Below are positions 1 through 64,000 of a stretch of DNA of 64,000 nucleotides, piece after piece. The position numbers and the translations under genes were made by a program. This DNA comes from Trueperaceae bacterium. GTDB lineage: Bacteria > Deinococcota > Deinococci > Deinococcales > Trueperaceae. Below the pieces are notes generated by a model, which worked only from the letters and a program-made list of their open reading frames with translations, was not told where the DNA came from and did not search any database. Each line of letters starts with the position of its first letter. The stretch's first letter is position 1. The stretch covers positions 3,808,001-3,872,000 of the forward strand of contig CBDCDZ010000004.1 of assembly GCA_965215565.1 (NCBI GenBank), in the 5' to 3' direction.

Positions 1-333
1 AAGCTGTTCTAAAGACACGTCTTTCAAGAGGTAGCCCTTCGCGCCGAGTTTGAGCCCTTCTAAAACGAGCGCGTCGTCATCGAAGGTGGTGAGAATAAGG
101 ACGGGCGGCGCGTACTCGGCGCTGCGCAGACCTCTTAATACGCCTAACCCGTCCAGCACAGGCATTCGCAAATCTAAAAGAACGACATCGGGTTTTGTCT
201 GGGCGATGACCTCTAAACCCTCTTCACCGTCGGAAGCTTCGGCAATCACTTCGGTGTCGTCGGCGAGTTCTAAAAGGCTTTTAATCCCTTGCCGTACGAG
301 CGTTTGGTCGTCCACCAAACAAACGCGAATCAT
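1..333 (-). CDS. NarL/LuxR-family response regulator (N-terminal part; runs off window)
   Basis: Manual translation MIRVCLVDDQTLVRQGIKSLL...PDVVLLDLRMP...LILTTFDDD...GAKGYLLK is a receiver domain. ATG overlaps the kinase stop (ATGA). Confidence 0.92.
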   Translation of the reverse strand, partial: MIRVCLVDDQTLVRQGIKSLLELADDTEVIAEASDGEEGLEVIAQTKPDVVLLDLRMPVLDGLGVLRGLRSAEYAPPVLILTTFDDDALVLEGLKLGAKGYLLKDVSLEQL

Positions 334-1556
334 GCGGGTAACGTGGCGCGTAGGGCGAAACCCTCGCCGGGGGAAGAGGTCAGCGAGAGGTCGCCGCCGA
401 GTGAGACGAGCCGCTCTCTCATCCCGCTCAGCCCGTTGCCTGCCGTGACCTCTTTCGCGCCGCGTCCGTCGTCATGGGCGCTGATTTCGATGCCACTTGG
501 GGTGTGGTGAAGCTCGAGCCACAAGTTCTCCGCTTGCGCGTGTTTGAGGGTATTCGTGATGACCTCTTGCACGCAGCGCACGATGACCTGGGCGCGGTGG
601 GGGTCGTCTAGGTCTAAGTCTCGAGGTGCGTCCAGATGAATCTTCAAGCTAGGAATGTCGTGGGTGAGCATTTCCAGCGCCGCAGAGAGGTCGAGCGCGG
701 TGTCCTCTCGCAAGGTGCTGACCGTCTCGCGCACGTCGCTCAAGAGAAGTTTCGTCAAGGATTGTGCTTTCTGCACGTGCTCCAACGGCTTTCCCTCGGA
801 GACGTGCGAGGCAACCTCTAAGTTCAGACTCAGCGCGGTGAGGTGGTGCCCCATGAGGTCGTGGAGGTCGCGGGCGATTCTCACGCGCTCAGCCGTCCGG
901 CTGCTCTCCGCTAAGAGGGCTTGCGTGGCGCGGAGTTCGGCGTTGACCTGGGCGAGTTCTTCGCGCGCTTTCGCTTCGCTGAGCGCGGTGTAAGAGGTAA
1001 AAAGGGCGAATATCTGAAAGCTCAAGTAGATGCCTGCGTTGAAAATCAGCTCAACGGCAGTCCATTCAACGCTGAATGCGTGGATAAGCGTGGCGACGGC
1101 GCTCTGTAAAAGGACGAGGCTCACCGCCAAGCGGAGCGAGCCGAGCCAAGCGTACTGTGAGGCGAGGATGACTAAGAGTACGCTAGCGAGGTCGAAGGGG
1201 ATGAGCGCGAGCGCGACTAAGGTGGCGAACAGTTGCACGCCGATAAGCGCCCAGAGTTGACGTTTGGAGTGAACTTGGTCCCCCGCGCGGCTGACCTGCC
1301 AGAAAGCTGCGCCGAATGTGAAAAAGGCGAGCAGCCAGATGAGGTAACGCGCCTCTAAGAGGTGCGCGGGCTCCTGCGCGATGTCGGCAAAAATAGGCAA
1401 ACCTGCCACGAGCCAAGTCGCGAGACCTGCTAGGCAGAGAAACCAGTCGCTGGTAAGCGTGTCTTTCAACTTCACAAGTCTACTCGTTTCACCTCTCGGG
1501 TGCCCCTGCCGAAAGTCACGCCCTTTGCTGAGCTGTAGGGATGACCTCTTGCACAT
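330..1556 (-). CDS. Membrane sensor histidine kinase, HisKA_3 (DesK/NarX-like); true start probably near 1475
   Basis: Several TM helices, ERVRIARDLHDLMGH H-box, EVITNTLKHA N-box, DDGRG and GNGLSGMRER G-boxes. Confidence 0.92.
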   Translation of the reverse strand: MCKRSSLQLSKGRDFRQGHPRGETSRLVKLKDTLTSDWFLCLAGLATWLVAGLPIFADIAQEPAHLLEARYLIWLLAFFTFGAAFWQVSRAGDQVHSKRQLWALIGVQLFATLVALALIPFDLASVLLVILASQYAWLGSLRLAVSLVLLQSAVATLIHAFSVEWTAVELIFNAGIYLSFQIFALFTSYTALSEAKAREELAQVNAELRATQALLAESSRTAERVRIARDLHDLMGHHLTALSLNLEVASHVSEGKPLEHVQKAQSLTKLLLSDVRETVSTLREDTALDLSAALEMLTHDIPSLKIHLDAPRDLDLDDPHRAQVIVRCVQEVITNTLKHAQAENLWLELHHTPSGIEISAHDDGRGAKEVTAGNGLSGMRERLVSLGGDLSLTSSPGEGFALRATLPA

Positions 1557-1631
1557 GCGCGTAGGAGGGGAGAGGGGCTAGGCTCGAGTCACACCGAGAG
1601 AGCACCGAAGTTCTTTCGAGGAGGTGAGGCC

Positions 1632-2393
1632 ATGCTCGTTCAAATTATGCTCATGCAAGCTGAGTTCGTTCAAACCGCGCTCGTCATCACGCACATTTTA
1701 GCCGGAACCACCGCGCTCGTCGTCGCGCCCGTGGCGATGGCGGTGCGCAAAGGAGGCAAAGCGCACAAGAGGTGGGGCTGGGTCTTCTTCTGGGCGATGT
1801 TTGTGATCTTCGTGAGCGCGGTTGCGCTCCTCGCCTTTCGTCCGAACGTCTTCCTCTTTATCATCTCGATTCTGAGCTTCTACGCGGTCTTTTCGGGCAC
1901 GCGCTCACTGCGGCGCAAGCGTCCAGAAAGAGGTCAGCAAGCAACCTGGCTCGACTGGTTCGGTGCGGTGGTTGCGCTTCTCGCTGGTCTTTCTTTCGTC
2001 CTCTGGGGCGCGCTGCCGCTGATTGGGCTCGCCTCGAGCAACGTCCCCGTCAGCTTTTCCGTCCTGGGCATCGCCTTCGGCGCGTTTCTCGCGCAGATGG
2101 CGCGAACGGACCTGCGCAGCTTCGTCACCACGCCAAAAGACCGCAACTGGTGGTGGTTCTATCACATGGACCGGATGCTGAGCGGCTACCTCGCGGCGGT
2201 GACGGCGTTCATGGTGCAGAACGTGGGACCGCGCTTGCCGGAGAGCCTCGAGTGGACCGTCTGGGCGCTGCCGGGTGTGGTTGGCGGCATCTTCGTCGGG
2301 CAGTGGATAGGCTACTACAAGCGCAAGTTTGCGGCGCACGCTTCTAAAGTGGAGCGTGTTGCGGCTCCGTTGGCAGTTCCGAAGGAGCAGTGA
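1632..2393 (+). CDS. DUF2306-like membrane protein, probable target of the divergent two-component system
   Basis: HILAG...KGGKAHKRWG and HMDRMLSGYLAAVTAF motifs, about 6 TM segments, GAGG RBS. Confidence 0.75.
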   Translation: MLVQIMLMQAEFVQTALVITHILAGTTALVVAPVAMAVRKGGKAHKRWGWVFFWAMFVIFVSAVALLAFRPNVFLFIISILSFYAVFSGTRSLRRKRPERGQQATWLDWFGAVVALLAGLSFVLWGALPLIGLASSNVPVSFSVLGIAFGAFLAQMARTDLRSFVTTPKDRNWWWFYHMDRMLSGYLAAVTAFMVQNVGPRLPESLEWTVWALPGVVGGIFVGQWIGYYKRKFAAHASKVERVAAPLAVPKEQ

Positions 2394-2473
2394 CGATGAA
2401 TCGTAAGGTCTGACCTGGGGCTCGAGTTCTTCCCCTGTCGAGTACGAAAGTTGACAGAATAGAGAAAAATAGG

Positions 2474-2503
2474 GAAAAGAGGTGAGCTTCAAGCTCACCC
2501 CTT
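2474..2503. terminator. Hairpin between convergent genes
   Basis: GGTGAGCTT-C-AAGCTCACC preceded by an A-run. Confidence 0.55.
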
Positions 2504-2523
2504 GAACAGTTGACTTAGAAGGA

Positions 2524-2970
2524 TTAGGCGACGAACTCGAGCTTCAAAGAGGTCTCGTCTACCTCGCGCTCTTCGGTCGCGCAGATGAGCCGCGCGTCCT
2601 CGCTGTAGAGCCCACGCATCATCTGAATGATGCTCTCTAAAGAGGTCGCGGTGCGCGTCAGAAATTCGCCGTTGATGTAGACCTCTTTATTCATGGCGTT
2701 CTCCGCTTGTGAGGCGCGAAAGGAGGCATTGAGTTGGGCGCGAGCTTGCTCGGCGCGCGAGACCGTCTCGTCGAGTTCTCTATGGATGCGCATAAACGAG
2801 ATGACCTTTTCGCGCTGCTCGGGGGTCATGAACTTCGCGGAGCGCGAGCCGGTGAGGTGCTCTAAAAGTCCTTGGTATTGGTTAGGCGCAAGCTCCAACT
2901 CGTCGCGCAGGGCGTGAATCGTTTGGAGCTGTCCGACGTAATAGGGGTAGTCGGGAGAGGTCTTTTCCAT
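2524..2970 (-). CDS. Protein with N-terminal Mu GemA/gp16 (DUF1018)-like motif and coiled coil
   Basis: QLQTIHALRDELEL...YQGLLEHLTGSRSAKFMTPEQREKVI resembles the GemA pattern IH-x5-L...Y..LL...TG..S.K.LT. Leaderless TGcTAAACT promoter 6 nt before ATG. Confidence 0.55.
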   Translation of the reverse strand: MEKTSPDYPYYVGQLQTIHALRDELELAPNQYQGLLEHLTGSRSAKFMTPEQREKVISFMRIHRELDETVSRAEQARAQLNASFRASQAENAMNKEVYINGEFLTRTATSLESIIQMMRGLYSEDARLICATEEREVDETSLKLEFVA

Positions 2971-2990
2971 GTCCCTAGTTTAGCATAAAA

Positions 2991-3009
2991 TACCTTAAAT
3001 AATAAGGTA
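2991..3009. promoter_or_regulatory. Palindromic operator TACCTTA-N5-TAAGGTA
   Basis: TACCTTA AATAA TAAGGTA; identical arms at the recA promoter (33015-33033). Confidence 0.7.
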
Positions 3010-3019
3010 ATAGGCGACG

Positions 3020-3247
3020 TCAAAAAGGGTATGTTGGGGCGTCGGTCCTTGGACGGCGCACATGGTTTTGATGTTCAGCTTAGGGCGTCTGAACGTCTGG
3101 CCGACGGGCGACTTGGGCGTGGTCAAGGTGGCTGAGCAACGCTACGGGGCGAAAGGGCGGGTGGAACTGGACGCGCTCGGCGAACGCTTCGCTCCCTACC
3201 AGAGCGTCGCCGTCTGGTATTTTTGGCAGTTCACATTGGCACGCTAG
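3020..3247 (+). pseudogene. C-terminal fragment of an AlkA/HhH-GPD DNA glycosylase
   Basis: GVGPWTAHMVLMFSLGRLNVWPTGDLGV...ERFAPYQSVAVWYFW is the HhH-GPD signature; no room for the N-terminal domain. Confidence 0.7.
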
Positions 3248-3322
3248 AGGCGCGCGCTTGCGCTATGATGAGAGGAGAGTAAAGGCTTGGAAAGTGGAAG
3301 GGTTGAGGCGAAGGAGTAAACT

Positions 3323-4444
3323 GTGAGTATCGTGCGTAAAGGTGTTCCCGTCTTCTTCGTTATGCTGGCGGCTTTGAGTTTAGGTATCGTCGTGCTGTGG
3401 CAGCTTGGATTTTTAGGCGGGGACGCGCTGAGCTTTCAGTCGCCCGAAGAGGTGGCGACGGCGGAGCTTTTTGAGGCGATCGAGGCAGGGGATTTGCCAG
3501 ACGTCAGAGCAAGCCTAGAGGCAGGTGCGAACCTGAACGCAGTCGAAGAGGAGATGACGCCGCTGATGCTCGCCGCGAGAGCGGGCAACCTAGGTATCCT
3601 CACCGAACTGCTGCAACGCGGCGCGGAGGTCAATGTAACAATGAGCACCGGGCTGACGCCGCTCATGTTCGCCCTCAGAGACAGCGACATCCCCGCGACG
3701 GCGATCACGCTCCTCAACGCGGGCGCGGACCCCACGCTGACCGATAGCGAAGGGCGCACCGCGCTCGACTACGCCACCGAAAACGGCGTGATGCGGCGTT
3801 CGGGGCTCTATATCTTGCTCGAGGACCTCGTCAGCCGCCCCTTCAACCCGGCGTGGCCGAGCGCGTTCATCTCGCCCGTGCCGGGTGCAACCTTCAGCTC
3901 GCGCGCGCCGCACCTTCCGGGCGCGCGGCGGGCGTACCGCAACGGCTACCACGAAGGCTTCGACTTCTACAACGGCGTGGTGAGCGTGCCCATCACCTAC
4001 GGCACGCCCGTCGTGGCGACGGCGGACGGCGTGGTGGTGCGCGCAGATCACGACTACAGCGAACTCACGCCGCAAGAACTCCAAGCTCTGCTAGACGACG
4101 CGGCGGCGCGTCTCGCAACGCCGCAAGAGACGCTCGACAAGCTGCGCGGACGCCAGGTCTGGCTCTCGCACCCCGGCGGTTTCGTCTCGCGCTACGCGCA
4201 CCTCTCGGATATTCCCGCTGACTTAGAGGTTGGGCAAGTCGTGGTGCAAGGTCAAACCGTGGGCTTCGCGGGCAACTCGGGCACGTCTGAAGGTGTAGCC
4301 GGGACGCAGGACGACGCGCACCCTCACTACGAGCTGTGGCGCGGCGACGAGACGTATTTGGGTGAGGGCTTAGAGCCCGACGGGATTTACCCGCTCGTCG
4401 CGCAGGTCTTTGGAGAGCGGGCGCTGCCGCCCTTTCGGGAGTGA
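3323..4444 (+). CDS. Membrane-anchored ankyrin-repeat + M23 peptidase fusion
   Basis: N-terminal TM; TPLMLAA/TPLMFA/TALDYA ankyrin repeats; HEGFD, YAHL and HPHYE M23 zinc motifs. Confidence 0.85.
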   Translation: MSIVRKGVPVFFVMLAALSLGIVVLWQLGFLGGDALSFQSPEEVATAELFEAIEAGDLPDVRASLEAGANLNAVEEEMTPLMLAARAGNLGILTELLQRGAEVNVTMSTGLTPLMFALRDSDIPATAITLLNAGADPTLTDSEGRTALDYATENGVMRRSGLYILLEDLVSRPFNPAWPSAFISPVPGATFSSRAPHLPGARRAYRNGYHEGFDFYNGVVSVPITYGTPVVATADGVVVRADHDYSELTPQELQALLDDAAARLATPQETLDKLRGRQVWLSHPGGFVSRYAHLSDIPADLEVGQVVVQGQTVGFAGNSGTSEGVAGTQDDAHPHYELWRGDETYLGEGLEPDGIYPLVAQVFGERALPPFRE

Positions 4445-4501
4445 CGTCAGCGGATTACTCTAATTGCGCGGTTTAGGGATGAAGATTGAGAGGTGTGAAC
4501 G

Positions 4502-5197
4502 ATGTTCGCCAAGACCGCGCGCTATTATGACCTTATCTATAGCTTCAAGGACTACACCGCAGAAGTCGCTAAAATTTCAGCGCTCATCCAGAAAGAGCAT
4601 CCTATAGCTCAGACTATCTTAGATGTGGCGTGCGGTACGGCTGAACACGCGGCGCTACTCAGCGAGAGATTCCAAGTTGATGGGATTGACTTAGAGCCCC
4701 TCTTCGTTGAATTGGCTAGAGAAAAAGTCCCTTCAGGTGAGTTCTGGCTGGCGGATATGCGCGACTTCAACCTGCCGAGACGCTATGACGTGATTCAATG
4801 CCTATTTAGCTCTATTGGCTACCTGCCAGATGAGGCAAGCGTCGTGGCTGCGCTAGAGAGGTTCAAGGCACACCTCAACCCTGGCGGCGTTATCTTCGTC
4901 GAACCCTGGATAACGCCCGAGGCTTGGCAAAGCGGACATATAAGCATGGTCACGGCTGAAACACCCGATGTCAAACTCTGCCGAATGAGCGTAACGGAGC
5001 GGCAGGGTCGGCGTTCTCTTCTCAATTTTCATTACCTCATTGCGACGCGAGAAGGCGTGGAGCATCCGACAGAACTGCACGAACTCACCCTCTATACAAA
5101 AAAGGAGATGCTTTCGTGTTTTGCCGGGGCGGGTTTAAAGGTGGACTACGATGAAGCAGGACTTTTCGGACGAGGTTTGTACATAGCTCGCGAATGA
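4502..5197 (+). CDS. Class I SAM-dependent methyltransferase (TylM1/DesVI-like)
   Basis: ILDVACGTAEH motif I, ADMRDF, CLFSSIGY, HLNPGGVIFVEPW. Confidence 0.85.
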   Translation: MFAKTARYYDLIYSFKDYTAEVAKISALIQKEHPIAQTILDVACGTAEHAALLSERFQVDGIDLEPLFVELAREKVPSGEFWLADMRDFNLPRRYDVIQCLFSSIGYLPDEASVVAALERFKAHLNPGGVIFVEPWITPEAWQSGHISMVTAETPDVKLCRMSVTERQGRRSLLNFHYLIATREGVEHPTELHELTLYTKKEMLSCFAGAGLKVDYDEAGLFGRGLYIARE

Positions 5198-5214
5198 CTT
5201 TTCCTGCGTTACTC

Positions 5215-5399
5215 TAGCAGTTCCAAGACATACTGAGACAGATGAGCGCTTTCCGTAGGCTTCCGCCAAAGGCGGGAGACGGAAGTTTTGGCAACGCCAA
5301 AGGCATCATCATCGAATGTGCGTGCTAGTTAGGCACTTTTCGCAAAGCGAAACGTCGTTTCATCTAGTGAGCGTGTCTCAAACCAGATGATACCTGCTA
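5215..5399. mobile_element. MITE family A copy (TAGCAG...CTGCTA termini)
   Basis: Terminal inverted repeats; interior is the reverse complement of the copies at 9687-9870 and 26815-27020. Confidence 0.8.
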
Positions 5400-5520
5400 C
5401 TCCTATTCATCCCATCGAATCTGCTAATAAGGTGGCGCGAACCGCTTCCAAAATAATTGCTGCTCTGTGTAATCCTTTTTCATCTTTATAAAGTACACCA
5501 CACCGAGTCACCTCATCCCT

Positions 5521-8340
5521 ATGGCAGAATCGGGTGTGGCGAAGACACCGTGGTTGGAGCTGTTAGAACCTCTGCGCGAACACCTCTCCGGGAGTGACCA
5601 CCGGGGGCAGCGCGGCTCCTTGCGTTGGCTCGGCGCAGCGCTTTCGGAGCGCGGCGGGCGGGCGAATACGGTGCGCAACATTTTGTATAAAGATTTGGGC
5701 TCGGCGGTGGAGAAAGCGCGGCTCTTCGAACTCTTGAGCGAGTTGTATGAAGAGGTGGGTTTAGAGCCGCCCAGTCTACCCGAAGACCTCACGGCGGCGC
5801 GGGCGAAGCGGGCGCTCGGGCGCGACAAGCGCGTGATTTTTGCGCGGTTCACGCGCGAGTTGACCGAAGGGCTCCCGCAGTTCGTCGTTGTGGGCGGACC
5901 TGCGACGGGTAAGGGCGTGCTCTTGGAGCAGGTGCGCAAGGCGCACCCGGAGAGCCTATTCGTCAATCTGGCGCAAGACATTGTGCCCGCGCTCGCACTA
6001 CTTATGGCGGAGATTGGACAGGCTGAACCACTCGAGGCGCTCGTGGCGCAGCTTTCACCCGCGCAACCTTTCGCGGTGCAAGCGGCGCGGCAGCGTGAGG
6101 TGCTCGAGCTTGTGAGAAAGGGACTCAACGAACGCGGCAAACCCCTCTTGCTCCGCGCTGAGAAGGACGCGACGCTGAGCGCGCTGCCGCTACGTGATGG
6201 GGAGGGGCGCGAAGTAGCGCTCTCGGCGTGGTTGGAGCCACTCTTGACCTCTTTAGACATTCCTTACCTCATCGCTTGCTCCGCCGCGCCGCCGACGCTC
6301 CCCTATCAAACGCTGCGTCCGCCGAGCCGCGAGGAGGCGCGGCGTTACGTGCAGGAGCGGCTGCCCGGCATCGCGCCTGAAACGCTGGAGGAACTCCTCA
6401 ACCAGGCGGGGCGCAACTACGGGGAGCTGTCGCGGCTCAGTTTGCTCGAGCTGAGCCGCGCCGGGGGCGACGATGAGGCGCTGCTGCGTGACCCGCGCTT
6501 AGGTCCAACCCTGCGCGTCCTCGCTGCGCTCTCACCCGCCGCCGACCCTAGCATTCCCATACCTCTTTTAGAAGCCGCCCTGGGACGCCCCCTCAGCGCG
6601 CTCAAACAGGCTGAACATGCGCTCTTGGAAAACGCTGGCGAGGGCGTGGTGCGACCCGCGCTAAGAGGTCTCCTGCCCGAAGATGAAGCGCAGACCGACG
6701 TGCACGCGCTGGCGCTGCGCTACTACCTGGACGCGCCGGGCTGGTCGGTCTTCCGCACGCTCTACCACGCCGAACGCGCGGGCGACACTGCGGTGCTCAC
6801 CGAGATGTTGAGTGACGATCCCTCGCGCTTGGCGCTGCTGCCGAACCTCTGGGCGAAAGCAGCCGACTGGCCGCAAGCGGTGAGAGAGCAGCTCGCCCTC
6901 GTGGTCGTGCGTTACCGCGCTGTACTGGGTGACTACCTCCACCCCGAAGCGCAGGCGGCGCTCGGGCTGCTCGCGACTTCCGAGACGCTAGAAACGAGCG
7001 CCTGGGCGCGGGTCAAGATGGCGGAGGCGCAGATTGACGCGGGGCGTTTCGAAGCGGCGGTGCCGCTGATGGCGGACCTGCCGCCCTTAAACGACGAAGC
7101 GCAAGCCGAAGCCCACCTCGTTCACGCGGCGCTGTCGCGTTGGCGCGGCGCGTACGGTGCGGCGGAGGAAGCGGTGCGCTCGGCGCTCAGCCTAACGGTT
7201 CCGCCCCTCTTAAAAGACCGCGTGCAGCTCTGGCACGGGCTCGTCGCCAAGGACGCGGGGCGCTTTGAGGAGGCGCTAGGGAGTCTGGGTCAGGTTGCGC
7301 ACAATCCGCTCTTGGCGGGCCGCGCCCGCTACCAGGAGGGCGAGTTGCTGACGCGGCTCGGTCAGCCCGAGGCGGGCGCGCAGCGTATCGAGGTGGCGCT
7401 CACGCTCCTGCAGGGCGCGTCCCAAGAGGAGCGGACGAGGGTCAAGGCGCGGCTCGGCACGGCGCTGCGCAAGCTCGGGCGCGACGACGAGGCGGCTGAG
7501 CAGTTCGGGCAGGCTTTAGCGGGTGCGCCCGACGCTTTTAGCCGCGCCCGTATCGCCTCAGAGTGGTCGGTGCTGGAGGTTGCTAGGGGTCGCTCCTGGG
7601 AAGCGCTGCGCCTAGTCAGTGAGGCGGAGGCGACATTTAGAGCGTCCCCCCACCGCCCGGAGGAGGCGCGCTACCGTCACCAGCGCACGCGCCACCGGCT
7701 CGCGCTCGCCTACTGGACCATGCAGACAGGCGAACCCTACCGCCCACCTTTTCGCGGACGGCGCGGCGAAGAGAACCGCGTGACTAAGGTGCAGAAGTAC
7801 CTCTGTCCCCTCTTCAGCGAAGTCGCGCCGCAAGCCCGCCGCAGCGACCGCTACGCCGCGCTCACTTTAGATATCGCGACGACGCTCGCGCTTTCGCTTG
7901 CGCCCGAAGAGGCGCTGCCGCTCCTCGCGTCCGCCGAGGCGCTACCGACGTACTTGCAGCTCAAACTCCGCCTCATCACAGCAGAGGTGCATCTGCGCGC
8001 AGGCGACGCGCCCGCCGCCGCCACTTCGCTCGCCGCCGCGCGCGACTTACCCCCCGATCCTGGGTTGACCGCCTGGAAGGGGTGCTTGGACGCTGAACTC
8101 CTGCTCGCCCTGGACCAGAGCGCCGCCGCCTCCAGAGTTATAAGTGACCTGCTCACCCTCCCCGCCCCCTTTCGTGCTCAGCTCGGGCGCGTCTGGGGGC
8201 GCGTCCTCTGCGAGCGTGGTGCGGGCAGCCTCGCCGCGCAGTGGTTGACAGAGGCGGACCCTCTAGCGCTTCCTGACGCGCTCGCGCTACGCTTTTTCGG
8301 GCTCGAGCCGTTCAAGGCTGAAACGGCTGCACGTCCATGA
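5521..8340 (+). CDS. Large P-loop + TPR-repeat protein of unknown function
   Basis: 939-aa ORF; VVVGGPATGKG Walker A-like motif; many TPR-like helices (AGRFEAA, AGRFEEA, LGRDDEA). Confidence 0.7.
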   Translation: MAESGVAKTPWLELLEPLREHLSGSDHRGQRGSLRWLGAALSERGGRANTVRNILYKDLGSAVEKARLFELLSELYEEVGLEPPSLPEDLTAARAKRALGRDKRVIFARFTRELTEGLPQFVVVGGPATGKGVLLEQVRKAHPESLFVNLAQDIVPALALLMAEIGQAEPLEALVAQLSPAQPFAVQAARQREVLELVRKGLNERGKPLLLRAEKDATLSALPLRDGEGREVALSAWLEPLLTSLDIPYLIACSAAPPTLPYQTLRPPSREEARRYVQERLPGIAPETLEELLNQAGRNYGELSRLSLLELSRAGGDDEALLRDPRLGPTLRVLAALSPAADPSIPIPLLEAALGRPLSALKQAEHALLENAGEGVVRPALRGLLPEDEAQTDVHALALRYYLDAPGWSVFRTLYHAERAGDTAVLTEMLSDDPSRLALLPNLWAKAADWPQAVREQLALVVVRYRAVLGDYLHPEAQAALGLLATSETLETSAWARVKMAEAQIDAGRFEAAVPLMADLPPLNDEAQAEAHLVHAALSRWRGAYGAAEEAVRSALSLTVPPLLKDRVQLWHGLVAKDAGRFEEALGSLGQVAHNPLLAGRARYQEGELLTRLGQPEAGAQRIEVALTLLQGASQEERTRVKARLGTALRKLGRDDEAAEQFGQALAGAPDAFSRARIASEWSVLEVARGRSWEALRLVSEAEATFRASPHRPEEARYRHQRTRHRLALAYWTMQTGEPYRPPFRGRRGEENRVTKVQKYLCPLFSEVAPQARRSDRYAALTLDIATTLALSLAPEEALPLLASAEALPTYLQLKLRLITAEVHLRAGDAPAAATSLAAARDLPPDPGLTAWKGCLDAELLLALDQSAAASRVISDLLTLPAPFRAQLGRVWGRVLCERGAGSLAAQWLTEADPLALPDALALRFFGLEPFKAETAARP

Positions 8341-9394
8341 TGAGCGATCTGTCGATCTCGCTGGGTGACGTCGCGCCGCAGAGTGCCATCGAGAGGTCGA
8401 TTTCGCTGCGGAGCATGTCCAAGACGCGCGCCACGCCCGCCTGACCCTCCGCCGCGAGCCCCCATAAGATGGGACGCCCGATGGCCACAGCTTTCGCACC
8501 TAAGGTGAGCGCTTTGAGTACGTCCGTGCCGCGCCGCACGCCGCCGTCCATAATGATGTCCACACGCCCATCCACCTTGTCGACAATTTCAGCGAGCACA
8601 TCCACCGACGCAGGCGCGGTGTCGAGTTGCCTGCCGCCGTGGTTCGAGACAACGACGCCCGCCGCGCCGTGCTCGACGGCGAGTGCGGCGTCTTCCGCGT
8701 TCAAAATCCCTTTGACGAGCACCGGCAAGTCCGTGATGCCCACCAGCCACTCCAAATCCTTCCAAGAGAGCGTTTGGTCAAAAAGAGAGGACACATAAGC
8801 CGCCAGCCCTGAGCCTTCCGACTCTGGAAAATCTTCCGCCCCCACCACGTTTTTGATGCGCAGCCCGTCGGGAAGCTGGAAGTTGTTCTTGACGTCACGC
8901 TCGCGCACGCCCCAGACCTGTCCGTCTACGGTTAAGACGATGGCTCTGTAACCTGCCGCTTCCGCGCGGCGCACGAGGTTCTTGGTCTCGCCGCGGTCTT
9001 TGTAGACGTAGAGCTGAAACCACATCGGCCCCGTCGCCGCCTCCGCTACCTCTTCGATGGATGAGGTCGAGAGCGTGCTCAGCATCATCGCCGTACCCGC
9101 CTCGCCCGCCGCCCGCGCCACCGCAACTTCACCTTCGGGGTGCGCCATGCGGTGAAAGGCGGTAGGCGCAACCAGCACGGGCATTGAAACTTTCTGCCCC
9201 AGTACCGTCGTGCTGAGGTCACGTTCGCTGATGTCACGCAGCACGCGGTTTTTGAGCCGGTAACGGTCGAACGCGCGGACGTTGTCGCGCAACGTCACCT
9301 CGTCGTCGGAGCCGCCTACGTAGTAGTCGAAGGCCATCTGCGAGAGGTTTTCCTTAGCTGCCGCCTCGTACTCGTGGAGGTTAAGGGGTTTCAT
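8312..9394 (-). CDS. FMN-dependent alpha-hydroxy-acid oxidase (glycolate/lactate oxidase family)
   Basis: VSNHGGRQLD, DGGVRRGTDVLKAL, WFQLY. Confidence 0.93.
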   Translation of the reverse strand: MKPLNLHEYEAAAKENLSQMAFDYYVGGSDDEVTLRDNVRAFDRYRLKNRVLRDISERDLSTTVLGQKVSMPVLVAPTAFHRMAHPEGEVAVARAAGEAGTAMMLSTLSTSSIEEVAEAATGPMWFQLYVYKDRGETKNLVRRAEAAGYRAIVLTVDGQVWGVRERDVKNNFQLPDGLRIKNVVGAEDFPESEGSGLAAYVSSLFDQTLSWKDLEWLVGITDLPVLVKGILNAEDAALAVEHGAAGVVVSNHGGRQLDTAPASVDVLAEIVDKVDGRVDIIMDGGVRRGTDVLKALTLGAKAVAIGRPILWGLAAEGQAGVARVLDMLRSEIDLSMALCGATSPSEIDRSLIMDVQPFQP

Positions 9395-9577
9395 GGAAGC
9401 TCCTTTCGTCCGGGTAGGACGCCGCGATATCTGAAGTGAGGCTTTATTCTTTCATATAGCCGCGCTGTGTACGGGGTTGCTGCGCGCATTTGGAACACGG
9501 AAAGGGAAGAGGTCCGGGCAAGAGTAACCAACCTCTTGTTCATTATTCCAACCCAAGCCACGAGAGAACGCTGTTTC

Positions 9578-9667
9578 GTAGGAGCCAAACCTGCCTCTAC
9601 GACACGTCACATTTTCCCGTAGCTGAATGCAGCGCTGGCGTAGGGGCAATTCATAAATTGCCCCTAC
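9578..9667. repeat. GTAG-type REP-like palindromes (one degenerate, one perfect)
   Basis: GTAGGGGCAATT-CATA-AATTGCCCCTAC at 9640-9667; degenerate GTAGGAGCCAAACCTGCCTCTAC at 9578-9600. Confidence 0.7.
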
Positions 9668-9686
9668 ACGTTCCGGTATCTATCTA

Positions 9687-9870
9687 TAGCAGGTCTCAGC
9701 CTTTAGGCTAGCTGGACCTCATCTGGTTTGAAACACTCTTACTGTCCGAAGCGACGTTTGACACGCACATTTGGTGATGATGTCTTTGGCGTTGCCAAAA
9801 CTTCCGTCTCCGCCTTTGGCGGAAGCCTACGGAAAGCGCTCATCTGTCTCAGTATGTTTTGGAACTGTTA
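9687..9870. mobile_element. MITE family A copy
   Basis: TAGCAGG...AACTGTTA; near-identical core to 26870-27020. Confidence 0.8.
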
Positions 9871-9895
9871 CTAGAATTTTGTACGAATACCAAAG

Positions 9896-9922
9896 AAAAA
9901 CCCGCTCTTACGCAGAGCGGGT
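9896..9922 (-). terminator. Intrinsic terminator after the 9945-10736 gene
   Basis: ACCCGCTCT-tacgc-AGAGCGGGT with a U-tract on the minus strand. Confidence 0.7.
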
Positions 9923-9944
9923 CCATACTTTACGAGGCGGTTGC

Positions 9945-10736
9945 TTATCCGAACAGCTTCCACCAAGGCTTCTTCTGGGTGGCTTCTTCGAGTTCCGCTT
10001 TGAGCCCGTCAATTTGACCTTTGGCTTTCTCTAAAAGACCACGCTGACGCCCAATTTCGGCTTTGGCTTTCTCTAACTTCGCCTTGACTTTGTCACTCTC
10101 TTCCTTGAGTGCGCCCTGGTTCGAGGCGGCGGACTTGGCCTTCTCTAGCTCGCTCTTGAGCCCGCTCTGCTCGCTCTGAAGTTTGTTGACTTGGCTCTCT
10201 AGCTGCGACTTCTCGCTCTGTAGGGTTGAGACCTGCCCGGCGACTTGGCTCTGCTGCGCTTGGGCGTTTTTGAGGCTCTGCACCTCTGCTTTGAGGCGCT
10301 CGATTTCGTTGAGGGCGGCTTGGTACTCAGCGCTACTGATGCCGCTGCTAGGCGCACTGGCGGGTGCGCTAGAAATGGGTGCGGGTGCAGGCGTCGGCTC
10401 GTCTAACGTAACCGCGTCGAGGAGCGCGTCGCTCGGCGCGTCGGGCGCGTCGCCCCAGGAGATTTCCTCGTTGGCTCCGGAGGGGGCTTCGCTGCTCGCT
10501 TGTTCCGCTTCGAACGCTTTGACGTCCTCTTCGGGCCACGCCTCCATGCCTTCGGGGGTGGGCTCGGCGGTGGGGTTGACGGACTCTTCGCCTGCCATCA
10601 CTTTGGCGAGGTAGGTCAAAACGTCTTTCTCGACGACGCTGCCTTCGGGTCCGGTGCCTTGCAGAGCACGCCAGTTGACGTTGTTCTCCTCGGCAAGCTG
10701 TTTGGCTAGGGGGGCAATCGTAGGTTCGCTCATCAC
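9945..10736 (-). CDS. E3-binding-domain protein with acidic linker, coiled coil and C-terminal amphipathic tail
   Basis: IAPLAKQLAEENNVNWRALQGTGPEGSVVEKDV is a peripheral subunit-binding domain; heptad repeats; ends KKPWWKLFG. Confidence 0.75.
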   Translation of the reverse strand: MMSEPTIAPLAKQLAEENNVNWRALQGTGPEGSVVEKDVLTYLAKVMAGEESVNPTAEPTPEGMEAWPEEDVKAFEAEQASSEAPSGANEEISWGDAPDAPSDALLDAVTLDEPTPAPAPISSAPASAPSSGISSAEYQAALNEIERLKAEVQSLKNAQAQQSQVAGQVSTLQSEKSQLESQVNKLQSEQSGLKSELEKAKSAASNQGALKEESDKVKAKLEKAKAEIGRQRGLLEKAKGQIDGLKAELEEATQKKPWWKLFG

Positions 10737-11063
10737 GCTTTACTATTCTCTGCAAGAGGTGCGAGGTGCTATCTAATTTCTAACATCTGCACATTTCACG
10801 TCCCATAAGGTGATTCGGAACACAAAGAGGTTCTTCGAGGATGTGGTGCGTTTATAGCGCTACGAAAGATAAGCGTATATCCGAAGCGAATAGGTGGAGC
10901 ACCTGTGCAGCGGTGCCCGGCTCGTCCGACAGTCCCTCATCTGAGGTCACCTCGAGTCCTTACACAAAATTGCGTTGTCGTAAAACTCGCTCAACGCTGT
11001 AGACACGGTTCAGCAAAAGCAGTACCTTTGAACGAACCTTATAGGAGAAGAGGAGGGATCGGT

Positions 11064-12413
11064 ATGGGTACTGTTGCGCTTATCGCGGTTGCCGTGTCGG
11101 GAATTGCCATCTTGCTGGTGCTGGTTGCGGTGGTGAAGCTCGAGGCGTTTGTCAGCCTTATCTTGACAAGTATGATCGTCGCCCTGTTAGCGGGTATTCC
11201 GCTGACTGAGATTATCGGCGCGATCGAAGATGGGATGGGCGGCACGCTCGGCGCGATCGCCATCATCATCGGCTTCGGTGCGATGTTCGGCGAGATGCTG
11301 CGCGTGTCGGGGGGAACGCGGCAACTCGCCACCACGCTCGTGGACAGCTTCGGTGAGGCGTGGGCTCCTTGGGCGATGGGGCTCACGGGCTTTTTGGTCT
11401 CGATTTCGGTCTTTTTCGATGTCGGACTTATCGTGCTCTTACCTCTCGCTTACAGCCTGACACAGCGCTCAGGGCGCTCGCTTCTCTACTACGCGCTGCC
11501 CCTCGCCGCCGGGCTCGCCGCCACGCACGGCTACATCCCGCCGACACCCGGACCCACCGCGATTGCCGCCGAGCTGAATGTGGATTTGGGCTGGGTCATC
11601 CTTTTTGGCATTATCGCGGGCGTGCCTGCGCTCGGGTTAGGCGGCATCGTCTTTAGCCGCTTTATCGCGGAGCGTATCCACGTGCCCGTACCAGAAAACG
11701 TGCGCGAAGAGGAAGAAGAGTCGGCGGAGAACCCTAACCCGCCGAGTTTCGGGCTTATCATCTCGCTGATTCTCTTTCCGCTCGTGCTCATCTTGATAGG
11801 AACGCTGACGGGTGTGGCGCTACCGGAAGGGTCGGCGGTGCGCAACTTCTTCGCCTTTGCCGGGCATCCCTTCACGGCGCTGCTCCTCGCGTCTATCCTC
11901 GTCTTCTACGTCCTCGGCGTGCGGCGCGGTCGCTCGATGGAAGAGGTTCAAAAGATTGCGACGAAGTCTTTGGAGCCTGTCGCTTTGGTTCTTCTTGTCA
12001 CAGGTGCAGGCGGCGTCTTCGGTAATGTGCTGCAGCAGAGCGGCGTCGGCGAAGCCATCGCCAACCTCATGTCCGGCTCGGGCTTGCCGCCTATTCTACT
12101 CGCCTTTTTGATCGCCACGATGGTGCGCGTGGCGCAGGGTTCAGCGACCGTTTCGATGGTCACAGCGGCGGGGCTGGTTGCGCCCGCCATTCAGCAGCAA
12201 GGGTTGTCTGCGCCCGCTGTGGGGCTGATCGCGATTGCGATTGCGTCTGGCGCAACCGTCCTAAGTCACGTGAACGACTCGGGATTTTGGCTTGTCAACC
12301 GCTTTTTGGACATGTCGGTGGCGGACACGCTCAAGTCGTGGACGGTGTCGGTGACGATCGTCGGCGTCACAGGTTTCTTGGTGGTGTTCGTGCTGAGCTT
12401 TTTCATTCAGTAG
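11064..12413 (+). CDS. gntP: GntP-family gluconate:H+ symporter
   Basis: PPTPGP, RVAQGSATVSM, SHVNDSGFWLV; GGAGG RBS before ATG 11064. Confidence 0.88.
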   Translation: MGTVALIAVAVSGIAILLVLVAVVKLEAFVSLILTSMIVALLAGIPLTEIIGAIEDGMGGTLGAIAIIIGFGAMFGEMLRVSGGTRQLATTLVDSFGEAWAPWAMGLTGFLVSISVFFDVGLIVLLPLAYSLTQRSGRSLLYYALPLAAGLAATHGYIPPTPGPTAIAAELNVDLGWVILFGIIAGVPALGLGGIVFSRFIAERIHVPVPENVREEEEESAENPNPPSFGLIISLILFPLVLILIGTLTGVALPEGSAVRNFFAFAGHPFTALLLASILVFYVLGVRRGRSMEEVQKIATKSLEPVALVLLVTGAGGVFGNVLQQSGVGEAIANLMSGSGLPPILLAFLIATMVRVAQGSATVSMVTAAGLVAPAIQQQGLSAPAVGLIAIAIASGATVLSHVNDSGFWLVNRFLDMSVADTLKSWTVSVTIVGVTGFLVVFVLSFFIQ

Positions 12414-12536
12414 GCGTGATTCGAAGGGTAGTCTCGGTAATTTTCAGGTTGCCCTTCACCAAAACGAACGACTTATACAGAATTGCGCGGTTTACTTATC
12501 CTTACTGAGAGGGTTTTAACTTACCATCCGTGACGG

Positions 12537-12567
12537 GCACGGCGTAGTTTGCAAAACTACGCCGTGC
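12537..12567. terminator. Strong hairpin downstream of gntP
   Basis: GCACGGCGTAGTTT-gca-AAACTACGCCGTGC. Confidence 0.55.
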
Positions 12568-12603
12568 AACCTCGTACTACAATGAGGTGCTAAAGGAGAC
12601 ATC

Positions 12604-13263
12604 TTGCACCTCTATCTGATTCGTCACGCTCAAAGTTACGTCAACTTGCCCGACTGGGCGGAAGGCAACAAGGACGCCGCCCTCACCGAGTTGGGCCGCG
12701 AACAAGCTAGCGCCTTAGCCCGCAGGTTCTCGCAAGAGGTCACACGTGTGGACGCCCTCTACGCGAGCGACATGATGCGGGCTAAAGAAACCGCCGAAAC
12801 CTTAGCCGCGCCCTACGGACTTTTGCCCATCTTCGATAGCCATCTGCGAGAGGTCGGCAACAACCGCCGCGATCACACGCCCTATCCTGTAGACGAGTTG
12901 CCGAAGCACTACGCTGAGTTTTGGGGCAGTTCACGCCCTTTCAGCGCCCTCATGCCGGGTGCGGAGGCGGGCGAGTCGTGGATGCACGCGCGGATGCGAG
13001 TCGGGCAGTTTTTAGAAACCCTCGTTGAGAAGCACTACCGGGCCTCGGACGAAAAGCCAGAGGGCGACACGGTCATCGCGGTCTGTCACGGCGGCGTCAT
13101 CGAGGCGGCTGTCAGCCACGTCTTTAATATCGGGCACCGCCAGCACTGCGAGGTGTGGTCACACAATACCGGGGTGACGCGGCTCGAGTACGTCAACCAC
13201 CCGGACCGCGAACCTTGGCGGCTGCGCTACTTGAACCGCATTGACCATCTTGCGGCAATTTAG
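12604..13263 (+). CDS. Histidine phosphatase (PGM family)
   Basis: LYLIRHAQS, SDMMRAKETA, VCHGGVI. Confidence 0.9.
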   Translation: MHLYLIRHAQSYVNLPDWAEGNKDAALTELGREQASALARRFSQEVTRVDALYASDMMRAKETAETLAAPYGLLPIFDSHLREVGNNRRDHTPYPVDELPKHYAEFWGSSRPFSALMPGAEAGESWMHARMRVGQFLETLVEKHYRASDEKPEGDTVIAVCHGGVIEAAVSHVFNIGHRQHCEVWSHNTGVTRLEYVNHPDREPWRLRYLNRIDHLAAI

Positions 13264-13395
13264 TCTGATGTTCTCAAATTAGAAATTGGCCCTCAGACGG
13301 CGTTTTGTTCGGGTTAGCTCGAGCCTATCGGAAGACAAAGATAAACCCCCTCGAGAATGAGGGGGTTAAACATGTGCTGAATTTAGGGCTCGAGC

Positions 13396-14679
13396 CTAGT
13401 GAAACTGCTCCGCTTCCGTCGAGCCAACCAGCGCCGCCGTAGACGCCTTACCACTCGTTGCAACATTCAACACCTTGTCAAAGTACCCCGTCCCCGACTC
13501 GCGCTGGTGTTTGGTCGCGGTGTACCCATCCGCTTCGCGGGCGAACTCCTCCTCTTGCAGCGCAACGTACGCGCTCATGCCGTTCTCCGCGTAGCCCTTC
13601 GCCAGCTCAAAGGTGCGCAGGTTGATGGTGTGCCAGCCCGCCAAGGTGATGAACTGGAACTTGTAGCCCATTTTTCCCAACTCGCGCTGGAACTTCGCAA
13701 TCGTCTCGTCGTCCAGGTGCTTTTTCCAGTTAAACGACGGCGAGCAGTTGTAGGCGAGCATCTGGTCGGGGTACTCGGCGTGGATGGCTTCGGCAAACTC
13801 CCGCGCCTCGTCCAAGTCTGGCGTGGAGGTCTCCATCCACAAGAGGTCAACGTAGGGTGCATACTCGAGCGAGCGCTTGATGCACGCTTCGATACCCGGT
13901 TTGACGTAGAAGTAGCCCTCCGGCGTGCGTTCGCCCGTCAAAAACTCGTGGTCGCGCTCGTCCACGTCGCTGGTCATAAGCGTGGCGGCGTGCGCGTCGG
14001 TGCGGGCGACGAGCATGGTGGGCACGTCGCACACGTCGGCGGCTAGACGTGCGGCGGCGAGGGTGCGCAAGAAGGTGGAGGTGGGAACCAAGACCTTACC
14101 GCCCAAGTGCCCGCACTTCTTCTCGGACGCAAGCTGGTCTTCAAAGTGAACGCCCGCCGCGCCTGCCTCGATCATGCCTTTCATCAGTTCAAAAGCGTTG
14201 AGCGGTCCGCCGAAACCCGCTTCCGCGTCTGCCACAATCGGCGCGTACCAATGGAGGTCGTCGTTCACACCGTCCAACTTGCTGATTTGATCCGCGCGGG
14301 TCAGCGCGTTGTTGATGCGTTTCACGACAGCGGGCACGCTGTTTGCGGGGTAGAGGCTCTGGTCAGGGTAGGTCTGCCCGGCTAAATTCATATCGCCCGC
14401 AACCTGCCAGCCCGAGAGGTAGATGGCTTGGAGCCCAGCGCGGACCATCTGCACGGCTTGTGTGCCCGTGAGTGCGCCGAAGGTATTCACGTAGTCTTCG
14501 CTGTGCAAGAGGTCCCAAAGTCGCTCTGCGCCGTGGCGAGCGAGCGAGTGCTCGATGTGAACGGAGGGGCGGAGTTGCATGACCTCTTCGGCGCTGTAGT
14601 CGCGCTTGACGCCTTTCCAGCGGGGGTCGGTATCCCAGAGGTTTTTGAGGTCTTGCGCGTTTTGCGTTACGTTGCTCAT
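13396..14679 (-). CDS. aceA: Isocitrate lyase
   Basis: KKCGHLGGK catalytic motif, [27 protein letters not shown] before MSNVTQ. Confidence 0.97.
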
Positions 14680-14966
14680 GTTGTCTCCTTTATGAGTGAG
14701 TTTACTTTGAAAGTACACAGGTTTTGAGTACGGTTGTCACGCGGTGTTGCTAAGCGGTGTCATTAAGCAGGCGGGGGATGCCTTCGTTTGATGTAGCGCA
14801 TTGGGAACCTACCTTTTAAGGATCAGAGACACAAAACAGCCCAGCGTCTCGAGTCGAATAGAAATTCGGACGAAAAAAGCGTCGGAAGTTTGAGAGATTT
14901 GGGCTGCCTGACCTCTTTATTTAACGGAGGAGATTTAACGGAAGAGGTCAGGCTCGAGTCAAAAAA

Positions 14967-16535
14967 TCAATCTAAGTAGTCATATGCCTTCAATGTCAAG
15001 AACGTGCGGAAGTGGTCGCTCTTGACGAGGTCGTCTAAAATCTCAGCGGCATTTTGGAGGTGGTCGCCTTCCAACTTCTCCAACTCCTCTTTCTTCACGC
15101 GGTCATAGAGGTCCACGCTCATGGTTTCGCCACTCTCCAGCGTCGCCCCGTGATGGAGCCACTGCCAGAGCTGTGCCCGACTGATTTCGGCGGTGGCCGC
15201 GTCCTCCATGAGGTTGAAAATCGCCGCCGCGCCCGTCCCCGAGAGCCAAGCGTTGATGTACTGGAGCGCTACACTCACGTTCTGCCGAACGCCCGCCTCG
15301 CTGATAGATGCACCCTCAATATTTGTATTGATGAGGTCTTTCGCACTTACCGACACCTCATCGCGTTGCCGCTCGACTTGGTTGGGCTTGTCCCCTAAGA
15401 CCGCGTCGAACTGCTCTTTCGCGGTAGGAATCAAGCCGGGATGCGCCACCCACGTGCCGTCGCAGCCTGCCTCGGCTTCGCGCTTTTTATCTTCGGCAAC
15501 TTTAGAGAGCGCGTTCTCCGTCACCTCGGGGTCGTCGCGGCTCGGGATGAACGCCGCCATGCCGCCAATCGCGTGAGCGCCACGCTTGTGGCAAGTTTTG
15601 ATCAGCAGTTCGGTGTAGGCGTGCATGAAAGGGACGGTCATGGTGACTTGACCTCTGTCGGGCAGGGTCATGTCCTCACGCTGGTGAAACGTCTTGATGA
15701 ACGAGAAGATGTAGTCCCAGCGTCCCGCGTTGAACCCCGAGATGTGTTCGCGCAGCTCAAACAAAATCTCTTCCATCTGATACGAGGCGTGAATTGTCTC
15801 GATGAGGACGGTGGCGCGGACGCTACCTCTCGGAATGCCGAGTTCGTCTTGGGTGAAGTTCATCACGTCGTTCCAGAGGCGGGCTTCTTGGTAGTGCTCC
15901 AACTTCGGTAGATAAAAGTACGGTCCCGTCCCTCTGTTTAACCTCTCTTGCGCGTTGTGAAACATGTAGAGCCCGAAGTCAAAGAGGCTCGCGGAGATGG
16001 GCTCGCCGTCCACTTCGTGGTGCTTTTCGACTAAATGCCAACCTCTTGGACGCACTAAAAGGGTGGCGATGTCGTCCTCGAGTTCATAGGTTTTGCCGCG
16101 CTCCTCATCCTCGAGTCGAAGCGTCTTGCGCACCGCTTCCTTAAGGTTTTGCTGCCCCACCACGACGTTTTCCCACGTAGGGGAGAGGGCGTCCTCTAAG
16201 TCCGCCATGAAGACGTTCGCCTTCGAGTTGAGCGCGTTGATGGTCATCTTGCGCTCGGCGGGTCCGGTGATTTCCACGCGGCGGTTTTGCAAATCGTCGG
16301 GGCAAGGGGCGACCTGCCAGTCCCCTTCGCGCACCTCTTTGGTCTCCTCTAAAAAGTCCGGCATTTCGCCATTATTAAAGGCTTCCTGCCGCTTCTCGCG
16401 CTCGCTCAAAAGTTCCTTGCGGCGTCCGTTGAACTCGCGGTGGAGCTTCTCTAAGAATGCGACGGCTTCGTCGGTCAGAATTTGCTGTTTGATCTCGTTA
16501 AATTGATTGTCGGTCTCGGCTGTAGCTTGCGCCAT
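14967..16535 (-). CDS. aceB: Malate synthase A
   Basis: [38 protein letters not shown]. Confidence 0.97.
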
Positions 16536-16769
16536 GAGCCCTCCCTCATTGAGTGGGTTGCTTTACACTAGGTCAAGTATGCCTCACGCAGCAAGTGTAA
16601 AGTGCGTGTAGTTGGGAGGTGTGTACACGTAAGAGGTGGTGTAGGAATGGTGTGGGTACACCGTTTTGGGCTCGAGTCAGTTTACTTCGTGCTCAGTGCA
16701 GAATGGATGTGTTGACTGAGTAAAGCGGTTTAGCAGTATAAAGTTTTGGTGGGTCAGTGTTGCTATAGA

Positions 16770-17048
16770 CTAAGCACTTTTGGGTAGCACGACAACCTCA
16801 TTGGGTTCTATAAGCGCCGTTTCACGAATAGCGTTCCAGTCAATAACGGCGACCCAAATGTTCTCATCGGTAGAGAAGTGGACGCGCCCGTCCACCTCGA
16901 GGTCTTCGCTGTAGAGCGTGAGATAAAGCCCCTCTTCTAGTGCAATACGCTGCTCGGAGAGGTCTTGCACCGTGCCGACGCAATTGAGCCGCAAACGTCT
17001 CTGTGCGTCAGCGCTGTGAAAGTCGGCGTAGATACGTGGCGTGTTCAT
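16770..17048 (-). CDS. Hypothetical protein
   Basis: 92-aa ORF with protein-like composition (IYADFH...WVAVIDW). Confidence 0.6.
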   Translation of the reverse strand: MNTPRIYADFHSADAQRRLRLNCVGTVQDLSEQRIALEEGLYLTLYSEDLEVDGRVHFSTDENIWVAVIDWNAIRETALIEPNEVVVLPKSA

Positions 17049-17073
17049 AACTCTAAAAATTGCCTCTTAGAAA

Positions 17074-17292
17074 TCATAAATCATCAGGACGTAAAGTTCA
17101 CGCCTTACCCGCGCGATGCTCTGCTAAGGCTTCCTCAGCGAGTTCGGCAAGCAAATCTTGTGATTCGTAAAAAAGTTTGTTCCGGCGCTTTTCCGAAGCA
17201 AGCTCGGCCAAGAGAAGTTCAGCGAGTGCATCTTGTTCGCGCTCCGGTAGCTGTGAGGCTTTGGCGAAGGCTTGCTCGAGGAGCATCGTCAT
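17074..17292 (-). pseudogene. Antitoxin-like protein with apparent premature stop
   Basis: LLEQAFAKASQLPEREQDALAELLLAEL...AEHRAGKA* then in-frame TLRPDDL*, followed by an ATGA-coupled stub MISKRQFLEL*. Confidence 0.55.
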
Positions 17293-17480
17293 AGACTGTA
17301 GTTTACAGTAAAACGGTTCGGTTTGGCTTTGCTATAGTCGAACTTATATTCGGCTCGAAGCTCGTCGTTATCAGAGGGTAGGGTCTTCGTAGTCCTTTCT
17401 CTCATTCCGAGTCGCTTTCCGGGCGCTAATAATACGGACCAAGTTTGAGTGTTCGGTAAAGCTCACTAGGAGCAAAAACT

Positions 17481-18464
17481 TTACTTGTCATCTTTTTCTT
17501 TTCGAGATACTGATCCGCGTAGCTTTGCTACCTCTTCGTAATTTTCGAACACGTCGGACCCGCCAAAGTACCTTCTTATCCCGCGTGACAGTAGATGAAA
17601 AGTCATCGGGTCCACTCCAAGTTCTTCAAGTGGAAACCCGCTCTCCAACACCTCCATAGCTCTCACTAAGTGTAAATTTGCTCGCTTTACTTCTAATGGG
17701 CTACCAGTTTGTGCGGCTTTGTAAACACTTACGCCGAGTTCATATAAGAAAGGAAGCTCTTCTCTAAAAGCGCTGACAGCTACTAATAGGCTAACGGGGT
17801 CGCCTGGTTTTTCTCCAAGCATCGAAGTCAAATCAGCGTAAATTCTATTTTGAAACCTCTTCTTTTTTCTAGTAGTTTGGGGCGTTTCATCAGCAATTTC
17901 TCTAAAGCGTGAATCTAAGGAGCGTACGCTAGCTACAAGTTCTTCTAATACTTCAGCTTGCGATCTAATATGCTTTGCCGTTCTCGATGAATCGGGTATA
18001 GCTCGAATGGTTTTTTCAAAATCAGGCCATAAAGCTTCGAAAAGTTGTCCTGCGCGTCCTTCAGGTACAGAATGCTCTCCAACTTTATTTATTGAGCTAA
18101 CTATCTCGCTTAAACCTTTCTTCTCTACCTTCTTCGCTTGAAACTGGGCAAGAGGTCCCGTAATATCTCTAAAATCTAGATCGAGGAGCAAAGGTATAAC
18201 CTTGCTTCCCTCCATTGATTTGGCTAATGCGCCTGCTTCGAATAGTACCCAAGAAGAGTTGACGTTTTCGCGAGTTGTGCAAACGATGCCGAAATTAGAT
18301 AGTTCTAACTCCTTTGCAACTTCTTCAGCCCAGCGATCACCTGCACTAATATCGGCTTCAGATAACCAAGGCTCTACGTAGTGTAATACGAGAGGTAACC
18401 AATCATGCAACGCTTTAGCAAGTTCCTGGCTGCGTTCTCCGCTCCAACTAATAAAAACCTTCAT
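17481..18464 (-). CDS. TIR-domain protein (TIR_2) with uncharacterised C-terminal domain
   Basis: MKVFISWSG...DISAGDRW...WVLFEAGAL with the catalytic Glu retained; visibly AT-rich relative to flanks. Confidence 0.88.
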   Translation of the reverse strand: MKVFISWSGERSQELAKALHDWLPLVLHYVEPWLSEADISAGDRWAEEVAKELELSNFGIVCTTRENVNSSWVLFEAGALAKSMEGSKVIPLLLDLDFRDITGPLAQFQAKKVEKKGLSEIVSSINKVGEHSVPEGRAGQLFEALWPDFEKTIRAIPDSSRTAKHIRSQAEVLEELVASVRSLDSRFREIADETPQTTRKKKRFQNRIYADLTSMLGEKPGDPVSLLVAVSAFREELPFLYELGVSVYKAAQTGSPLEVKRANLHLVRAMEVLESGFPLEELGVDPMTFHLLSRGIRRYFGGSDVFENYEEVAKLRGSVSRKEKDDK

Positions 18465-18539
18465 ATAAAACGCATTTTACAAACTCTTCTATAATATGTG
18501 TGCGAGCTAAGTTGCACGATACGCTCTACTGCGTGAAGT

Positions 18540-19826
<1,287 letters not shown>

Positions 19827-19837
19827 AAGTTTCTCCA

Positions 19838-19872
19838 AAAAAGAAAAATCCCCGAGGATGTCCTCGAGGTCT
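19838..19872 (-). terminator. Attenuator terminator in the aspS leader
   Basis: Minus strand CCUCGAGG-ACAU-CCUCGGGG followed by AUUUUUCUUUUUU just before the RBS. Confidence 0.75.
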
Positions 19873-19891
19873 AAAAGCATCGTTGTGACGC

Positions 19892-19942
19892 TTACGCTCC
19901 GATGCACCTGTCATCATTATTGAGTAGCGGAGCGCGTTTCAT
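19892..19942 (-). CDS. Leader peptide MKRAPLLNNDDRCIGA
   Basis: 16-codon ORF with tandem AAT AAT GAT GAC between a consensus promoter and a terminator upstream of aspS. Confidence 0.78.
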   Translation of the reverse strand: MKRAPLLNNDDRCIGA

Positions 19943-19950
19943 TGCTGGGT

Positions 19951-19979
19951 ATCGTAACAGGGTGAGCATAAGATGTCAA
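19951..19979 (-). promoter_or_regulatory. Sigma70-type promoter of the aspS leader
   Basis: TTGACA-17 nt-TACGAT, with ATG 8 nt downstream. Confidence 0.8.
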
Positions 19980-20000
19980 CGTAAAAAGCTCCCAGCGGCG

Positions 20001-20498
20001 TTACTTTATAGTACCCAAGCTCAATAGAGAAGAGGTGCTGTCAAAAGGAGGCGTGGCTGAACGCGCCATCCCTTTAAGTTCCTTCAAACCTGCCAAAGCA
20101 GCTCCGCGAACCTCTGAACTGAAGCCCCTAGCCGCAAACTCCTCCTCATCGAGCGTGACGATGTGCATTCTATCCGCCGACACGAAGAGGTCGAGTTCTA
20201 AATCTTCGGAATAAATGGTGTCATGCTTAATGCTTGCAGGTTTCGTCACGTTGCAGTACCAGCCTTTTAACTGGCCTCTTGCACTGCGAATCTCGAAGAT
20301 GTTGAACCACTTATCGGTGTAGTAGTGTTCGTAAAAATGATCCCCTGGCTCAAACGTCATGTAGCCCAAGTCGAGCGCGTCCCGCTCCCACCGCGCGTGG
20401 ATAAGCAGGTGATTCGGCTCGCGCAATAGTTCGAAACCCTGATAGGTGATCTCGGTGCCTTTGCCCGGTTTGAGTAGTTTGACGGTGTAAGGATTCAT
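20001..20498 (-). CDS. DUF402 family protein
   Basis: WFNIFEI...GWYCNVTKP...DLELDL...LDEEEF. Confidence 0.85.
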   Translation of the reverse strand: MNPYTVKLLKPGKGTEITYQGFELLREPNHLLIHARWERDALDLGYMTFEPGDHFYEHYYTDKWFNIFEIRSARGQLKGWYCNVTKPASIKHDTIYSEDLELDLFVSADRMHIVTLDEEEFAARGFSSEVRGAALAGLKELKGMARSATPPFDSTSSLLSLGTIK

Positions 20499-21208
20499 GG
20501 AACACGTGTAAAACGTGCTGGGTTTCGCGACGTTCGCATTGGTACGTCGTCTAAGAGGTTGAGTGTTGCGGCGAAGTCAATATCATCTTCATAGCCCAAA
20601 TTTTGCAGAACGGCAGCGTGGTGAGCACCTAATAGACCGCTCAATATGTCAGGGATTTGCTCCAAGTTTCCTAGCGCAGCCTGACAAGCATACGTAATAT
20701 CAAGAGTTGAATCTAGCTCGAGCAATTCCTTAACAAGAGAACCCGCTCCCAAAACATCATCGAAAGAGGTTTCTCCGTTCGTTCCCGCACAGATGAGGGT
20801 GATATTTTCTTGGGCAACTTCGAGCACCCTCTCTGCTACCGCTCTCGCACTGACAATTGCACCTAAAAAGACATGCTCAATGTCCGAGGTTGTTTCGACT
20901 GCTTTGGAGCCATTTGACGTACATAAAACAGCTTTTTGACCTCTTAGGGATTGGGTGTACTCGAGCGGCGAATTCCCCCCGTCGAAGCCCCCCACCTTCT
21001 CCCCACCTCTTTCGCCTAGAAGGAGTGAGCCCGTTTGAGCCGCCAGACCTCTCGCGTCCTCGACTTCTGCAACGACGAAAAGCTCTGCTAAGCTCTTTGA
21101 AAAGAGGAGGCTCGAGGTGGTCGTCATCCGCAAGATGTCAATTATCACCGCTGTATCGGGTTTGTTGGAATACGTGCTGCTCGGTAAAAACTGAACGTCT
21201 AGGGTCAC
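20495..21208 (-). CDS. comB: 2-phosphosulfolactate phosphatase (ComB family)
   Basis: IIDILRMTTT, GERGG, GNSPLEY, TSNGS. Confidence 0.88.
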   Translation of the reverse strand: MTLDVQFLPSSTYSNKPDTAVIIDILRMTTTSSLLFSKSLAELFVVAEVEDARGLAAQTGSLLLGERGGEKVGGFDGGNSPLEYTQSLRGQKAVLCTSNGSKAVETTSDIEHVFLGAIVSARAVAERVLEVAQENITLICAGTNGETSFDDVLGAGSLVKELLELDSTLDITYACQAALGNLEQIPDILSGLLGAHHAAVLQNLGYEDDIDFAATLNLLDDVPMRTSRNPARFTRVP

Positions 21209-21328
21209 ACTGGCTTATACCACGCGCCCACCTTTTGCTGCCTTTTGTTAATGTGCAGCGTAATTTGGTATTCTCGATGTCATGGAACGTTCGTCCGACG
21301 CTAAGAACATGACCACGAAAGGGTAGCC

Positions 21329-21628
21329 ATGATTAAAAAGCAACAAGTCAAAAGCCGCAACGTCTGCAAAGTCACCTTCGAACTGCCCGCCGACTTCGAA
21401 GCGGACGCCGTTCACCTCGTCGCGGATTTTACCGATTGGCAAGAGGTTCCTTTTGACAAGCAGAAAAGTGGTAAGTGGAAGCTGGTGCAAGAGGTGGAAC
21501 CCGGCAAAGACTACCAGTTCCGCTACCGCGCCCTCCATAACGACCACGACCACTACTTCAACGACCCCGACGCGGATAGCACTGTGCAGAATGACCAGGG
21601 GACGGAGAATGCGGTGATTAGCTGCTAG
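21329..21628 (+). CDS. Isoamylase early-set/CBM48-like glycogen-binding protein
   Basis: KVTFELP, LVADFTDW, YQFRY, NDPDAD. Confidence 0.85.
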   Translation: MIKKQQVKSRNVCKVTFELPADFEADAVHLVADFTDWQEVPFDKQKSGKWKLVQEVEPGKDYQFRYRALHNDHDHYFNDPDADSTVQNDQGTENAVISC

Positions 21629-21632
21629 ATAG

Positions 21633-21669
21633 GAGAGGTCCGCAACGTTCGTAAAGTTGCGGACCTCTC
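21633..21669. terminator. Hairpin between convergent genes
   Basis: GAGAGGTCCGCAAC-N9-GTTGCGGACCTCTC. Confidence 0.7.
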
Positions 21670-21687
21670 GAGAGTTGGGACTTAAAC

Positions 21688-22005
21688 CTAGTCGCTGAAG
21701 CGAAAAGGGTCAACTGGAATACAAGCGTCTTCCAAGCACACCCAGATGTAGTAGTGGTCCACCTCTGCGCCGCTCACATCGGTAATGCTTTCATGCGTTC
21801 CCTCCTGCAAGTCGAACGCTAGCTCGCCGATCAAAGCAGCAGGAAGAATTGAGGTGGCGTCTTCGGTGACCTCACCTTTTATCATGATGTAAACGTCATC
21901 TTCTGGACGGTATTCCATCGTCTCTACTGCGACATCTTCTTCGCAGCCGAGAAGCGCGAATAGAACGAGGATAAAGGCTAAACTTCTGTAGGTTGTAATT
22001 TTCAT
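21688..22005 (-). CDS. Small lipoprotein ending ...CLEDACIPVDPFRFSD
   Basis: GGGAGG RBS; MKITTYRSLAFILVLFALLG-C lipobox; directly downstream of the HD-GYP gene. Confidence 0.8.
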   Translation of the reverse strand: MKITTYRSLAFILVLFALLGCEEDVAVETMEYRPEDDVYIMIKGEVTEDATSILPAALIGELAFDLQEGTHESITDVSGAEVDHYYIWVCLEDACIPVDPFRFSD

Positions 22006-22060
22006 CTGTTCCTCCCTTGAACGAGACGAGATGTTGAGCACCTTTGAGCACGGTTGTGTA

Positions 22061-22990
22061 TTAGGGTTTCATCGCGCTCACCACCTCGAGAAACGCTTGG
22101 AGAATCTCGCTCGGGTAATGCCGACCTGCGAAGCGCGTGAGTTCAGCGATAGCTTCGTCGTGGTTCAGTGCGCGGCGGTAAGGGCGGTTGCTTGTCATCG
22201 CGTCGTAAGCGTCAGCGATTGCTACGATATAAGCTTCGGTAAGTATTTCTTCTCCAGATAAACCGTAGGGATAACCGCTCCCGTCGAGCCTCTCGTGATG
22301 CTGCTCGATGATGGGTCCAGCCTCTTTCATAAAGGTTCGTTCAACCATCTCTCGACCGAAGGTAGGGTGCTTTTTGATAATATCCCATTCCAAAGGTGTG
22401 AGGGCGGAAGGCTTATTGAGTATCTCTACAGGTACATCTACTTTTCCTACATCGTGTAGATAAGCACCATAATCGAGATAGTGGAGGCGATGATGAGGTA
22501 GTCCTAGTACTTTGCCTGCTTCGTAAGAGAGTACCTTCAAGCGACCACAATGGTTCGCTGTGTAACCGTCTTTCTGCTCGACCTCAACGGCGAGTTGCCT
22601 CAGCTCATGTAGTTCGCTGCTGATATGGTGAAAGAAAGGGTACGACGTGAGATATAAAAACTCGACGCTTGTCTCCGTAGTGAAAATGACGGGTTGCTCT
22701 AAATCTTCAGCGATGAGGTAGTCGCCAGAGTTTATTCTTAGTGGTCCTGTAGGCAAGTCACACCGCAACATACCTTTCAGAATGAAGTAAATTTCAGTTA
22801 CCTTGTTATCCTCAGCGGGCGTAAGTGTAATTCGCTTGCCGACTTTCATGGTTGTTCTTACTAGTTCGGCTGTAAGGCGGGTAGATAGAAGGTGAATTTC
22901 GCCCGTATTGGAGCGAGTGACCTCGAGGCTCTCCCCCTGCCGCTTCACACTCAAGCCTTTGGGTAGCGCAGGGATTTTTTCATCGGGCAT
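22061..22990 (-). CDS. Cupin-like + HD-GYP domain protein (probable c-di-GMP phosphodiesterase)
   Basis: EIYFILKG cupin-like strand; YTANH, LHDVGK, HHERLDGSGYPYGL, ADAYDAMTSNRPYR; TATAGT 6 nt before MPDEK. Confidence 0.9.
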   Translation of the reverse strand: MPDEKIPALPKGLSVKRQGESLEVTRSNTGEIHLLSTRLTAELVRTTMKVGKRITLTPAEDNKVTEIYFILKGMLRCDLPTGPLRINSGDYLIAEDLEQPVIFTTETSVEFLYLTSYPFFHHISSELHELRQLAVEVEQKDGYTANHCGRLKVLSYEAGKVLGLPHHRLHYLDYGAYLHDVGKVDVPVEILNKPSALTPLEWDIIKKHPTFGREMVERTFMKEAGPIIEQHHERLDGSGYPYGLSGEEILTEAYIVAIADAYDAMTSNRPYRRALNHDEAIAELTRFAGRHYPSEILQAFLEVVSAMKP

Positions 22991-23230
22991 AGAGAAACTA
23001 TACACACCTTTTGGGAATGTGATAGAAAAATGTGAAGTTGTACGTGTAGTTAGCGCGGTTGACCTCAACATCTCTTATCCCCTGAATAAATCTGTGTGGA
23101 TTTCGCGCAGAGAGTGATGATAAGAACGTGTTGCGCAGTCCTATGTTAAGGAATTCACCCTTTTAGAGATATGGAAAATTTAACACCTGTTTTCCCTGGA
23201 CTTCGGCGCGTTTTGCAAGTTAAGGTCATA

Positions 23231-23256
23231 ACTGAAGTGACATTTTGCACTTCAGT
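23231..23256. promoter_or_regulatory. Perfect 9-bp inverted repeat upstream of the small peptide gene
   Basis: ACTGAAGTG-N8-CACTTCAGT. Confidence 0.5.
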
Positions 23257-23277
23257 AAGTTTGGAGAGGAGATAGAG

Positions 23278-23403
23278 GTGAAAACATTGCGAGTTTTAGT
23301 GGTTCTATTAACGCTTAGCGGTTTTGGCATGGTGCTGGCGGCGGAGTCGAACCCGCAGAGCGACGATACACCTGTGACGAATCCTTTTCGTTTTGACAAC
23401 TGA
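23278..23403 (+). CDS. 41-aa secreted peptide precursor MKTLRVLVVLLTLSGFGMVLAAESNPQSDDTPVTNPFRFDN (not in ORF track)
   Basis: GGAGAGGAG RBS, GTG start, Sec-type signal peptide (VLA|A), downstream terminator. Confidence 0.78.
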   Translation: MKTLRVLVVLLTLSGFGMVLAAESNPQSDDTPVTNPFRFDN

Positions 23404-23420
23404 AAGCTGGCTTCAATAAC

Positions 23421-23453
23421 GAAAGAGCGCACCTCAGCGGGTGCGCCCTTTTT
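23421..23453. terminator. Probably bidirectional terminator
   Basis: AAAGAGCGCACC-tcagcg-GGTGCGCCCTTTTT. Confidence 0.7.
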
Positions 23454-23478
23454 ACTTTCAAGCGGTTGAGTCAGGACT

Positions 23479-25728
23479 TTAGAACGTCAATACCTCTTCA
23501 TGCGAGCGTAAGCCGTCGGAGAAGGTTAGGTTTAAGGTGTTGCTCCGCGTTTCTAAAACAACCTCACCACTCTCGTCCATTGCTAAGACATTGCCTTGAG
23601 CGTCGCGAACGATCACGGCGTTGTAGGCGCTAACGTCCCAGGTGAGGGTTACTTTGCCGTTTGCGCGCTTCACTTCGGTCTTCTGCGCGGACTGCGTGCG
23701 GAGCGTCATGCCTTGCTCGGCGAGGACGTTGCCGCTACGCTCGACGCGCAGGCTTACGAGGTCACGCGCCTCACCTTCGCTGAGGGGCACGGCGAGGTTG
23801 AAACCGGAGAAGCTGTCAGTAAGGATGTCCGCTACGCTCTGGGTGCTGAAGGGCACATTGAAGAGGGTGCGTCCGGCGCTGTCCGTACCGATGAGGGTGT
23901 AAGGACCGGGTGTCGGGGTGTCGGCGGCAGCCTTTGCTCTAAAGACGGGGTTGAGCGTCACCGCGCCGCGCTCGACGCTGCCGCTCACGATGAGAGCGTT
24001 TTGAGGCAGGCTCTGGCTCCCTAAAGCTTGACTTTGAATGTTGTAGGCGTGGTTCTGGCGGTGCTCTAAGATGCCGTCGTAGGTGTAGTCGCTGATCCAG
24101 GCGGGGTTGCAGTAACCCATGATGTCGGCGTGGCCGCTCGGCGCTTTGAGGGTCTGCGTGCTCTTATCGAAGCCCCACACGCCGATCTGGCCCTCATCGT
24201 GCGGGTAGTGCTTGTCGCCGCTAACTTTGCAGGGCGCGTGGCTGCGGTTCCAGTTGTGACCTAGCTCGTGCGCCATGACCTTGCTGCGGCTTCCCGCTCT
24301 GTTCCAACCCACCGAGACGGGCTTGCCACCTACCCAGCCTACCCCCGCAATGCCGCTGCTGTAGCCGGGGGCCACCACGCCGTAGTAGAGGTCCGTGCTG
24401 CCGTCCATTGCGCGCAAATTCGTGAGTTGCGATAAGAGCGTGTTCCAGCCCCTATCGTTTCTCGCCTCTAGCGTGCCGCTAAAGGTGTAAGGCTCGTGGA
24501 CCGTGACGTTGATCTTGCTGAGCGGGTACATCAAGCGGGTCTGCTGCAAGAGGTCGTCTTGCGCTGCCTGGTCGAGCGTGGGCGCGCTGCCCCCGTAGCT
24601 TACAGGCACGAGCGTGAGGTTGAGCGTGGGCGCTTGCGTGACGCTGAGGGCGACGAAGCCCGAGGCGGGGTAGCGGTTGTTCGCTTCGTCGCGCTCAGCG
24701 ACTTCGTTGTCCGGGTCGATCTCCACCGCAACCCTGAGACCGGGGGTGATGAGCGCTTCGTCCAACATGGCGTTAAAGGTGCTGCCGAGGTCACCCTCGT
24801 CCGTTTGAGTGGGGACGCTCGCGGGACTGGAGAGGTCGAGGTGCCCTTCGACTTGACCGTTTTTGTAGTGAAGGCGCACGGTGACCTCTTGACTGTTGAG
24901 CTGATTCGCGCGGACAAAGGCGCGAACCAAACCTTCGCGCTCAGCGACGAGGGCGCGGCGCTCGTGGGGAGGGCGGTGCGAGTCCGCCGCTGGCACCGCC
25001 TGGTTGATGTAAAAGCGCTCGAACTTGAGGTCTAGGGTGGCGGCGTTTTCCACATCGCAGTCGCGAACAACCGTGAGGGTTGTGTCCGCGCCGCTACCGC
25101 TGATGCTCAGCTCGGCGCGCTCACGCTTGGGCTCGGTGCAGGGGCTGACGCTCAGCTCGAGCGTGTCGCTCTCGCCCGCGCCTAACGTTCCCGAGGCGCG
25201 CGCCGGGATGAGCCAGTCTTGACTGCTCGAGAGGGTGTAGTCGCTGCTCATCTGTCCGCTATTGCTGAGCGTGACGCTGCGCGTGACCGCTCGGCTGCTC
25301 ACGCTCTCCTGTCCGCTGACGGTTAGGGTGTGGGCGCTCAGCCACCACACGGGTCCTTCGTTCACGCCGCAGGCGAGGGTCATCGGAATGACTACGGTGG
25401 GGGTGGTTGCGCCGTCCGAGGTGACGGTGAGATCGCTTTGGAGCGTGCCCGCGTCGCACTGCGCGCTGACCTCTAAGGTGCGCGCTTGGTTGGCGTCTAA
25501 ACGCCCTTTGTGTGGGGTGACGCTGACGCGCGCGTCGCTGCTCTTAACTTCGAAGGTGAGGGGCGCGCCGCCCTCGTTGGCGAGGCGCAAGGTGGTGCCG
25601 GCGCTCGAGCTTGCCACAACTGGCTCAGCGAGCTTCGCTTCGATCACCTGGTTGTCCGCGCCGCCGCACGCGGCGAGCAGCGAGACGCAGAAAAATCCCA
25701 AAATGTGTAGAACGGTACGTGCGTGCAT
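23479..25728 (-). CDS. Lipoprotein zinc metallopeptidase (M66-like) with BACON/Ig-like domains
   Basis: LLAAC lipobox, beta-rich repeats, AHELGHNWNRSHAPC zinc motif, DIMGYC Met-turn. Confidence 0.82.
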   Translation of the reverse strand: MHARTVLHILGFFCVSLLAACGGADNQVIEAKLAEPVVASSSAGTTLRLANEGGAPLTFEVKSSDARVSVTPHKGRLDANQARTLEVSAQCDAGTLQSDLTVTSDGATTPTVVIPMTLACGVNEGPVWWLSAHTLTVSGQESVSSRAVTRSVTLSNSGQMSSDYTLSSSQDWLIPARASGTLGAGESDTLELSVSPCTEPKRERAELSISGSGADTTLTVVRDCDVENAATLDLKFERFYINQAVPAADSHRPPHERRALVAEREGLVRAFVRANQLNSQEVTVRLHYKNGQVEGHLDLSSPASVPTQTDEGDLGSTFNAMLDEALITPGLRVAVEIDPDNEVAERDEANNRYPASGFVALSVTQAPTLNLTLVPVSYGGSAPTLDQAAQDDLLQQTRLMYPLSKINVTVHEPYTFSGTLEARNDRGWNTLLSQLTNLRAMDGSTDLYYGVVAPGYSSGIAGVGWVGGKPVSVGWNRAGSRSKVMAHELGHNWNRSHAPCKVSGDKHYPHDEGQIGVWGFDKSTQTLKAPSGHADIMGYCNPAWISDYTYDGILEHRQNHAYNIQSQALGSQSLPQNALIVSGSVERGAVTLNPVFRAKAAADTPTPGPYTLIGTDSAGRTLFNVPFSTQSVADILTDSFSGFNLAVPLSEGEARDLVSLRVERSGNVLAEQGMTLRTQSAQKTEVKRANGKVTLTWDVSAYNAVIVRDAQGNVLAMDESGEVVLETRSNTLNLTFSDGLRSHEEVLTF

Positions 25729-25761
25729 AAGCCCTCCCGGATACTGCTGTGGGAGGGCGTG

Positions 25762-25873
25762 TAGCAGGTCTCATCTGGTCTGAACCAGTCTCAGCAGATG
25801 AAGTGCTGTCTAACGCGCACTTGATGGTGATGATATCTGCGTGATTCAAGCTCAGTTACAGAGAACCGCTGTA
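25762..25873. mobile_element. Degenerate MITE family A copy within the peptidase 5' leader
   Basis: TAGCAGGTCTCATCTGG...GGTGATGATATCTGCG...GAGAACCGCTGTA. Confidence 0.6.
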
Positions 25874-25878
25874 ACCCG

Positions 25879-25950
25879 TCCCGTCGGTTGCACCACTGGC
25901 TCCACTCATCCCAGGTGCCCAGATACGGAATGAGTTTCATCGCTACGGAA
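25879..25950 (-). ncRNA. c-di-GMP-II riboswitch aptamer
   Basis: Minus strand UUCCGU AGCGAUGAA ACUCAUUCC GUAU CUGG GCACC U GGGAUGAGU GGAG CCAG U GGUGC AACCG ACGGGA shows all stems, the GCACC/GGUGC pseudoknot, and UGAA/GGAG and GCAACC hallmarks. Confidence 0.85.
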
Positions 25951-26229
25951 ACTTTCTATAGGTATTAAAGCAGATGCGCCCCGAGGGGGTTGTGAAGTCC
26001 TTACGCCGTCAGGAACGAGTTAAAATTGTCATGTTGGGAACTAGACCAAGGTATCGTATGGATTCTGGTTGAAGCCACGACAAAAGGCATTCGCATTTTT
26101 CCGTCGTTTGCAAAAAGAGCGAGATTTCGTAACGGCGTCTCGTGCGGTGACTGTTAGAAGGTCATGCAACCGCTGCAGAACTTTGAACGCGCTCTACAAC
26201 CACTATACTTTAAGAGGTTCAGGTGAATG

Positions 26230-26748
26230 CTAAAACAGCACCTTGGACCAGTTCAGGTCATCCAGCGGGTGAAACACGTCCACATACTCCAAGAGCACGC
26301 CCGCTGACTGGTTGCGAAACATCGCGCACTCCACGTGTTTGCCTTTGCGCTTGATGGCTTCAACGAGCTGCACGTAGTCGCCGTCGCCGCTGACGATGAG
26401 CGCGACGTCGTAGGCGTCCTCGTAGGCGAGCGCCAAAGATTCAACGGCGATAGCGACGTCGATGCCTTTTTCTACGAGCGAACCGTCGTGGCGGCGGTGC
26501 AGGCGTCCTAAACGCACCGTGACGTAGGGGATGCGCCGGAGCGACTCGAAAAAGCGCTGCTGCCCTTCGCGCAGATCGCTCTCGTAATCGTCGGTTAGGG
26601 GCGCGTTGTAGTAGTAGATGCGCACCAAGTCTCGCTCGGCGAGAAGCTGCTGGACGAAGATTTGCAAATTGACCCTGGTGTTGGAGAGGTTCTCTCTCAT
26701 GCCGTTATACAGGTTGCTGCCGTCGATAAAGATAGCGACTCGTCGCAA
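26230..26748 (-). CDS. NYN domain (LabA/DUF88) protein
   Basis: IFIDGSNLY, EKGIDV, VSGDGDY. Confidence 0.9.
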   Translation of the reverse strand: MRRVAIFIDGSNLYNGMRENLSNTRVNLQIFVQQLLAERDLVRIYYYNAPLTDDYESDLREGQQRFFESLRRIPYVTVRLGRLHRRHDGSLVEKGIDVAIAVESLALAYEDAYDVALIVSGDGDYVQLVEAIKRKGKHVECAMFRNQSAGVLLEYVDVFHPLDDLNWSKVLF

Positions 26749-26814
26749 AATACACCTCTTGATTTGAAATTCGTACCAATAAAAATTGTGATGCTGCTAA
26801 TAGTGTACTACAAG

Positions 26815-27020
26815 TAGCAGGTTACTTCGTATAGCTTCGCTCAATCAAAGTCTGTCTCACTCCGTTCGGAGCTGGTTTGAAACACTCTTACTGTCCGAAG
26901 CGACGTTTAACACGCGCATTCGGTGATGATGCTTTTGGCGTTGCCAAAACTTCCGTCTCCCGCCTTTGGCGGAAGCCTACGGAAAGCGCTCATCTGTTTC
27001 AGTATGTTTTGGAACTGCTA
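26815..27020. mobile_element. MITE family A copy
   Basis: TAGCAGG...GGAACTGCTA; core matches 9720-9870. Confidence 0.8.
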
Positions 27021-27143
27021 AAGAAACGACGAGAATTGCAGGTTCGTCGGTTCATCTCGTAAAGGTGAGCTTAACGGGCAAAGCGCCTGCTAGATATTCA
27101 TGACCTACACCCCGGACTCAGCAACCTCTCTTAGGCGCGCCGA

Positions 27144-27947
27144 TCAGCTCAGTTCCGGCTCCCCCATGCGGTGATGATCGAGCTTGACGGCGACGGTGAG
27201 GAGCAATTCCTGCACGGGCGCGTGCAGCGTGTAAGCCTCTTTGGGTAAGGGCGGGCTGTCTTTGACGAACTCGTAGTGCGCGTCAGGATCGCTTTCGGCA
27301 GCAAGAAAGCTCGAGATGAGCGCCGCTTCGCCCGACAGGTTGCCGAAGCGGGCGTGGACGAGTCGACCTTCATCGAGGACGAGGGTGGCGTTGGTTAGGC
27401 CTAAGCGCAAGAGGAGCGTGCCCGAGTTTTTCTTCTGCGTGAGCGAGGTGACGAGATCGAAGAGGGTGAGCACTTCGAACGAGCCCGACGCCTTGGCGCT
27501 TGGCAGCTGGTCAGGGCGTCCCGAGGCGCGTAGAGGCGTGTTGATTAGGGTCTGCTCCCTCGAGTCCTGCCGCGTGTCGCGCAGCTTACCGCTGCCTACC
27601 ATCAGCTTAAAAGCGGCGCGCAGCACCTCTTCGGGCGGCGCGTAGGTATGGAGCGCGGCGCTGAGCGGCGAGGTGAGCTTGTCTTTCGCCGCGGAGTCGA
27701 GCAGGATAAAGGCGGTTTGCCGAAACTTAGCGTCGCGGCGGATGAAGGCGTGAAAGTCGGTTCCTTTCATCGTGCCGACTTTCGCCGCGCAGATGAGCAG
27801 TTCCGGGTTGAAACGCGCCAACATCTCCGTCGCGGAAAACGCATCGGGTAAGACGTGCATGTCGAGCTTGTCGCCGAAGCGCGCGTAGAAGCGTTCGCCT
27901 AGAGCGCGCCCTTGCTGACGCTCCGCGATGAGGGCTAGAACGCGCAT
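27144..27947 (-). CDS. Degenerate receiver + DUF4388 (PATAN-like) protein
   Basis: SGSFEVLTLFDLVTSLTQKKNSGTLLL...GRLVHARFG...GEAAL. Confidence 0.75.
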   Translation of the reverse strand: MRVLALIAERQQGRALGERFYARFGDKLDMHVLPDAFSATEMLARFNPELLICAAKVGTMKGTDFHAFIRRDAKFRQTAFILLDSAAKDKLTSPLSAALHTYAPPEEVLRAAFKLMVGSGKLRDTRQDSREQTLINTPLRASGRPDQLPSAKASGSFEVLTLFDLVTSLTQKKNSGTLLLRLGLTNATLVLDEGRLVHARFGNLSGEAALISSFLAAESDPDAHYEFVKDSPPLPKEAYTLHAPVQELLLTVAVKLDHHRMGEPELS

Positions 27948-27951
27948 GAAA

Positions 27952-28086
27952 TAGCAGGTATCAGAGTCGTTCTCGCCAAGGCTCGGAACTGGTCAGGAAC
28001 ACGCTCACTGCAAAAAACACTGCTCAGCACGCACGTTTTAAGGTGATAGCTGCGGTGTTTTGTTTCAGTATATTCTGCGAGTGCTA
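27952..28086. mobile_element. Degenerate MITE family A copy
   Basis: TAGCAGGTATCA...GCACGCAC...TTTCAGTAT...GTGCTA; ends 4 nt from the DUF4388 start codon. Confidence 0.6.
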
Positions 28087-28224
28087 GAAAGTCACTGGGT
28101 AAGATCATAATACTAAGGCTCATTGTGCTCGAGACGCGCCCACAGCACTGCGATAACTTTCACTTGTCGGGGCGTGAGCGAAGCCCGAGAGGACTCATTC
28201 GCTCGGCAGCTAAGCCTGTTCGCG

Positions 28225-28953
28225 CTACTCCCAAACTTCCAAGTGCTCGAGCTTGTCCACGTCTGCGCCGAGGGCTGCGTCCTGGCTTAGGTAAGCGCGC
28301 ACGTCCATCTTTAGAATCTCGCTGATGCGTCCCTCTAACGCAGCGACTGAGAGCCTCCCTGCAAGGAGGCTGAGCGCAAAGCGGACGCCGACGAGCTTCG
28401 CTAAGCTGAGCGGATTTTTACGCCCTTCGTAAGCGCGCTCTACGAAGGGCAGCAGGGTGGGCAAGATACGCGGCTCTAAGAGGACGGCGTTACCGCCCGT
28501 AAACGCGCCCTCTCTAAGGTTCGCGTAGGTGCGTTTTTGCCCCGGAAACTGGCGCTCGGCTACCTCTTTAGGGATGACGGGGTACACGGCGGCGGCCGGG
28601 GGCGCGTCCCGGATAAAGGTGTCTACCGTCTGCGCTGTGAGCCAGGGTAAGTCAGCGGAGACGGCGAGTACGCGCGCCGGGTCCAGCGTTTGAGCGGCGC
28701 CCAGCCCTGCACGAAGACTCGCCGTCAAACTCTCGCCCGAGTCCAGCGTTCGCGTTGCTAAAGCGCGTATATCGGGCGTCGCGCTGCCTACATAAATAGA
28801 AGCCGAGACCGCGACACTTTCTCTCAGCGCCTCCAAAACGTAGATAGCCATCGGTTTGCCGCCGATAGGGACGAGCGCTTTCGCGGCGACGCCCATCTTT
28901 CGGGCGAGCGGGTCAGCGCGGTCTGAGCCGCCGAGAACAACGGCAACGATCAT
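28225..28953 (-). CDS. MobA-like NTP transferase
   Basis: AVVLGG, KALVPIGGKPM, SADLP, DVDK. Confidence 0.82.
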   Translation of the reverse strand: MIVAVVLGGSDRADPLARKMGVAAKALVPIGGKPMAIYVLEALRESVAVSASIYVGSATPDIRALATRTLDSGESLTASLRAGLGAAQTLDPARVLAVSADLPWLTAQTVDTFIRDAPPAAAVYPVIPKEVAERQFPGQKRTYANLREGAFTGGNAVLLEPRILPTLLPFVERAYEGRKNPLSLAKLVGVRFALSLLAGRLSVAALEGRISEILKMDVRAYLSQDAALGADVDKLEHLEVWE

Positions 28954-28968
28954 AGGTCAACCCTATCA

Positions 28969-29235
28969 CTACGCGCCTAATTTAAGCATAAGAGGCAAGG
29001 TTGCGGGCAAGCTCGCCCCGTCGAGCTGCGAGGCGGAGTCTGGATAGCCCGTGAAGTAGAGAAAGAACGAGACCGCCCCGACGACGAGGCTGACAAAGGT
29101 GAAAATAAGGCTGCCAGCGCGGTTTAAGTCCGCCTGTTCGGTGGGGCTTTGCGCTCGTTTGTGCCGTGCGCGGGTGAACCAGAGTAGACCGAGTGCGGAC
29201 CCGGCGAGCGAGATGATACCTAAGATGAGTAGCAT
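28969..29235 (-). CDS. Small two-TM membrane protein
   Basis: GGGAGG RBS, two hydrophobic segments. Confidence 0.6.
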   Translation of the reverse strand: MLLILGIISLAGSALGLLWFTRARHKRAQSPTEQADLNRAGSLIFTFVSLVVGAVSFFLYFTGYPDSASQLDGASLPATLPLMLKLGA

Positions 29236-29337
29236 AGAGCCTCCCTGCCTCTATTATCCGCGTCTCGCCGCCTAAATTTTGTGACGGAGGCTGAGTTGAA
29301 CTTCAAAAACCTCTTGCCGCAACGCTCTACCGTCCGC

Positions 29338-30600
29338 TCAGAGCAGGAGCACGATTCGCAGATCGTTGACGTTCGTGTTCGTCGCGCCCGTTTCTAAAAG
29401 CGCACCTTGCGCCCCAAAAAAGCTGTAGCTGTCGTGCGCGCCCAGAGCCTCCCTCGCGTCTTTTTGCTCTCCCCGGAGAAGCCCCGGTGTGACGAACACG
29501 CCCGCGTTGTCCTCGCTGCCGTCGATTCCGTCCGTGTCCGCGGCTAGAGCGTAGACCTCTTCCAAGCCGTCAAGCTCTAGGGCCAGCGAGAGTGCGAACT
29601 CGCTGTTGCGTCCACCCTTGCCCGCGCCGCCTTCGCCAACTGAGACCGTCGTTTCGCCGCCGCTGATGAGTGCGCATGGTCGCCCAAAAGGTTGCGCGTG
29701 GTGCGCGACTTGCCTGGCGAGCGCCGCGTGCACCTTCGCCACCTCTTTCGCTTCGCCCTCGACTGTGCTGCTCAAGATATGCGCACTGATCCCCTCGTCT
29801 CTAAAGAAGTCCGCAACCGCCTCCAAGCTCTTCTGGTTGCTCGCGATCACCGTGTTCGTGACGCGCCTAAAGATATCCGAGCCGGGTTTGGGCGTCTCCG
29901 TTATCTCGCCCCGGACGCCCCGCTCGAGATGTTGCCGCGCATCTGGCGCGTCGATCTCGTAGTGCGTCAGAATCCTCAGCGCGTCCCTAAACGTTGTCGG
30001 GTCGGGGCTCGTCGGACCCGAGGCGATGCTGGAGATGTCGTCGCCCACCACGTCCGAGAGGATGAAGCTGTGCACCCTAGCGGGCGCAGCGGCTAGGGCG
30101 AGTTGGCCCCCTTTGACCGAGGAGAGGTGTTTGCGCACGGCGTTCATCTCCTGGATCGTTGCGCCCGAACGCAAGAGGTCGCGGGTCAGCGCAGCCTTTT
30201 GTTCCAACGTCACCCCGTTAGGCGCGGTGAGGAGCGCCGAGCCGCCGCCGGAGAGGAGGCAGATGACGGTGTCATCTGCCGTGAGGTCCTCTAGCCGTTC
30301 TATAGTGCGCCGCGTCGCCTCATACCCCGCCTCGCCTGGCACAGGGTGAGACGCCTCCACGACGTTGATGCGCCCTGTCGGGAGCTTGTGTCCGTAGCGC
30401 GTGATGACCAAACCCTCTAAGCGCCCCGACGGGTAATGCGCTTCCACCACCTGCGCCATCGCCGACGCCGCTTTGCCTGCGCCGACGACCACTAGGCGTC
30501 CCGTTGGCAGCTCGGGGAGATGCTGCGGAAGGGTCAGCGAGGGATGCGCGGCGTCTACCGCTCGGTCAAAGGCGGCGCGCAGCAGCTCGAGCGCCCTCAA
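29338..30600 (-). CDS. Glycerate 2-kinase (MOFRL/GckA family)
   Basis: GAGKAA, LSGGGSAL, SGGETTV, GGRNSE, TDGIDG, TNVND; start approximate. Confidence 0.9.
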   Translation of the reverse strand: MRALELLRAAFDRAVDAAHPSLTLPQHLPELPTGRLVVVGAGKAASAMAQVVEAHYPSGRLEGLVITRYGHKLPTGRINVVEASHPVPGEAGYEATRRTIERLEDLTADDTVICLLSGGGSALLTAPNGVTLEQKAALTRDLLRSGATIQEMNAVRKHLSSVKGGQLALAAAPARVHSFILSDVVGDDISSIASGPTSPDPTTFRDALRILTHYEIDAPDARQHLERGVRGEITETPKPGSDIFRRVTNTVIASNQKSLEAVADFFRDEGISAHILSSTVEGEAKEVAKVHAALARQVAHHAQPFGRPCALISGGETTVSVGEGGAGKGGRNSEFALSLALELDGLEEVYALAADTDGIDGSEDNAGVFVTPGLLRGEQKDAREALGAHDSYSFFGAQGALLETGATNTNVNDLRIVLLL

Positions 30601-30604
30601 GGCC

Positions 30605-32662
<2,058 letters not shown>

Positions 32663-32734
32663 TCAAGTATAGCGCGCCGCGGAGCGTCGGAGACCCTTCT
32701 TACGGAGAAAGGCTGATGGAGAAACGCTAACTTC

Positions 32735-32849
32735 GCCGGTGGTTCTAAGTTAAACGTCGCCTTGTGCTCTTTCTACCACTCACTATGATGAACAAGGGGT
32801 TGAAACCCCTTGCTTTGACATCCGTGTCGTAACAGATGGCGTCACCACC
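32735..32849. mobile_element. Degenerate MITE family B copy
   Basis: Aligns with 51449-51555, including the central GAACAAGGGGTT-N2-AACCCCTTGCTTTGACATC. Confidence 0.65.
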
Positions 32850-33014
32850 AAAATGATCCACAACGAATGGGAAGGTGTCCTGTTCTGTGCATATGCGGAG
32901 GCGGCGCTACGCCTCTCGCGGCTGCATACACAAGACGTGGTACGCCGCCCGAACATGTAGCACAACCGAGTAAAAACGCTCGAGTAAAAAGATGATGTAA
33001 GCGCGACACAACAC

Positions 33015-33037
33015 TACCTTAAAAAATAAGGTATACT
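33015..33037 (+). promoter_or_regulatory. recA operator TACCTTA-N5-TAAGGTA overlapping -10 TATACT
   Basis: TACCTTA AAAAA TAAGGTA TACT. Confidence 0.7.
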
Positions 33038-33066
33038 CCATTCAACTTGAAAGCGAGGTAGACCTT

Positions 33067-34125
33067 ATGACCCTGACCCCCGAAAGAGAACGCGCCCTCA
33101 ACACCACCCTCTCGCAGATCGAGAAACAGTTTGGCAAAGGGGCTGTCATGCGCCTGGGCGACGAAGGGAGCCTGACCCCCCAAGGCGTCATCTCAACGGG
33201 CTCGATGTCAGTGGACTTGGCATTAGGGGTAGGCGGGGTACCGAGAGGACGGATCATCGAGGTGTACGGACCCGAGTCCGGGGGTAAAACCACGCTCTCA
33301 CTTCATATCGTGGCGGAAGCGCAAAAACAAGGCGGCGTGGCTGCGTTCGTAGACGCCGAACACGCCCTGGACCCCTCCTACGCGAAAGCACTCGGCGTGG
33401 ATACCGAAAACCTGCTGGTCTCGCAACCCGATACGGGCGAACAAGCCTTGGAGATCACCGAACTCCTGGTTCGTAGCGGCGCAGTGGACGTGATCGTGGT
33501 GGACTCGGTGGCTGCTCTCGTGCCCAGGGCTGAAATCGAAGGGGAGATGGGCGACTCTCACGTCGGCTTACAAGCCCGCTTGATGAGCCAAGCCTTGCGC
33601 AAGCTAACAGGTGTTTTATCCAAAAGCCACACCACGGCGATTTTTATCAACCAGATCAGAGAGAAGATCGGCGTGTTGTACGGCAACCCGGAGACGACGC
33701 CTGGGGGACGCGCCCTGAAGTTCTACTCCTCAGTCAGGATGGAAGTGAGACGTAAAGGGGACGTGAAGTCGGGCGCAGATAAGGTAGGGAACCGCACCCG
33801 GGTCAAGGTCACGAAGAACAAAGTTGCGCCGCCCTTTAAGGAAGCGGAAGTGGAGATCATGTTCGGACGGGGGATTGACAAACTCGGGGACCTGATCAAC
33901 ATCGCTAGTGACTTAGACATCGTGCAGAAGTCGGGCTCGTTCTATAAGTACGAGGGCAGTACGATTGGGCAGGGCAAGGAGAAAGCGAGTACCTACCTAG
34001 AGGAGCACCCACAGCTCATCGAGGAGGTCAAGCAGAAGGTCATGGCTGCGATTCAAGGTGTGCCCTATGAGCCTAAAGTGGGTGGGGATGATGGTGACGA
34101 AGGGCTATTCTCGAGCGCGAACTGA
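33067..34125 (+). CDS. recA: Recombinase RecA
   Basis: [34 protein letters not shown]. Confidence 0.98.
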
Positions 34126-34169
34126 GCGAGTGTGAAAGAAAGGTGGTCTCGAGGCTGCTTCTCTGCTGT

Positions 34170-34301
34170 TAGCAGGTATCATCTGGTCAGAGACACTCCT
34201 AGTGGAGAAAGTATTCTTTCCTGCGGAAAACTTTGTAACTAGCACGCACATTAAAAGATAATATCTGCGCTCATCTGTCTCAGTATGTTGTGGAAGTGCT
34301 G
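34170..34301. mobile_element. MITE family A copy
   Basis: TAGCAGGTATCATCTGG...GCGCTCATCTGTCTCAGTATGTT...GTGCTG. Confidence 0.72.
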
Positions 34302-34332
34302 TGTGAATAAGAGGTCATACAACACCCACGTT

Positions 34333-35325
34333 TCATCCTCGCAACGCCTCATCTAACCACACGAGCCCCTGCGCTGCCCGTTCTTTGAGCGCGTCTATAT
34401 TGACGTTGGCTTCTAAAGGCGGCGTGCTCACGGCTTCTACCACATCATCTAGCTTTAGGGGCAAGTGATACGCAGGCGCGCCCGCCTCTTCTGCGAACGC
34501 CGCCACTTTGGGGTCATAAACGACGCCGCTAAAGGGACGCCGCGCCGCCGCCGCGAAGATGAGCCCGTGCAGCCGCGCCGAGACGATGTGCGTTGCCCCT
34601 GCGACGGTACTCAGCGCTGCGCTCGGCGTGTCGGCGCGCCAGAGCGCGAGTTCGGGCACCGCTTCTTTAAGTTTTTTAAGAGGTGCGTCATCTTGCCCCG
34701 GTTGAATTGCCATGCCCGCCAGGGGCACGCCCTTGACGCGCAGCGCCTTGGCTAGGTCGATGAGCGCGTCTGTGATCTCGGGGTAGCCCCCCCTAGGGAT
34801 AAGCAGGGCGGGCGGTGTGAGGCTCATCGTGGTGGTGCCCTTAGGCTCCGGGAGGAGCAGGGCGGCGTCCGCCACCAGCGCGGCGTCGATATCCAGCGCG
34901 GCGAGCAGCCGCCGCGACGCGCTGTCTCGCACTGCAACGGGAACATCCTTTAAGGTCCGCCGCACGGTGCGCGCCCCGGCGGGGCTGAGCGGCCCGACGG
35001 ACTGCCCGTAAACCACGCAGCGCTTGCCGAGCGCTTTAGCGAGGCGCAGGATGCCCAAGTAGTAGCGCAAGCTCCGCGTGCTCGTCCTGTCCTGCAAAAG
35101 CCCGCCGCCGCCTGAAATGACGGCGTCACACTGCACGAGGGCGCTCGGCAGACCCTTGTAGCGCGTGACCGCCGCGACGCCGTGCAGCGCCCTCGTCTTC
35201 TCGGGGTTGTTGGACAAGACGCTGAGGTGGTGCCCGTGCGCCCGGAGCCCCGTCACCAAGCCGCTCAAGATAGCCTCGTCGCCCAGGTTGCCGAAACCGT
35301 AGTAGCCGCTGATAAGAACCTTCAT
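34333..35325 (-). CDS. csaB: Polysaccharide pyruvyl transferase
   Basis: SGYYGFGNLGDEAIL, GGGGLLQD, RLHGLI. Confidence 0.92.
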   Translation of the reverse strand: MKVLISGYYGFGNLGDEAILSGLVTGLRAHGHHLSVLSNNPEKTRALHGVAAVTRYKGLPSALVQCDAVISGGGGLLQDRTSTRSLRYYLGILRLAKALGKRCVVYGQSVGPLSPAGARTVRRTLKDVPVAVRDSASRRLLAALDIDAALVADAALLLPEPKGTTTMSLTPPALLIPRGGYPEITDALIDLAKALRVKGVPLAGMAIQPGQDDAPLKKLKEAVPELALWRADTPSAALSTVAGATHIVSARLHGLIFAAAARRPFSGVVYDPKVAAFAEEAGAPAYHLPLKLDDVVEAVSTPPLEANVNIDALKERAAQGLVWLDEALRG

Positions 35326-35335
35326 GCGCAGTCCC

Positions 35336-37168
35336 CTAAGCCTGCGGGACGCGGCGCGCGCCCGTGAGCCAGCGCTTCACACCGCCCGTCAAAAAGCGCG
35401 CGAGCGGCACGAGGAGCAGCCCGACGGCGAGACCTAGCGCCAGCGCGACGAGGGTGCGCTCCAACGAGACGAGCAGCGGCGTGTGGTAGTGGCTGAACGA
35501 GTTGACGATGCTCGCTTGCGCCACCACGCCCCCAGTGAGCAGCAGCCCCTTGAGCCAGTCCGCCCAGCCGCCGTTCGTGAGCGCGAGCACTGCCAGCGGG
35601 TGCCCCAAAAGCTCCTTGAAGCGCGGGCGCGCGAAGTATTCGGACAAGAGGTCGCGCAGCCCGAGTTCCGCGCTACTCGCGCCGATGACCGGGAAGTTGC
35701 CGCGCCGCAGCACTACCAGTGCGAGCGCTGCCAAGCCGAAAAAGACGATAGCGACGTCGCCTAAACGCACTGGGTAGCGCCAGAAATCGGTGATCCACTT
35801 AGCGGGCAGGCGGTAGCGCAGCGCGTAGTGAAACAAAAAGAGCGCGGGCGGCACGACCAGCGTCGCCGCGACGCCTGCAAAGGGCGTGATGGCGAGCAGC
35901 GCCTCGCGGTCGCTCCCCACCGCCGCTAAGAGCACCGCACCCGCGAGCGAAACAAGCGTCGCGAGCCCCAAGCTCATCAGCTTCTCAGGCAAAAGCCCGT
36001 AGCCCAAGACCGGAAAGGCGAGCGCGGCGGCGAGCGCGAGCGCGTCCCAGTCAGGTCCGCCCGCGAGGATGCCGAGCGACAAGACGCCCGCGGAAACGGC
36101 GACGCCCCACCCGCCCGGATACATCAGCGCTAGGAGGGCGAGCCCGGCGAGGATGCCGAGGGCGCTCAGGGCGCGCAGAAAGGGGACGGTGTCGTACTCG
36201 AGCCTCTCCACCTCCCCGACGGCGTACCCCTCCGCCTCCAATGAGGTGCGCAGCCCACGCACTAGACTTTTGGTGCTCTGAACCATGTCGCCCACCGTCT
36301 CTTCGGTATAGGGGCGCACGTAGAGCAGCCGCGCCCCGCGCTCGTTCGCGGCGAGCACGTACTTGCCCACCACCTCTTCTGGCTCCAACGTGTTGAGCCA
36401 GTCCTGATTGACGCCGAACGTCCGCGCTACCGGCACCTTACCTGCAAGCTGCGCCATGCCCGCTTGCTCCACCCCTTCGATGACGCCCGTGAGATAGGCC
36501 TGCGAGGCCGCCACCGTCTCGGAGAGCGCGTTGGGGTTGCCCGCTACCTCGAGCGCCCCGTGGATGAGGTAGTTCGCCTCCTCCGGGAAGTCCGCGCCCA
36601 CCTCTCGTAAACCTGGATAGTTGTAGGGGCGATACGCGATGTCCCAGCCTGCCTCGGACCAGCGCTCGATCTCTTCACGGTTCGGTCCGGCTGGGCGCTC
36701 CTCCCCTTCGCCGTCGCCGGGGTCGGGGTAGGCGTACCAAGTTGTGTTACCCAAGGGGATTTCTCGAGGCTGCGGCGTGTTCTTCGCGAGGGTGCCTTCG
36801 AGCGCGTCCTCTTCGAGCGCCGTCACTAACAGGCTATTTGCCGGGACGCTGACGTTGCCCTCTGTCAGGATATCTTCCGCTCGAGCCTCGTTTCCTGAGA
36901 GGAGCGCCACGTCACCTGCCGCCGCGAGCGTCTCGAAGGTCTCCTCGTAGAGCGCCACGCCGTTGAGTCCCGCCTCGCGGTAGCGCTGCGCCAGTTCAAA
37001 CGAAGTCGTGCCGAGAAAGGCGGCCTGCTCACGGAGCGCCTGCTCGTCCATCAGCAAGGTCACGGAGGTGCTGCCGCCCTCCACACGCACGCGGTTATAC
37101 GCCAGGATGAGGCTGGGGATGAGGCTCAGTAGGACGACGAGCCAGAGCAGACGCTGAACGCGGTTCAC
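35336..37168 (-). CDS. DUF5693-like membrane protein
   Basis: ERGARLLYVRP, RPRFKELLGHP, SIVNSFSHYHTP; adjacent to csaB. Confidence 0.8.
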   Translation of the reverse strand: MNRVQRLLWLVVLLSLIPSLILAYNRVRVEGGSTSVTLLMDEQALREQAAFLGTTSFELAQRYREAGLNGVALYEETFETLAAAGDVALLSGNEARAEDILTEGNVSVPANSLLVTALEEDALEGTLAKNTPQPREIPLGNTTWYAYPDPGDGEGEERPAGPNREEIERWSEAGWDIAYRPYNYPGLREVGADFPEEANYLIHGALEVAGNPNALSETVAASQAYLTGVIEGVEQAGMAQLAGKVPVARTFGVNQDWLNTLEPEEVVGKYVLAANERGARLLYVRPYTEETVGDMVQSTKSLVRGLRTSLEAEGYAVGEVERLEYDTVPFLRALSALGILAGLALLALMYPGGWGVAVSAGVLSLGILAGGPDWDALALAAALAFPVLGYGLLPEKLMSLGLATLVSLAGAVLLAAVGSDREALLAITPFAGVAATLVVPPALFLFHYALRYRLPAKWITDFWRYPVRLGDVAIVFFGLAALALVVLRRGNFPVIGASSAELGLRDLLSEYFARPRFKELLGHPLAVLALTNGGWADWLKGLLLTGGVVAQASIVNSFSHYHTPLLVSLERTLVALALGLAVGLLLVPLARFLTGGVKRWLTGARRVPQA

Positions 37169-37371
37169 CTCGCGCCGCCGAGCGAGAATAGAGGTTGACG
37201 TTTCATGGGGAGGATTCTACCCGCTTTGCGCCCTCATTTGTTGTGGCTTAACGTTCAACCTCGCATTATTCTCGCTTTTAGTACGGTTCGCCCATGCTCT
37301 ACACTCGTACGCCCTACTGTAATACGTTACTTCCCCCACCGGTTCAGAGTCCCTCGCGACGCCGAAGGAAT

Positions 37372-38034
37372 TCAGGGCAACTGACCCGTATCCGGTCTTT
37401 TGCCGAACAGATCAGCGAGGACGAGCAAGAGAAGAACGCCGCCTAAGATCAGCAACATGACAAGCGCGAGTTGGAATTCCCCAAGGATGTCGTCCCCCTG
37501 GCGCGATATCGCCGCAGCGGTTTCGACGTTCAGCACGATGAGGTTCTCCAAGTGAGCGTCCGCCTCATCGAACAACGCCTGCGGCTCCTGCCGAAGCACC
37601 GCGACAGCCTCCTGGTTCTGGTTCTCTCTGGATAAGGCGAGGGCGGCTTGGCTCTCCTCGAGGTGACGCGCCCAGGTACTCCCGAAAGCGTTGTACAGGT
37701 CTCGCTCCTCTTCAGAAACGATGAGCGGCTCGTAGCGCCCCCGCGCCTCGTCCAGCGACGCGAGCGCCGCGCTCATCTCCTCCTCGTAGCGCCGCATGTC
37801 CTCATCTCGCAAGGAGAGCACATGCTGCATGGCGGCGACTCGGTACGCCAGCGCGTCCACCTCCATCTGCCCGAGGAGCCGCGTGCTCGGCAGCCAGTTG
37901 CGCTCTATCTGTGTGCTCGCCGCATTGATCTGCGCGACGCGGCTCCAGGAGTAGAGCGCGAAGAGGGCGAGCCCGCCTACCAAGAGCGCTAGGACGACGA
38001 TGGACCAGAGGCTGATGCGGTAGGTTTTATTCAC
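37372..38034 (-). CDS. Stand-alone four-helix-bundle (4HB_MCP) sensor between two TM helices
   Basis: INAASTQIERNWLPS...YEPLIVSEEERDLY; ends about 12 aa after TM2. Confidence 0.72.
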   Translation of the reverse strand: MNKTYRISLWSIVVLALLVGGLALFALYSWSRVAQINAASTQIERNWLPSTRLLGQMEVDALAYRVAAMQHVLSLRDEDMRRYEEEMSAALASLDEARGRYEPLIVSEEERDLYNAFGSTWARHLEESQAALALSRENQNQEAVAVLRQEPQALFDEADAHLENLIVLNVETAAAISRQGDDILGEFQLALVMLLILGGVLLLLVLADLFGKRPDTGQLP

Positions 38035-38070
38035 TGTTCTCCTCCGAAGGCTGAGAGTAGACCGGACGGC

Positions 38071-38559
38071 TTATAGGTCGAGCGAAAACTGCTCGAGCAC
38101 AATCATTCGTCCGCCCAATTCTACCCTCTCCTGGTCTGAACGCTTGACAAAACCATGTCGCAACAAGACCTTTTGCGACGCAAGGTTTTCAGGGCTCGCT
38201 CGAGCTGTCAACTGTTTTACAGATAGTTTTGCTCGAGCAAAATCCTTTAGATAAGCCACCCCCTTAGAGGCGATACCTTGGCCTAGATGCTCCTGACACA
38301 CGCGGTAGCCGATCTCCGCGTGTTCGTCCTCAATACTGGAGAAGTTGAAGCGCCCCGCAATCTTGTCACCCTGGTATTCAACAAACAACAGATAAGTGGA
38401 CCTAGACATCCCTCCAACTAGACTGGAGAGTGCACTGGGGAACTTCTCCGCGTCAAAATAGATACCGGGTCTAGGTGGAACCCATCGTTCAAACCACGCC
38501 TTATTCCTGTATTCAAAGTCAAAGAGGGCGTCACAGTCTTCTAGGGTAAGTAGGTTCAA
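38071..38559 (-). CDS. RimJ/RimL-type GNAT acetyltransferase
   Basis: EIGYRV..HLGQGIAS, NLASQKVLLRHGF. Confidence 0.85.
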   Translation of the reverse strand: MNLLTLEDCDALFDFEYRNKAWFERWVPPRPGIYFDAEKFPSALSSLVGGMSRSTYLLFVEYQGDKIAGRFNFSSIEDEHAEIGYRVCQEHLGQGIASKGVAYLKDFARAKLSVKQLTARASPENLASQKVLLRHGFVKRSDQERVELGGRMIVLEQFSLDL

Positions 38560-38570
38560 GTCTCGAGTCC

Positions 38571-39074
38571 CTACTTCCCCTTAACCTTCGCTTGCTCCAC
38601 CGCAAACTCTCCCCACTCCGCCAAAAAGTCCGAACTGCTCCAAACCTTATCCCGCCCGACTTGCGGCACTAACTCGATGTCTAACTCCTGGCACACGTCC
38701 CACTCGGGGATGTTCGTGTAGTCGGTGCGGTCGCCGCCCTTAGTGAAGACGTGCGGGCGTAGTTGGCGCAGGGCTTCGCAGACCGTCGAGTCGCCTTCAA
38801 TCTCGAACGGCACGACGTAGTCCACCTCACGGATGCACGAGACGATACCGCAGCGGGTCGCCAAATCCATAAAGGGCTTGCCCTTTTTCGCCGTCAAAAA
38901 GGCGTCACCGTTGACAATCGCTACGAGCGTATCACCGTACTGCTTCGACTCGATGAGACAGGTGGCGTGTCCGGGGTGAATAGGGTCGTAGCCGCCCGAG
39001 GTGCAGACAATCTTACCGAGCGAGCCGCGGATGTCGTTCAGTTCTTCAAAAGAGACGATTTTGGCGTATTTCAT
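38571..39074 (-). CDS. Cytidylyltransferase-family protein
   Basis: SGGYDPIHPGH (HxGH), KGGDR, SSS. Confidence 0.85.
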   Translation of the reverse strand: MKYAKIVSFEELNDIRGSLGKIVCTSGGYDPIHPGHATCLIESKQYGDTLVAIVNGDAFLTAKKGKPFMDLATRCGIVSCIREVDYVVPFEIEGDSTVCEALRQLRPHVFTKGGDRTDYTNIPEWDVCQELDIELVPQVGRDKVWSSSDFLAEWGEFAVEQAKVKGK

Positions 39075-39110
39075 CCCTTTACCTTAACCGATAACTTTTT
39101 AGTTTGCAGG

Positions 39111-39944
39111 TTATTTGCCGAAGCGCCGTTCGCGCGCCTGAAAGGAGCGCACCGCCCGCAAGAAATCCACCTTGCGGAAGCTGGGCCAGAAGGCGTCGCA
39201 GAAGTAAAACTCGCTATACGCCGTTTGCCAGAGCAAGAACCCAGAGAGCCGCACCTCGCCCGAGGTGCGGATGACAAAGTCGGGGTCGGGGACGCCCGCA
39301 GTGTAGAGGTGGCGGCTGATGCCCTCCGCGTCGACGTGGTGGGCCAACTCGTCCGGGGTGGATACCTGATTGGATTGCTCGAGCAACAACTTCCTCACCG
39401 CTGAAACGATCTCCTCACGCCCGCCGTAACCGAGCGCCACGTTCAGGTGCATTCCGCTGTAATCCTCCGTTGCTTCTTCCATACGCCGCAAAGCCGCTTT
39501 GGTATCGTCTGGAAAGCTGTCAATGTCGCCGATGACGCGCACGCGCACCCTGTTCTCATGCAGGCGCGTGTCGCCGATCAGGTCCTTCGCCTGCTGCGCG
39601 AAGAGGCTGTGGAGGTGCGCCACCTCTTCGGGCTTGCGCGAGTGGTTCTCGGTGCTAAAGCCCCAGATGGTGACGTGCTTGATGCCCAGGTCCAAGCACC
39701 AGTCGAGCACCTCACGCGCTTTGCCCGCGCCGTAGTTATGCCCTGTTTTTACGTCTAAGCCCACTGTCCGGGCGAAGCGGCGGTTGCCGTCCATGATGAT
39801 GCCGATGTGCTTAGGCAGCGACGCGCCACTGATGGCTCGCAAGAGAGAGCGCTCGTAAAACCAGTAGAGCGGTGTAGTGAGCGTGTTCCAAGCTTGGCGC
39901 ACTTTTTTGGTCGAGGACATCATACGGGGTAGTGCGGGGTTCAC
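39111..39944 (-). CDS. uppS: cis-prenyltransferase (UppS family)
   Basis: HIGIIMDGNRR, FSTEN, YGGREEI, IRTSGEVRLSGFLLWQ. Confidence 0.9.
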   Translation of the reverse strand: MNPALPRMMSSTKKVRQAWNTLTTPLYWFYERSLLRAISGASLPKHIGIIMDGNRRFARTVGLDVKTGHNYGAGKAREVLDWCLDLGIKHVTIWGFSTENHSRKPEEVAHLHSLFAQQAKDLIGDTRLHENRVRVRVIGDIDSFPDDTKAALRRMEEATEDYSGMHLNVALGYGGREEIVSAVRKLLLEQSNQVSTPDELAHHVDAEGISRHLYTAGVPDPDFVIRTSGEVRLSGFLLWQTAYSEFYFCDAFWPSFRKVDFLRAVRSFQARERRFGK

Positions 39945-40107
39945 AGCGAACAGTGTACACTAAACTGTAACAAAACTACATTATACTTAACTCTTTGTGG
40001 CTTATCTCGCTTTCTTGAATCCTAATGCGGCTCCTCTCCCATTGGGTTTGGTAGGCTCGAGCTAACTTTAGGTCACTTCTCAAAAGCTGCTTACCTCGTC
40101 AAAATTA

Positions 40108-40512
40108 CTATTGGTCAATGAGTTCTTGCCAAGTATCTCGCATGGCTTTACCGATAGCTTGATACTCATGATTGTTTCTGAAGCTTTTCCAATAGTGAAC
40201 GCTAGGTGCGTGTAGTTTTGGATTAGCGTAAATTAGAGCCTTCACTGCCGTCCATTTGTTTGACTCTTTAGGGCTCAACCTATCCGCGACCTCATCAGCA
40301 GTAATTTGAATAAGTATTTCCATGAGACAAAAACGCTCGTAATCTGTTAAAGAGGCATTGGAATACAAGTTAAGGCATTTGCCAAAATCGACTTTTTCCG
40401 CAACCTCGTACTCCCAATCTTGCATTGAGGCATCGTAGGGCAAACCAAGGCGATATGCTAACTTAGTACGTGCCTCTCCGATCGGAAAACCTACTTTTTC
40501 TAATGGCTCCAT
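40108..40512 (-). CDS. AT-rich hypothetical protein
   Basis: 134-aa ORF (MQDWEYEVA...VHYW), lower GC than flanks. Confidence 0.6.
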   Translation of the reverse strand: MEPLEKVGFPIGEARTKLAYRLGLPYDASMQDWEYEVAEKVDFGKCLNLYSNASLTDYERFCLMEILIQITADEVADRLSPKESNKWTAVKALIYANPKLHAPSVHYWKSFRNNHEYQAIGKAMRDTWQELIDQ

Positions 40513-40521
40513 AAACGGTAA

Positions 40522-41535
40522 TCAGCGCTTCACGTACTGCTTCTCAAAATACTCCTTCTGTCCCTCTTTCGTCTCCTGCCACCACTCCGGGTGCTCCTGA
40601 TACCAGGCAATCGTCTTCTCGATCCCCTCAGCGAAGGTCATGCTCGGTTGCCAACCCAGGTCGCGCTTCGCCTTAGAAATATCGAGCGCGTAGCGGTAGT
40701 CGTGACCGGGGCGGTCTTTGACATGTCGAATGAGGTCATTGGGCTTCTCGAGCGTGTTCAAAATCGTCGCGGCAACCGCCAGCCCGTCCGTCTGATTCTC
40801 TCCGCCGATGTTATACGCCTCGCCGCTCTTCCCTTTGAGGAGTGCCTGGTGAATCCCCCTTGCGTGGTCGTCCACAAAGATGTAGTCGCGAATCGCCTTG
40901 CCTGTGCCGTAGATAGGAAGAGGTTGGTTCTCTAAAGCGTTGGTCACAAAGAGCGGAATGACCTTTTCGGGGAACTGGTAGGGTCCATAGTTGTTCGAGC
41001 CACGCGTCGTCACCACGTCCATGTCATACGTCGTCGCGTAGGCTTGGACCAAGAGGTCGCCGCCTGCTTTGGAGGCGCTGTAGGGGCTGCGCGGTCTGAA
41101 GGGGTCGTCTTCGACGCTCAAACCTTCCATCACCTCGCCGTAGACCTCGTCGGTGGAAACTTGAACGAAGCGGATGTTACGGGCGCGGGCAGCCTCGAGC
41201 AAGACCCGTACTCCCTCGACATTCGTGCGCGTAAAGGGCGCGGCGTCCTGAATGGAGCGGTCCACGTGCGTCTCGGCGGCGAAGTTGAGCACCGCGTCGC
41301 AGCCTTGCACGGCTTTTTCGACAACCTCCGGGTCCGCGATGTCCCCTTTGATAAAGGTGTAGCGCGAATCGTCCTCGAAGTCCTTGAGCGTTGCGGGATT
41401 CGCGGCGTAGGTCATAAGGTCTAAGTTGACGACTTCCAAGTCGGTTTCTGTGAGAATGATGCGGATGTACGAGGAGCCGATGAAGCCGAGCCCACCCGTC
41501 ACTAAAACCTTTTTATAGTTTCCTGTGTAGTCCAC
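40522..41535 (-). CDS. rfbB: dTDP-glucose 4,6-dehydratase
   Basis: GGLGFIGS, AETHVDRSI, STDEVYG, YSASK, DRPGHD. Confidence 0.95.
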   Translation of the reverse strand: MDYTGNYKKVLVTGGLGFIGSSYIRIILTETDLEVVNLDLMTYAANPATLKDFEDDSRYTFIKGDIADPEVVEKAVQGCDAVLNFAAETHVDRSIQDAAPFTRTNVEGVRVLLEAARARNIRFVQVSTDEVYGEVMEGLSVEDDPFRPRSPYSASKAGGDLLVQAYATTYDMDVVTTRGSNNYGPYQFPEKVIPLFVTNALENQPLPIYGTGKAIRDYIFVDDHARGIHQALLKGKSGEAYNIGGENQTDGLAVAATILNTLEKPNDLIRHVKDRPGHDYRYALDISKAKRDLGWQPSMTFAEGIEKTIAWYQEHPEWWQETKEGQKEYFEKQYVKR

Positions 41536-41537
41536 TT

Positions 41538-42086
41538 CTAACCCCTATCCTCCGCCCACAGGTCCGCCCCGAAAAAGTCCCAGGGCAGGCGTCCTTCATT
41601 TGGATGTTCGACATCGAATTGCTGGTCCATTGCGTAGAGTAACGTCGCGCCGCTCACGCCAGCCTGATAGCCGTGCGCGACGCCTGCCGGGATGTAGAGC
41701 TGAGCAGGTTCTTCGCCGTTCAAGATGAAAGGGCGCTTGTTGCCTTCGGTTGGGGAACCTGCCCGGCAGTCGGCAAGCCATACCTTGAGCTGCCCCTGAA
41801 TCACCGTCCAGAGTTCGTTTTGCGGCTCGCGGGGGTGGATGTGAAAGGCGTTGATGCGCCCCGGTTCGGCGCTCGAGACGCTGATCTGCCGCACTGTGAA
41901 ATCTTCCGTAAAGTCGTGCGGCAACCCCTTCACGTTTCCTTGACTAAGCCGCGCGTACTCCATAAAGAAGCCATTGTCGCTCCGCCGCTTAGTGAGTTTA
42001 CGCATCCACACACCCTCGATTTCGGGATGAGGCTCATACGTCTGAAAGGTCAGCGCGTCGGTAGCGGATTTCGAGAGGTCGGTCAT
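41538..42086 (-). CDS. rfbC: dTDP-4-dehydrorhamnose 3,5-epimerase
   Basis: AFHIH, DCRAGSPT, LYIPAGVAHG; ATGA-coupled to rfbD. Confidence 0.85.
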   Translation of the reverse strand: MTDLSKSATDALTFQTYEPHPEIEGVWMRKLTKRRSDNGFFMEYARLSQGNVKGLPHDFTEDFTVRQISVSSAEPGRINAFHIHPREPQNELWTVIQGQLKVWLADCRAGSPTEGNKRPFILNGEEPAQLYIPAGVAHGYQAGVSGATLLYAMDQQFDVEHPNEGRLPWDFFGADLWAEDRG

Positions 42087-42838
42087 GAGGTGCTCTTTTC
42101 TTTTAAGGAAGTTCTGAGCGTTTGCCACCGCTCCACGTTGAGGCTGATGTCGTCTGGTAGAGAGACGCCCGCATCGGCCTTGGAGCCTGGCTCGACCTCT
42201 TCATTGCGCCGTTTGGCAAGCTCATAGACGCTTTTACGCTCGGTAGCGATGTGCAAAGTGTCAAAGGGAATCTCGCCTACGTACCGCACGGCTAAAGCGA
42301 TTTCTGGTGCGATGATGTCTACGTAGTCTTGGCTCGTAAACACGTCCGCAAACGCCACCGGATAGGGAAACTCGCGCGGGCGGAAGCTGGTGCGGATGAT
42401 GAGGTGGCGTAGGGCGAGTCTGGCAACCTCTTCCGCGACGAGTTTGCTGAGCGCGTAATAGTTGCGCACGGGGCCGACAGGGTTGTCTTCGTGATAGTTG
42501 CCAACGTCGCCACAAAAAACGTAATCGGTGGAGATATGGACGAGTATGGTGTTCGTATCTTTAAGCGCCCTAATGAGGTTGCGTGTACCCTCTACGTTGA
42601 CCTGCCAGCACGCAGCTTGATCCGTTTCCGCGCCCTTGACGTCGGTGTAGGCGGCGGCGTGGATGACGACGTCGGGCTTGTAAAGTTTGAGCGCGTGCTG
42701 GACGTTTGCGGCGTTTGTGAGGTCGAGTTCTGCGCTCGGCGGCGCGATGATGTCCGGCATGAGCGTACGCAACTCGCTGCCGAGTCGCCCGGAGCCGCCG
42801 GTTAAGAGGGTGGTCATGAGGTGGGGGCTCGAGTCCAT
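42083..42838 (-). CDS. rfbD: dTDP-4-dehydrorhamnose reductase
   Basis: TGGSGRLG, HAAAYTDV, ISTDYVF, YALSK. Confidence 0.88.
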   Translation of the reverse strand: MDSSPHLMTTLLTGGSGRLGSELRTLMPDIIAPPSAELDLTNAANVQHALKLYKPDVVIHAAAYTDVKGAETDQAACWQVNVEGTRNLIRALKDTNTILVHISTDYVFCGDVGNYHEDNPVGPVRNYYALSKLVAEEVARLALRHLIIRTSFRPREFPYPVAFADVFTSQDYVDIIAPEIALAVRYVGEIPFDTLHIATERKSVYELAKRRNEEVEPGSKADAGVSLPDDISLNVERWQTLRTSLKEKSTS

Positions 42839-42972
42839 GTGCGGTAGTTTGGTGATGTTTCAGCAGTTCGTAGCATCAGCGCACTATTTTATCCTAGTTC
42901 TGCTACATCTGCCCTTCATCAACACCACGCCCCCACCAACACCGCGCCCCCACCAACCTCAACTTTCCTCCT

Positions 42973-44280
42973 CTACTTTGCCACGCCCCATGCGAAGCGC
43001 TCCCAAGAGCGACACTGATCGCGGTTTGCAATAAGTGGCGCGTCACCTGCGGACTCGGCGACGACGTATTTGTCGGTGTATTCGCTCTTGAGGCACACCG
43101 TGCCATCTTGGTTCGTCTGCCAGGTGTAGCGGTCTTCTACGCCGATGCTACTACCGTCGGCGTAGAGTGACCTGCCGTCTACGGCTGCTACATACTTGCC
43201 GATTTTCACGCTGCGCAGCGCCACTTTACCGTCACCTGCCTCGACAACGCTGAACTGGTCTTCCGCGCCGAGCTGGTCTCCGTCCGCACGAAGGGCAACG
43301 TCGTCGCTCCAGGCGCTTACAAACTTGTTGTTCTGAGCCTTGAGCCACACTGTTTCGCCGATAGGAACGCTGCCACTGGGGTTAGGGTCAGAGGGTTCCG
43401 GTGACGGTGCGGGGTCAGGCGAGGGTTCCGGTGCGGGATTGGCAGGTTCGCTGCCACCTGGCATCACGTCGCTGTAGGAGGCGCTGCTGTCACCGACGCG
43501 GACGTCGTCGAAGAAGATGACGCGGCTACTGTGGTCGGACTGTCTGTTGCTGTACTTGTAAAAACCATACTTGAAGTAGGGCGCGAGTTCGTCGTTGTAG
43601 CCGCAGCCGACACCGCGCCTACTCAACACCGACTCGCCGTCTTGCCACATCTCGACAACGCCCTCACCGAACGGATCGAATTTGATGTGAAAGACGAAGC
43701 TGACCCAGCGGTTTTTGGGCACCTTGCCGAGCGAGACCTCGACTTCCTGCTTTTTCTCCTCGTTTACGTTGACCCTTTTAGGGCTGTAGGCGCAGCTAAA
43801 GACCATGTCATCACGCCTCACGTCTAAAAGTGCGATGGGGTTGCGCCAGTCCTCACCTTCGTCGAAGTCGGGTCTGCCGTGCCACTGCGCGATGATTTCG
43901 GGGCTCACGTCAGTCCGCATCCCGTCCTCGGGGAAGTAGACCTTGAAGCCGTACCAGAACTCGTTAGCTTGTTTGAACGGAGTGCGCTCAACTGTTTTTA
44001 ACTCCGCCCCTTTGGTTTCGCGGGAGCCGTCATAGTCGCCTTTGCGGTGTTCGAAGCGCATCGCCTCGCCGCCTCCTTGCGGGCTTTCAGTGACCCTACA
44101 GGAGTAGTCGAAAGGGCACTCCGTCCCCCACGCACCAGACCACCTCCCCGAATCAAAGGTGTCGTTGTAGAGAAGTTCGGTCGCACTCGGCGCGACCTGC
44201 TCGCTCGGCTCGGTCTGTGAGCACGCCGCCAATAATAAAAGTGCCGCTAGACCTAAGCAGCGCGTTGACCCTCGTAACAT
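42973..44280 (-). CDS. Lipoprotein: polysaccharide-lyase-like domain + Pro-rich linker + fascin-like beta-trefoil
   Basis: LLAAC lipobox; WYGFKVY, IIAQWH, YFKYGFYK; VALRS..GKYV repeats and WERF. Confidence 0.72.
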   Translation of the reverse strand: MLRGSTRCLGLAALLLLAACSQTEPSEQVAPSATELLYNDTFDSGRWSGAWGTECPFDYSCRVTESPQGGGEAMRFEHRKGDYDGSRETKGAELKTVERTPFKQANEFWYGFKVYFPEDGMRTDVSPEIIAQWHGRPDFDEGEDWRNPIALLDVRRDDMVFSCAYSPKRVNVNEEKKQEVEVSLGKVPKNRWVSFVFHIKFDPFGEGVVEMWQDGESVLSRRGVGCGYNDELAPYFKYGFYKYSNRQSDHSSRVIFFDDVRVGDSSASYSDVMPGGSEPANPAPEPSPDPAPSPEPSDPNPSGSVPIGETVWLKAQNNKFVSAWSDDVALRADGDQLGAEDQFSVVEAGDGKVALRSVKIGKYVAAVDGRSLYADGSSIGVEDRYTWQTNQDGTVCLKSEYTDKYVVAESAGDAPLIANRDQCRSWERFAWGVAK

Positions 44281-44661
44281 TTGCTCTCCCTAACTGCGAC
44301 GAGTACAACTCGATTCGGACCAAATGTGTAGATACCGCCTGGCACACGTACTCGGTCGCGCTTTCTACCCGGTGTGGACTCTGAATTTCGAACTGTTGCC
44401 GCAAAACTGAATGTTCTACGCTACTGTGTTAGCCGATGACCTTATTTGTCATCCCACCTTTCTCAAAATGTTGCCCGTACTCGCTCTCTTCGAACCGCAC
44501 ACACATCGTCACGGGCGGCTGAGCTGAGGTGTTTATAGCACCTTGTGAATGCGCACGTTGAGTTAAAGCAGGCGTGAGTTCGGGGGGGAGCTGCCGTAGC
44601 ATCCTCCAAGTTTCACCGACTTTGAAGACCAAACTGACGGAGCCGAGAACGGTGTAGTTCC

Positions 44662-45156
44662 CTAGTCTCTGGAGCGGACGCGGATGATGTTCAGCCCCTC
44701 CGCTTCGGTAGGTAGCTCGAACCAGCCCGCAAACATCTCCAACATCTCTTGTGTGATCTCGTACGTTCCTGCGTCCAGCACCGCGTTTCGCGCCTCTAAC
44801 CGAGCTTGAAGTTCTAAAAAGGGGATGTCAAAAAAGTAGAGCAGCGGAGTTGCGCCTGCGGTTTGGGCTCGAGCCTGGAAATCCAACCTCTCTTTCCGCT
44901 TCCAAAATCCGAAGTCCAAAACGACGTTGACCTCTAACTCCAAAAGCCACCGCGCGACGTTCCACAAGAGGTCTTTGATCACCCTCAACCGCTCGTCGAA
45001 TACTGCGCGCGGCATGTGGTGACCGTAGAGGTCTATCATCCACTCATCTACGGAGAAGCGCACCGCGTTTTCCTCTCGCTCTAACCTCTTCGCGTAGGTG
45101 GTCTTACCGGAGCCCGTGAGCCCGCACATCATAAAAACGGTAGGGCGCTCGCTCAC
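44662..45156 (-). CDS. AAA_33-type P-loop kinase
   Basis: [18 protein letters not shown]; overlaps the rfbA stop. Confidence 0.82.
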
Positions 45157-46016
45157 TTCAAGAGGGCGAGCAGATACTGACCGTATTCATTCTTCTTCAT
45201 CGGACCCGCAAGCTCAGCCAAGGTCTCCGCGCTTATCCAGCCTTTGCGGTACGCAACCTCTTCCAAGCAGGCGATCTTGAGCCCTTGGCGCTGCTCGATG
45301 GTCTCGACGAAGTTCGAGGCTTGCAGGAGCGATTCGTGCGTGCCCGTATCCAGCCACGCCATGCCGCGCCCCATCATCTCGACGTGGAGCTGGTTTTGGG
45401 CTAAGTACGTTTTATTTACGTCGGTGATTTCTAGCTCGCCCCTGGGCGAAGGTCTGAGGTTTTTCGCGATGTCTAGCACCTGATTGTCGTAAAAATAGAG
45501 ACCCGTTACAGCGTAGTTCGACTTGGGTTTTTCGGGCTTCTCCTCCAAGCTCACGGCCTTGCCCGCTCCGCCGAACTCCACCACGCCGTAGCGCTCAGGG
45601 TCGCGCACGTAGTAGCCGAAGACGGTAGCGCCCTCCTCCAAAGAGGTCGCGCGGCGTAACTGCTGACCGAAACTCTGCCCGAAGAAGATATTATCGCCCA
45701 AAATGAGGCAAACCGAATCGTCACCGACGAACGCGCGCCCGATGATGAAGGCTTGCGCTAAGCCTTCAGGCTTGGGCTGCTCGGCGTAGTGGAGTGAGAG
45801 CCCCCACTGCGAACCGTCGCCCAAGAGCCGCTCGAAGCTCGCTCTGTCATGCGGCGTGGTGATGATGAGTACGTCGCGGATATCCGCGAGCATCAGGACG
45901 GATAGGGGGTAGTAGATCATCGGCTTGTCGTAAACCGGGACGAGTTGTTTGCTGAGAGCCCTCGTCGCAGGGTAGAGGCGCGTGCCGGAGCCGCCTGCTA
46001 AGATGATACCTTTCAT
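45153..46016 (-). CDS. rfbA: Glucose-1-phosphate thymidylyltransferase
   Basis: [36 protein letters not shown]. Confidence 0.97.
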
Positions 46017-46314
46017 ATTACGGGACCTTTCATAAGAGGTCACTGTAGCATCCGGCGGTGAGGGCGAGGCGATTCGCAGATTGTCTCGAGGGCGCGTTGT
46101 GATACCGGAGTGAAGTTTAGATGTCGTAGTTTGACATCTAAACCGCGCGTGAGCGCGTACCCTCGGGCGCGCTCAATTTACGACATCCTTGAATCAGGTT
46201 GGTATGAAGTGTAGGCGATGTAGAGTGTGGGCAATATGGTGTAGGGGTTGGTCCCAAACCAACTCCTACGTCAGCGTCACATTATATAGCAATTAACATA
46301 AGTACTGATTGGAA

Positions 46315-46501
46315 TAGCGCAAGTCTCAGCCATAAACTAGCGGGATTTCATTCTCAAATGTGCGTGCTGCTTTCTGAAAGCCCGCAGGGACGAAATTTTC
46401 GCAAAGCGAATGACGTAGTTTGCCGTTAGGCAACGGTGTTCTACATCGTGAGAGCGTCTCTTCGCATAACTTCGTTCACTCAAACCAAATGATACTTTCT
46501 A
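46315..46501. mobile_element. Highly degenerate MITE family A copy
   Basis: ATGTGCGTGCT, TTTTCGCAAAGCGAA and CTCAAACCAAATGATAC shared in order with 5215-5399. Confidence 0.55.
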
Positions 46502-46527
46502 TAGTCGTTTCGTATTCCGTGCTCCGG

Positions 46528-47511
46528 CTAGCTGAAGCTCATCACCGATTTATGCCCCTCCACGATCACCTCTTCCGCCTCGACAATTCGTGCGATGGTC
46601 TCCACAGTCGCGTCTAAGTAGCTCCGCCCATCCGGTAAAAAGCTCTCCGCGTCTAAATATCCCCTGGGTCCGGTATGGTCCGCCGGTCCCATTGAGATGA
46701 GCTTGATGATGCCCTGCTGCTTCGCCTGGTTCCACGCCGAATAGGGCAGGATAGGCCACCGCCCTGGAAAGAGAAAATTACCCGTGCGCTGCACCATGTC
46801 GCGCCGCCCATAGAGGTGATAGACGTGCTCCAAAGCGAGAAGTCCGGGGTCCGAACTTATGACGCCGCCCAAGGACACGACGCTGATGGGCGCGCCCAAC
46901 ATTGAACGCAGATGCGGCGCAGCGCCCACCGCAATCTGCCCGCCGCCGCTGTAGCCGATGAGCGTCACCGGGACGCCGCTAGCGGGTTCGTAGCCGTGCA
47001 ACTCTAGACCCCTTGAGATCATCTCGGCAGAGCCCTGGTTGTAAATCGGTCCGTAGCGGCTGTCGGCGGAAACTGCAACCTGCCAGATGTTGCGAAAGTT
47101 GATGAGCGCCCCCGCGAGTCCGGGCCCGCTCAGCTTGCGCTTGAGCGCCCAGCGCCAGAACTTGGCGAAGATGCGCCCGCCGGTCAGGGCGCGGTTGGTG
47201 ACCGAGTAGGGAAAGATATCGTCTACCACGACGACTTTATCCGTCAACCTCTTGCGCAAACGCTTCAAAAAGACGACTTCGCGCTCGGCGTACGCCTCCC
47301 CCGAGACGCTATGAATGCCTGACAAGAAGACGACAAACCCTTCCGCGCCCTCCGCCCTGTAGAGCGCTCTAACGTGCTCCTCCTCTTTGGGGTGCCGCCC
47401 GTACCAGCCCGCCCACCAGCCGAGTGCCTCGAAAGGGGAGAGGATGCCCGCAATCAAGAAGCCGACGACGAGCACGGCGAGCAGGGTGAGTGCATCAGGT
47501 AGGAGCATCAC
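46528..47511 (-). CDS. Alpha/beta-hydrolase-like protein with N-terminal TM
   Basis: LIGYSGGGQ nucleophile-elbow motif; GTGA overlap with the upstream gene. Confidence 0.7.
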   Translation of the reverse strand: MMLLPDALTLLAVLVVGFLIAGILSPFEALGWWAGWYGRHPKEEEHVRALYRAEGAEGFVVFLSGIHSVSGEAYAEREVVFLKRLRKRLTDKVVVVDDIFPYSVTNRALTGGRIFAKFWRWALKRKLSGPGLAGALINFRNIWQVAVSADSRYGPIYNQGSAEMISRGLELHGYEPASGVPVTLIGYSGGGQIAVGAAPHLRSMLGAPISVVSLGGVISSDPGLLALEHVYHLYGRRDMVQRTGNFLFPGRWPILPYSAWNQAKQQGIIKLISMGPADHTGPRGYLDAESFLPDGRSYLDATVETIARIVEAEEVIVEGHKSVMSFS

Positions 47512-48203
47512 TTGTCCCTCTCGCCATTCCCTTCGTACAAGTCGCGGAGTTCTTGGCGCGTCGTGGTGAGCGGGACGCCCGCCGTGAGCCGCTTGAGCCG
47601 CCTCGAGAGGGCGATGATAGGCCGTCCGATGGTGCGCTGCAAGGCTTGCCAGAGCAGCCAACCGAGGGCGCTGCAGACGAGCGCTTGCGTGAGGGTGAGG
47701 TCCAAGGTTGCCGACACCGCCACAATCACCGCGAGCAAGCTCCAGAGCGACAAGAGCGCGAAAATCGGCACGCCGAAGTACGGCGCGAGCGCAAAGAACG
47801 AGAAGAGGTAAGGTGCGTAACCGAGCCCTACCGCCTTCGCGATGGTATTGAAGTCCACCTCGCGTCCATAGAGGTACGTGCCTACAAACCAGATGCTCAA
47901 GGTCCAGAAGAGGTAGCTGAAGAGGAAAATCGCCGCCGAAAGCGCCAGCGACGCCACAAAACGCTTAGGCTTGACGCGGTTAGCGAAGAGTACGACGCTC
48001 TGACCTAGCGATTCGGAAAAGCCCGCGAAAAAGACGACGAAGACCACAGCGAGTAGCCCCCAGGTTTCACTCTGAACTAGCAAAAATACCTCCTGCTCGA
48101 GCGTCAAAGCGCGCCTCACCACCTCGAGAAAGGGAATGTCGGTAAGAGGTGGTAGCGCCGCAGCAAGAACGACTAATAGGTCAGAGTAAGGCATGAGACT
48201 CAC
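47508..48203 (-). CDS. Yip1-like membrane protein
   Basis: SESLGQSVVLFANRV, VGLGYAP; about 5 TM segments. Confidence 0.7.
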   Translation of the reverse strand: MSLMPYSDLLVVLAAALPPLTDIPFLEVVRRALTLEQEVFLLVQSETWGLLAVVFVVFFAGFSESLGQSVVLFANRVKPKRFVASLALSAAIFLFSYLFWTLSIWFVGTYLYGREVDFNTIAKAVGLGYAPYLFSFFALAPYFGVPIFALLSLWSLLAVIVAVSATLDLTLTQALVCSALGWLLWQALQRTIGRPIIALSRRLKRLTAGVPLTTTRQELRDLYEGNGERDK

Positions 48204-48290
48204 TTTTTAAGGTACGAATGTGGTGTTTTGCACGTTGCAGACCCTTGTATGAAGAAACGCTTGAGATTGCACACGACGTAAGGGGTACAT

Positions 48291-48330
48291 GAAAAAGGCG
48301 TAAACACACCTTCAAGTTTACGCCTTTTTC
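48291..48330. terminator. Hairpin terminator
   Basis: GAAAAAGGCGTAAAC-N10-GTTTACGCCTTTTTC. Confidence 0.7.
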
Positions 48331-48500
48331 ACCTCTTGATTTATGTACGGAGCTGATGCGCGCCAGTTGTGGGGGTTGCGCTCGAGGATTTGAAGTGGGC
48401 TCGAGGCTCTTGATTTTTGTAAAAGAGGAACGCGCGAGCCTATCTTCTCGACGCGGCTTCTCCCCGTGACTTCACTACCGAGATGCTGTTTACCTACTCG

Positions 48501-49133
48501 TTACCTAAATGCAGGGTCGCCTTGCGCCCCGTCTCCATCAATGACGACCGGACCCTGCGCGACGCCCGCGTACTCCTCCTCGTCGAAGGGAACGAGCAGC
48601 GCGCCCGTCATCTCGTAACCCGCCGCGCCAAATTCACTCGTGCGTCCTTGTGCGCTTATCGTGCCCGCAACTGAGACGACATCTTGCGCGTCGTCATGCG
48701 GTAGCGGATAGGTAGGCTTGACGTAGACGATCTGGTTGGCGGGCGGCGGTGGTACGTGGATACACGCGCCTAAAAAGGGCACGAGTAGAAACTCGCTGAC
48801 CGCCTCTTCATCGCTCGAGAGCGGCACGACGTAGCCCGACACCTTGACCGCTTGCCCGTCCAACGCCTCGACGAGTGGGGTGCTTTGCAAAGTCTCGCGC
48901 ATTACCGCCTCGCTGTCCTCAGCCTCCCAGGGGAAGGACTGGTAGGAAGGCTCATAGCCCGCAGGCATGAGGCTGCCCCAGGCGAGCGCGGTGGGCTCCA
49001 ACGTCTCGAACGCCCTCGTCGCGACCTGCTGCGCCAAGCCGAGCGGCGTGCCCGCTTCGGGTTTACTGCCACACGCGGCGAGCAAGAGTGTCAGGCTGGT
49101 GAGCATAGTAACCGTCCATCTCACGTTCATCAT
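48501..49133 (-). CDS. DUF3299 lipoprotein (Zrg-type zinc locus component)
   Basis: LLAAC lipobox; GYVVPL, FLLVPFLGACIHVPPPPANQIV; GGAGAGG RBS. Confidence 0.85.
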   Translation of the reverse strand: MMNVRWTVTMLTSLTLLLAACGSKPEAGTPLGLAQQVATRAFETLEPTALAWGSLMPAGYEPSYQSFPWEAEDSEAVMRETLQSTPLVEALDGQAVKVSGYVVPLSSDEEAVSEFLLVPFLGACIHVPPPPANQIVYVKPTYPLPHDDAQDVVSVAGTISAQGRTSEFGAAGYEMTGALLVPFDEEEYAGVAQGPVVIDGDGAQGDPAFR

Positions 49134-49330
49134 CCTCTCCACGTTTTGAGTATAGAGGCTCATCTCTCCTCTTGGTGTCATGCCTTTCTTATCGTCATGT
49201 CTTTCGCCCCAACCTCTTTGCTCCAAAGCTGCGCGGACCGATTGAGTTCTCGAGCAAGAACTCAGGTAAGAATAAGCCTTTATTCCGATGTATCCCACCT
49301 CTTCAACTGACCTCTTCACGCTCCTCCCTC

Positions 49331-50596
49331 TTACACCCGCACCGTCAAGCCGTCCGCGAGCGAATTGCGGTAGGCACGGTACGCCGGCACGAGCCCGGTG
49401 AGAACGCCCGCGCCAATCACAACCGCGAGCAGGGTGAGGTCGAAGGGTCCAGGCGGCGTGATGGCGATGTAGAGCCCATACTCGTTGGCTATCCAGGGGC
49501 GCAGCCCGGCGAGAAAGGTGTAGAGCAGCGCGACGCCTAAAGCGCAACCCACCACGGTAAAGAGCACGGCTTCGGCGCTGAGCAGCATGAAGACGTGCCA
49601 GGGACGTGCGCCCACCGAGCGCAAAATTGCCATCTCGCGCCGCCTTTCGCTGAGGCTCGAGAGAATCGCGCTCAGCATCCCGATGAGCCCGCTCAGCACC
49701 ACGAAGCCGGAGACGATCAGCAGCGCCCGCTCCGCCGCCCCTAAAAGGTTCCACAGTTCCTGTAAGGCGACGCCGGGTAGCACCGCCAAGAGCGGCTCGC
49801 GCCGGTAGTCATTGATGTCGCGCTGGAGCCTGAAAATTGCCGTCTTAGGCTCCACGCCGACTAGAAAAGCGGTAATGGCGTTCGGGGTCAGGTCGCGCGT
49901 CCGCGCCTCCTCCGCACTCACGCGCTGACTAGGGACGGGCACGCCGCTCCGCCAATCGATATGCATCGCCTCGATACCCGCCAAGCTCACGTGGACGGAG
50001 CGGTCCACGGGCGTGCCTGTCTTCGCTAGGATGCCTACTACCGTAAAGGGCTTGTCGCGGTGGTCGAGCAGGGTCGTGTCGCTCGTGCCGTGAGCGATGA
50101 CGATCTCCTGCCCGGCGGTGTAGCCCAAAGTTTTCGCCACGTCCGCGCCGAGCACCGCGTCGTAGACGCCGCTGAAAGGCTCGCCCGCTGTGAAGCGCAG
50201 TGGGCGAGAGCGCCCGTAGCGGTAGTGCTCGAAGTACGCCTCGCTCGTGCCGACGACGCGGAAGCCCCGGTGCGAGTCGCCGAGCGAGATGGGCACGGTC
50301 CAGGCGACGTTGGGATGGGTGGCGACTTGCTGATAACTTTGCCAGGTGATGTTGTTCGTCGCGTCACCGATGCGGAAGACGCTGTACAAGAGGAGCTGCA
50401 TTCCGCCGCTCCGTGCGCCCACCACGAGGTCCGTCCCCGAGATGGTATTGGCGAAGCTCGTTCTAGCCTCCGTGCGCACCTTCTCGACACCTAAAAGGAG
50501 CGTCACGCTGATGGCGATGACCAAGACCGTGAGGAGCGTCGTGCCCGCGCGGTTGAGCATACTCTTGACGGTTAAGCGGAGGAGCTTGACGAACAT
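49331..50596 (-). CDS. MacB/FtsX-type ABC permease (Zrg-type)
   Basis: PISLGDSHRGFRVVGT, ERRREMAILRSVGA. Confidence 0.88.
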   Translation of the reverse strand: MFVKLLRLTVKSMLNRAGTTLLTVLVIAISVTLLLGVEKVRTEARTSFANTISGTDLVVGARSGGMQLLLYSVFRIGDATNNITWQSYQQVATHPNVAWTVPISLGDSHRGFRVVGTSEAYFEHYRYGRSRPLRFTAGEPFSGVYDAVLGADVAKTLGYTAGQEIVIAHGTSDTTLLDHRDKPFTVVGILAKTGTPVDRSVHVSLAGIEAMHIDWRSGVPVPSQRVSAEEARTRDLTPNAITAFLVGVEPKTAIFRLQRDINDYRREPLLAVLPGVALQELWNLLGAAERALLIVSGFVVLSGLIGMLSAILSSLSERRREMAILRSVGARPWHVFMLLSAEAVLFTVVGCALGVALLYTFLAGLRPWIANEYGLYIAITPPGPFDLTLLAVVIGAGVLTGLVPAYRAYRNSLADGLTVRV

Positions 50597-51342
50597 TAAG
50601 CTACCTCCGAAGCGTGGTTGAGTGTCCGTAGGTCGAGGCTGCGGTCGAAGAGGTGCTCGAGGCTCCCGTCGTGGCTCACAAACAGGAGCGTCATCCCGGC
50701 GCGGTCACACTCCTCGAACAGTAAACGGATAAAACTCTCGCGGGTGTCGGCGTCGAGCGCTGAAGTAGGCTCGTCGGCGATGAGCAAGTCGGGGCTGCCG
50801 ATGAGAGAGCGCGCCGCCGCCACGCGCTGCTGCTGCCCGATGCTCAGTTCGGTGACGGGGCGCGACTGAAGCGCACCGTTTAATCCTAAGCGGCTCAGCA
50901 GCCGCGCCGCCTCCTCGTTCACCGCACCCAACGCCTTTGTCCGCGCCTCACGGCGTTTTGAAAAGGTCAGCGCCAGCGTCACGTTTTCCAACACCGAAAG
51001 GTAAGGAATAAGGTTGAACATCTGAAAGATGAAGCCGATGTGGTCCGCCCGGAATGCGTCGCGCCGCGCCCCGCGCAAAGCGGAGACCGCTACGTCGCCC
51101 ACTGTGACGGTGCCCTGTTGCGGGACGATGACGCCCGCAACCAGGTTGAGCAGCGTGCTCTTGCCGCTGCCCGAAGGCCCTTTGAGGAAGACCTTCTCGC
51201 CTTGGCAGACAGCGAATGCGCTAATATCCAGCACAAGAGGTGCGCCCTGCTTCCAGCGGAAGTGAATATCCTCGAGCTTCACCAAAGCGGCTCGAGGGTG
51301 CGTCTCAGCTACCGCTACCGAATCGTGGTCCGTCACCGTCAC
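50596..51342 (-). CDS. ABC ATP-binding protein (Zrg-type)
   Basis: GPSGSGKST, LSIGQQQRV, ADEPT. Confidence 0.9.
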   Translation of the reverse strand: MTVTDHDSVAVAETHPRAALVKLEDIHFRWKQGAPLVLDISAFAVCQGEKVFLKGPSGSGKSTLLNLVAGVIVPQQGTVTVGDVAVSALRGARRDAFRADHIGFIFQMFNLIPYLSVLENVTLALTFSKRREARTKALGAVNEEAARLLSRLGLNGALQSRPVTELSIGQQQRVAAARSLIGSPDLLIADEPTSALDADTRESFIRLLFEECDRAGMTLLFVSHDGSLEHLFDRSLDLRTLNHASEVA

Positions 51343-51400
51343 AACGCTAGTGTATCCTCATCCGCTCTGCTCGAGAAGGAGAAAAATCTCTCAAAAAATC

Positions 51401-51590
51401 GAGCAATGAGCAACGAGCAATGAGTTGAAAGTGGAAAGATAAAACTCAGGTAGTGGTTCTGAGTCGAATACCGCCCTATACTATCTCTACGTGGTGAACA
51501 AGGGGTTTCAACCCCTTGCTTTGACATCAGCATCATTTTAGATAAAGCCACTACCAAAACTCATTGCTCATTGCTTTCAACTCATTGCTC
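51401..51590. repeat. GAGCAAT heptamer tandem arms in inverted orientation (host site of MITE B)
   Basis: GAGCAAT GAGCAAC GAGCAAT GAG ... CTCATTG CTCATTG CT; similar element without insert at 56741-56803. Confidence 0.7.
51449..51555. mobile_element. MITE family B (GGTAGTGG/CCACTACC TIR, 8-bp TSD AAAACTCA)
   Basis: AAAACTCA at 51441-51448 and 51556-51563 flanks perfect 8-bp TIRs. Confidence 0.8.
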
Positions 51591-51591
51591 C

Positions 51592-52200
51592 TTAAAACGT
51601 AAGCTGCGTGTCCGTCGTCGGGCTCAGTTCCGCTGCGCCCTGCCCACTCGGGAGGACGTATTGCACGTCTAAGTCCTCGATGCCCGGATAGAGCGCGAAA
51701 AGCTCACGCAAGCTGACGCTGTTCAAGCTGTCCGACTGGGCGCAGGTAAAGGTGTAGGTGGCGTGGAATTCGCTGTGGACTGCGCCTTCTTCGCCCTCTT
51801 CGTCGCTGTGGTCATCCGCGCCGCCGGTCTCCTCGTCGCTGTGTTCCTCGCCTTCCTCGTGACCCTCTTCGCTCGTGACCTCCCGCTCGACCTCTTGGTC
51901 TGACAGCTCACAACCTGCGGCTTCGGCTGGACTGAAAAGCGCCGCGCCGTCCTCTAACTGCGCCAGCGCGTCCTCGACTGCCGCTTCCTCCTCAGGAGTG
52001 GCAGGCTCGTACTCGAAGCCGACGAGGTTCACCGCCAGGCTCACAAACTCCATGTTGAGCGTCTCGCCGTCCAACACCACGGAGAGCGCCGCCGCGCCGT
52101 GCTCGTGGGGTTCCTCCTGTACGAAACCGCCCGTCTGCGCCGCTCCGAAGGAGGCGAGAGAAAAGAGCGCGACACCTGTACTAATGAGAATCTCTTTCAT
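51592..52200 (-). CDS. DUF2796/ZrgA-like zinc-binding secreted protein
   Basis: Signal peptide, HEHG, NLVGFE, His/Glu-rich loop, HSEFHATYTFTC. Confidence 0.85.
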   Translation of the reverse strand: MKEILISTGVALFSLASFGAAQTGGFVQEEPHEHGAAALSVVLDGETLNMEFVSLAVNLVGFEYEPATPEEEAAVEDALAQLEDGAALFSPAEAAGCELSDQEVEREVTSEEGHEEGEEHSDEETGGADDHSDEEGEEGAVHSEFHATYTFTCAQSDSLNSVSLRELFALYPGIEDLDVQYVLPSGQGAAELSPTTDTQLTF

Positions 52201-52360
52201 TACTGACCTCTCCTTTGTTCTTTAATACATCATTTCTTCTCTACAAAAGCTAACTTAACAAAATGCTCGAGCTTCTTGATGAGAATAAGAAGTCATTGTC
52301 AACTCTGTGTCAGCGCATAACAGGGTAAGGGTACATGGCGACTTGCGCGGGCTCATCCTC

Positions 52361-53481
52361 TCAGTGATGATGCGCGTGCTCCAACTCCCCCTCTTTGAGT
52401 GTTAAGCGGTCCCCGCGAAACATTAAAGCGGCGATGAGCGTGGTGAAGGGCACGGCGAGGATGAGCCCCACCGAGCCGACGAGCGTGTGCACCACCTCGG
52501 AGGCGACGAGTTCGAGGTTCAAGGCCCGCATGAACGTGAAGTCGCTGAGCGTCAAGAGGACCAAAAGCGGCAAGGCTGCGCCCGTATACGCCAACACGAG
52601 CGTGTTCACGAGCGAGCCGATGTGGTCGAGCCCGACGTTCATGCCGCGCTTGTAAAGTTCCGCCAGCCCGAAGTTCGGGTTGACGTGCGCCAACTCGCGA
52701 ATCACGCTCGCCTGCACGATGGTGATGTCGGTCAGCGCTCCGAGTGCGCCGATGAGAAGCCCTGCTAAAAGGAGTCCTTTGAGGTTGACTTGACTCGCGC
52801 CGTACGAGATAAACGCCGCCTCATCGCTCCCGAAACCCGTGAGGTGCGCCGCCTCGGTGAAAAAGATGCCTAAGCCCATCGTCGCGAGCACTGCCGCAAA
52901 CGTACCGATGAGCGCCGCCGTCGTGCTCCACGAGAGCCCGTGCACGAAGTAAATGGCTAAGATGAGGATACCGCCGACGCCCAAAAGTGAGACGAGAATG
53001 GGGTTCCAGCCACCCAAGATGCTCGGCACAACAAAGCCGATGACGATGGCTAAGCTCGAGGCAGTCGCGAGAAACGCCCTGAGCCCCTTGCCCCGCGCAA
53101 CCGCGACTGAGACGCCCAAAAAGAGAAGGACGAGCCAGAACAGCGCAGGACGCCGTATCCAGTCCGACACGACGTACTGGCGTGTCCCGTCCGGCCCCGG
53201 CGCGTAGTAGATTTCGACGCGCTCGCCCGGCTCAAAATCGGGCAGGTCTGAAGGCAGACCGACCTCTTCGGGCAGCGGCTGACCTAAGTCGGCGGAGATG
53301 ACCTCGCCGCTAGATAAACGCACCTCGGCGAAGCGTGTTTGTTTACGGAGAGGATGCGCCCCTCGAGATACCCCACCTCAGCTGCTCTTTGCTGCGTACT
53401 TACTTGAGCTAAAACACCGCTCGAGCCCGTTAAGATAAGAACAAGGAGCAGCCACTTGTTCAGCGTCGCAATAGTTTGCAA
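52361..53481 (-). pseudogene. YibE/F family membrane protein, frameshifted near 53338
   Basis: C-terminal frame has GALTDITIVQAS and DHIGSLVNTLVLAYTG; the signal-peptide N-terminus is in another frame. Confidence 0.7.
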
Positions 53482-53573
53482 GGTTTTTCTCCCTCTTGGT
53501 GGACTGTCTCAACGGACTGTTTTAGGTGTGCACTGGGACGCCTTCACTGACCACCAGCCCGTCTAATTACGCT

Positions 53574-53601
53574 GTAGGGGTGGGTTTCAAACCCACCCTA
53601 C
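53574..53601. repeat. GTAG-type REP-like palindrome
   Basis: GTAGGGGTGGGTTTCAAACCCACCCTAC. Confidence 0.7.
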
Positions 53602-53639
53602 CCGGCTGCGTGCTCGGTCATAACGTATCTGCTTCTTCT

Positions 53640-54023
53640 CTAAACTGCTTGACATCCTGGGCAGAGCCCATAAAGCGTGAGTTCGTGGTCTTTCACCTGA
53701 AACCCGCCCGGCAATGTAACACCTTCTAGCACCGCTACCGGGCAAGTTGCGTCGAGTTCGAACACCCCTTCGCACGACTCACAGCGGAAGTGATGGTGAT
53801 GACCTCGCCCGGCAAGTTCGAAGCGGGCGCTTTCACCTGGCAGGTGCACCGCGACCACATCGCCCGATTCTTCCAAGCTGCTCAAGTTGCGGTAGACGGT
53901 GGCGAGCCCTAGACTCGCTTGCGCTTGGCTGGCGTTCTCTAAGACCTCTTGCGGTGTGAGCGGTCCGGGCGCGGTTTCTAGCGCCTGCACAATCGCGCGG
54001 CGCTGTGAGGTTTGGCGTTTCAT
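53640..54023 (-). CDS. Fur-family regulator, probably Zur
   Basis: LATVYRNL, HHHHFRCESC, CPGC; divergent from znuA. Confidence 0.88.
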   Translation of the reverse strand: MKRQTSQRRAIVQALETAPGPLTPQEVLENASQAQASLGLATVYRNLSSLEESGDVVAVHLPGESARFELAGRGHHHHFRCESCEGVFELDATCPVAVLEGVTLPGGFQVKDHELTLYGLCPGCQAV

Positions 54024-54120
54024 TCTCGTAGTTTACCAGATGAATAGGCAGCGCCTACGCTTACTGGGAACCTCTCTCAGCAAGTGGCGCGTCGTCGCTG
54101 GAGCATTCGCTCAACTTGGG

Positions 54121-54173
54121 TTGACAAAGCCTCGTGGCGGACCTTACGATAGCTAGATGATAATTGATTCTCG
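54121..54173 (+). promoter_or_regulatory. znuA promoter with Fur/Zur-like box over the start
   Basis: TTGACA-18-TACGAT, then ATG 6 nt later, overlapped by TGATAATTGATTCTC. Confidence 0.55.
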
Positions 54174-55131
54174 CTTCAAGAGGTGGTGCCCCAAGTGGTT
54201 TGCGGGCGTGTTTCTGCTCGCTCTGCTGATATGGACGCAAGCTGCTGCGCAAGTGACGGTCGTCACCTCCATCCACCCCTACTACGCGCTCGTGCAAGAG
54301 GTGGCAGGTGAGCGCGCTAACGTCGTGCGCCTTCTCCCGCCCGGCGCGTCACCTCACACGTTCGACCCGACGCCGCGCGACGTGGCGCAACTCGCCGAGG
54401 CGGACCTCGTCGTCTTGAACGGTGGGTTAGACGAGTGGCTCCTGGATTTAGTGAACGCCAGTGGCGCGAACGCGGCGGTGCTCGAGGTCATAAGCGAACT
54501 CGAGTTCGAGCCGCTGGGGGGCGAAGAAGCGCATGGTGAAGATGAGCACGGTGAAAATGAGTCTGGCGAAGACGAGCACGGTGAAGACAGTCATGAAGGA
54601 ACCGACCACAACCACAGCGGCGTCAACCCGCACGTGTGGCTCGAGCCTGCGCTCATGGCGGAGGTTGTGCCTATGTTCGTTGAGCGCCTCACCGAGATAG
54701 ACCCTGAGAACGCCGAGACCTACGAGGCAAACGGTGAACGGGTTGTCTCCGAACTCGGCGTGCTAAACGCCGAACTGCAAGAGGTCATGGAGCCCTTGCA
54801 AGGTGCAGCTTTCGTCCCCTTTCACGACGCCTGGCCCTACTTCGCGCGGCACTTCGGGCTCGACCTCATCGTCGAAATCGAACCCGCTCCCGGACGTGAG
54901 CCGAGCCCTGCGTATATTGCTGACGCCCTTTCCCAGATTGACGGAAGCGGCGCTAAGGCGATTTTCAGCGAGGTGCAGTTGCCCGCGCGCCCCGCCGAAG
55001 TCGTCGCGGAGAGCGCTGGCTTAACGCTCTACATTCTCGATCCTTTGGGCGGTGGCGCTGAAACCGAGAGCTACGCCGAGCTGATGCGCTACAACGTAGG
55101 CGTCGTGCAAGAGGCGTTAGGTGATGAGTAG
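54157..55131 (+). CDS. znuA: Zinc ABC substrate-binding protein
   Basis: SPHTFDP, His/acidic loop, NPHVWL, FHDAWPYF. Confidence 0.88.
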   Translation: MIIDSRFKRWCPKWFAGVFLLALLIWTQAAAQVTVVTSIHPYYALVQEVAGERANVVRLLPPGASPHTFDPTPRDVAQLAEADLVVLNGGLDEWLLDLVNASGANAAVLEVISELEFEPLGGEEAHGEDEHGENESGEDEHGEDSHEGTDHNHSGVNPHVWLEPALMAEVVPMFVERLTEIDPENAETYEANGERVVSELGVLNAELQEVMEPLQGAAFVPFHDAWPYFARHFGLDLIVEIEPAPGREPSPAYIADALSQIDGSGAKAIFSEVQLPARPAEVVAESAGLTLYILDPLGGGAETESYAELMRYNVGVVQEALGDE

Positions 55132-55143
55132 AGGGCGTTTGGT

Positions 55144-55896
55144 ATGGTTGAGCCGATGAGCGACCCGCCCGCCCTCCACATCCACCACGTCAGCGTGCGC
55201 TTCGGCGAGGTTGAAGCGTTGCAAGATGTATCGTTCGACCTCTCTAAAGGAGAATTTCTCGCCGTCGTCGGACCGAACGGGGCGGGCAAATCCACGCTCG
55301 TCAAGGTGGCGTTGGGGCTCATCAAGCCGAATAAGGGTCACGCGGCGCTCTTCGGGCAAGATGCGGGCAAGAATCCCGAGCGCATCGGCTACGTGCCGCA
55401 GCTCAAGACCTTCGACCGTTCCTTTCCAGCGACCGCCCTGGAACTCGTCGTGTCGGGATTGCGGCGGCGCTGGCCCGCGCGGATTAAGCGTGAAGAGAGG
55501 GAGAAAGCGCGAGCCGCCCTCGCGCAAGTCGGCGCGGACGCGCTCCTCTCGCGTCCCCTCGCCAAGCTCTCCGGCGGCGAGTTGCAGCGGGCATTTTTGG
55601 CGCGCGCTTTAGTCAGGAAACCTGACATCGTCCTCCTCGATGAGCCCGCGACGGGCGTGGACTTTTTAGCCGAGCACGACCTCTACGACCTCTTGGAGCG
55701 CTACCAGACGGAGACGGGCGCAACCGTCGCCATGATCACGCACGACCTCTCAGCGGCTCGCTACCACGCCTCCAAAGTCGTCGTCTTGAACCGCCGTTTG
55801 CACGGTTTCGGTTTGCCCCAAGAGGTGCTCTGCGAGCGCTGTCTCAAGGATGCTTATGGTCACGTCGGGCACGCGCATGAGGTTATTACTTTATGA
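55144..55896 (+). CDS. znuC: Zinc ABC ATP-binding protein
   Basis: GPNGAGKST, LSGGELQR, LDEP, His-rich tail. Confidence 0.88.
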   Translation: MVEPMSDPPALHIHHVSVRFGEVEALQDVSFDLSKGEFLAVVGPNGAGKSTLVKVALGLIKPNKGHAALFGQDAGKNPERIGYVPQLKTFDRSFPATALELVVSGLRRRWPARIKREEREKARAALAQVGADALLSRPLAKLSGGELQRAFLARALVRKPDIVLLDEPATGVDFLAEHDLYDLLERYQTETGATVAMITHDLSAARYHASKVVVLNRRLHGFGLPQEVLCERCLKDAYGHVGHAHEVITL

Positions 55897-55926
55897 ACCG
55901 CGCCGTGATTCAGTCGTGACGGTGGT

Positions 55927-56739
55927 TTGATGGACGGGCTTATCGAGGTCTTTCAGTATCCCTTTATGCAGCGGGCACTCCTAGCCGGGCTTTTGGTAGC
56001 GGTTTCCGCAGCCCTCTTAGGCGTCTTCGTCGTGCAGCGCGGCTTGTCCTTTTTAGGGGACGGGCTCGCGCACGCTTCCTTCGGTGGCGTCGCCTTAGGG
56101 CTCCTCATCGGCGTGAGCCAGCCACTTTGGGTGGCGCTACCCTTCACGCTAGGCGCGTCACTTGGCATCGCGTGGGTGCGCGAGCGCACACAACTCTCGT
56201 CGGATACCGCTATCGGCATCTTCTTCGCTGTGTCGGTGGCTTTGGGTGTCCTTTTTATCAGTCTGCAAGAGGGTTACACCGTAGACGCCTGGCAACTCCT
56301 ATTTGGCTCGATTCTAGGCATTACTCAGGGTGACCTCTGGGTGGTTACAGGGGTAGCGCTCCTCAGCGTGTCGCTCTTCGTGCCGCTTTGGGGACAGCTT
56401 GCCTACGCAACCTTCGACGCGGAGTTGGCGCAGACGGACGGGGTGGAAGTGCGGGGGCTCGAGTACCTCTTATTCGCCCTCGCCGCCGTGATTATCGTCG
56501 TGAGCGTCAAGGTCGTTGGCGTGATTCTCATCGCCTCGTACCTCGTCATCCCCGCCGCCGCCGCGAGGCTCCTCTCGCGCTCACTCTTCTCTATGACGCT
56601 GCTGAGTATCCTCATCGGTTTAGTGAGTACGGCGTTTGGGCTCATGCTCTCGTACTTTCTGGATGTACCCAGTGGCAGCACCATCATCTTGACGCAAGCA
56701 GCGGTGTTCGTCGTGGCGGCGCTCTTTGCAAAAGGGTGA
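55927..56739 (+). CDS. znuB: Zinc ABC permease
   Basis: GDGLAHASFGG, LFGSIL, VGVILI. Confidence 0.88.
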   Translation: MMDGLIEVFQYPFMQRALLAGLLVAVSAALLGVFVVQRGLSFLGDGLAHASFGGVALGLLIGVSQPLWVALPFTLGASLGIAWVRERTQLSSDTAIGIFFAVSVALGVLFISLQEGYTVDAWQLLFGSILGITQGDLWVVTGVALLSVSLFVPLWGQLAYATFDAELAQTDGVEVRGLEYLLFALAAVIIVVSVKVVGVILIASYLVIPAAAARLLSRSLFSMTLLSILIGLVSTAFGLMLSYFLDVPSGSTIILTQAAVFVVAALFAKG

Positions 56740-56740
56740 A

Positions 56741-56803
56741 AGAAAGCAACGAGCAATGAGTGAAAATCTTTAGACTCATTGCTCATTGCTCGTTGCTTTC
56801 AAC
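56741..56803. repeat. GAGCAAT heptamer inverted repeat (possible terminator)
   Basis: GAAAGCAACGAGCAATGAG ... CTCATTGCTCGTTGCTTTC. Confidence 0.65.
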
Positions 56804-56859
56804 TGTCTTTAAGAGGTAGAGCGCAGTCTCGAGCCTCATTCCATGCCTAAACTGAGCCT

Positions 56860-57201
56860 ATGACCCATCAACTCGTCAAGGAAAACCACATCATGTCGGG
56901 CAACCTCTCCGGCATCGAGCGCATCTACCGCTGCGCGAACGACTACGGCGCAATCGTCTACAATGAGCCGCCCGGCTCTGAGTTCGCGGACCGTTTGCTC
57001 GTCACGCCCGTGCATTTTGACAGCGAAGACGATAGCAGCTACAAAATCCTCTCCACCGAAGAGGTCACGGAAGGTGTCGAGTCGGGCTCGCTCATGCGCC
57101 CTAAATTCATCTTTGACGCCGAAGAGGTCGACGTGATTTTAGACCAGCTATGCGCTTACACGGGAGAGGAGCGTCAAGACGGTGGAACAGCTTACGCATG
57201 A
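56860..57201 (+). CDS. Hypothetical protein
   Basis: 113-aa ORF with TAAACT 6 nt upstream. Confidence 0.6.
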   Translation: MTHQLVKENHIMSGNLSGIERIYRCANDYGAIVYNEPPGSEFADRLLVTPVHFDSEDDSSYKILSTEEVTEGVESGSLMRPKFIFDAEEVDVILDQLCAYTGEERQDGGTAYA

Positions 57202-57400
57202 GGAATTCTTAGCGCTTTCACCCGAAGAGATGCAAGGGCGCACCGGTATTCAAGTACCTGAAAGCGCGAGCGAAGAGGAACTAGAAAGCTACAAACAAAA
57301 GGCGTGGGAGAGCTACAAGCAAGACATCAAAACGAGAGACCAGTGGGGCACGGCGGACCAGTCCACGCCACTGCCGCACGGGGAAGAGCCGGAAGTTTAG
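57182..57400 (+). CDS. Small acidic hypothetical protein
   Basis: GAGGAG RBS; overlaps the previous gene. Confidence 0.55.
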   Translation: MEQLTHEEFLALSPEEMQGRTGIQVPESASEEELESYKQKAWESYKQDIKTRDQWGTADQSTPLPHGEEPEV

Positions 57401-57517
57401 AAAGCAAGTAGCCAGTAGTCAGAATTCAGTAGGAGCGTCACGCTGACTGCTGACTTCTGTCTGCTCTTCTTTTACACCCTTTTTGGCTTTTTACACCTTT
57501 TAGCTCATACTTACTTT

Positions 57518-57790
57518 ATGGCACTGAACATCAAAAACCAAGAGGTCGAACGGCTCGCCGCTGAGGTGAGTGAGCTGACGGGCGAGAGCAAGACGCAGGC
57601 GATTCGCAAGGCGTTAGAGGAGCGTAAAGAGCGGCTCGCTTTGCAAGGTAAGCGCAAGTTGAGCGCAGAAGAGCTGTCCGCGTTCATGGAGGAGCGCGTT
57701 TGGTCCAAGATTCCCAAAGAGTTGCGCGGCAAAGGTATTTCTCAGGAGGAGCAGGACGAGATTTTGGGTTACGGCCCCGAAGGATTCTAG
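57518..57790 (+). CDS. vapB: VapB antitoxin (Rv0623-like)
   Basis: MALNIKNQEVERLAAEV...TGESKTQAIRKAL...DEILGY. Confidence 0.88.
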   Translation: MALNIKNQEVERLAAEVSELTGESKTQAIRKALEERKERLALQGKRKLSAEELSAFMEERVWSKIPKELRGKGISQEEQDEILGYGPEGF

Positions 57791-58168
57791 GTGATTCTGG
57801 ATACCTCCGTGATTATCGCGGTGATTCAAGAGGAGCCTAATCACATGATGCTTTTGGGTAAGCTCCAAGCCGCTGAAACTATAGGGGTAGGTACACCCAC
57901 CTTAGTTGAGGTGGGCCTCGTCTTAGGCTCGCGCTTGGCGAATGCGGAAGTTATCCTTGCGGCATTTTTAGAGCTTCATAACGTTTACCCCATCGCTTTT
58001 GGTGAGCAGCACTGGCGCGAGGCCACCACCGCCTTTCTCCGCTTCGGCCGCCACCCTGCTAAGCTCAACTTCGGAGACTGTCTCAGTTACGCCACCGCGA
58101 AAGTTGCGAACAAACCGCTTCTCTACGTCGGGGACGATTTCGCGCAGACAGACATCGCGCGCGCCTAG
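57791..58168 (+). CDS. vapC: VapC PIN toxin
   Basis: ILDTSVIIA, LNFGDCLSYA, GDDF. Confidence 0.9.
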   Translation: MILDTSVIIAVIQEEPNHMMLLGKLQAAETIGVGTPTLVEVGLVLGSRLANAEVILAAFLELHNVYPIAFGEQHWREATTAFLRFGRHPAKLNFGDCLSYATAKVANKPLLYVGDDFAQTDIARA

Positions 58169-58262
58169 AGACCGCCTTCACCTCTTTGAAATGCGGGCTA
58201 AAGAGAACGTATCAGCAGGTCTCGAGCTGCGCTGGTATTTTCATCTTTCAACCGTTTCAGGC

Positions 58263-60101
58263 CTAATCGGACGCAACCTCTTCTTTCCGACTCACCTTTT
58301 CCGCTAACCCCAAGCGCGGCAACTTCTCGTCCACCTTGCGCTTGACCTCTTGGGTCATGGTGATCTTGTCGGGCCACGCTCTCGAGAATCCCTCCTCAGC
58401 GAGCTTGGGCGTTCCGTCCATCACGAACATCGGACCGCTCACGCCTTCTAAAATCTGCACGTCGCGCTCGGGGTCGATGTTGTTTAAGAGCGTCCAGATG
58501 CAATCTTCGAAGTCTTGCGGATTCGTCTCGTTATCCAATACGGCGATGAGGCGCACACCTTCCGCTTGCGGCTGCTGCGCCGCCCACTCGCCCAAACGCT
58601 GACCTTGCCCCGCTCGCTTTTTCTCTACCGTGATGAACCAGAAGCCGCCCTCAAGCTGATGCTGACTCGCAATCTCTGGGTGTTTCGGCAGGTCTTTTTC
58701 CAAACGTGTCGGATTGGGCTGCCAGGCTTTATTTTCACCCTCCTCGTCATGCTTCACCGTCCCGTCCACGATGAGCTTACTCCCGTAACTCCAGGCGCGG
58801 CTCGAGTGGTCCAGCACATCGGTTGGACCCTTCGCAAACTGCGAATCGCGCCCCGGCACGGCGTTTTTCAGCACGGTGCGCCAGAACGCTAAGTGCTTCT
58901 GCGGCGGAGCGTCTTCATCCGTTACGAGCAACACTTTGGCGAACATCATCTGTCCGAGTCCCAAAAGCCCGTTCGCCACCTTGTACGCCTGCCCTGGATA
59001 CTCCTTGTTGATGACGATGTTCACGAGATTGTGCGCGATGCCTGCGGGCGGCATGTGGTAGTCGCGCAGTTCACTCATGATGAGCTGCGCGGGAATCAAA
59101 AAGATACGCTCGGACGCTTCGATGAGGTAGGCGTCCTCCATCGGCGGACGCCCCACGATGGTCGCGGGGTAGACCGGATTTTTGCGCATGGTGATGGCGG
59201 TGACGTGAAAGGCGGGATAGAGGTCTTGCAGCGTGTAGAAACCTGTGTGGTCACCGAAGGGTCCTTCGGTACGCCAAGGCTCGTTCGGGTCGATGTAGCC
59301 TTCTAAGACAAACTCCGCTTGCGACGGAACCTCCAAATCCACCGTGACGCCTTTGCAAAGTTCAATAGACTTACCTCTTAAAAACCCCGTGAGCGAGAAC
59401 TCGTTGATGCCGGGGATGGGCGGGATGGGTGCGGTGGCGGCGTAGGTGAGTGCGGGGTCTCCGCCCAAGGCGACGGCCACCTCGAGCCTACGCCCCAACC
59501 TCTTCGCCTTCTCCAGATGTCGCGCCCCCGTCTTGTGGCGCTGCCAGTGCATCCCCGTCGTGTTGCGGTCAAAGATTTGCATCCGGTACATGCCGATATT
59601 CACGTCACCTGTTTCGGGGTTTTTGGAGATAACCAGAGGCAGCGTGACGAAGGGTCCGCCGTCTTGGGGCCAGCATTTGAGCACCGGAAGTTTATTAAGG
59701 TCCACCTCATCGCCGCGCCACACCACCTCTTGCACCGGTCCCGAACGCACGCGCTTTGGGGGCAGCGAGGCGAGTTCTTTGAGTTTCGGCAAGTTCGAGG
59801 CGAGACCCAAGAGCCCGCCGCCTAGCTTGACTTCGGTGAGGTCACGGATGCGCTCACCAACCGCGTCCAAGCTCTGTGCGCCCAAAGCCAGCGCCATGCG
59901 CTCCCGCGTGCCGTAGAGTCCGATGACGAGTGGGAAGTCCTTGCCCTCGACGTTCTCGAAAAATAAAGCAGGACCGCCCTGCTTGACCATGCGGTCGGCG
60001 ATTTCGGTGATTTCTAGGTCATGAGAGACTGGCTCGGTAATGCGGACGAGTTCACCGCGCTTTTCCAGTTCAGCGATGAAATTTTGGAGGTTTGAATACA
60101 T
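58263..60101 (-). CDS. UbiD-family decarboxylase (menaquinone futalosine-pathway type)
   Basis: EITEIADR, NIGMYR, EGPFGDHTGFY, GRPPMED, DVLDHS. Confidence 0.9.
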   Translation of the reverse strand: MYSNLQNFIAELEKRGELVRITEPVSHDLEITEIADRMVKQGGPALFFENVEGKDFPLVIGLYGTRERMALALGAQSLDAVGERIRDLTEVKLGGGLLGLASNLPKLKELASLPPKRVRSGPVQEVVWRGDEVDLNKLPVLKCWPQDGGPFVTLPLVISKNPETGDVNIGMYRMQIFDRNTTGMHWQRHKTGARHLEKAKRLGRRLEVAVALGGDPALTYAATAPIPPIPGINEFSLTGFLRGKSIELCKGVTVDLEVPSQAEFVLEGYIDPNEPWRTEGPFGDHTGFYTLQDLYPAFHVTAITMRKNPVYPATIVGRPPMEDAYLIEASERIFLIPAQLIMSELRDYHMPPAGIAHNLVNIVINKEYPGQAYKVANGLLGLGQMMFAKVLLVTDEDAPPQKHLAFWRTVLKNAVPGRDSQFAKGPTDVLDHSSRAWSYGSKLIVDGTVKHDEEGENKAWQPNPTRLEKDLPKHPEIASQHQLEGGFWFITVEKKRAGQGQRLGEWAAQQPQAEGVRLIAVLDNETNPQDFEDCIWTLLNNIDPERDVQILEGVSGPMFVMDGTPKLAEEGFSRAWPDKITMTQEVKRKVDEKLPRLGLAEKVSRKEEVASD

Positions 60102-60127
60102 ACCTCATGGTACTCGGGTGCCTTCTT

Positions 60128-60319
60128 TTACTCCCTGTGGTGGGGTACAAATGGTGATTTTTCTGCGTTTAGTTCGAACCTATCTTCGCGGTCTTCGCTG
60201 AGGATAGTTTCGATAGAGAGGTTGTGCTCTCCTGTCGCAACACTTTTTTGTAGCTCTGCAAGCTCTTCAGCCCAGCGTTTCGTATCCAGCTTGCCGCCAT
60301 CTTGTTTCGCCTTAGTCAT
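60128..60319 (-). CDS. Small hypothetical protein (orphan antitoxin-like)
   Basis: TAAGAT 6 nt before ATG; SIETILSEDREDR resembles antitoxin C-termini. Confidence 0.4.
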   Translation of the reverse strand: MTKAKQDGGKLDTKRWAEELAELQKSVATGEHNLSIETILSEDREDRFELNAEKSPFVPHHRE

Positions 60320-60370
60320 ACTGCTATCTTAGCCTCTTTGCGGGCTCATCAAAAGAAAACGCATGTATTT

Positions 60371-61129
60371 TTATTCATTAGCTGGTTCAAAGATGAGAAA
60401 ACCACCTGGGGTAAAAGTGAGTTTGAAATTTTGGTTCTCGAGTTTATCAAAGTAGCTCGTTGATATAGCTCCTTCAGACCCGCTCTGCCATTCGCTCGCA
60501 GACAAATATTCCAACATATAGCGCGTATCCTCGCGGAACGTCTCCCAATCAGAAGAGGTGAGACCACAAACAGCGCTCTTTTGCTCGGCGAACTCGGAAA
60601 ACTCATCGTGGTTGACGCAGTCAACGACACGCACGTCAGCCTCTATGAAAATAGCATCAATGAGATAGTTCGAACTTTGCTGACCTCGTTCTGAGATAGG
60701 GGGCACAAGATAATCGATATTTAGAATGGTTGAACTCCATATGCGCCATTCGCCCTCATGTTGGCGAAACGCCCATAGCTGGTCTACGGCGTTATCTGCA
60801 AACGAAGGCCCACTCAACTTTCGCGTCAGGTATTCGATGCGGGCATAGGCATAATCCTTATCTTGAGCGAGAAATATCCAGTGCTTACCTGGAGAGTAAG
60901 TAAGGTCGTAGGTAGTTGACACCTGCCGAGCAATCTCTAAGCTCTGTCCGAGGAATAGGCTGTCAGGGTGGAGCGTATTTTCTATCGCTTGCAAATCTTC
61001 AGCTTCAAGCGCTTCGAAATGTTCTTGGACTAGAGTATGGAGTTGATTTTCTAACCAGACATTTTGGCAAAAAGCGAAAGAAAAGAGGCAAAAAGTGAGT
61101 GTAGCGATTATGAGTTTTGGCGTAACCAT
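60371..61129 (-). CDS. Secreted NTF2/SnoaL-like protein
   Basis: Signal peptide; HFEALEAEDL...LHPDS...FRQHEGEWRIW. Confidence 0.6.
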   Translation of the reverse strand: MVTPKLIIATLTFCLFSFAFCQNVWLENQLHTLVQEHFEALEAEDLQAIENTLHPDSLFLGQSLEIARQVSTTYDLTYSPGKHWIFLAQDKDYAYARIEYLTRKLSGPSFADNAVDQLWAFRQHEGEWRIWSSTILNIDYLVPPISERGQQSSNYLIDAIFIEADVRVVDCVNHDEFSEFAEQKSAVCGLTSSDWETFREDTRYMLEYLSASEWQSGSEGAISTSYFDKLENQNFKLTFTPGGFLIFEPANE

Positions 61130-61231
61130 AGAGTAATCGTAAAGGTCTGAAATGGCACTTCAGATGCAAAAGCTAACAACTTGGAGGTGAGGAATCAGCA
61201 AATCTCGTAGAATTCACGGTAAACTAACGCC

Positions 61232-61804
61232 GTGAACCCTCCCCTCATCCTCGCTAGCGCCTCCCCCCGCCGCCGCGACCTCTTGCAAAACTTAGGCTTG
61301 AGCTTCGACATCATCCCCGCCGATATTGACGAGACCCCTCTACCGGACGAGTCACCGGACGCGCTCGTAAGCCGCTTGAGCATATCGAAAGCTGCCGCCA
61401 TCGCCGCGCAAAACGGCAACGCCCTCGTCATCGCCGCCGATACCGTCGTGACGTTAGAGGGTGACGTGCTCGGCAAACCAAAAGACAGCGCCGAGAACAA
61501 GAGGTTCACCGAACGCCTTTCAGGAAGAACCCACCGCGTCTATACCGGGCACGCCGCGCAACGAGGTGAAGAGGTTGCCGCGTGCGTCATCTCGACGGAG
61601 GTGCGCTTTCGTGACCTCTCGGAACGTGAAATCGACTGGTACGTCTCTACAGGCGAAGGCATGGATAAAGCGGGCGGCTACGCCATTCAGGGGTACGGCG
61701 CAGCTTTAGTGAGCGAGATTCACGGGTGCTACTTCAACGTGGTGGGGCTCAGCGTGGCGAATCTGCTCGAGCTAACCAAGAGGTTGGGCGTAGAACTTAT
61801 CTGA
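61232..61804 (+). CDS. maf: Maf nucleotide pyrophosphatase
   Basis: ILASASPRRRDLL, ADTVV, LGKP, DKAGGYAIQG. Confidence 0.94.
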   Translation: MNPPLILASASPRRRDLLQNLGLSFDIIPADIDETPLPDESPDALVSRLSISKAAAIAAQNGNALVIAADTVVTLEGDVLGKPKDSAENKRFTERLSGRTHRVYTGHAAQRGEEVAACVISTEVRFRDLSEREIDWYVSTGEGMDKAGGYAIQGYGAALVSEIHGCYFNVVGLSVANLLELTKRLGVELI

Positions 61805-61812
61805 TCGGCGGC

Positions 61813-62175
61813 TCAAAGGTCCGCTCTAAGCGCGACGATGCGCCCCCTCACCCCGTCCCAACATTCCTGCGTGAACCTGCGAAATACGAAGGGACGCCGC
61901 TTTCCGAAACGGTGATTTTCGAGAATTTGCTCCGTGAGATACTCGAGCCTATACCCCGCCCACTCGGGCGCAGGCAGCATGAACAGGTTGAAGCGGCACG
62001 CGGGCAGCACCTCCTCGAAAAGGATATCCTCAAGCTCCTCTAAAGAGTATTTCGACGCGGCGCACGTGCGGGCGATGCCCTCGGCGAAGATGGCGGTGTC
62101 CGTGTCCATGAAGAACATCTGCATGGCGTCCCAGATATCCTGGCGGTCTTGGAGGTCTTGTTCTGGCGGTTGCAC
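61813..62175 (-). CDS. Hypothetical protein
   Basis: 120-aa ORF (IWDAMQMFFMDT...YSLEELEDILFEEV). Confidence 0.6.
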   Translation of the reverse strand: MQPPEQDLQDRQDIWDAMQMFFMDTDTAIFAEGIARTCAASKYSLEELEDILFEEVLPACRFNLFMLPAPEWAGYRLEYLTEQILENHRFGKRRPFVFRRFTQECWDGVRGRIVALRADL

Positions 62176-62197
62176 GGCTTTAGAACCCCTTAACGGC

Positions 62198-63001
62198 TCA
62201 GCGCCCTTTAGGGTCTAAATAGTCCCTGAGCCCATCCCCCAGCAAACTCCACCCCAAGACCGTCATCACAATCGCCAACCCCGGCACGAGCACGGGATAC
62301 GGACTAAACGCGATAAACCCCTGCGCCTCGCGCAGCATGTTGCCCCAACTCGGCGTGCGCGGCGGCGTACCGAGTCCTAGAAAACTGAGCGCCGCTTCCG
62401 CCAAAACTGCTACCGCTAAGCTGAGACTCGCTTGCACGATGATAGGGGAGAGGGTGCTCGGTAACACGTGGCGCAAGAGGACGCGAGAGCCGCTCGCCCC
62501 CAACGCCCGCCCTGCCTCCACAAAGTCCTGATTTTTCACCGACAAGACCGACGAGCGCATGAGCCGGGCGAAGAGAGGGGTGCTGGCGATACCAATGGCG
62601 ACCATCGCGGTGAGCGTGCCTTCGCCGTAAATCGCCGCGAGGAGCAGTGCCATGAGAATCGCGGGGAAAGCGTAGAACACGTCTACGAGGCGCATCAAGA
62701 CCTCATCGAGCCAGCCGCCGAAGTAGCCCGCGAGTGCCCCGATGGTGCAGCCGAGTGTGAGGGCGATGCCGACTGCCACGACGCCGACGAAGAGGGTCAA
62801 CCTCGAGCCCACCAACACCCGGCTCAAGAGGTCGCGCCCGAAGTCGTCCGTGCCCAAGAGGTGTTCGGCGCTAGGCGGGGCAAAGCGAGCAGAAAAATCC
62901 ATCGCGTTAGGGTCGTAGGGGAGCCAGACGAAGCTGAGAAGTGCCGCCGAGAGGACGATGGTGACGAGAATCGTGCCGAGGATGAGATTAGCGCGAATCA
63001 T
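62198..63001 (-). CDS. Peptide/nickel ABC permease (DppC/OppC)
   Basis: HLLGTDDFGRDLLSR, EAA loop FVEAGRALGAS, EAALSFLGLG. Confidence 0.92.
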   Translation of the reverse strand: MIRANLILGTILVTIVLSAALLSFVWLPYDPNAMDFSARFAPPSAEHLLGTDDFGRDLLSRVLVGSRLTLFVGVVAVGIALTLGCTIGALAGYFGGWLDEVLMRLVDVFYAFPAILMALLLAAIYGEGTLTAMVAIGIASTPLFARLMRSSVLSVKNQDFVEAGRALGASGSRVLLRHVLPSTLSPIIVQASLSLAVAVLAEAALSFLGLGTPPRTPSWGNMLREAQGFIAFSPYPVLVPGLAIVMTVLGWSLLGDGLRDYLDPKGR

Positions 63002-63114
63002 AGAGGTAAAAGAGAAGAGGGTAAAGGTAAAAGAGAATAAGGACTGAGCGAAAAGAGGTATGTGCAGCTTTACTTTTCTCTTTCCTCTTTGTCCTTTCAT
63101 CTGCCTATACCTTT

Positions 63115-64000
63115 CTAGCTATACCTTATCCTCGGGTCGAGCAGCCCGTAACTCACGTCTACTGCGAAGCTCAGAAAGACGATTGCGCTGGCGTAGAGGA
63201 GAATTTCGCCTTGGAGGAGGGGGAAGTCGCGTGTGCTGATGGCGGTTAGGACGAGTTGCCCCAAACCCGGCAGTGAAAAGACCTGTTCGATGACGATTGC
63301 GCCGACTAAGAGCTGCGAGAGGCTGAGCCCGATAACGGTGATGAGGGTGACGAGGGCGTTGCGCAGGGCGTGTTTGGTCAACACGCGGCGTGTAGGGAGC
63401 CCTTTTGCTCTAGCGGTGCGGATGTAATCGAGGGAGAGGGTCTCGAGCATCGCTGCTCTAGTCATCCGGGTGAGCACGGCGGCTTGCCCGAGCCCTAACG
63501 CGACGATGGGAAGCGTAAGACTTCTCAGGGTGCCGAGCAAGCTTCGCTCCGGCGGCACGTAACCACCCGAGGGGAGCCAACCGAGTTCGACGCTGAAGAG
63601 TAGAATAAACATGAGCCCGAGCCAGAACGAAGGAATCGCCGCGCCGAGTTGCGAGACGACGGAGATAAAGAGGTCGAGCCCGGTTCCGCGCTTCACTGCC
63701 GCCGTAATACCGAGGGGCAGCGCAATGACGATGGCGAGTAGAATCGCGCCGAGGGCTAAGGGGATAGATACCTGTAGGCGGGCGATAAGAAGGGACGCGA
63801 CGCTTTGACGGTAGTTGAGCGATTCGCCGAAGTCGCCACGCAGAATGCCGGCGAACCAACCGAAAAAGCGCGTGACGGGTGGCTCGTTGAGCCCGAGCTG
63901 CTCGCGCAGCGTGGCTAAAGATTGCGGACTCGCGTTGATACCTAAAATTACCTGGGCGGGATCGCCCGGCACGAGGAGCAGCGCGGAAAAGACGAGGAGC
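63115..64000 (-). CDS. Peptide/nickel ABC permease (DppB/OppB), start outside window
   Basis: PGDPA, YIRTARAKGL, HALRNA, LDPRI. Confidence 0.92.
   Translation of the reverse strand, partial: LLVFSALLLVPGDPAQVILGINASPQSLATLREQLGLNEPPVTRFFGWFAGILRGDFGESLNYRQSVASLLIARLQVSIPLALGAILLAIVIALPLGITAAVKRGTGLDLFISVVSQLGAAIPSFWLGLMFILLFSVELGWLPSGGYVPPERSLLGTLRSLTLPIVALGLGQAAVLTRMTRAAMLETLSLDYIRTARAKGLPTRRVLTKHALRNALVTLITVIGLSLSQLLVGAIVIEQVFSLPGLGQLVLTAISTRDFPLLQGEILLYASAIVFLSFAVDVSYGLLDPRIRYS

Follow-up and report, generated by a model that had tools for sequence, protein, structure and literature searches.

The locus and its short precursor gene

The window, a stretch of 64,000 nucleotides from contig CBDCDZ010000004.1 of a Trueperaceae bacterium, carries three adjacent genes that were originally predicted to form a peptide-signalling module. 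They are an open reading frame of 41 amino acids on the plus strand (positions 23278..23403) and, on the minus strand, an HD-GYP gene (22061..22990) and a lipoprotein gene (21688..22005). All three were confirmed in place.

The 41-amino-acid frame has a GTG start, and the predicted ribosome binding site (23263..23271, plus strand) was found as GGAGAGGAG 6 nt 5′ of it. Signal peptides were called throughout by an in-house hydrophobicity/charge rule. By this rule the N-terminus displays a basic N-region, a hydrophobic core and an Ala cleavage-like site, and a Sec signal is predicted at about residues 1-22. An acidic spacer follows and the product ends in NPFRFDN. Residues 36-41, PFRFDN, are the predicted signal hexapeptide and are encoded at 23383..23400 on the plus strand. 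The lipoprotein comprises 105 amino acids and has an ATG start, a strong ribosome binding site, a lipobox (LLGC) and a C-terminus of DPFRFSD. The claim that both products end in [ND]PFRF, two residues and a stop is correct, and the probability that two C-termini of the genome share a 4-mer at that offset is 6.3e-5 (1,975 long frames). The Pro-Val pair reported upstream of both tails is present, one residue out of register. The tail regions are identical at 16 of 33 bases, which rules out a recent DNA duplication.

Other signals of the original prediction fare less well. The 9 bp inverted repeat upstream of the short gene is real (23231..23256, with arms 23231-23239 and 23248-23256 and an 8-nt spacer), but it is not conserved in two congeners, and shuffled sequences fold as well as the region around it (z −0.65); a role as conserved operator or riboswitch is unsupported. 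A terminator-like hairpin with a T run lies 3′ of the short gene (23422..23451, plus strand) and is kept in congeners, yet shuffled sequences yield 4.2 such sites against the one found, and the hairpin alone is no evidence. A second hairpin of 17 bp (21633..21669) is the likely terminator of the receptor-lipoprotein operon.

In the two congeners the 5′ part of the short gene is replaced by a repeat of ∼115 nt, dispersed in dozens of copies in the genome of the window, and all that is left are its final four codons with the stop, followed by the terminator. A second copy of the gene was looked for elsewhere in these two genomes and not found. An intact homologue with two peptide units is found in another genus, 3′ of the lipoprotein gene. 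Among 72 loci with the long (lipoprotein-like) form, a small frame carrying any of 35 tail 4-mers occurs at three, each time with the 4-mer of its own locus; in two of the three, PFRF is shared through common descent. The congener remnant, the two-unit homologue and the matching of 4-mers within loci argue that the 41-amino-acid gene is a genuine but dispensable second source of the lipoprotein's putative peptide. That the frame arose by chance and shares its tail by coincidence is very improbable and already largely refuted. Its absence from both congeners would fit such an origin, but the retained codons under the repeat, the intact homologue and the low probability of a shared tail (6e-5) do not.

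On the other side of the short gene is a minus-strand gene for a secreted zinc-metallopeptidase-like lipoprotein (23479..25728), a possible processing or degrading enzyme. A c-di-GMP-II riboswitch lies 145 nt ahead of it (25873..25956, minus strand; 65 bits, gathering threshold 53.5) and is also present in congener L078. The peptidase is syntenic only in congeners and was for that reason rejected as a core part of the module.

The cupin/HD-GYP protein and its predicted exported partners

The predicted receptor-enzyme comprises 309 amino acids. According to Pfam, a structure model and a homologue alignment, it consists of a cupin, a linker helix and an HD-GYP domain, and no transmembrane helix is present in the model. 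The model is confident (AlphaFold2, 88 sequences, pLDDT 94.8) and is wholly accounted for by the cupin, one long helix and the HD-GYP domain. At E ≤ 1 the Pfam search of the protein returns only HD/HD_5, with no cupin and no TPR; the cupin named in the original prediction is shown by the structure model and by Cupin_2 matches in homologues. TPR and GGDEF domains do occur in a few homologues that are long fusions.

The linker helix and HD-GYP domain (residues 118-309; 22064..22639, minus strand) match PA4781 (Z 23.8, rmsd 2.3, 192 residues aligned) and PmGH (Z 23.3) in fold and display a complete set of metal and substrate residues. Invariant in all 89 homologues are H147, H179, D180, K183, H208, H231, H232, E233, G239-Y240-P241, D260, D263, R269 and Y271; R272, the last position of RxY[K/R], is present in 81 of 89. 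E138, also in 81 of 89, would be the counterpart of the third-metal glutamate (E185 of PmGH), judged by position rather than by explicit alignment. The HD pair, HHExxxGxGYP, the other metal ligands and RxY[K/R] are among the features said to mark an active c-di-GMP hydrolase in a survey of HD-GYP proteins (10.1101/2021.11.05.467447). The receptor bears this signature and is predicted to be active.

The cupin (about residues 12-117; 22640..22957, minus strand) is a double-stranded beta-helix with fold matches up to Z 11.6 (KdgF, rmsd 2.7, 99 residues aligned), and its nearest folds are small-molecule enzymes and sensors. It lacks the metal-binding histidines. Across the 89 aligned proteins the HxH...E...H motif is reduced to its Glu, with no His among the common residues at positions 57 and 59; Glu66 is invariant and Glu42 near-invariant. 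Without the histidines a sensory role of the domain is more likely than an enzymatic one, and a peptide-modifying (RiPP) metalloenzyme was rejected.

The receptor family forms 250 clusters at 50% identity. There are five paralogues in the genome of the window. Of 127 further genomes from its taxonomic family, 33 have members, while this query found none in 236 genomes of other Deinococcota families. Weak matches in 26 Clostridia genomes (E 1e-8 or weaker) were judged to be other cupin proteins, most with a stop after the cupin, and were excluded from every count.

The original prediction proposed that the flanks of homologues be scanned for small secreted frames, and the scan bears it out. A predicted exported partner lies within 1.2 kb of 101 of 121 distinct cupin/HD-GYP genes (122 were found and one duplicate removed). 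Deinococcota contribute 44 of these, from 60 genes, and Bacillota 57, from 61; no partner was called by the filter at the other 20. The same filter is satisfied at 14 of 300 random frames and at none of the six other HD-GYP genes of the window's genome, although it was tuned on Deinococcota loci. The partners are long at 77 loci and short at 31, where about 7 of the short calls appear spurious by eye, one of them changing the total; the filter also overlooked at least three long forms. Many loci have a short peptide only, with no long form. Each receptor paralogue is paired one-to-one with a partner that has its own tail, and the loci that were read have no membrane gene in common.

The association also holds when approached from the partner. 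In the genome of the window, 5 of 20 small secreted-type frames are within 2.5 kb of the five receptor paralogues. The receptor is matched in 27 of 29 Deinococcota genomes that carry the window's type of lipoprotein, termed type (a), and in all 27 of 251 sampled genomes of a Bacillus order that carry the Bacillota form, type (b); it is matched in 40 of the 251 overall, three of them weakly. These counts include related genomes and are non-independent. A metagenome scan gave one locus and plasmids gave two large replicons, with none in the viral contigs and phages scanned; there is consequently no sign of an arbitrium-like phage role.

Three types of partner are distinguished. The long forms are folded proteins of 92-243 amino acids that end in Asp-Pro plus a short variable tail. 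In type (a), found also in Bacillota, Asp-Pro is present in 94 of 94 homologues (Asp99-Pro100 in the window), 85 of which end exactly at Pro+5. His71 and Tyr86 are each present in 93 and a lipobox-like motif in 58, and two homologues (P0007 and P0034) end in PFRFDN as the short frame does. The lipoprotein model (pLDDT 74.6) displays a helix, a beta-hairpin and a low-confidence tail, PFRFSD, that is predicted to be free; a fold search gave no clear match, with nothing above Z 3.4. Type (b) is a helical form of 110-241 amino acids, found at 12 of 14 loci in a scan of named genomes (Bacillus, Clostridium, Planococcus, Halanaerobiales and others), with Asp-Pro in 12 of 12. The alignment of types (a) and (b) is confined to 26 columns at the C-terminus (probability 24.7, E 8e-4). 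Type (c) comprises prepeptides of 28-65 amino acids (25-70 for short partners as a whole), several with tandem hexapeptide units in two, three or seven copies; many have a conserved Pro ten residues from the C-terminus. The tails display an alternating hydrophobic, beta-strand-like pattern and some are repeated. No Pfam or NCBIfam family is above cut-off for either precursor type, and a search of the ESM Atlas gave only leads below 0.9.

The lipoprotein had been seen as either a tethered mimic or a second precursor. As the long form is the conserved partner, at 77 of 121 loci, it is most likely a precursor and not a mimic, and it is the 41-amino-acid gene that is the secondary copy.

Candidate links to the enzyme and to c-di-GMP

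A link between tail and receptor was sought in 89 receptor-tail pairs. The Mantel-type result is mixed across phyla: in Deinococcota, tail similarity follows cupin identity (partial r 0.38) and not the HD domain (0.00), whereas in Bacillota it follows the HD domain (0.41) more than the cupin (0.13).

A charge scan comprised 285 column-position tests on 71 non-redundant pairs. Positions 170, in an HD-GYP helix, and 126, in the linker helix, are among the top three columns of the HD part in each phylum separately. Glu at tail position 3 occurs with Arg or Lys at position 170 in 8 of 8 receptors, compared with 2 of 81 others. Both phyla and both lengths of precursor are represented among the eight cases, which need five changes on the tree. 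In a clade-matched null with hand-chosen sister pairs, only 9 of 20,000 draws had any column equally good, with up to 8 outsiders allowed. Position 170 (His170 in the window, 22481..22483, minus strand) was picked post hoc from the 285 tests. There are five independent pairs on the best tree, two of them on well-supported (starred) branches, and with these numbers a sign test cannot reach 0.05. A further 22 pairs, some near-duplicates, all combine a non-acidic tail with a non-basic residue 170; these are consistent with the pattern but add no new Glu-tail case. The expectation that tails would be conserved or covary with the receptor is borne out to this extent, by the post hoc match at 170 and by the own-locus 4-mers.

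The cupin itself gives a weaker charge signal, at Glu31. For tail position 3, four other cupin columns rank above it, and it did not pass the test on independent pairs. As residue 170 lies in the HD-GYP domain, the candidate peptide site likely spans the junction of cupin and HD-GYP and is not the cupin alone. The proposal that the peptide is read by the cupin retains the weak signal at 31 and is probably too narrow, the positions that best track the tail being 170 and 126.

A second link, to c-di-GMP, is provided by riboswitches. An Rfam scan covered 80 loci (380,072 bases), most of them selected because a partner is present. It detected 21 c-di-GMP riboswitches, and 19 of these are on the same strand as a precursor gene and 18-478 nt 5′ of it. 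Nine are class II, at Deinococcota loci, and 10 are class I, at Bacillota loci. Of the remaining two, one precedes an operon of receptor and precursor and the other a congener's peptidase gene. At two loci the precursor gene is convergent with the receptor gene, so that the riboswitch serves the precursor alone. In the window's genome, two class II matches below the gathering threshold are 63 and 48 nt 5′ of paralogue peptides; at E ≤ 0.1 none was found ahead of the peptide gene or the operon in the window itself. The riboswitches connect these very small genes with c-di-GMP by evidence other than gene order; that the peptides act on the enzyme would be a separate step.

A proposed pathway, its alternatives and known systems

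From the gene pairing, the two precursor types, the invariant Asp-Pro, the intact HD-GYP motifs, the His-less cupin and the riboswitches, we infer a pathway in which an exported, processed and re-imported peptide tunes the phosphodiesterase, with feedback by c-di-GMP. This is the reading we hold to be probable, at the level of sequences and models. Both proteins would be precursors from which one short peptide is derived at the C-terminus (PFRFSD and PFRFDN in the window), and would be exported by Sec or as a lipoprotein. A protease, or the precursor itself, would cut at the Asx-Pro bond or close to it; many short tails have no Asx-Pro junction, so a single cleavage rule is not expected. The length of a hexapeptide is suggested by the repeat units and the position of Asp-Pro, and a decapeptide is possible given the Pro that many short forms retain at that distance from the C-terminus. 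Import would be through a family-5 peptide ABC transporter, and the genome holds six peptide-type (SBP_bac_5) solute-binding proteins. In the cytoplasm, the beta-strand-like hexapeptide may dock where the cupin edge, the linker helix and the HD helix 166-177 meet, and binding would change the rate of c-di-GMP breakdown. The level of c-di-GMP, for which the genome holds 33 GGDEF domains, would in turn set precursor expression through the riboswitches, closing a feedback loop. The five paralogues would be separate channels with different peptides. As to direction, activation of the phosphodiesterase, i.e. negative feedback, is favoured weakly. Against the pathway counts the outer envelope of Deinococcota, which the peptide would have to cross. 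The original interpretation is partly supported: each comparative test that it proposed favours the peptide-signalling module, through partners beside homologues and tails matched within the locus, as do the riboswitches on partner genes.

A more far-reaching version is offered tentatively. It holds that the module represents a peptide language that is shared across phyla and has no relation to RRNPP. In it, self-cut caged precursors with an invariant Asp-Pro, or trimmed prepeptides, yield a junction-docking hexapeptide that switches c-di-GMP hydrolysis. With precursor synthesis set by riboswitches, quorum and second messenger would form a closed loop, read by a one-residue code of tail position 3 and residue 170.

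Several of these observations can be read in other ways. The peptide might be freed in the cell's own envelope, by a protease or through the acid or heat lability of Asp-Pro, and re-imported as a report on the envelope or the medium rather than on cell density. The commonest partner is a folded protein of 92-243 amino acids that would be tethered where a lipobox-like motif is present (58 of 94), the Asp-Pro bond is invariant and, as is established chemistry, acid-labile, and riboswitch control suits an internal loop. Such self-sensing is nevertheless unlikely, as the tails diverge between paralogues and species, which suggests private channels, and the short, untethered, multi-copy precursors resemble diffusible pheromone propeptides of the kind described in PMC11343458. 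About as unlikely is that the partners are secreted structural or matrix proteins regulated by c-di-GMP, with beta-prone tails for assembly or sorting, and that they are regulon neighbours which never touch the phosphodiesterase. The riboswitches do mark the partners as c-di-GMP targets, the alternating hydrophobic and sometimes repeated tails would suit assembly, and the mixed Mantel-type result is in keeping with such a role. It accords poorly with the one-to-one pairing of each receptor paralogue with a partner of its own tail, with a tail charge that matches a cytoplasmic residue, with mature products of 19 amino acids that are too small for the role, and with the lack of such neighbours at other HD-GYP genes.

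More improbable still is an extracytoplasmic target, either the long protein itself or a membrane receptor, for which the short peptide would compete while the cupin senses an unrelated small molecule. This would explain why the long form is conserved beyond its tail, at His71 and Tyr86, and would be in line with small-molecule enzymes and sensors as closest cupin folds. It leaves unaccounted for the many loci with a short peptide and no long form, the lack of a conserved membrane gene in the loci read and the covariation of the tail with residue 170. Of the readings weighed here, a re-imported peptide that acts on the cytoplasmic cupin/HD-GYP protein is preferred.

An HD-GYP gene flanked by genes for two predicted exported proteins with near-identical tails, in a pairing that recurs in two phyla, likely marks an undescribed form of peptide signalling that would act directly on c-di-GMP, the switch between motile and sessile life. 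A published description of a cupin/HD-GYP and secreted-peptide system was not found in the literature searched, outside of which most subscription papers fall. To our knowledge, bacterial peptide pheromones that are sensed inside the cell have TPR proteins as receptors, with transcription or phosphorelays as the target. If the pathway is correct, the cupin/HD-GYP receptor would be a second, independent solution to peptide reception, and one that wires a peptide signal straight into c-di-GMP. Peptide communication would extend to a Deinococcota family and many relatives of Bacillus and Clostridium, a ligand would be named for an orphan family of phosphodiesterases, and secreted proteins that match no curated family would gain a function. 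The predicted system is small and soluble and is found in cultured, non-pathogenic species, the carriers in culture including Bacillus sp. cl95, Planococcus salinus and Clostridium grantii, and its paralogues might offer orthogonal peptide-controlled c-di-GMP switches.

Parts of the module resemble known systems. Invariant Asp-Pro in a secreted protein (94 of 94 and 12 of 12 here) recalls the Asp-Pro self-cleaving modules, such as the FrpC self-processing module and GDPH-type sites; here, however, the domain is a small helix-hairpin whose best fold match is Z 3.4, and cleavage is presumed. The double-stranded beta-helix is shared with XRE-cupin regulators (PDB 1y9q and 6b8w; Z 9.7-10.0, tied with many other cupins). 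Unlike these, the cupin here is fused to an enzyme and lacks the cupin histidines, with an invariant Glu66 and a near-invariant Glu42. We know of no peptide ligands for cupins. With the sensor-HD-GYP enzymes PmGH (GAF-HD-GYP), RpfG (REC-HD-GYP) and PA4781 the protein shares the HD-GYP fold, the full motifs and an N-terminal sensor attached via a long helix, but its sensor is a cupin and the putative ligand is a gene-encoded peptide. A survey of HD-GYP architectures does not use the word cupin in its main text, although its tables or supplement could list such a fusion (10.1101/2021.11.05.467447).

The closest likeness is to the RRNPP(A) systems (Rap-Phr, PlcR-PapR, NprR-NprX and AimR-AimP), in which genes for a small secreted propeptide and an intracellular partner are adjacent, the signal is a C-terminal unit and some precursors have tandem units; the latter are among the features described for Phr propeptides (PMC11343458). 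The criteria given for the group include a Sec-secreted propeptide of 10-70 amino acids, maturation and re-import, a TPR receptor of 250-500 amino acids, and adjacent genes (10.1101/2021.08.18.456871). Measured against this description, the 41-amino-acid product and the 309-amino-acid receptor are within the size ranges and the 105-amino-acid long form is outside, and the genes are adjacent in the window and at 101 of the 121 homologous genes, but the receptor is a cupin fused to HD-GYP in place of a TPR protein. The predicted output is c-di-GMP hydrolysis, whereas that of RRNPP is transcription or inhibition of a response regulator. The commonest precursor here differs as well, being a folded protein or lipoprotein that ends in Asp-Pro and a tail, the precursor genes are often under c-di-GMP riboswitches, and the module occurs in Deinococcota as well as Bacillota. 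The receptor fold, the predicted output and the long precursor appear to be without counterpart in described peptide systems, while the proposed logic resembles RRNPP. The module is therefore best regarded as one that would work like RRNPP and, given its non-TPR receptor, is not a member of it.

Neighbours of the module in the window

Beside the cupin/HD-GYP gene and its precursor genes, the window encodes a zinc-metallopeptidase-like secreted lipoprotein with BACON/Ig domains and, ahead of it, a c-di-GMP-II riboswitch (together 23479-25956, minus strand). This riboswitch-controlled gene is present in one congener too. The lipoprotein is a candidate for the output of the module or for an enzyme that processes the peptide. 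Also in the window is a 327-aa open reading frame whose N-terminus looks TIR-like by eye (17481-18464, minus strand); its surroundings are otherwise housekeeping.

A MITE-like dispersed repeat of ∼115 nt with an internal hairpin is found at the cupin/HD-GYP locus L007 (2160-2310) and at dozens of sites in the source genome, G000 (e.g., window ∼51500-51556). In congeners this repeat stands in place of the short gene (23278-23403, plus strand), and one copy abuts the peptide gene of paralogue L004.

Variant receptors, precursors and RNA elements

Fusion forms of the cupin/HD-GYP receptor occur at L012 (88-2421) and L016 and in homologues P0101, P0106, P0156 and P0167, the architectures being TPR-GGDEF-cupin-HD-GYP, cupin-HD-GYP-GAF-GGDEF and double-cupin HD-GYP. 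L012 retains a long precursor, with a riboswitch ahead of it. At L088 (1729-2246), a c-di-GMP-I riboswitch is followed by a RAGATH-18 RNA and a long precursor gene; in the source genome, three c-di-GMP-II riboswitches, two of them tandem, lie within 1.4 kb (C4:2483145-2484498).

One paralogue (loci L002, L042 and L043) carries two tandem prepeptide genes, whose near-identical tails change together from species to species. In a divergent Bacillota branch (L195, L196, L197, L199 and L261), the prepeptides are 28-48 aa long and proline-rich tails replace the beta-type hexapeptide.

Orphan prepeptides elsewhere in the source genome

Two orphan prepeptides are each convergent with a large regulator-like open reading frame, labelled BTAD/SARP-like by eye (C4:1422816-1425951 and C4:1575584-1578198); the second is ∼3 kb from the sole partnerless cupin/HD-GYP paralogue. 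At C4:2805025-2808586, a 32-aa prepeptide ending in GLRVRGG comes after both a 466-aa lipoprotein carrying a similar motif and a 640-aa open reading frame that has a P-loop-like motif. Outside the window at C4:1214298-1216240, a 42-aa prepeptide ending in GRSNVWAG faces a 429-aa open reading frame, labelled protease-like by eye, that contains four copies of this octapeptide. One motif is again shared by a short and a long carrier, as in the window.
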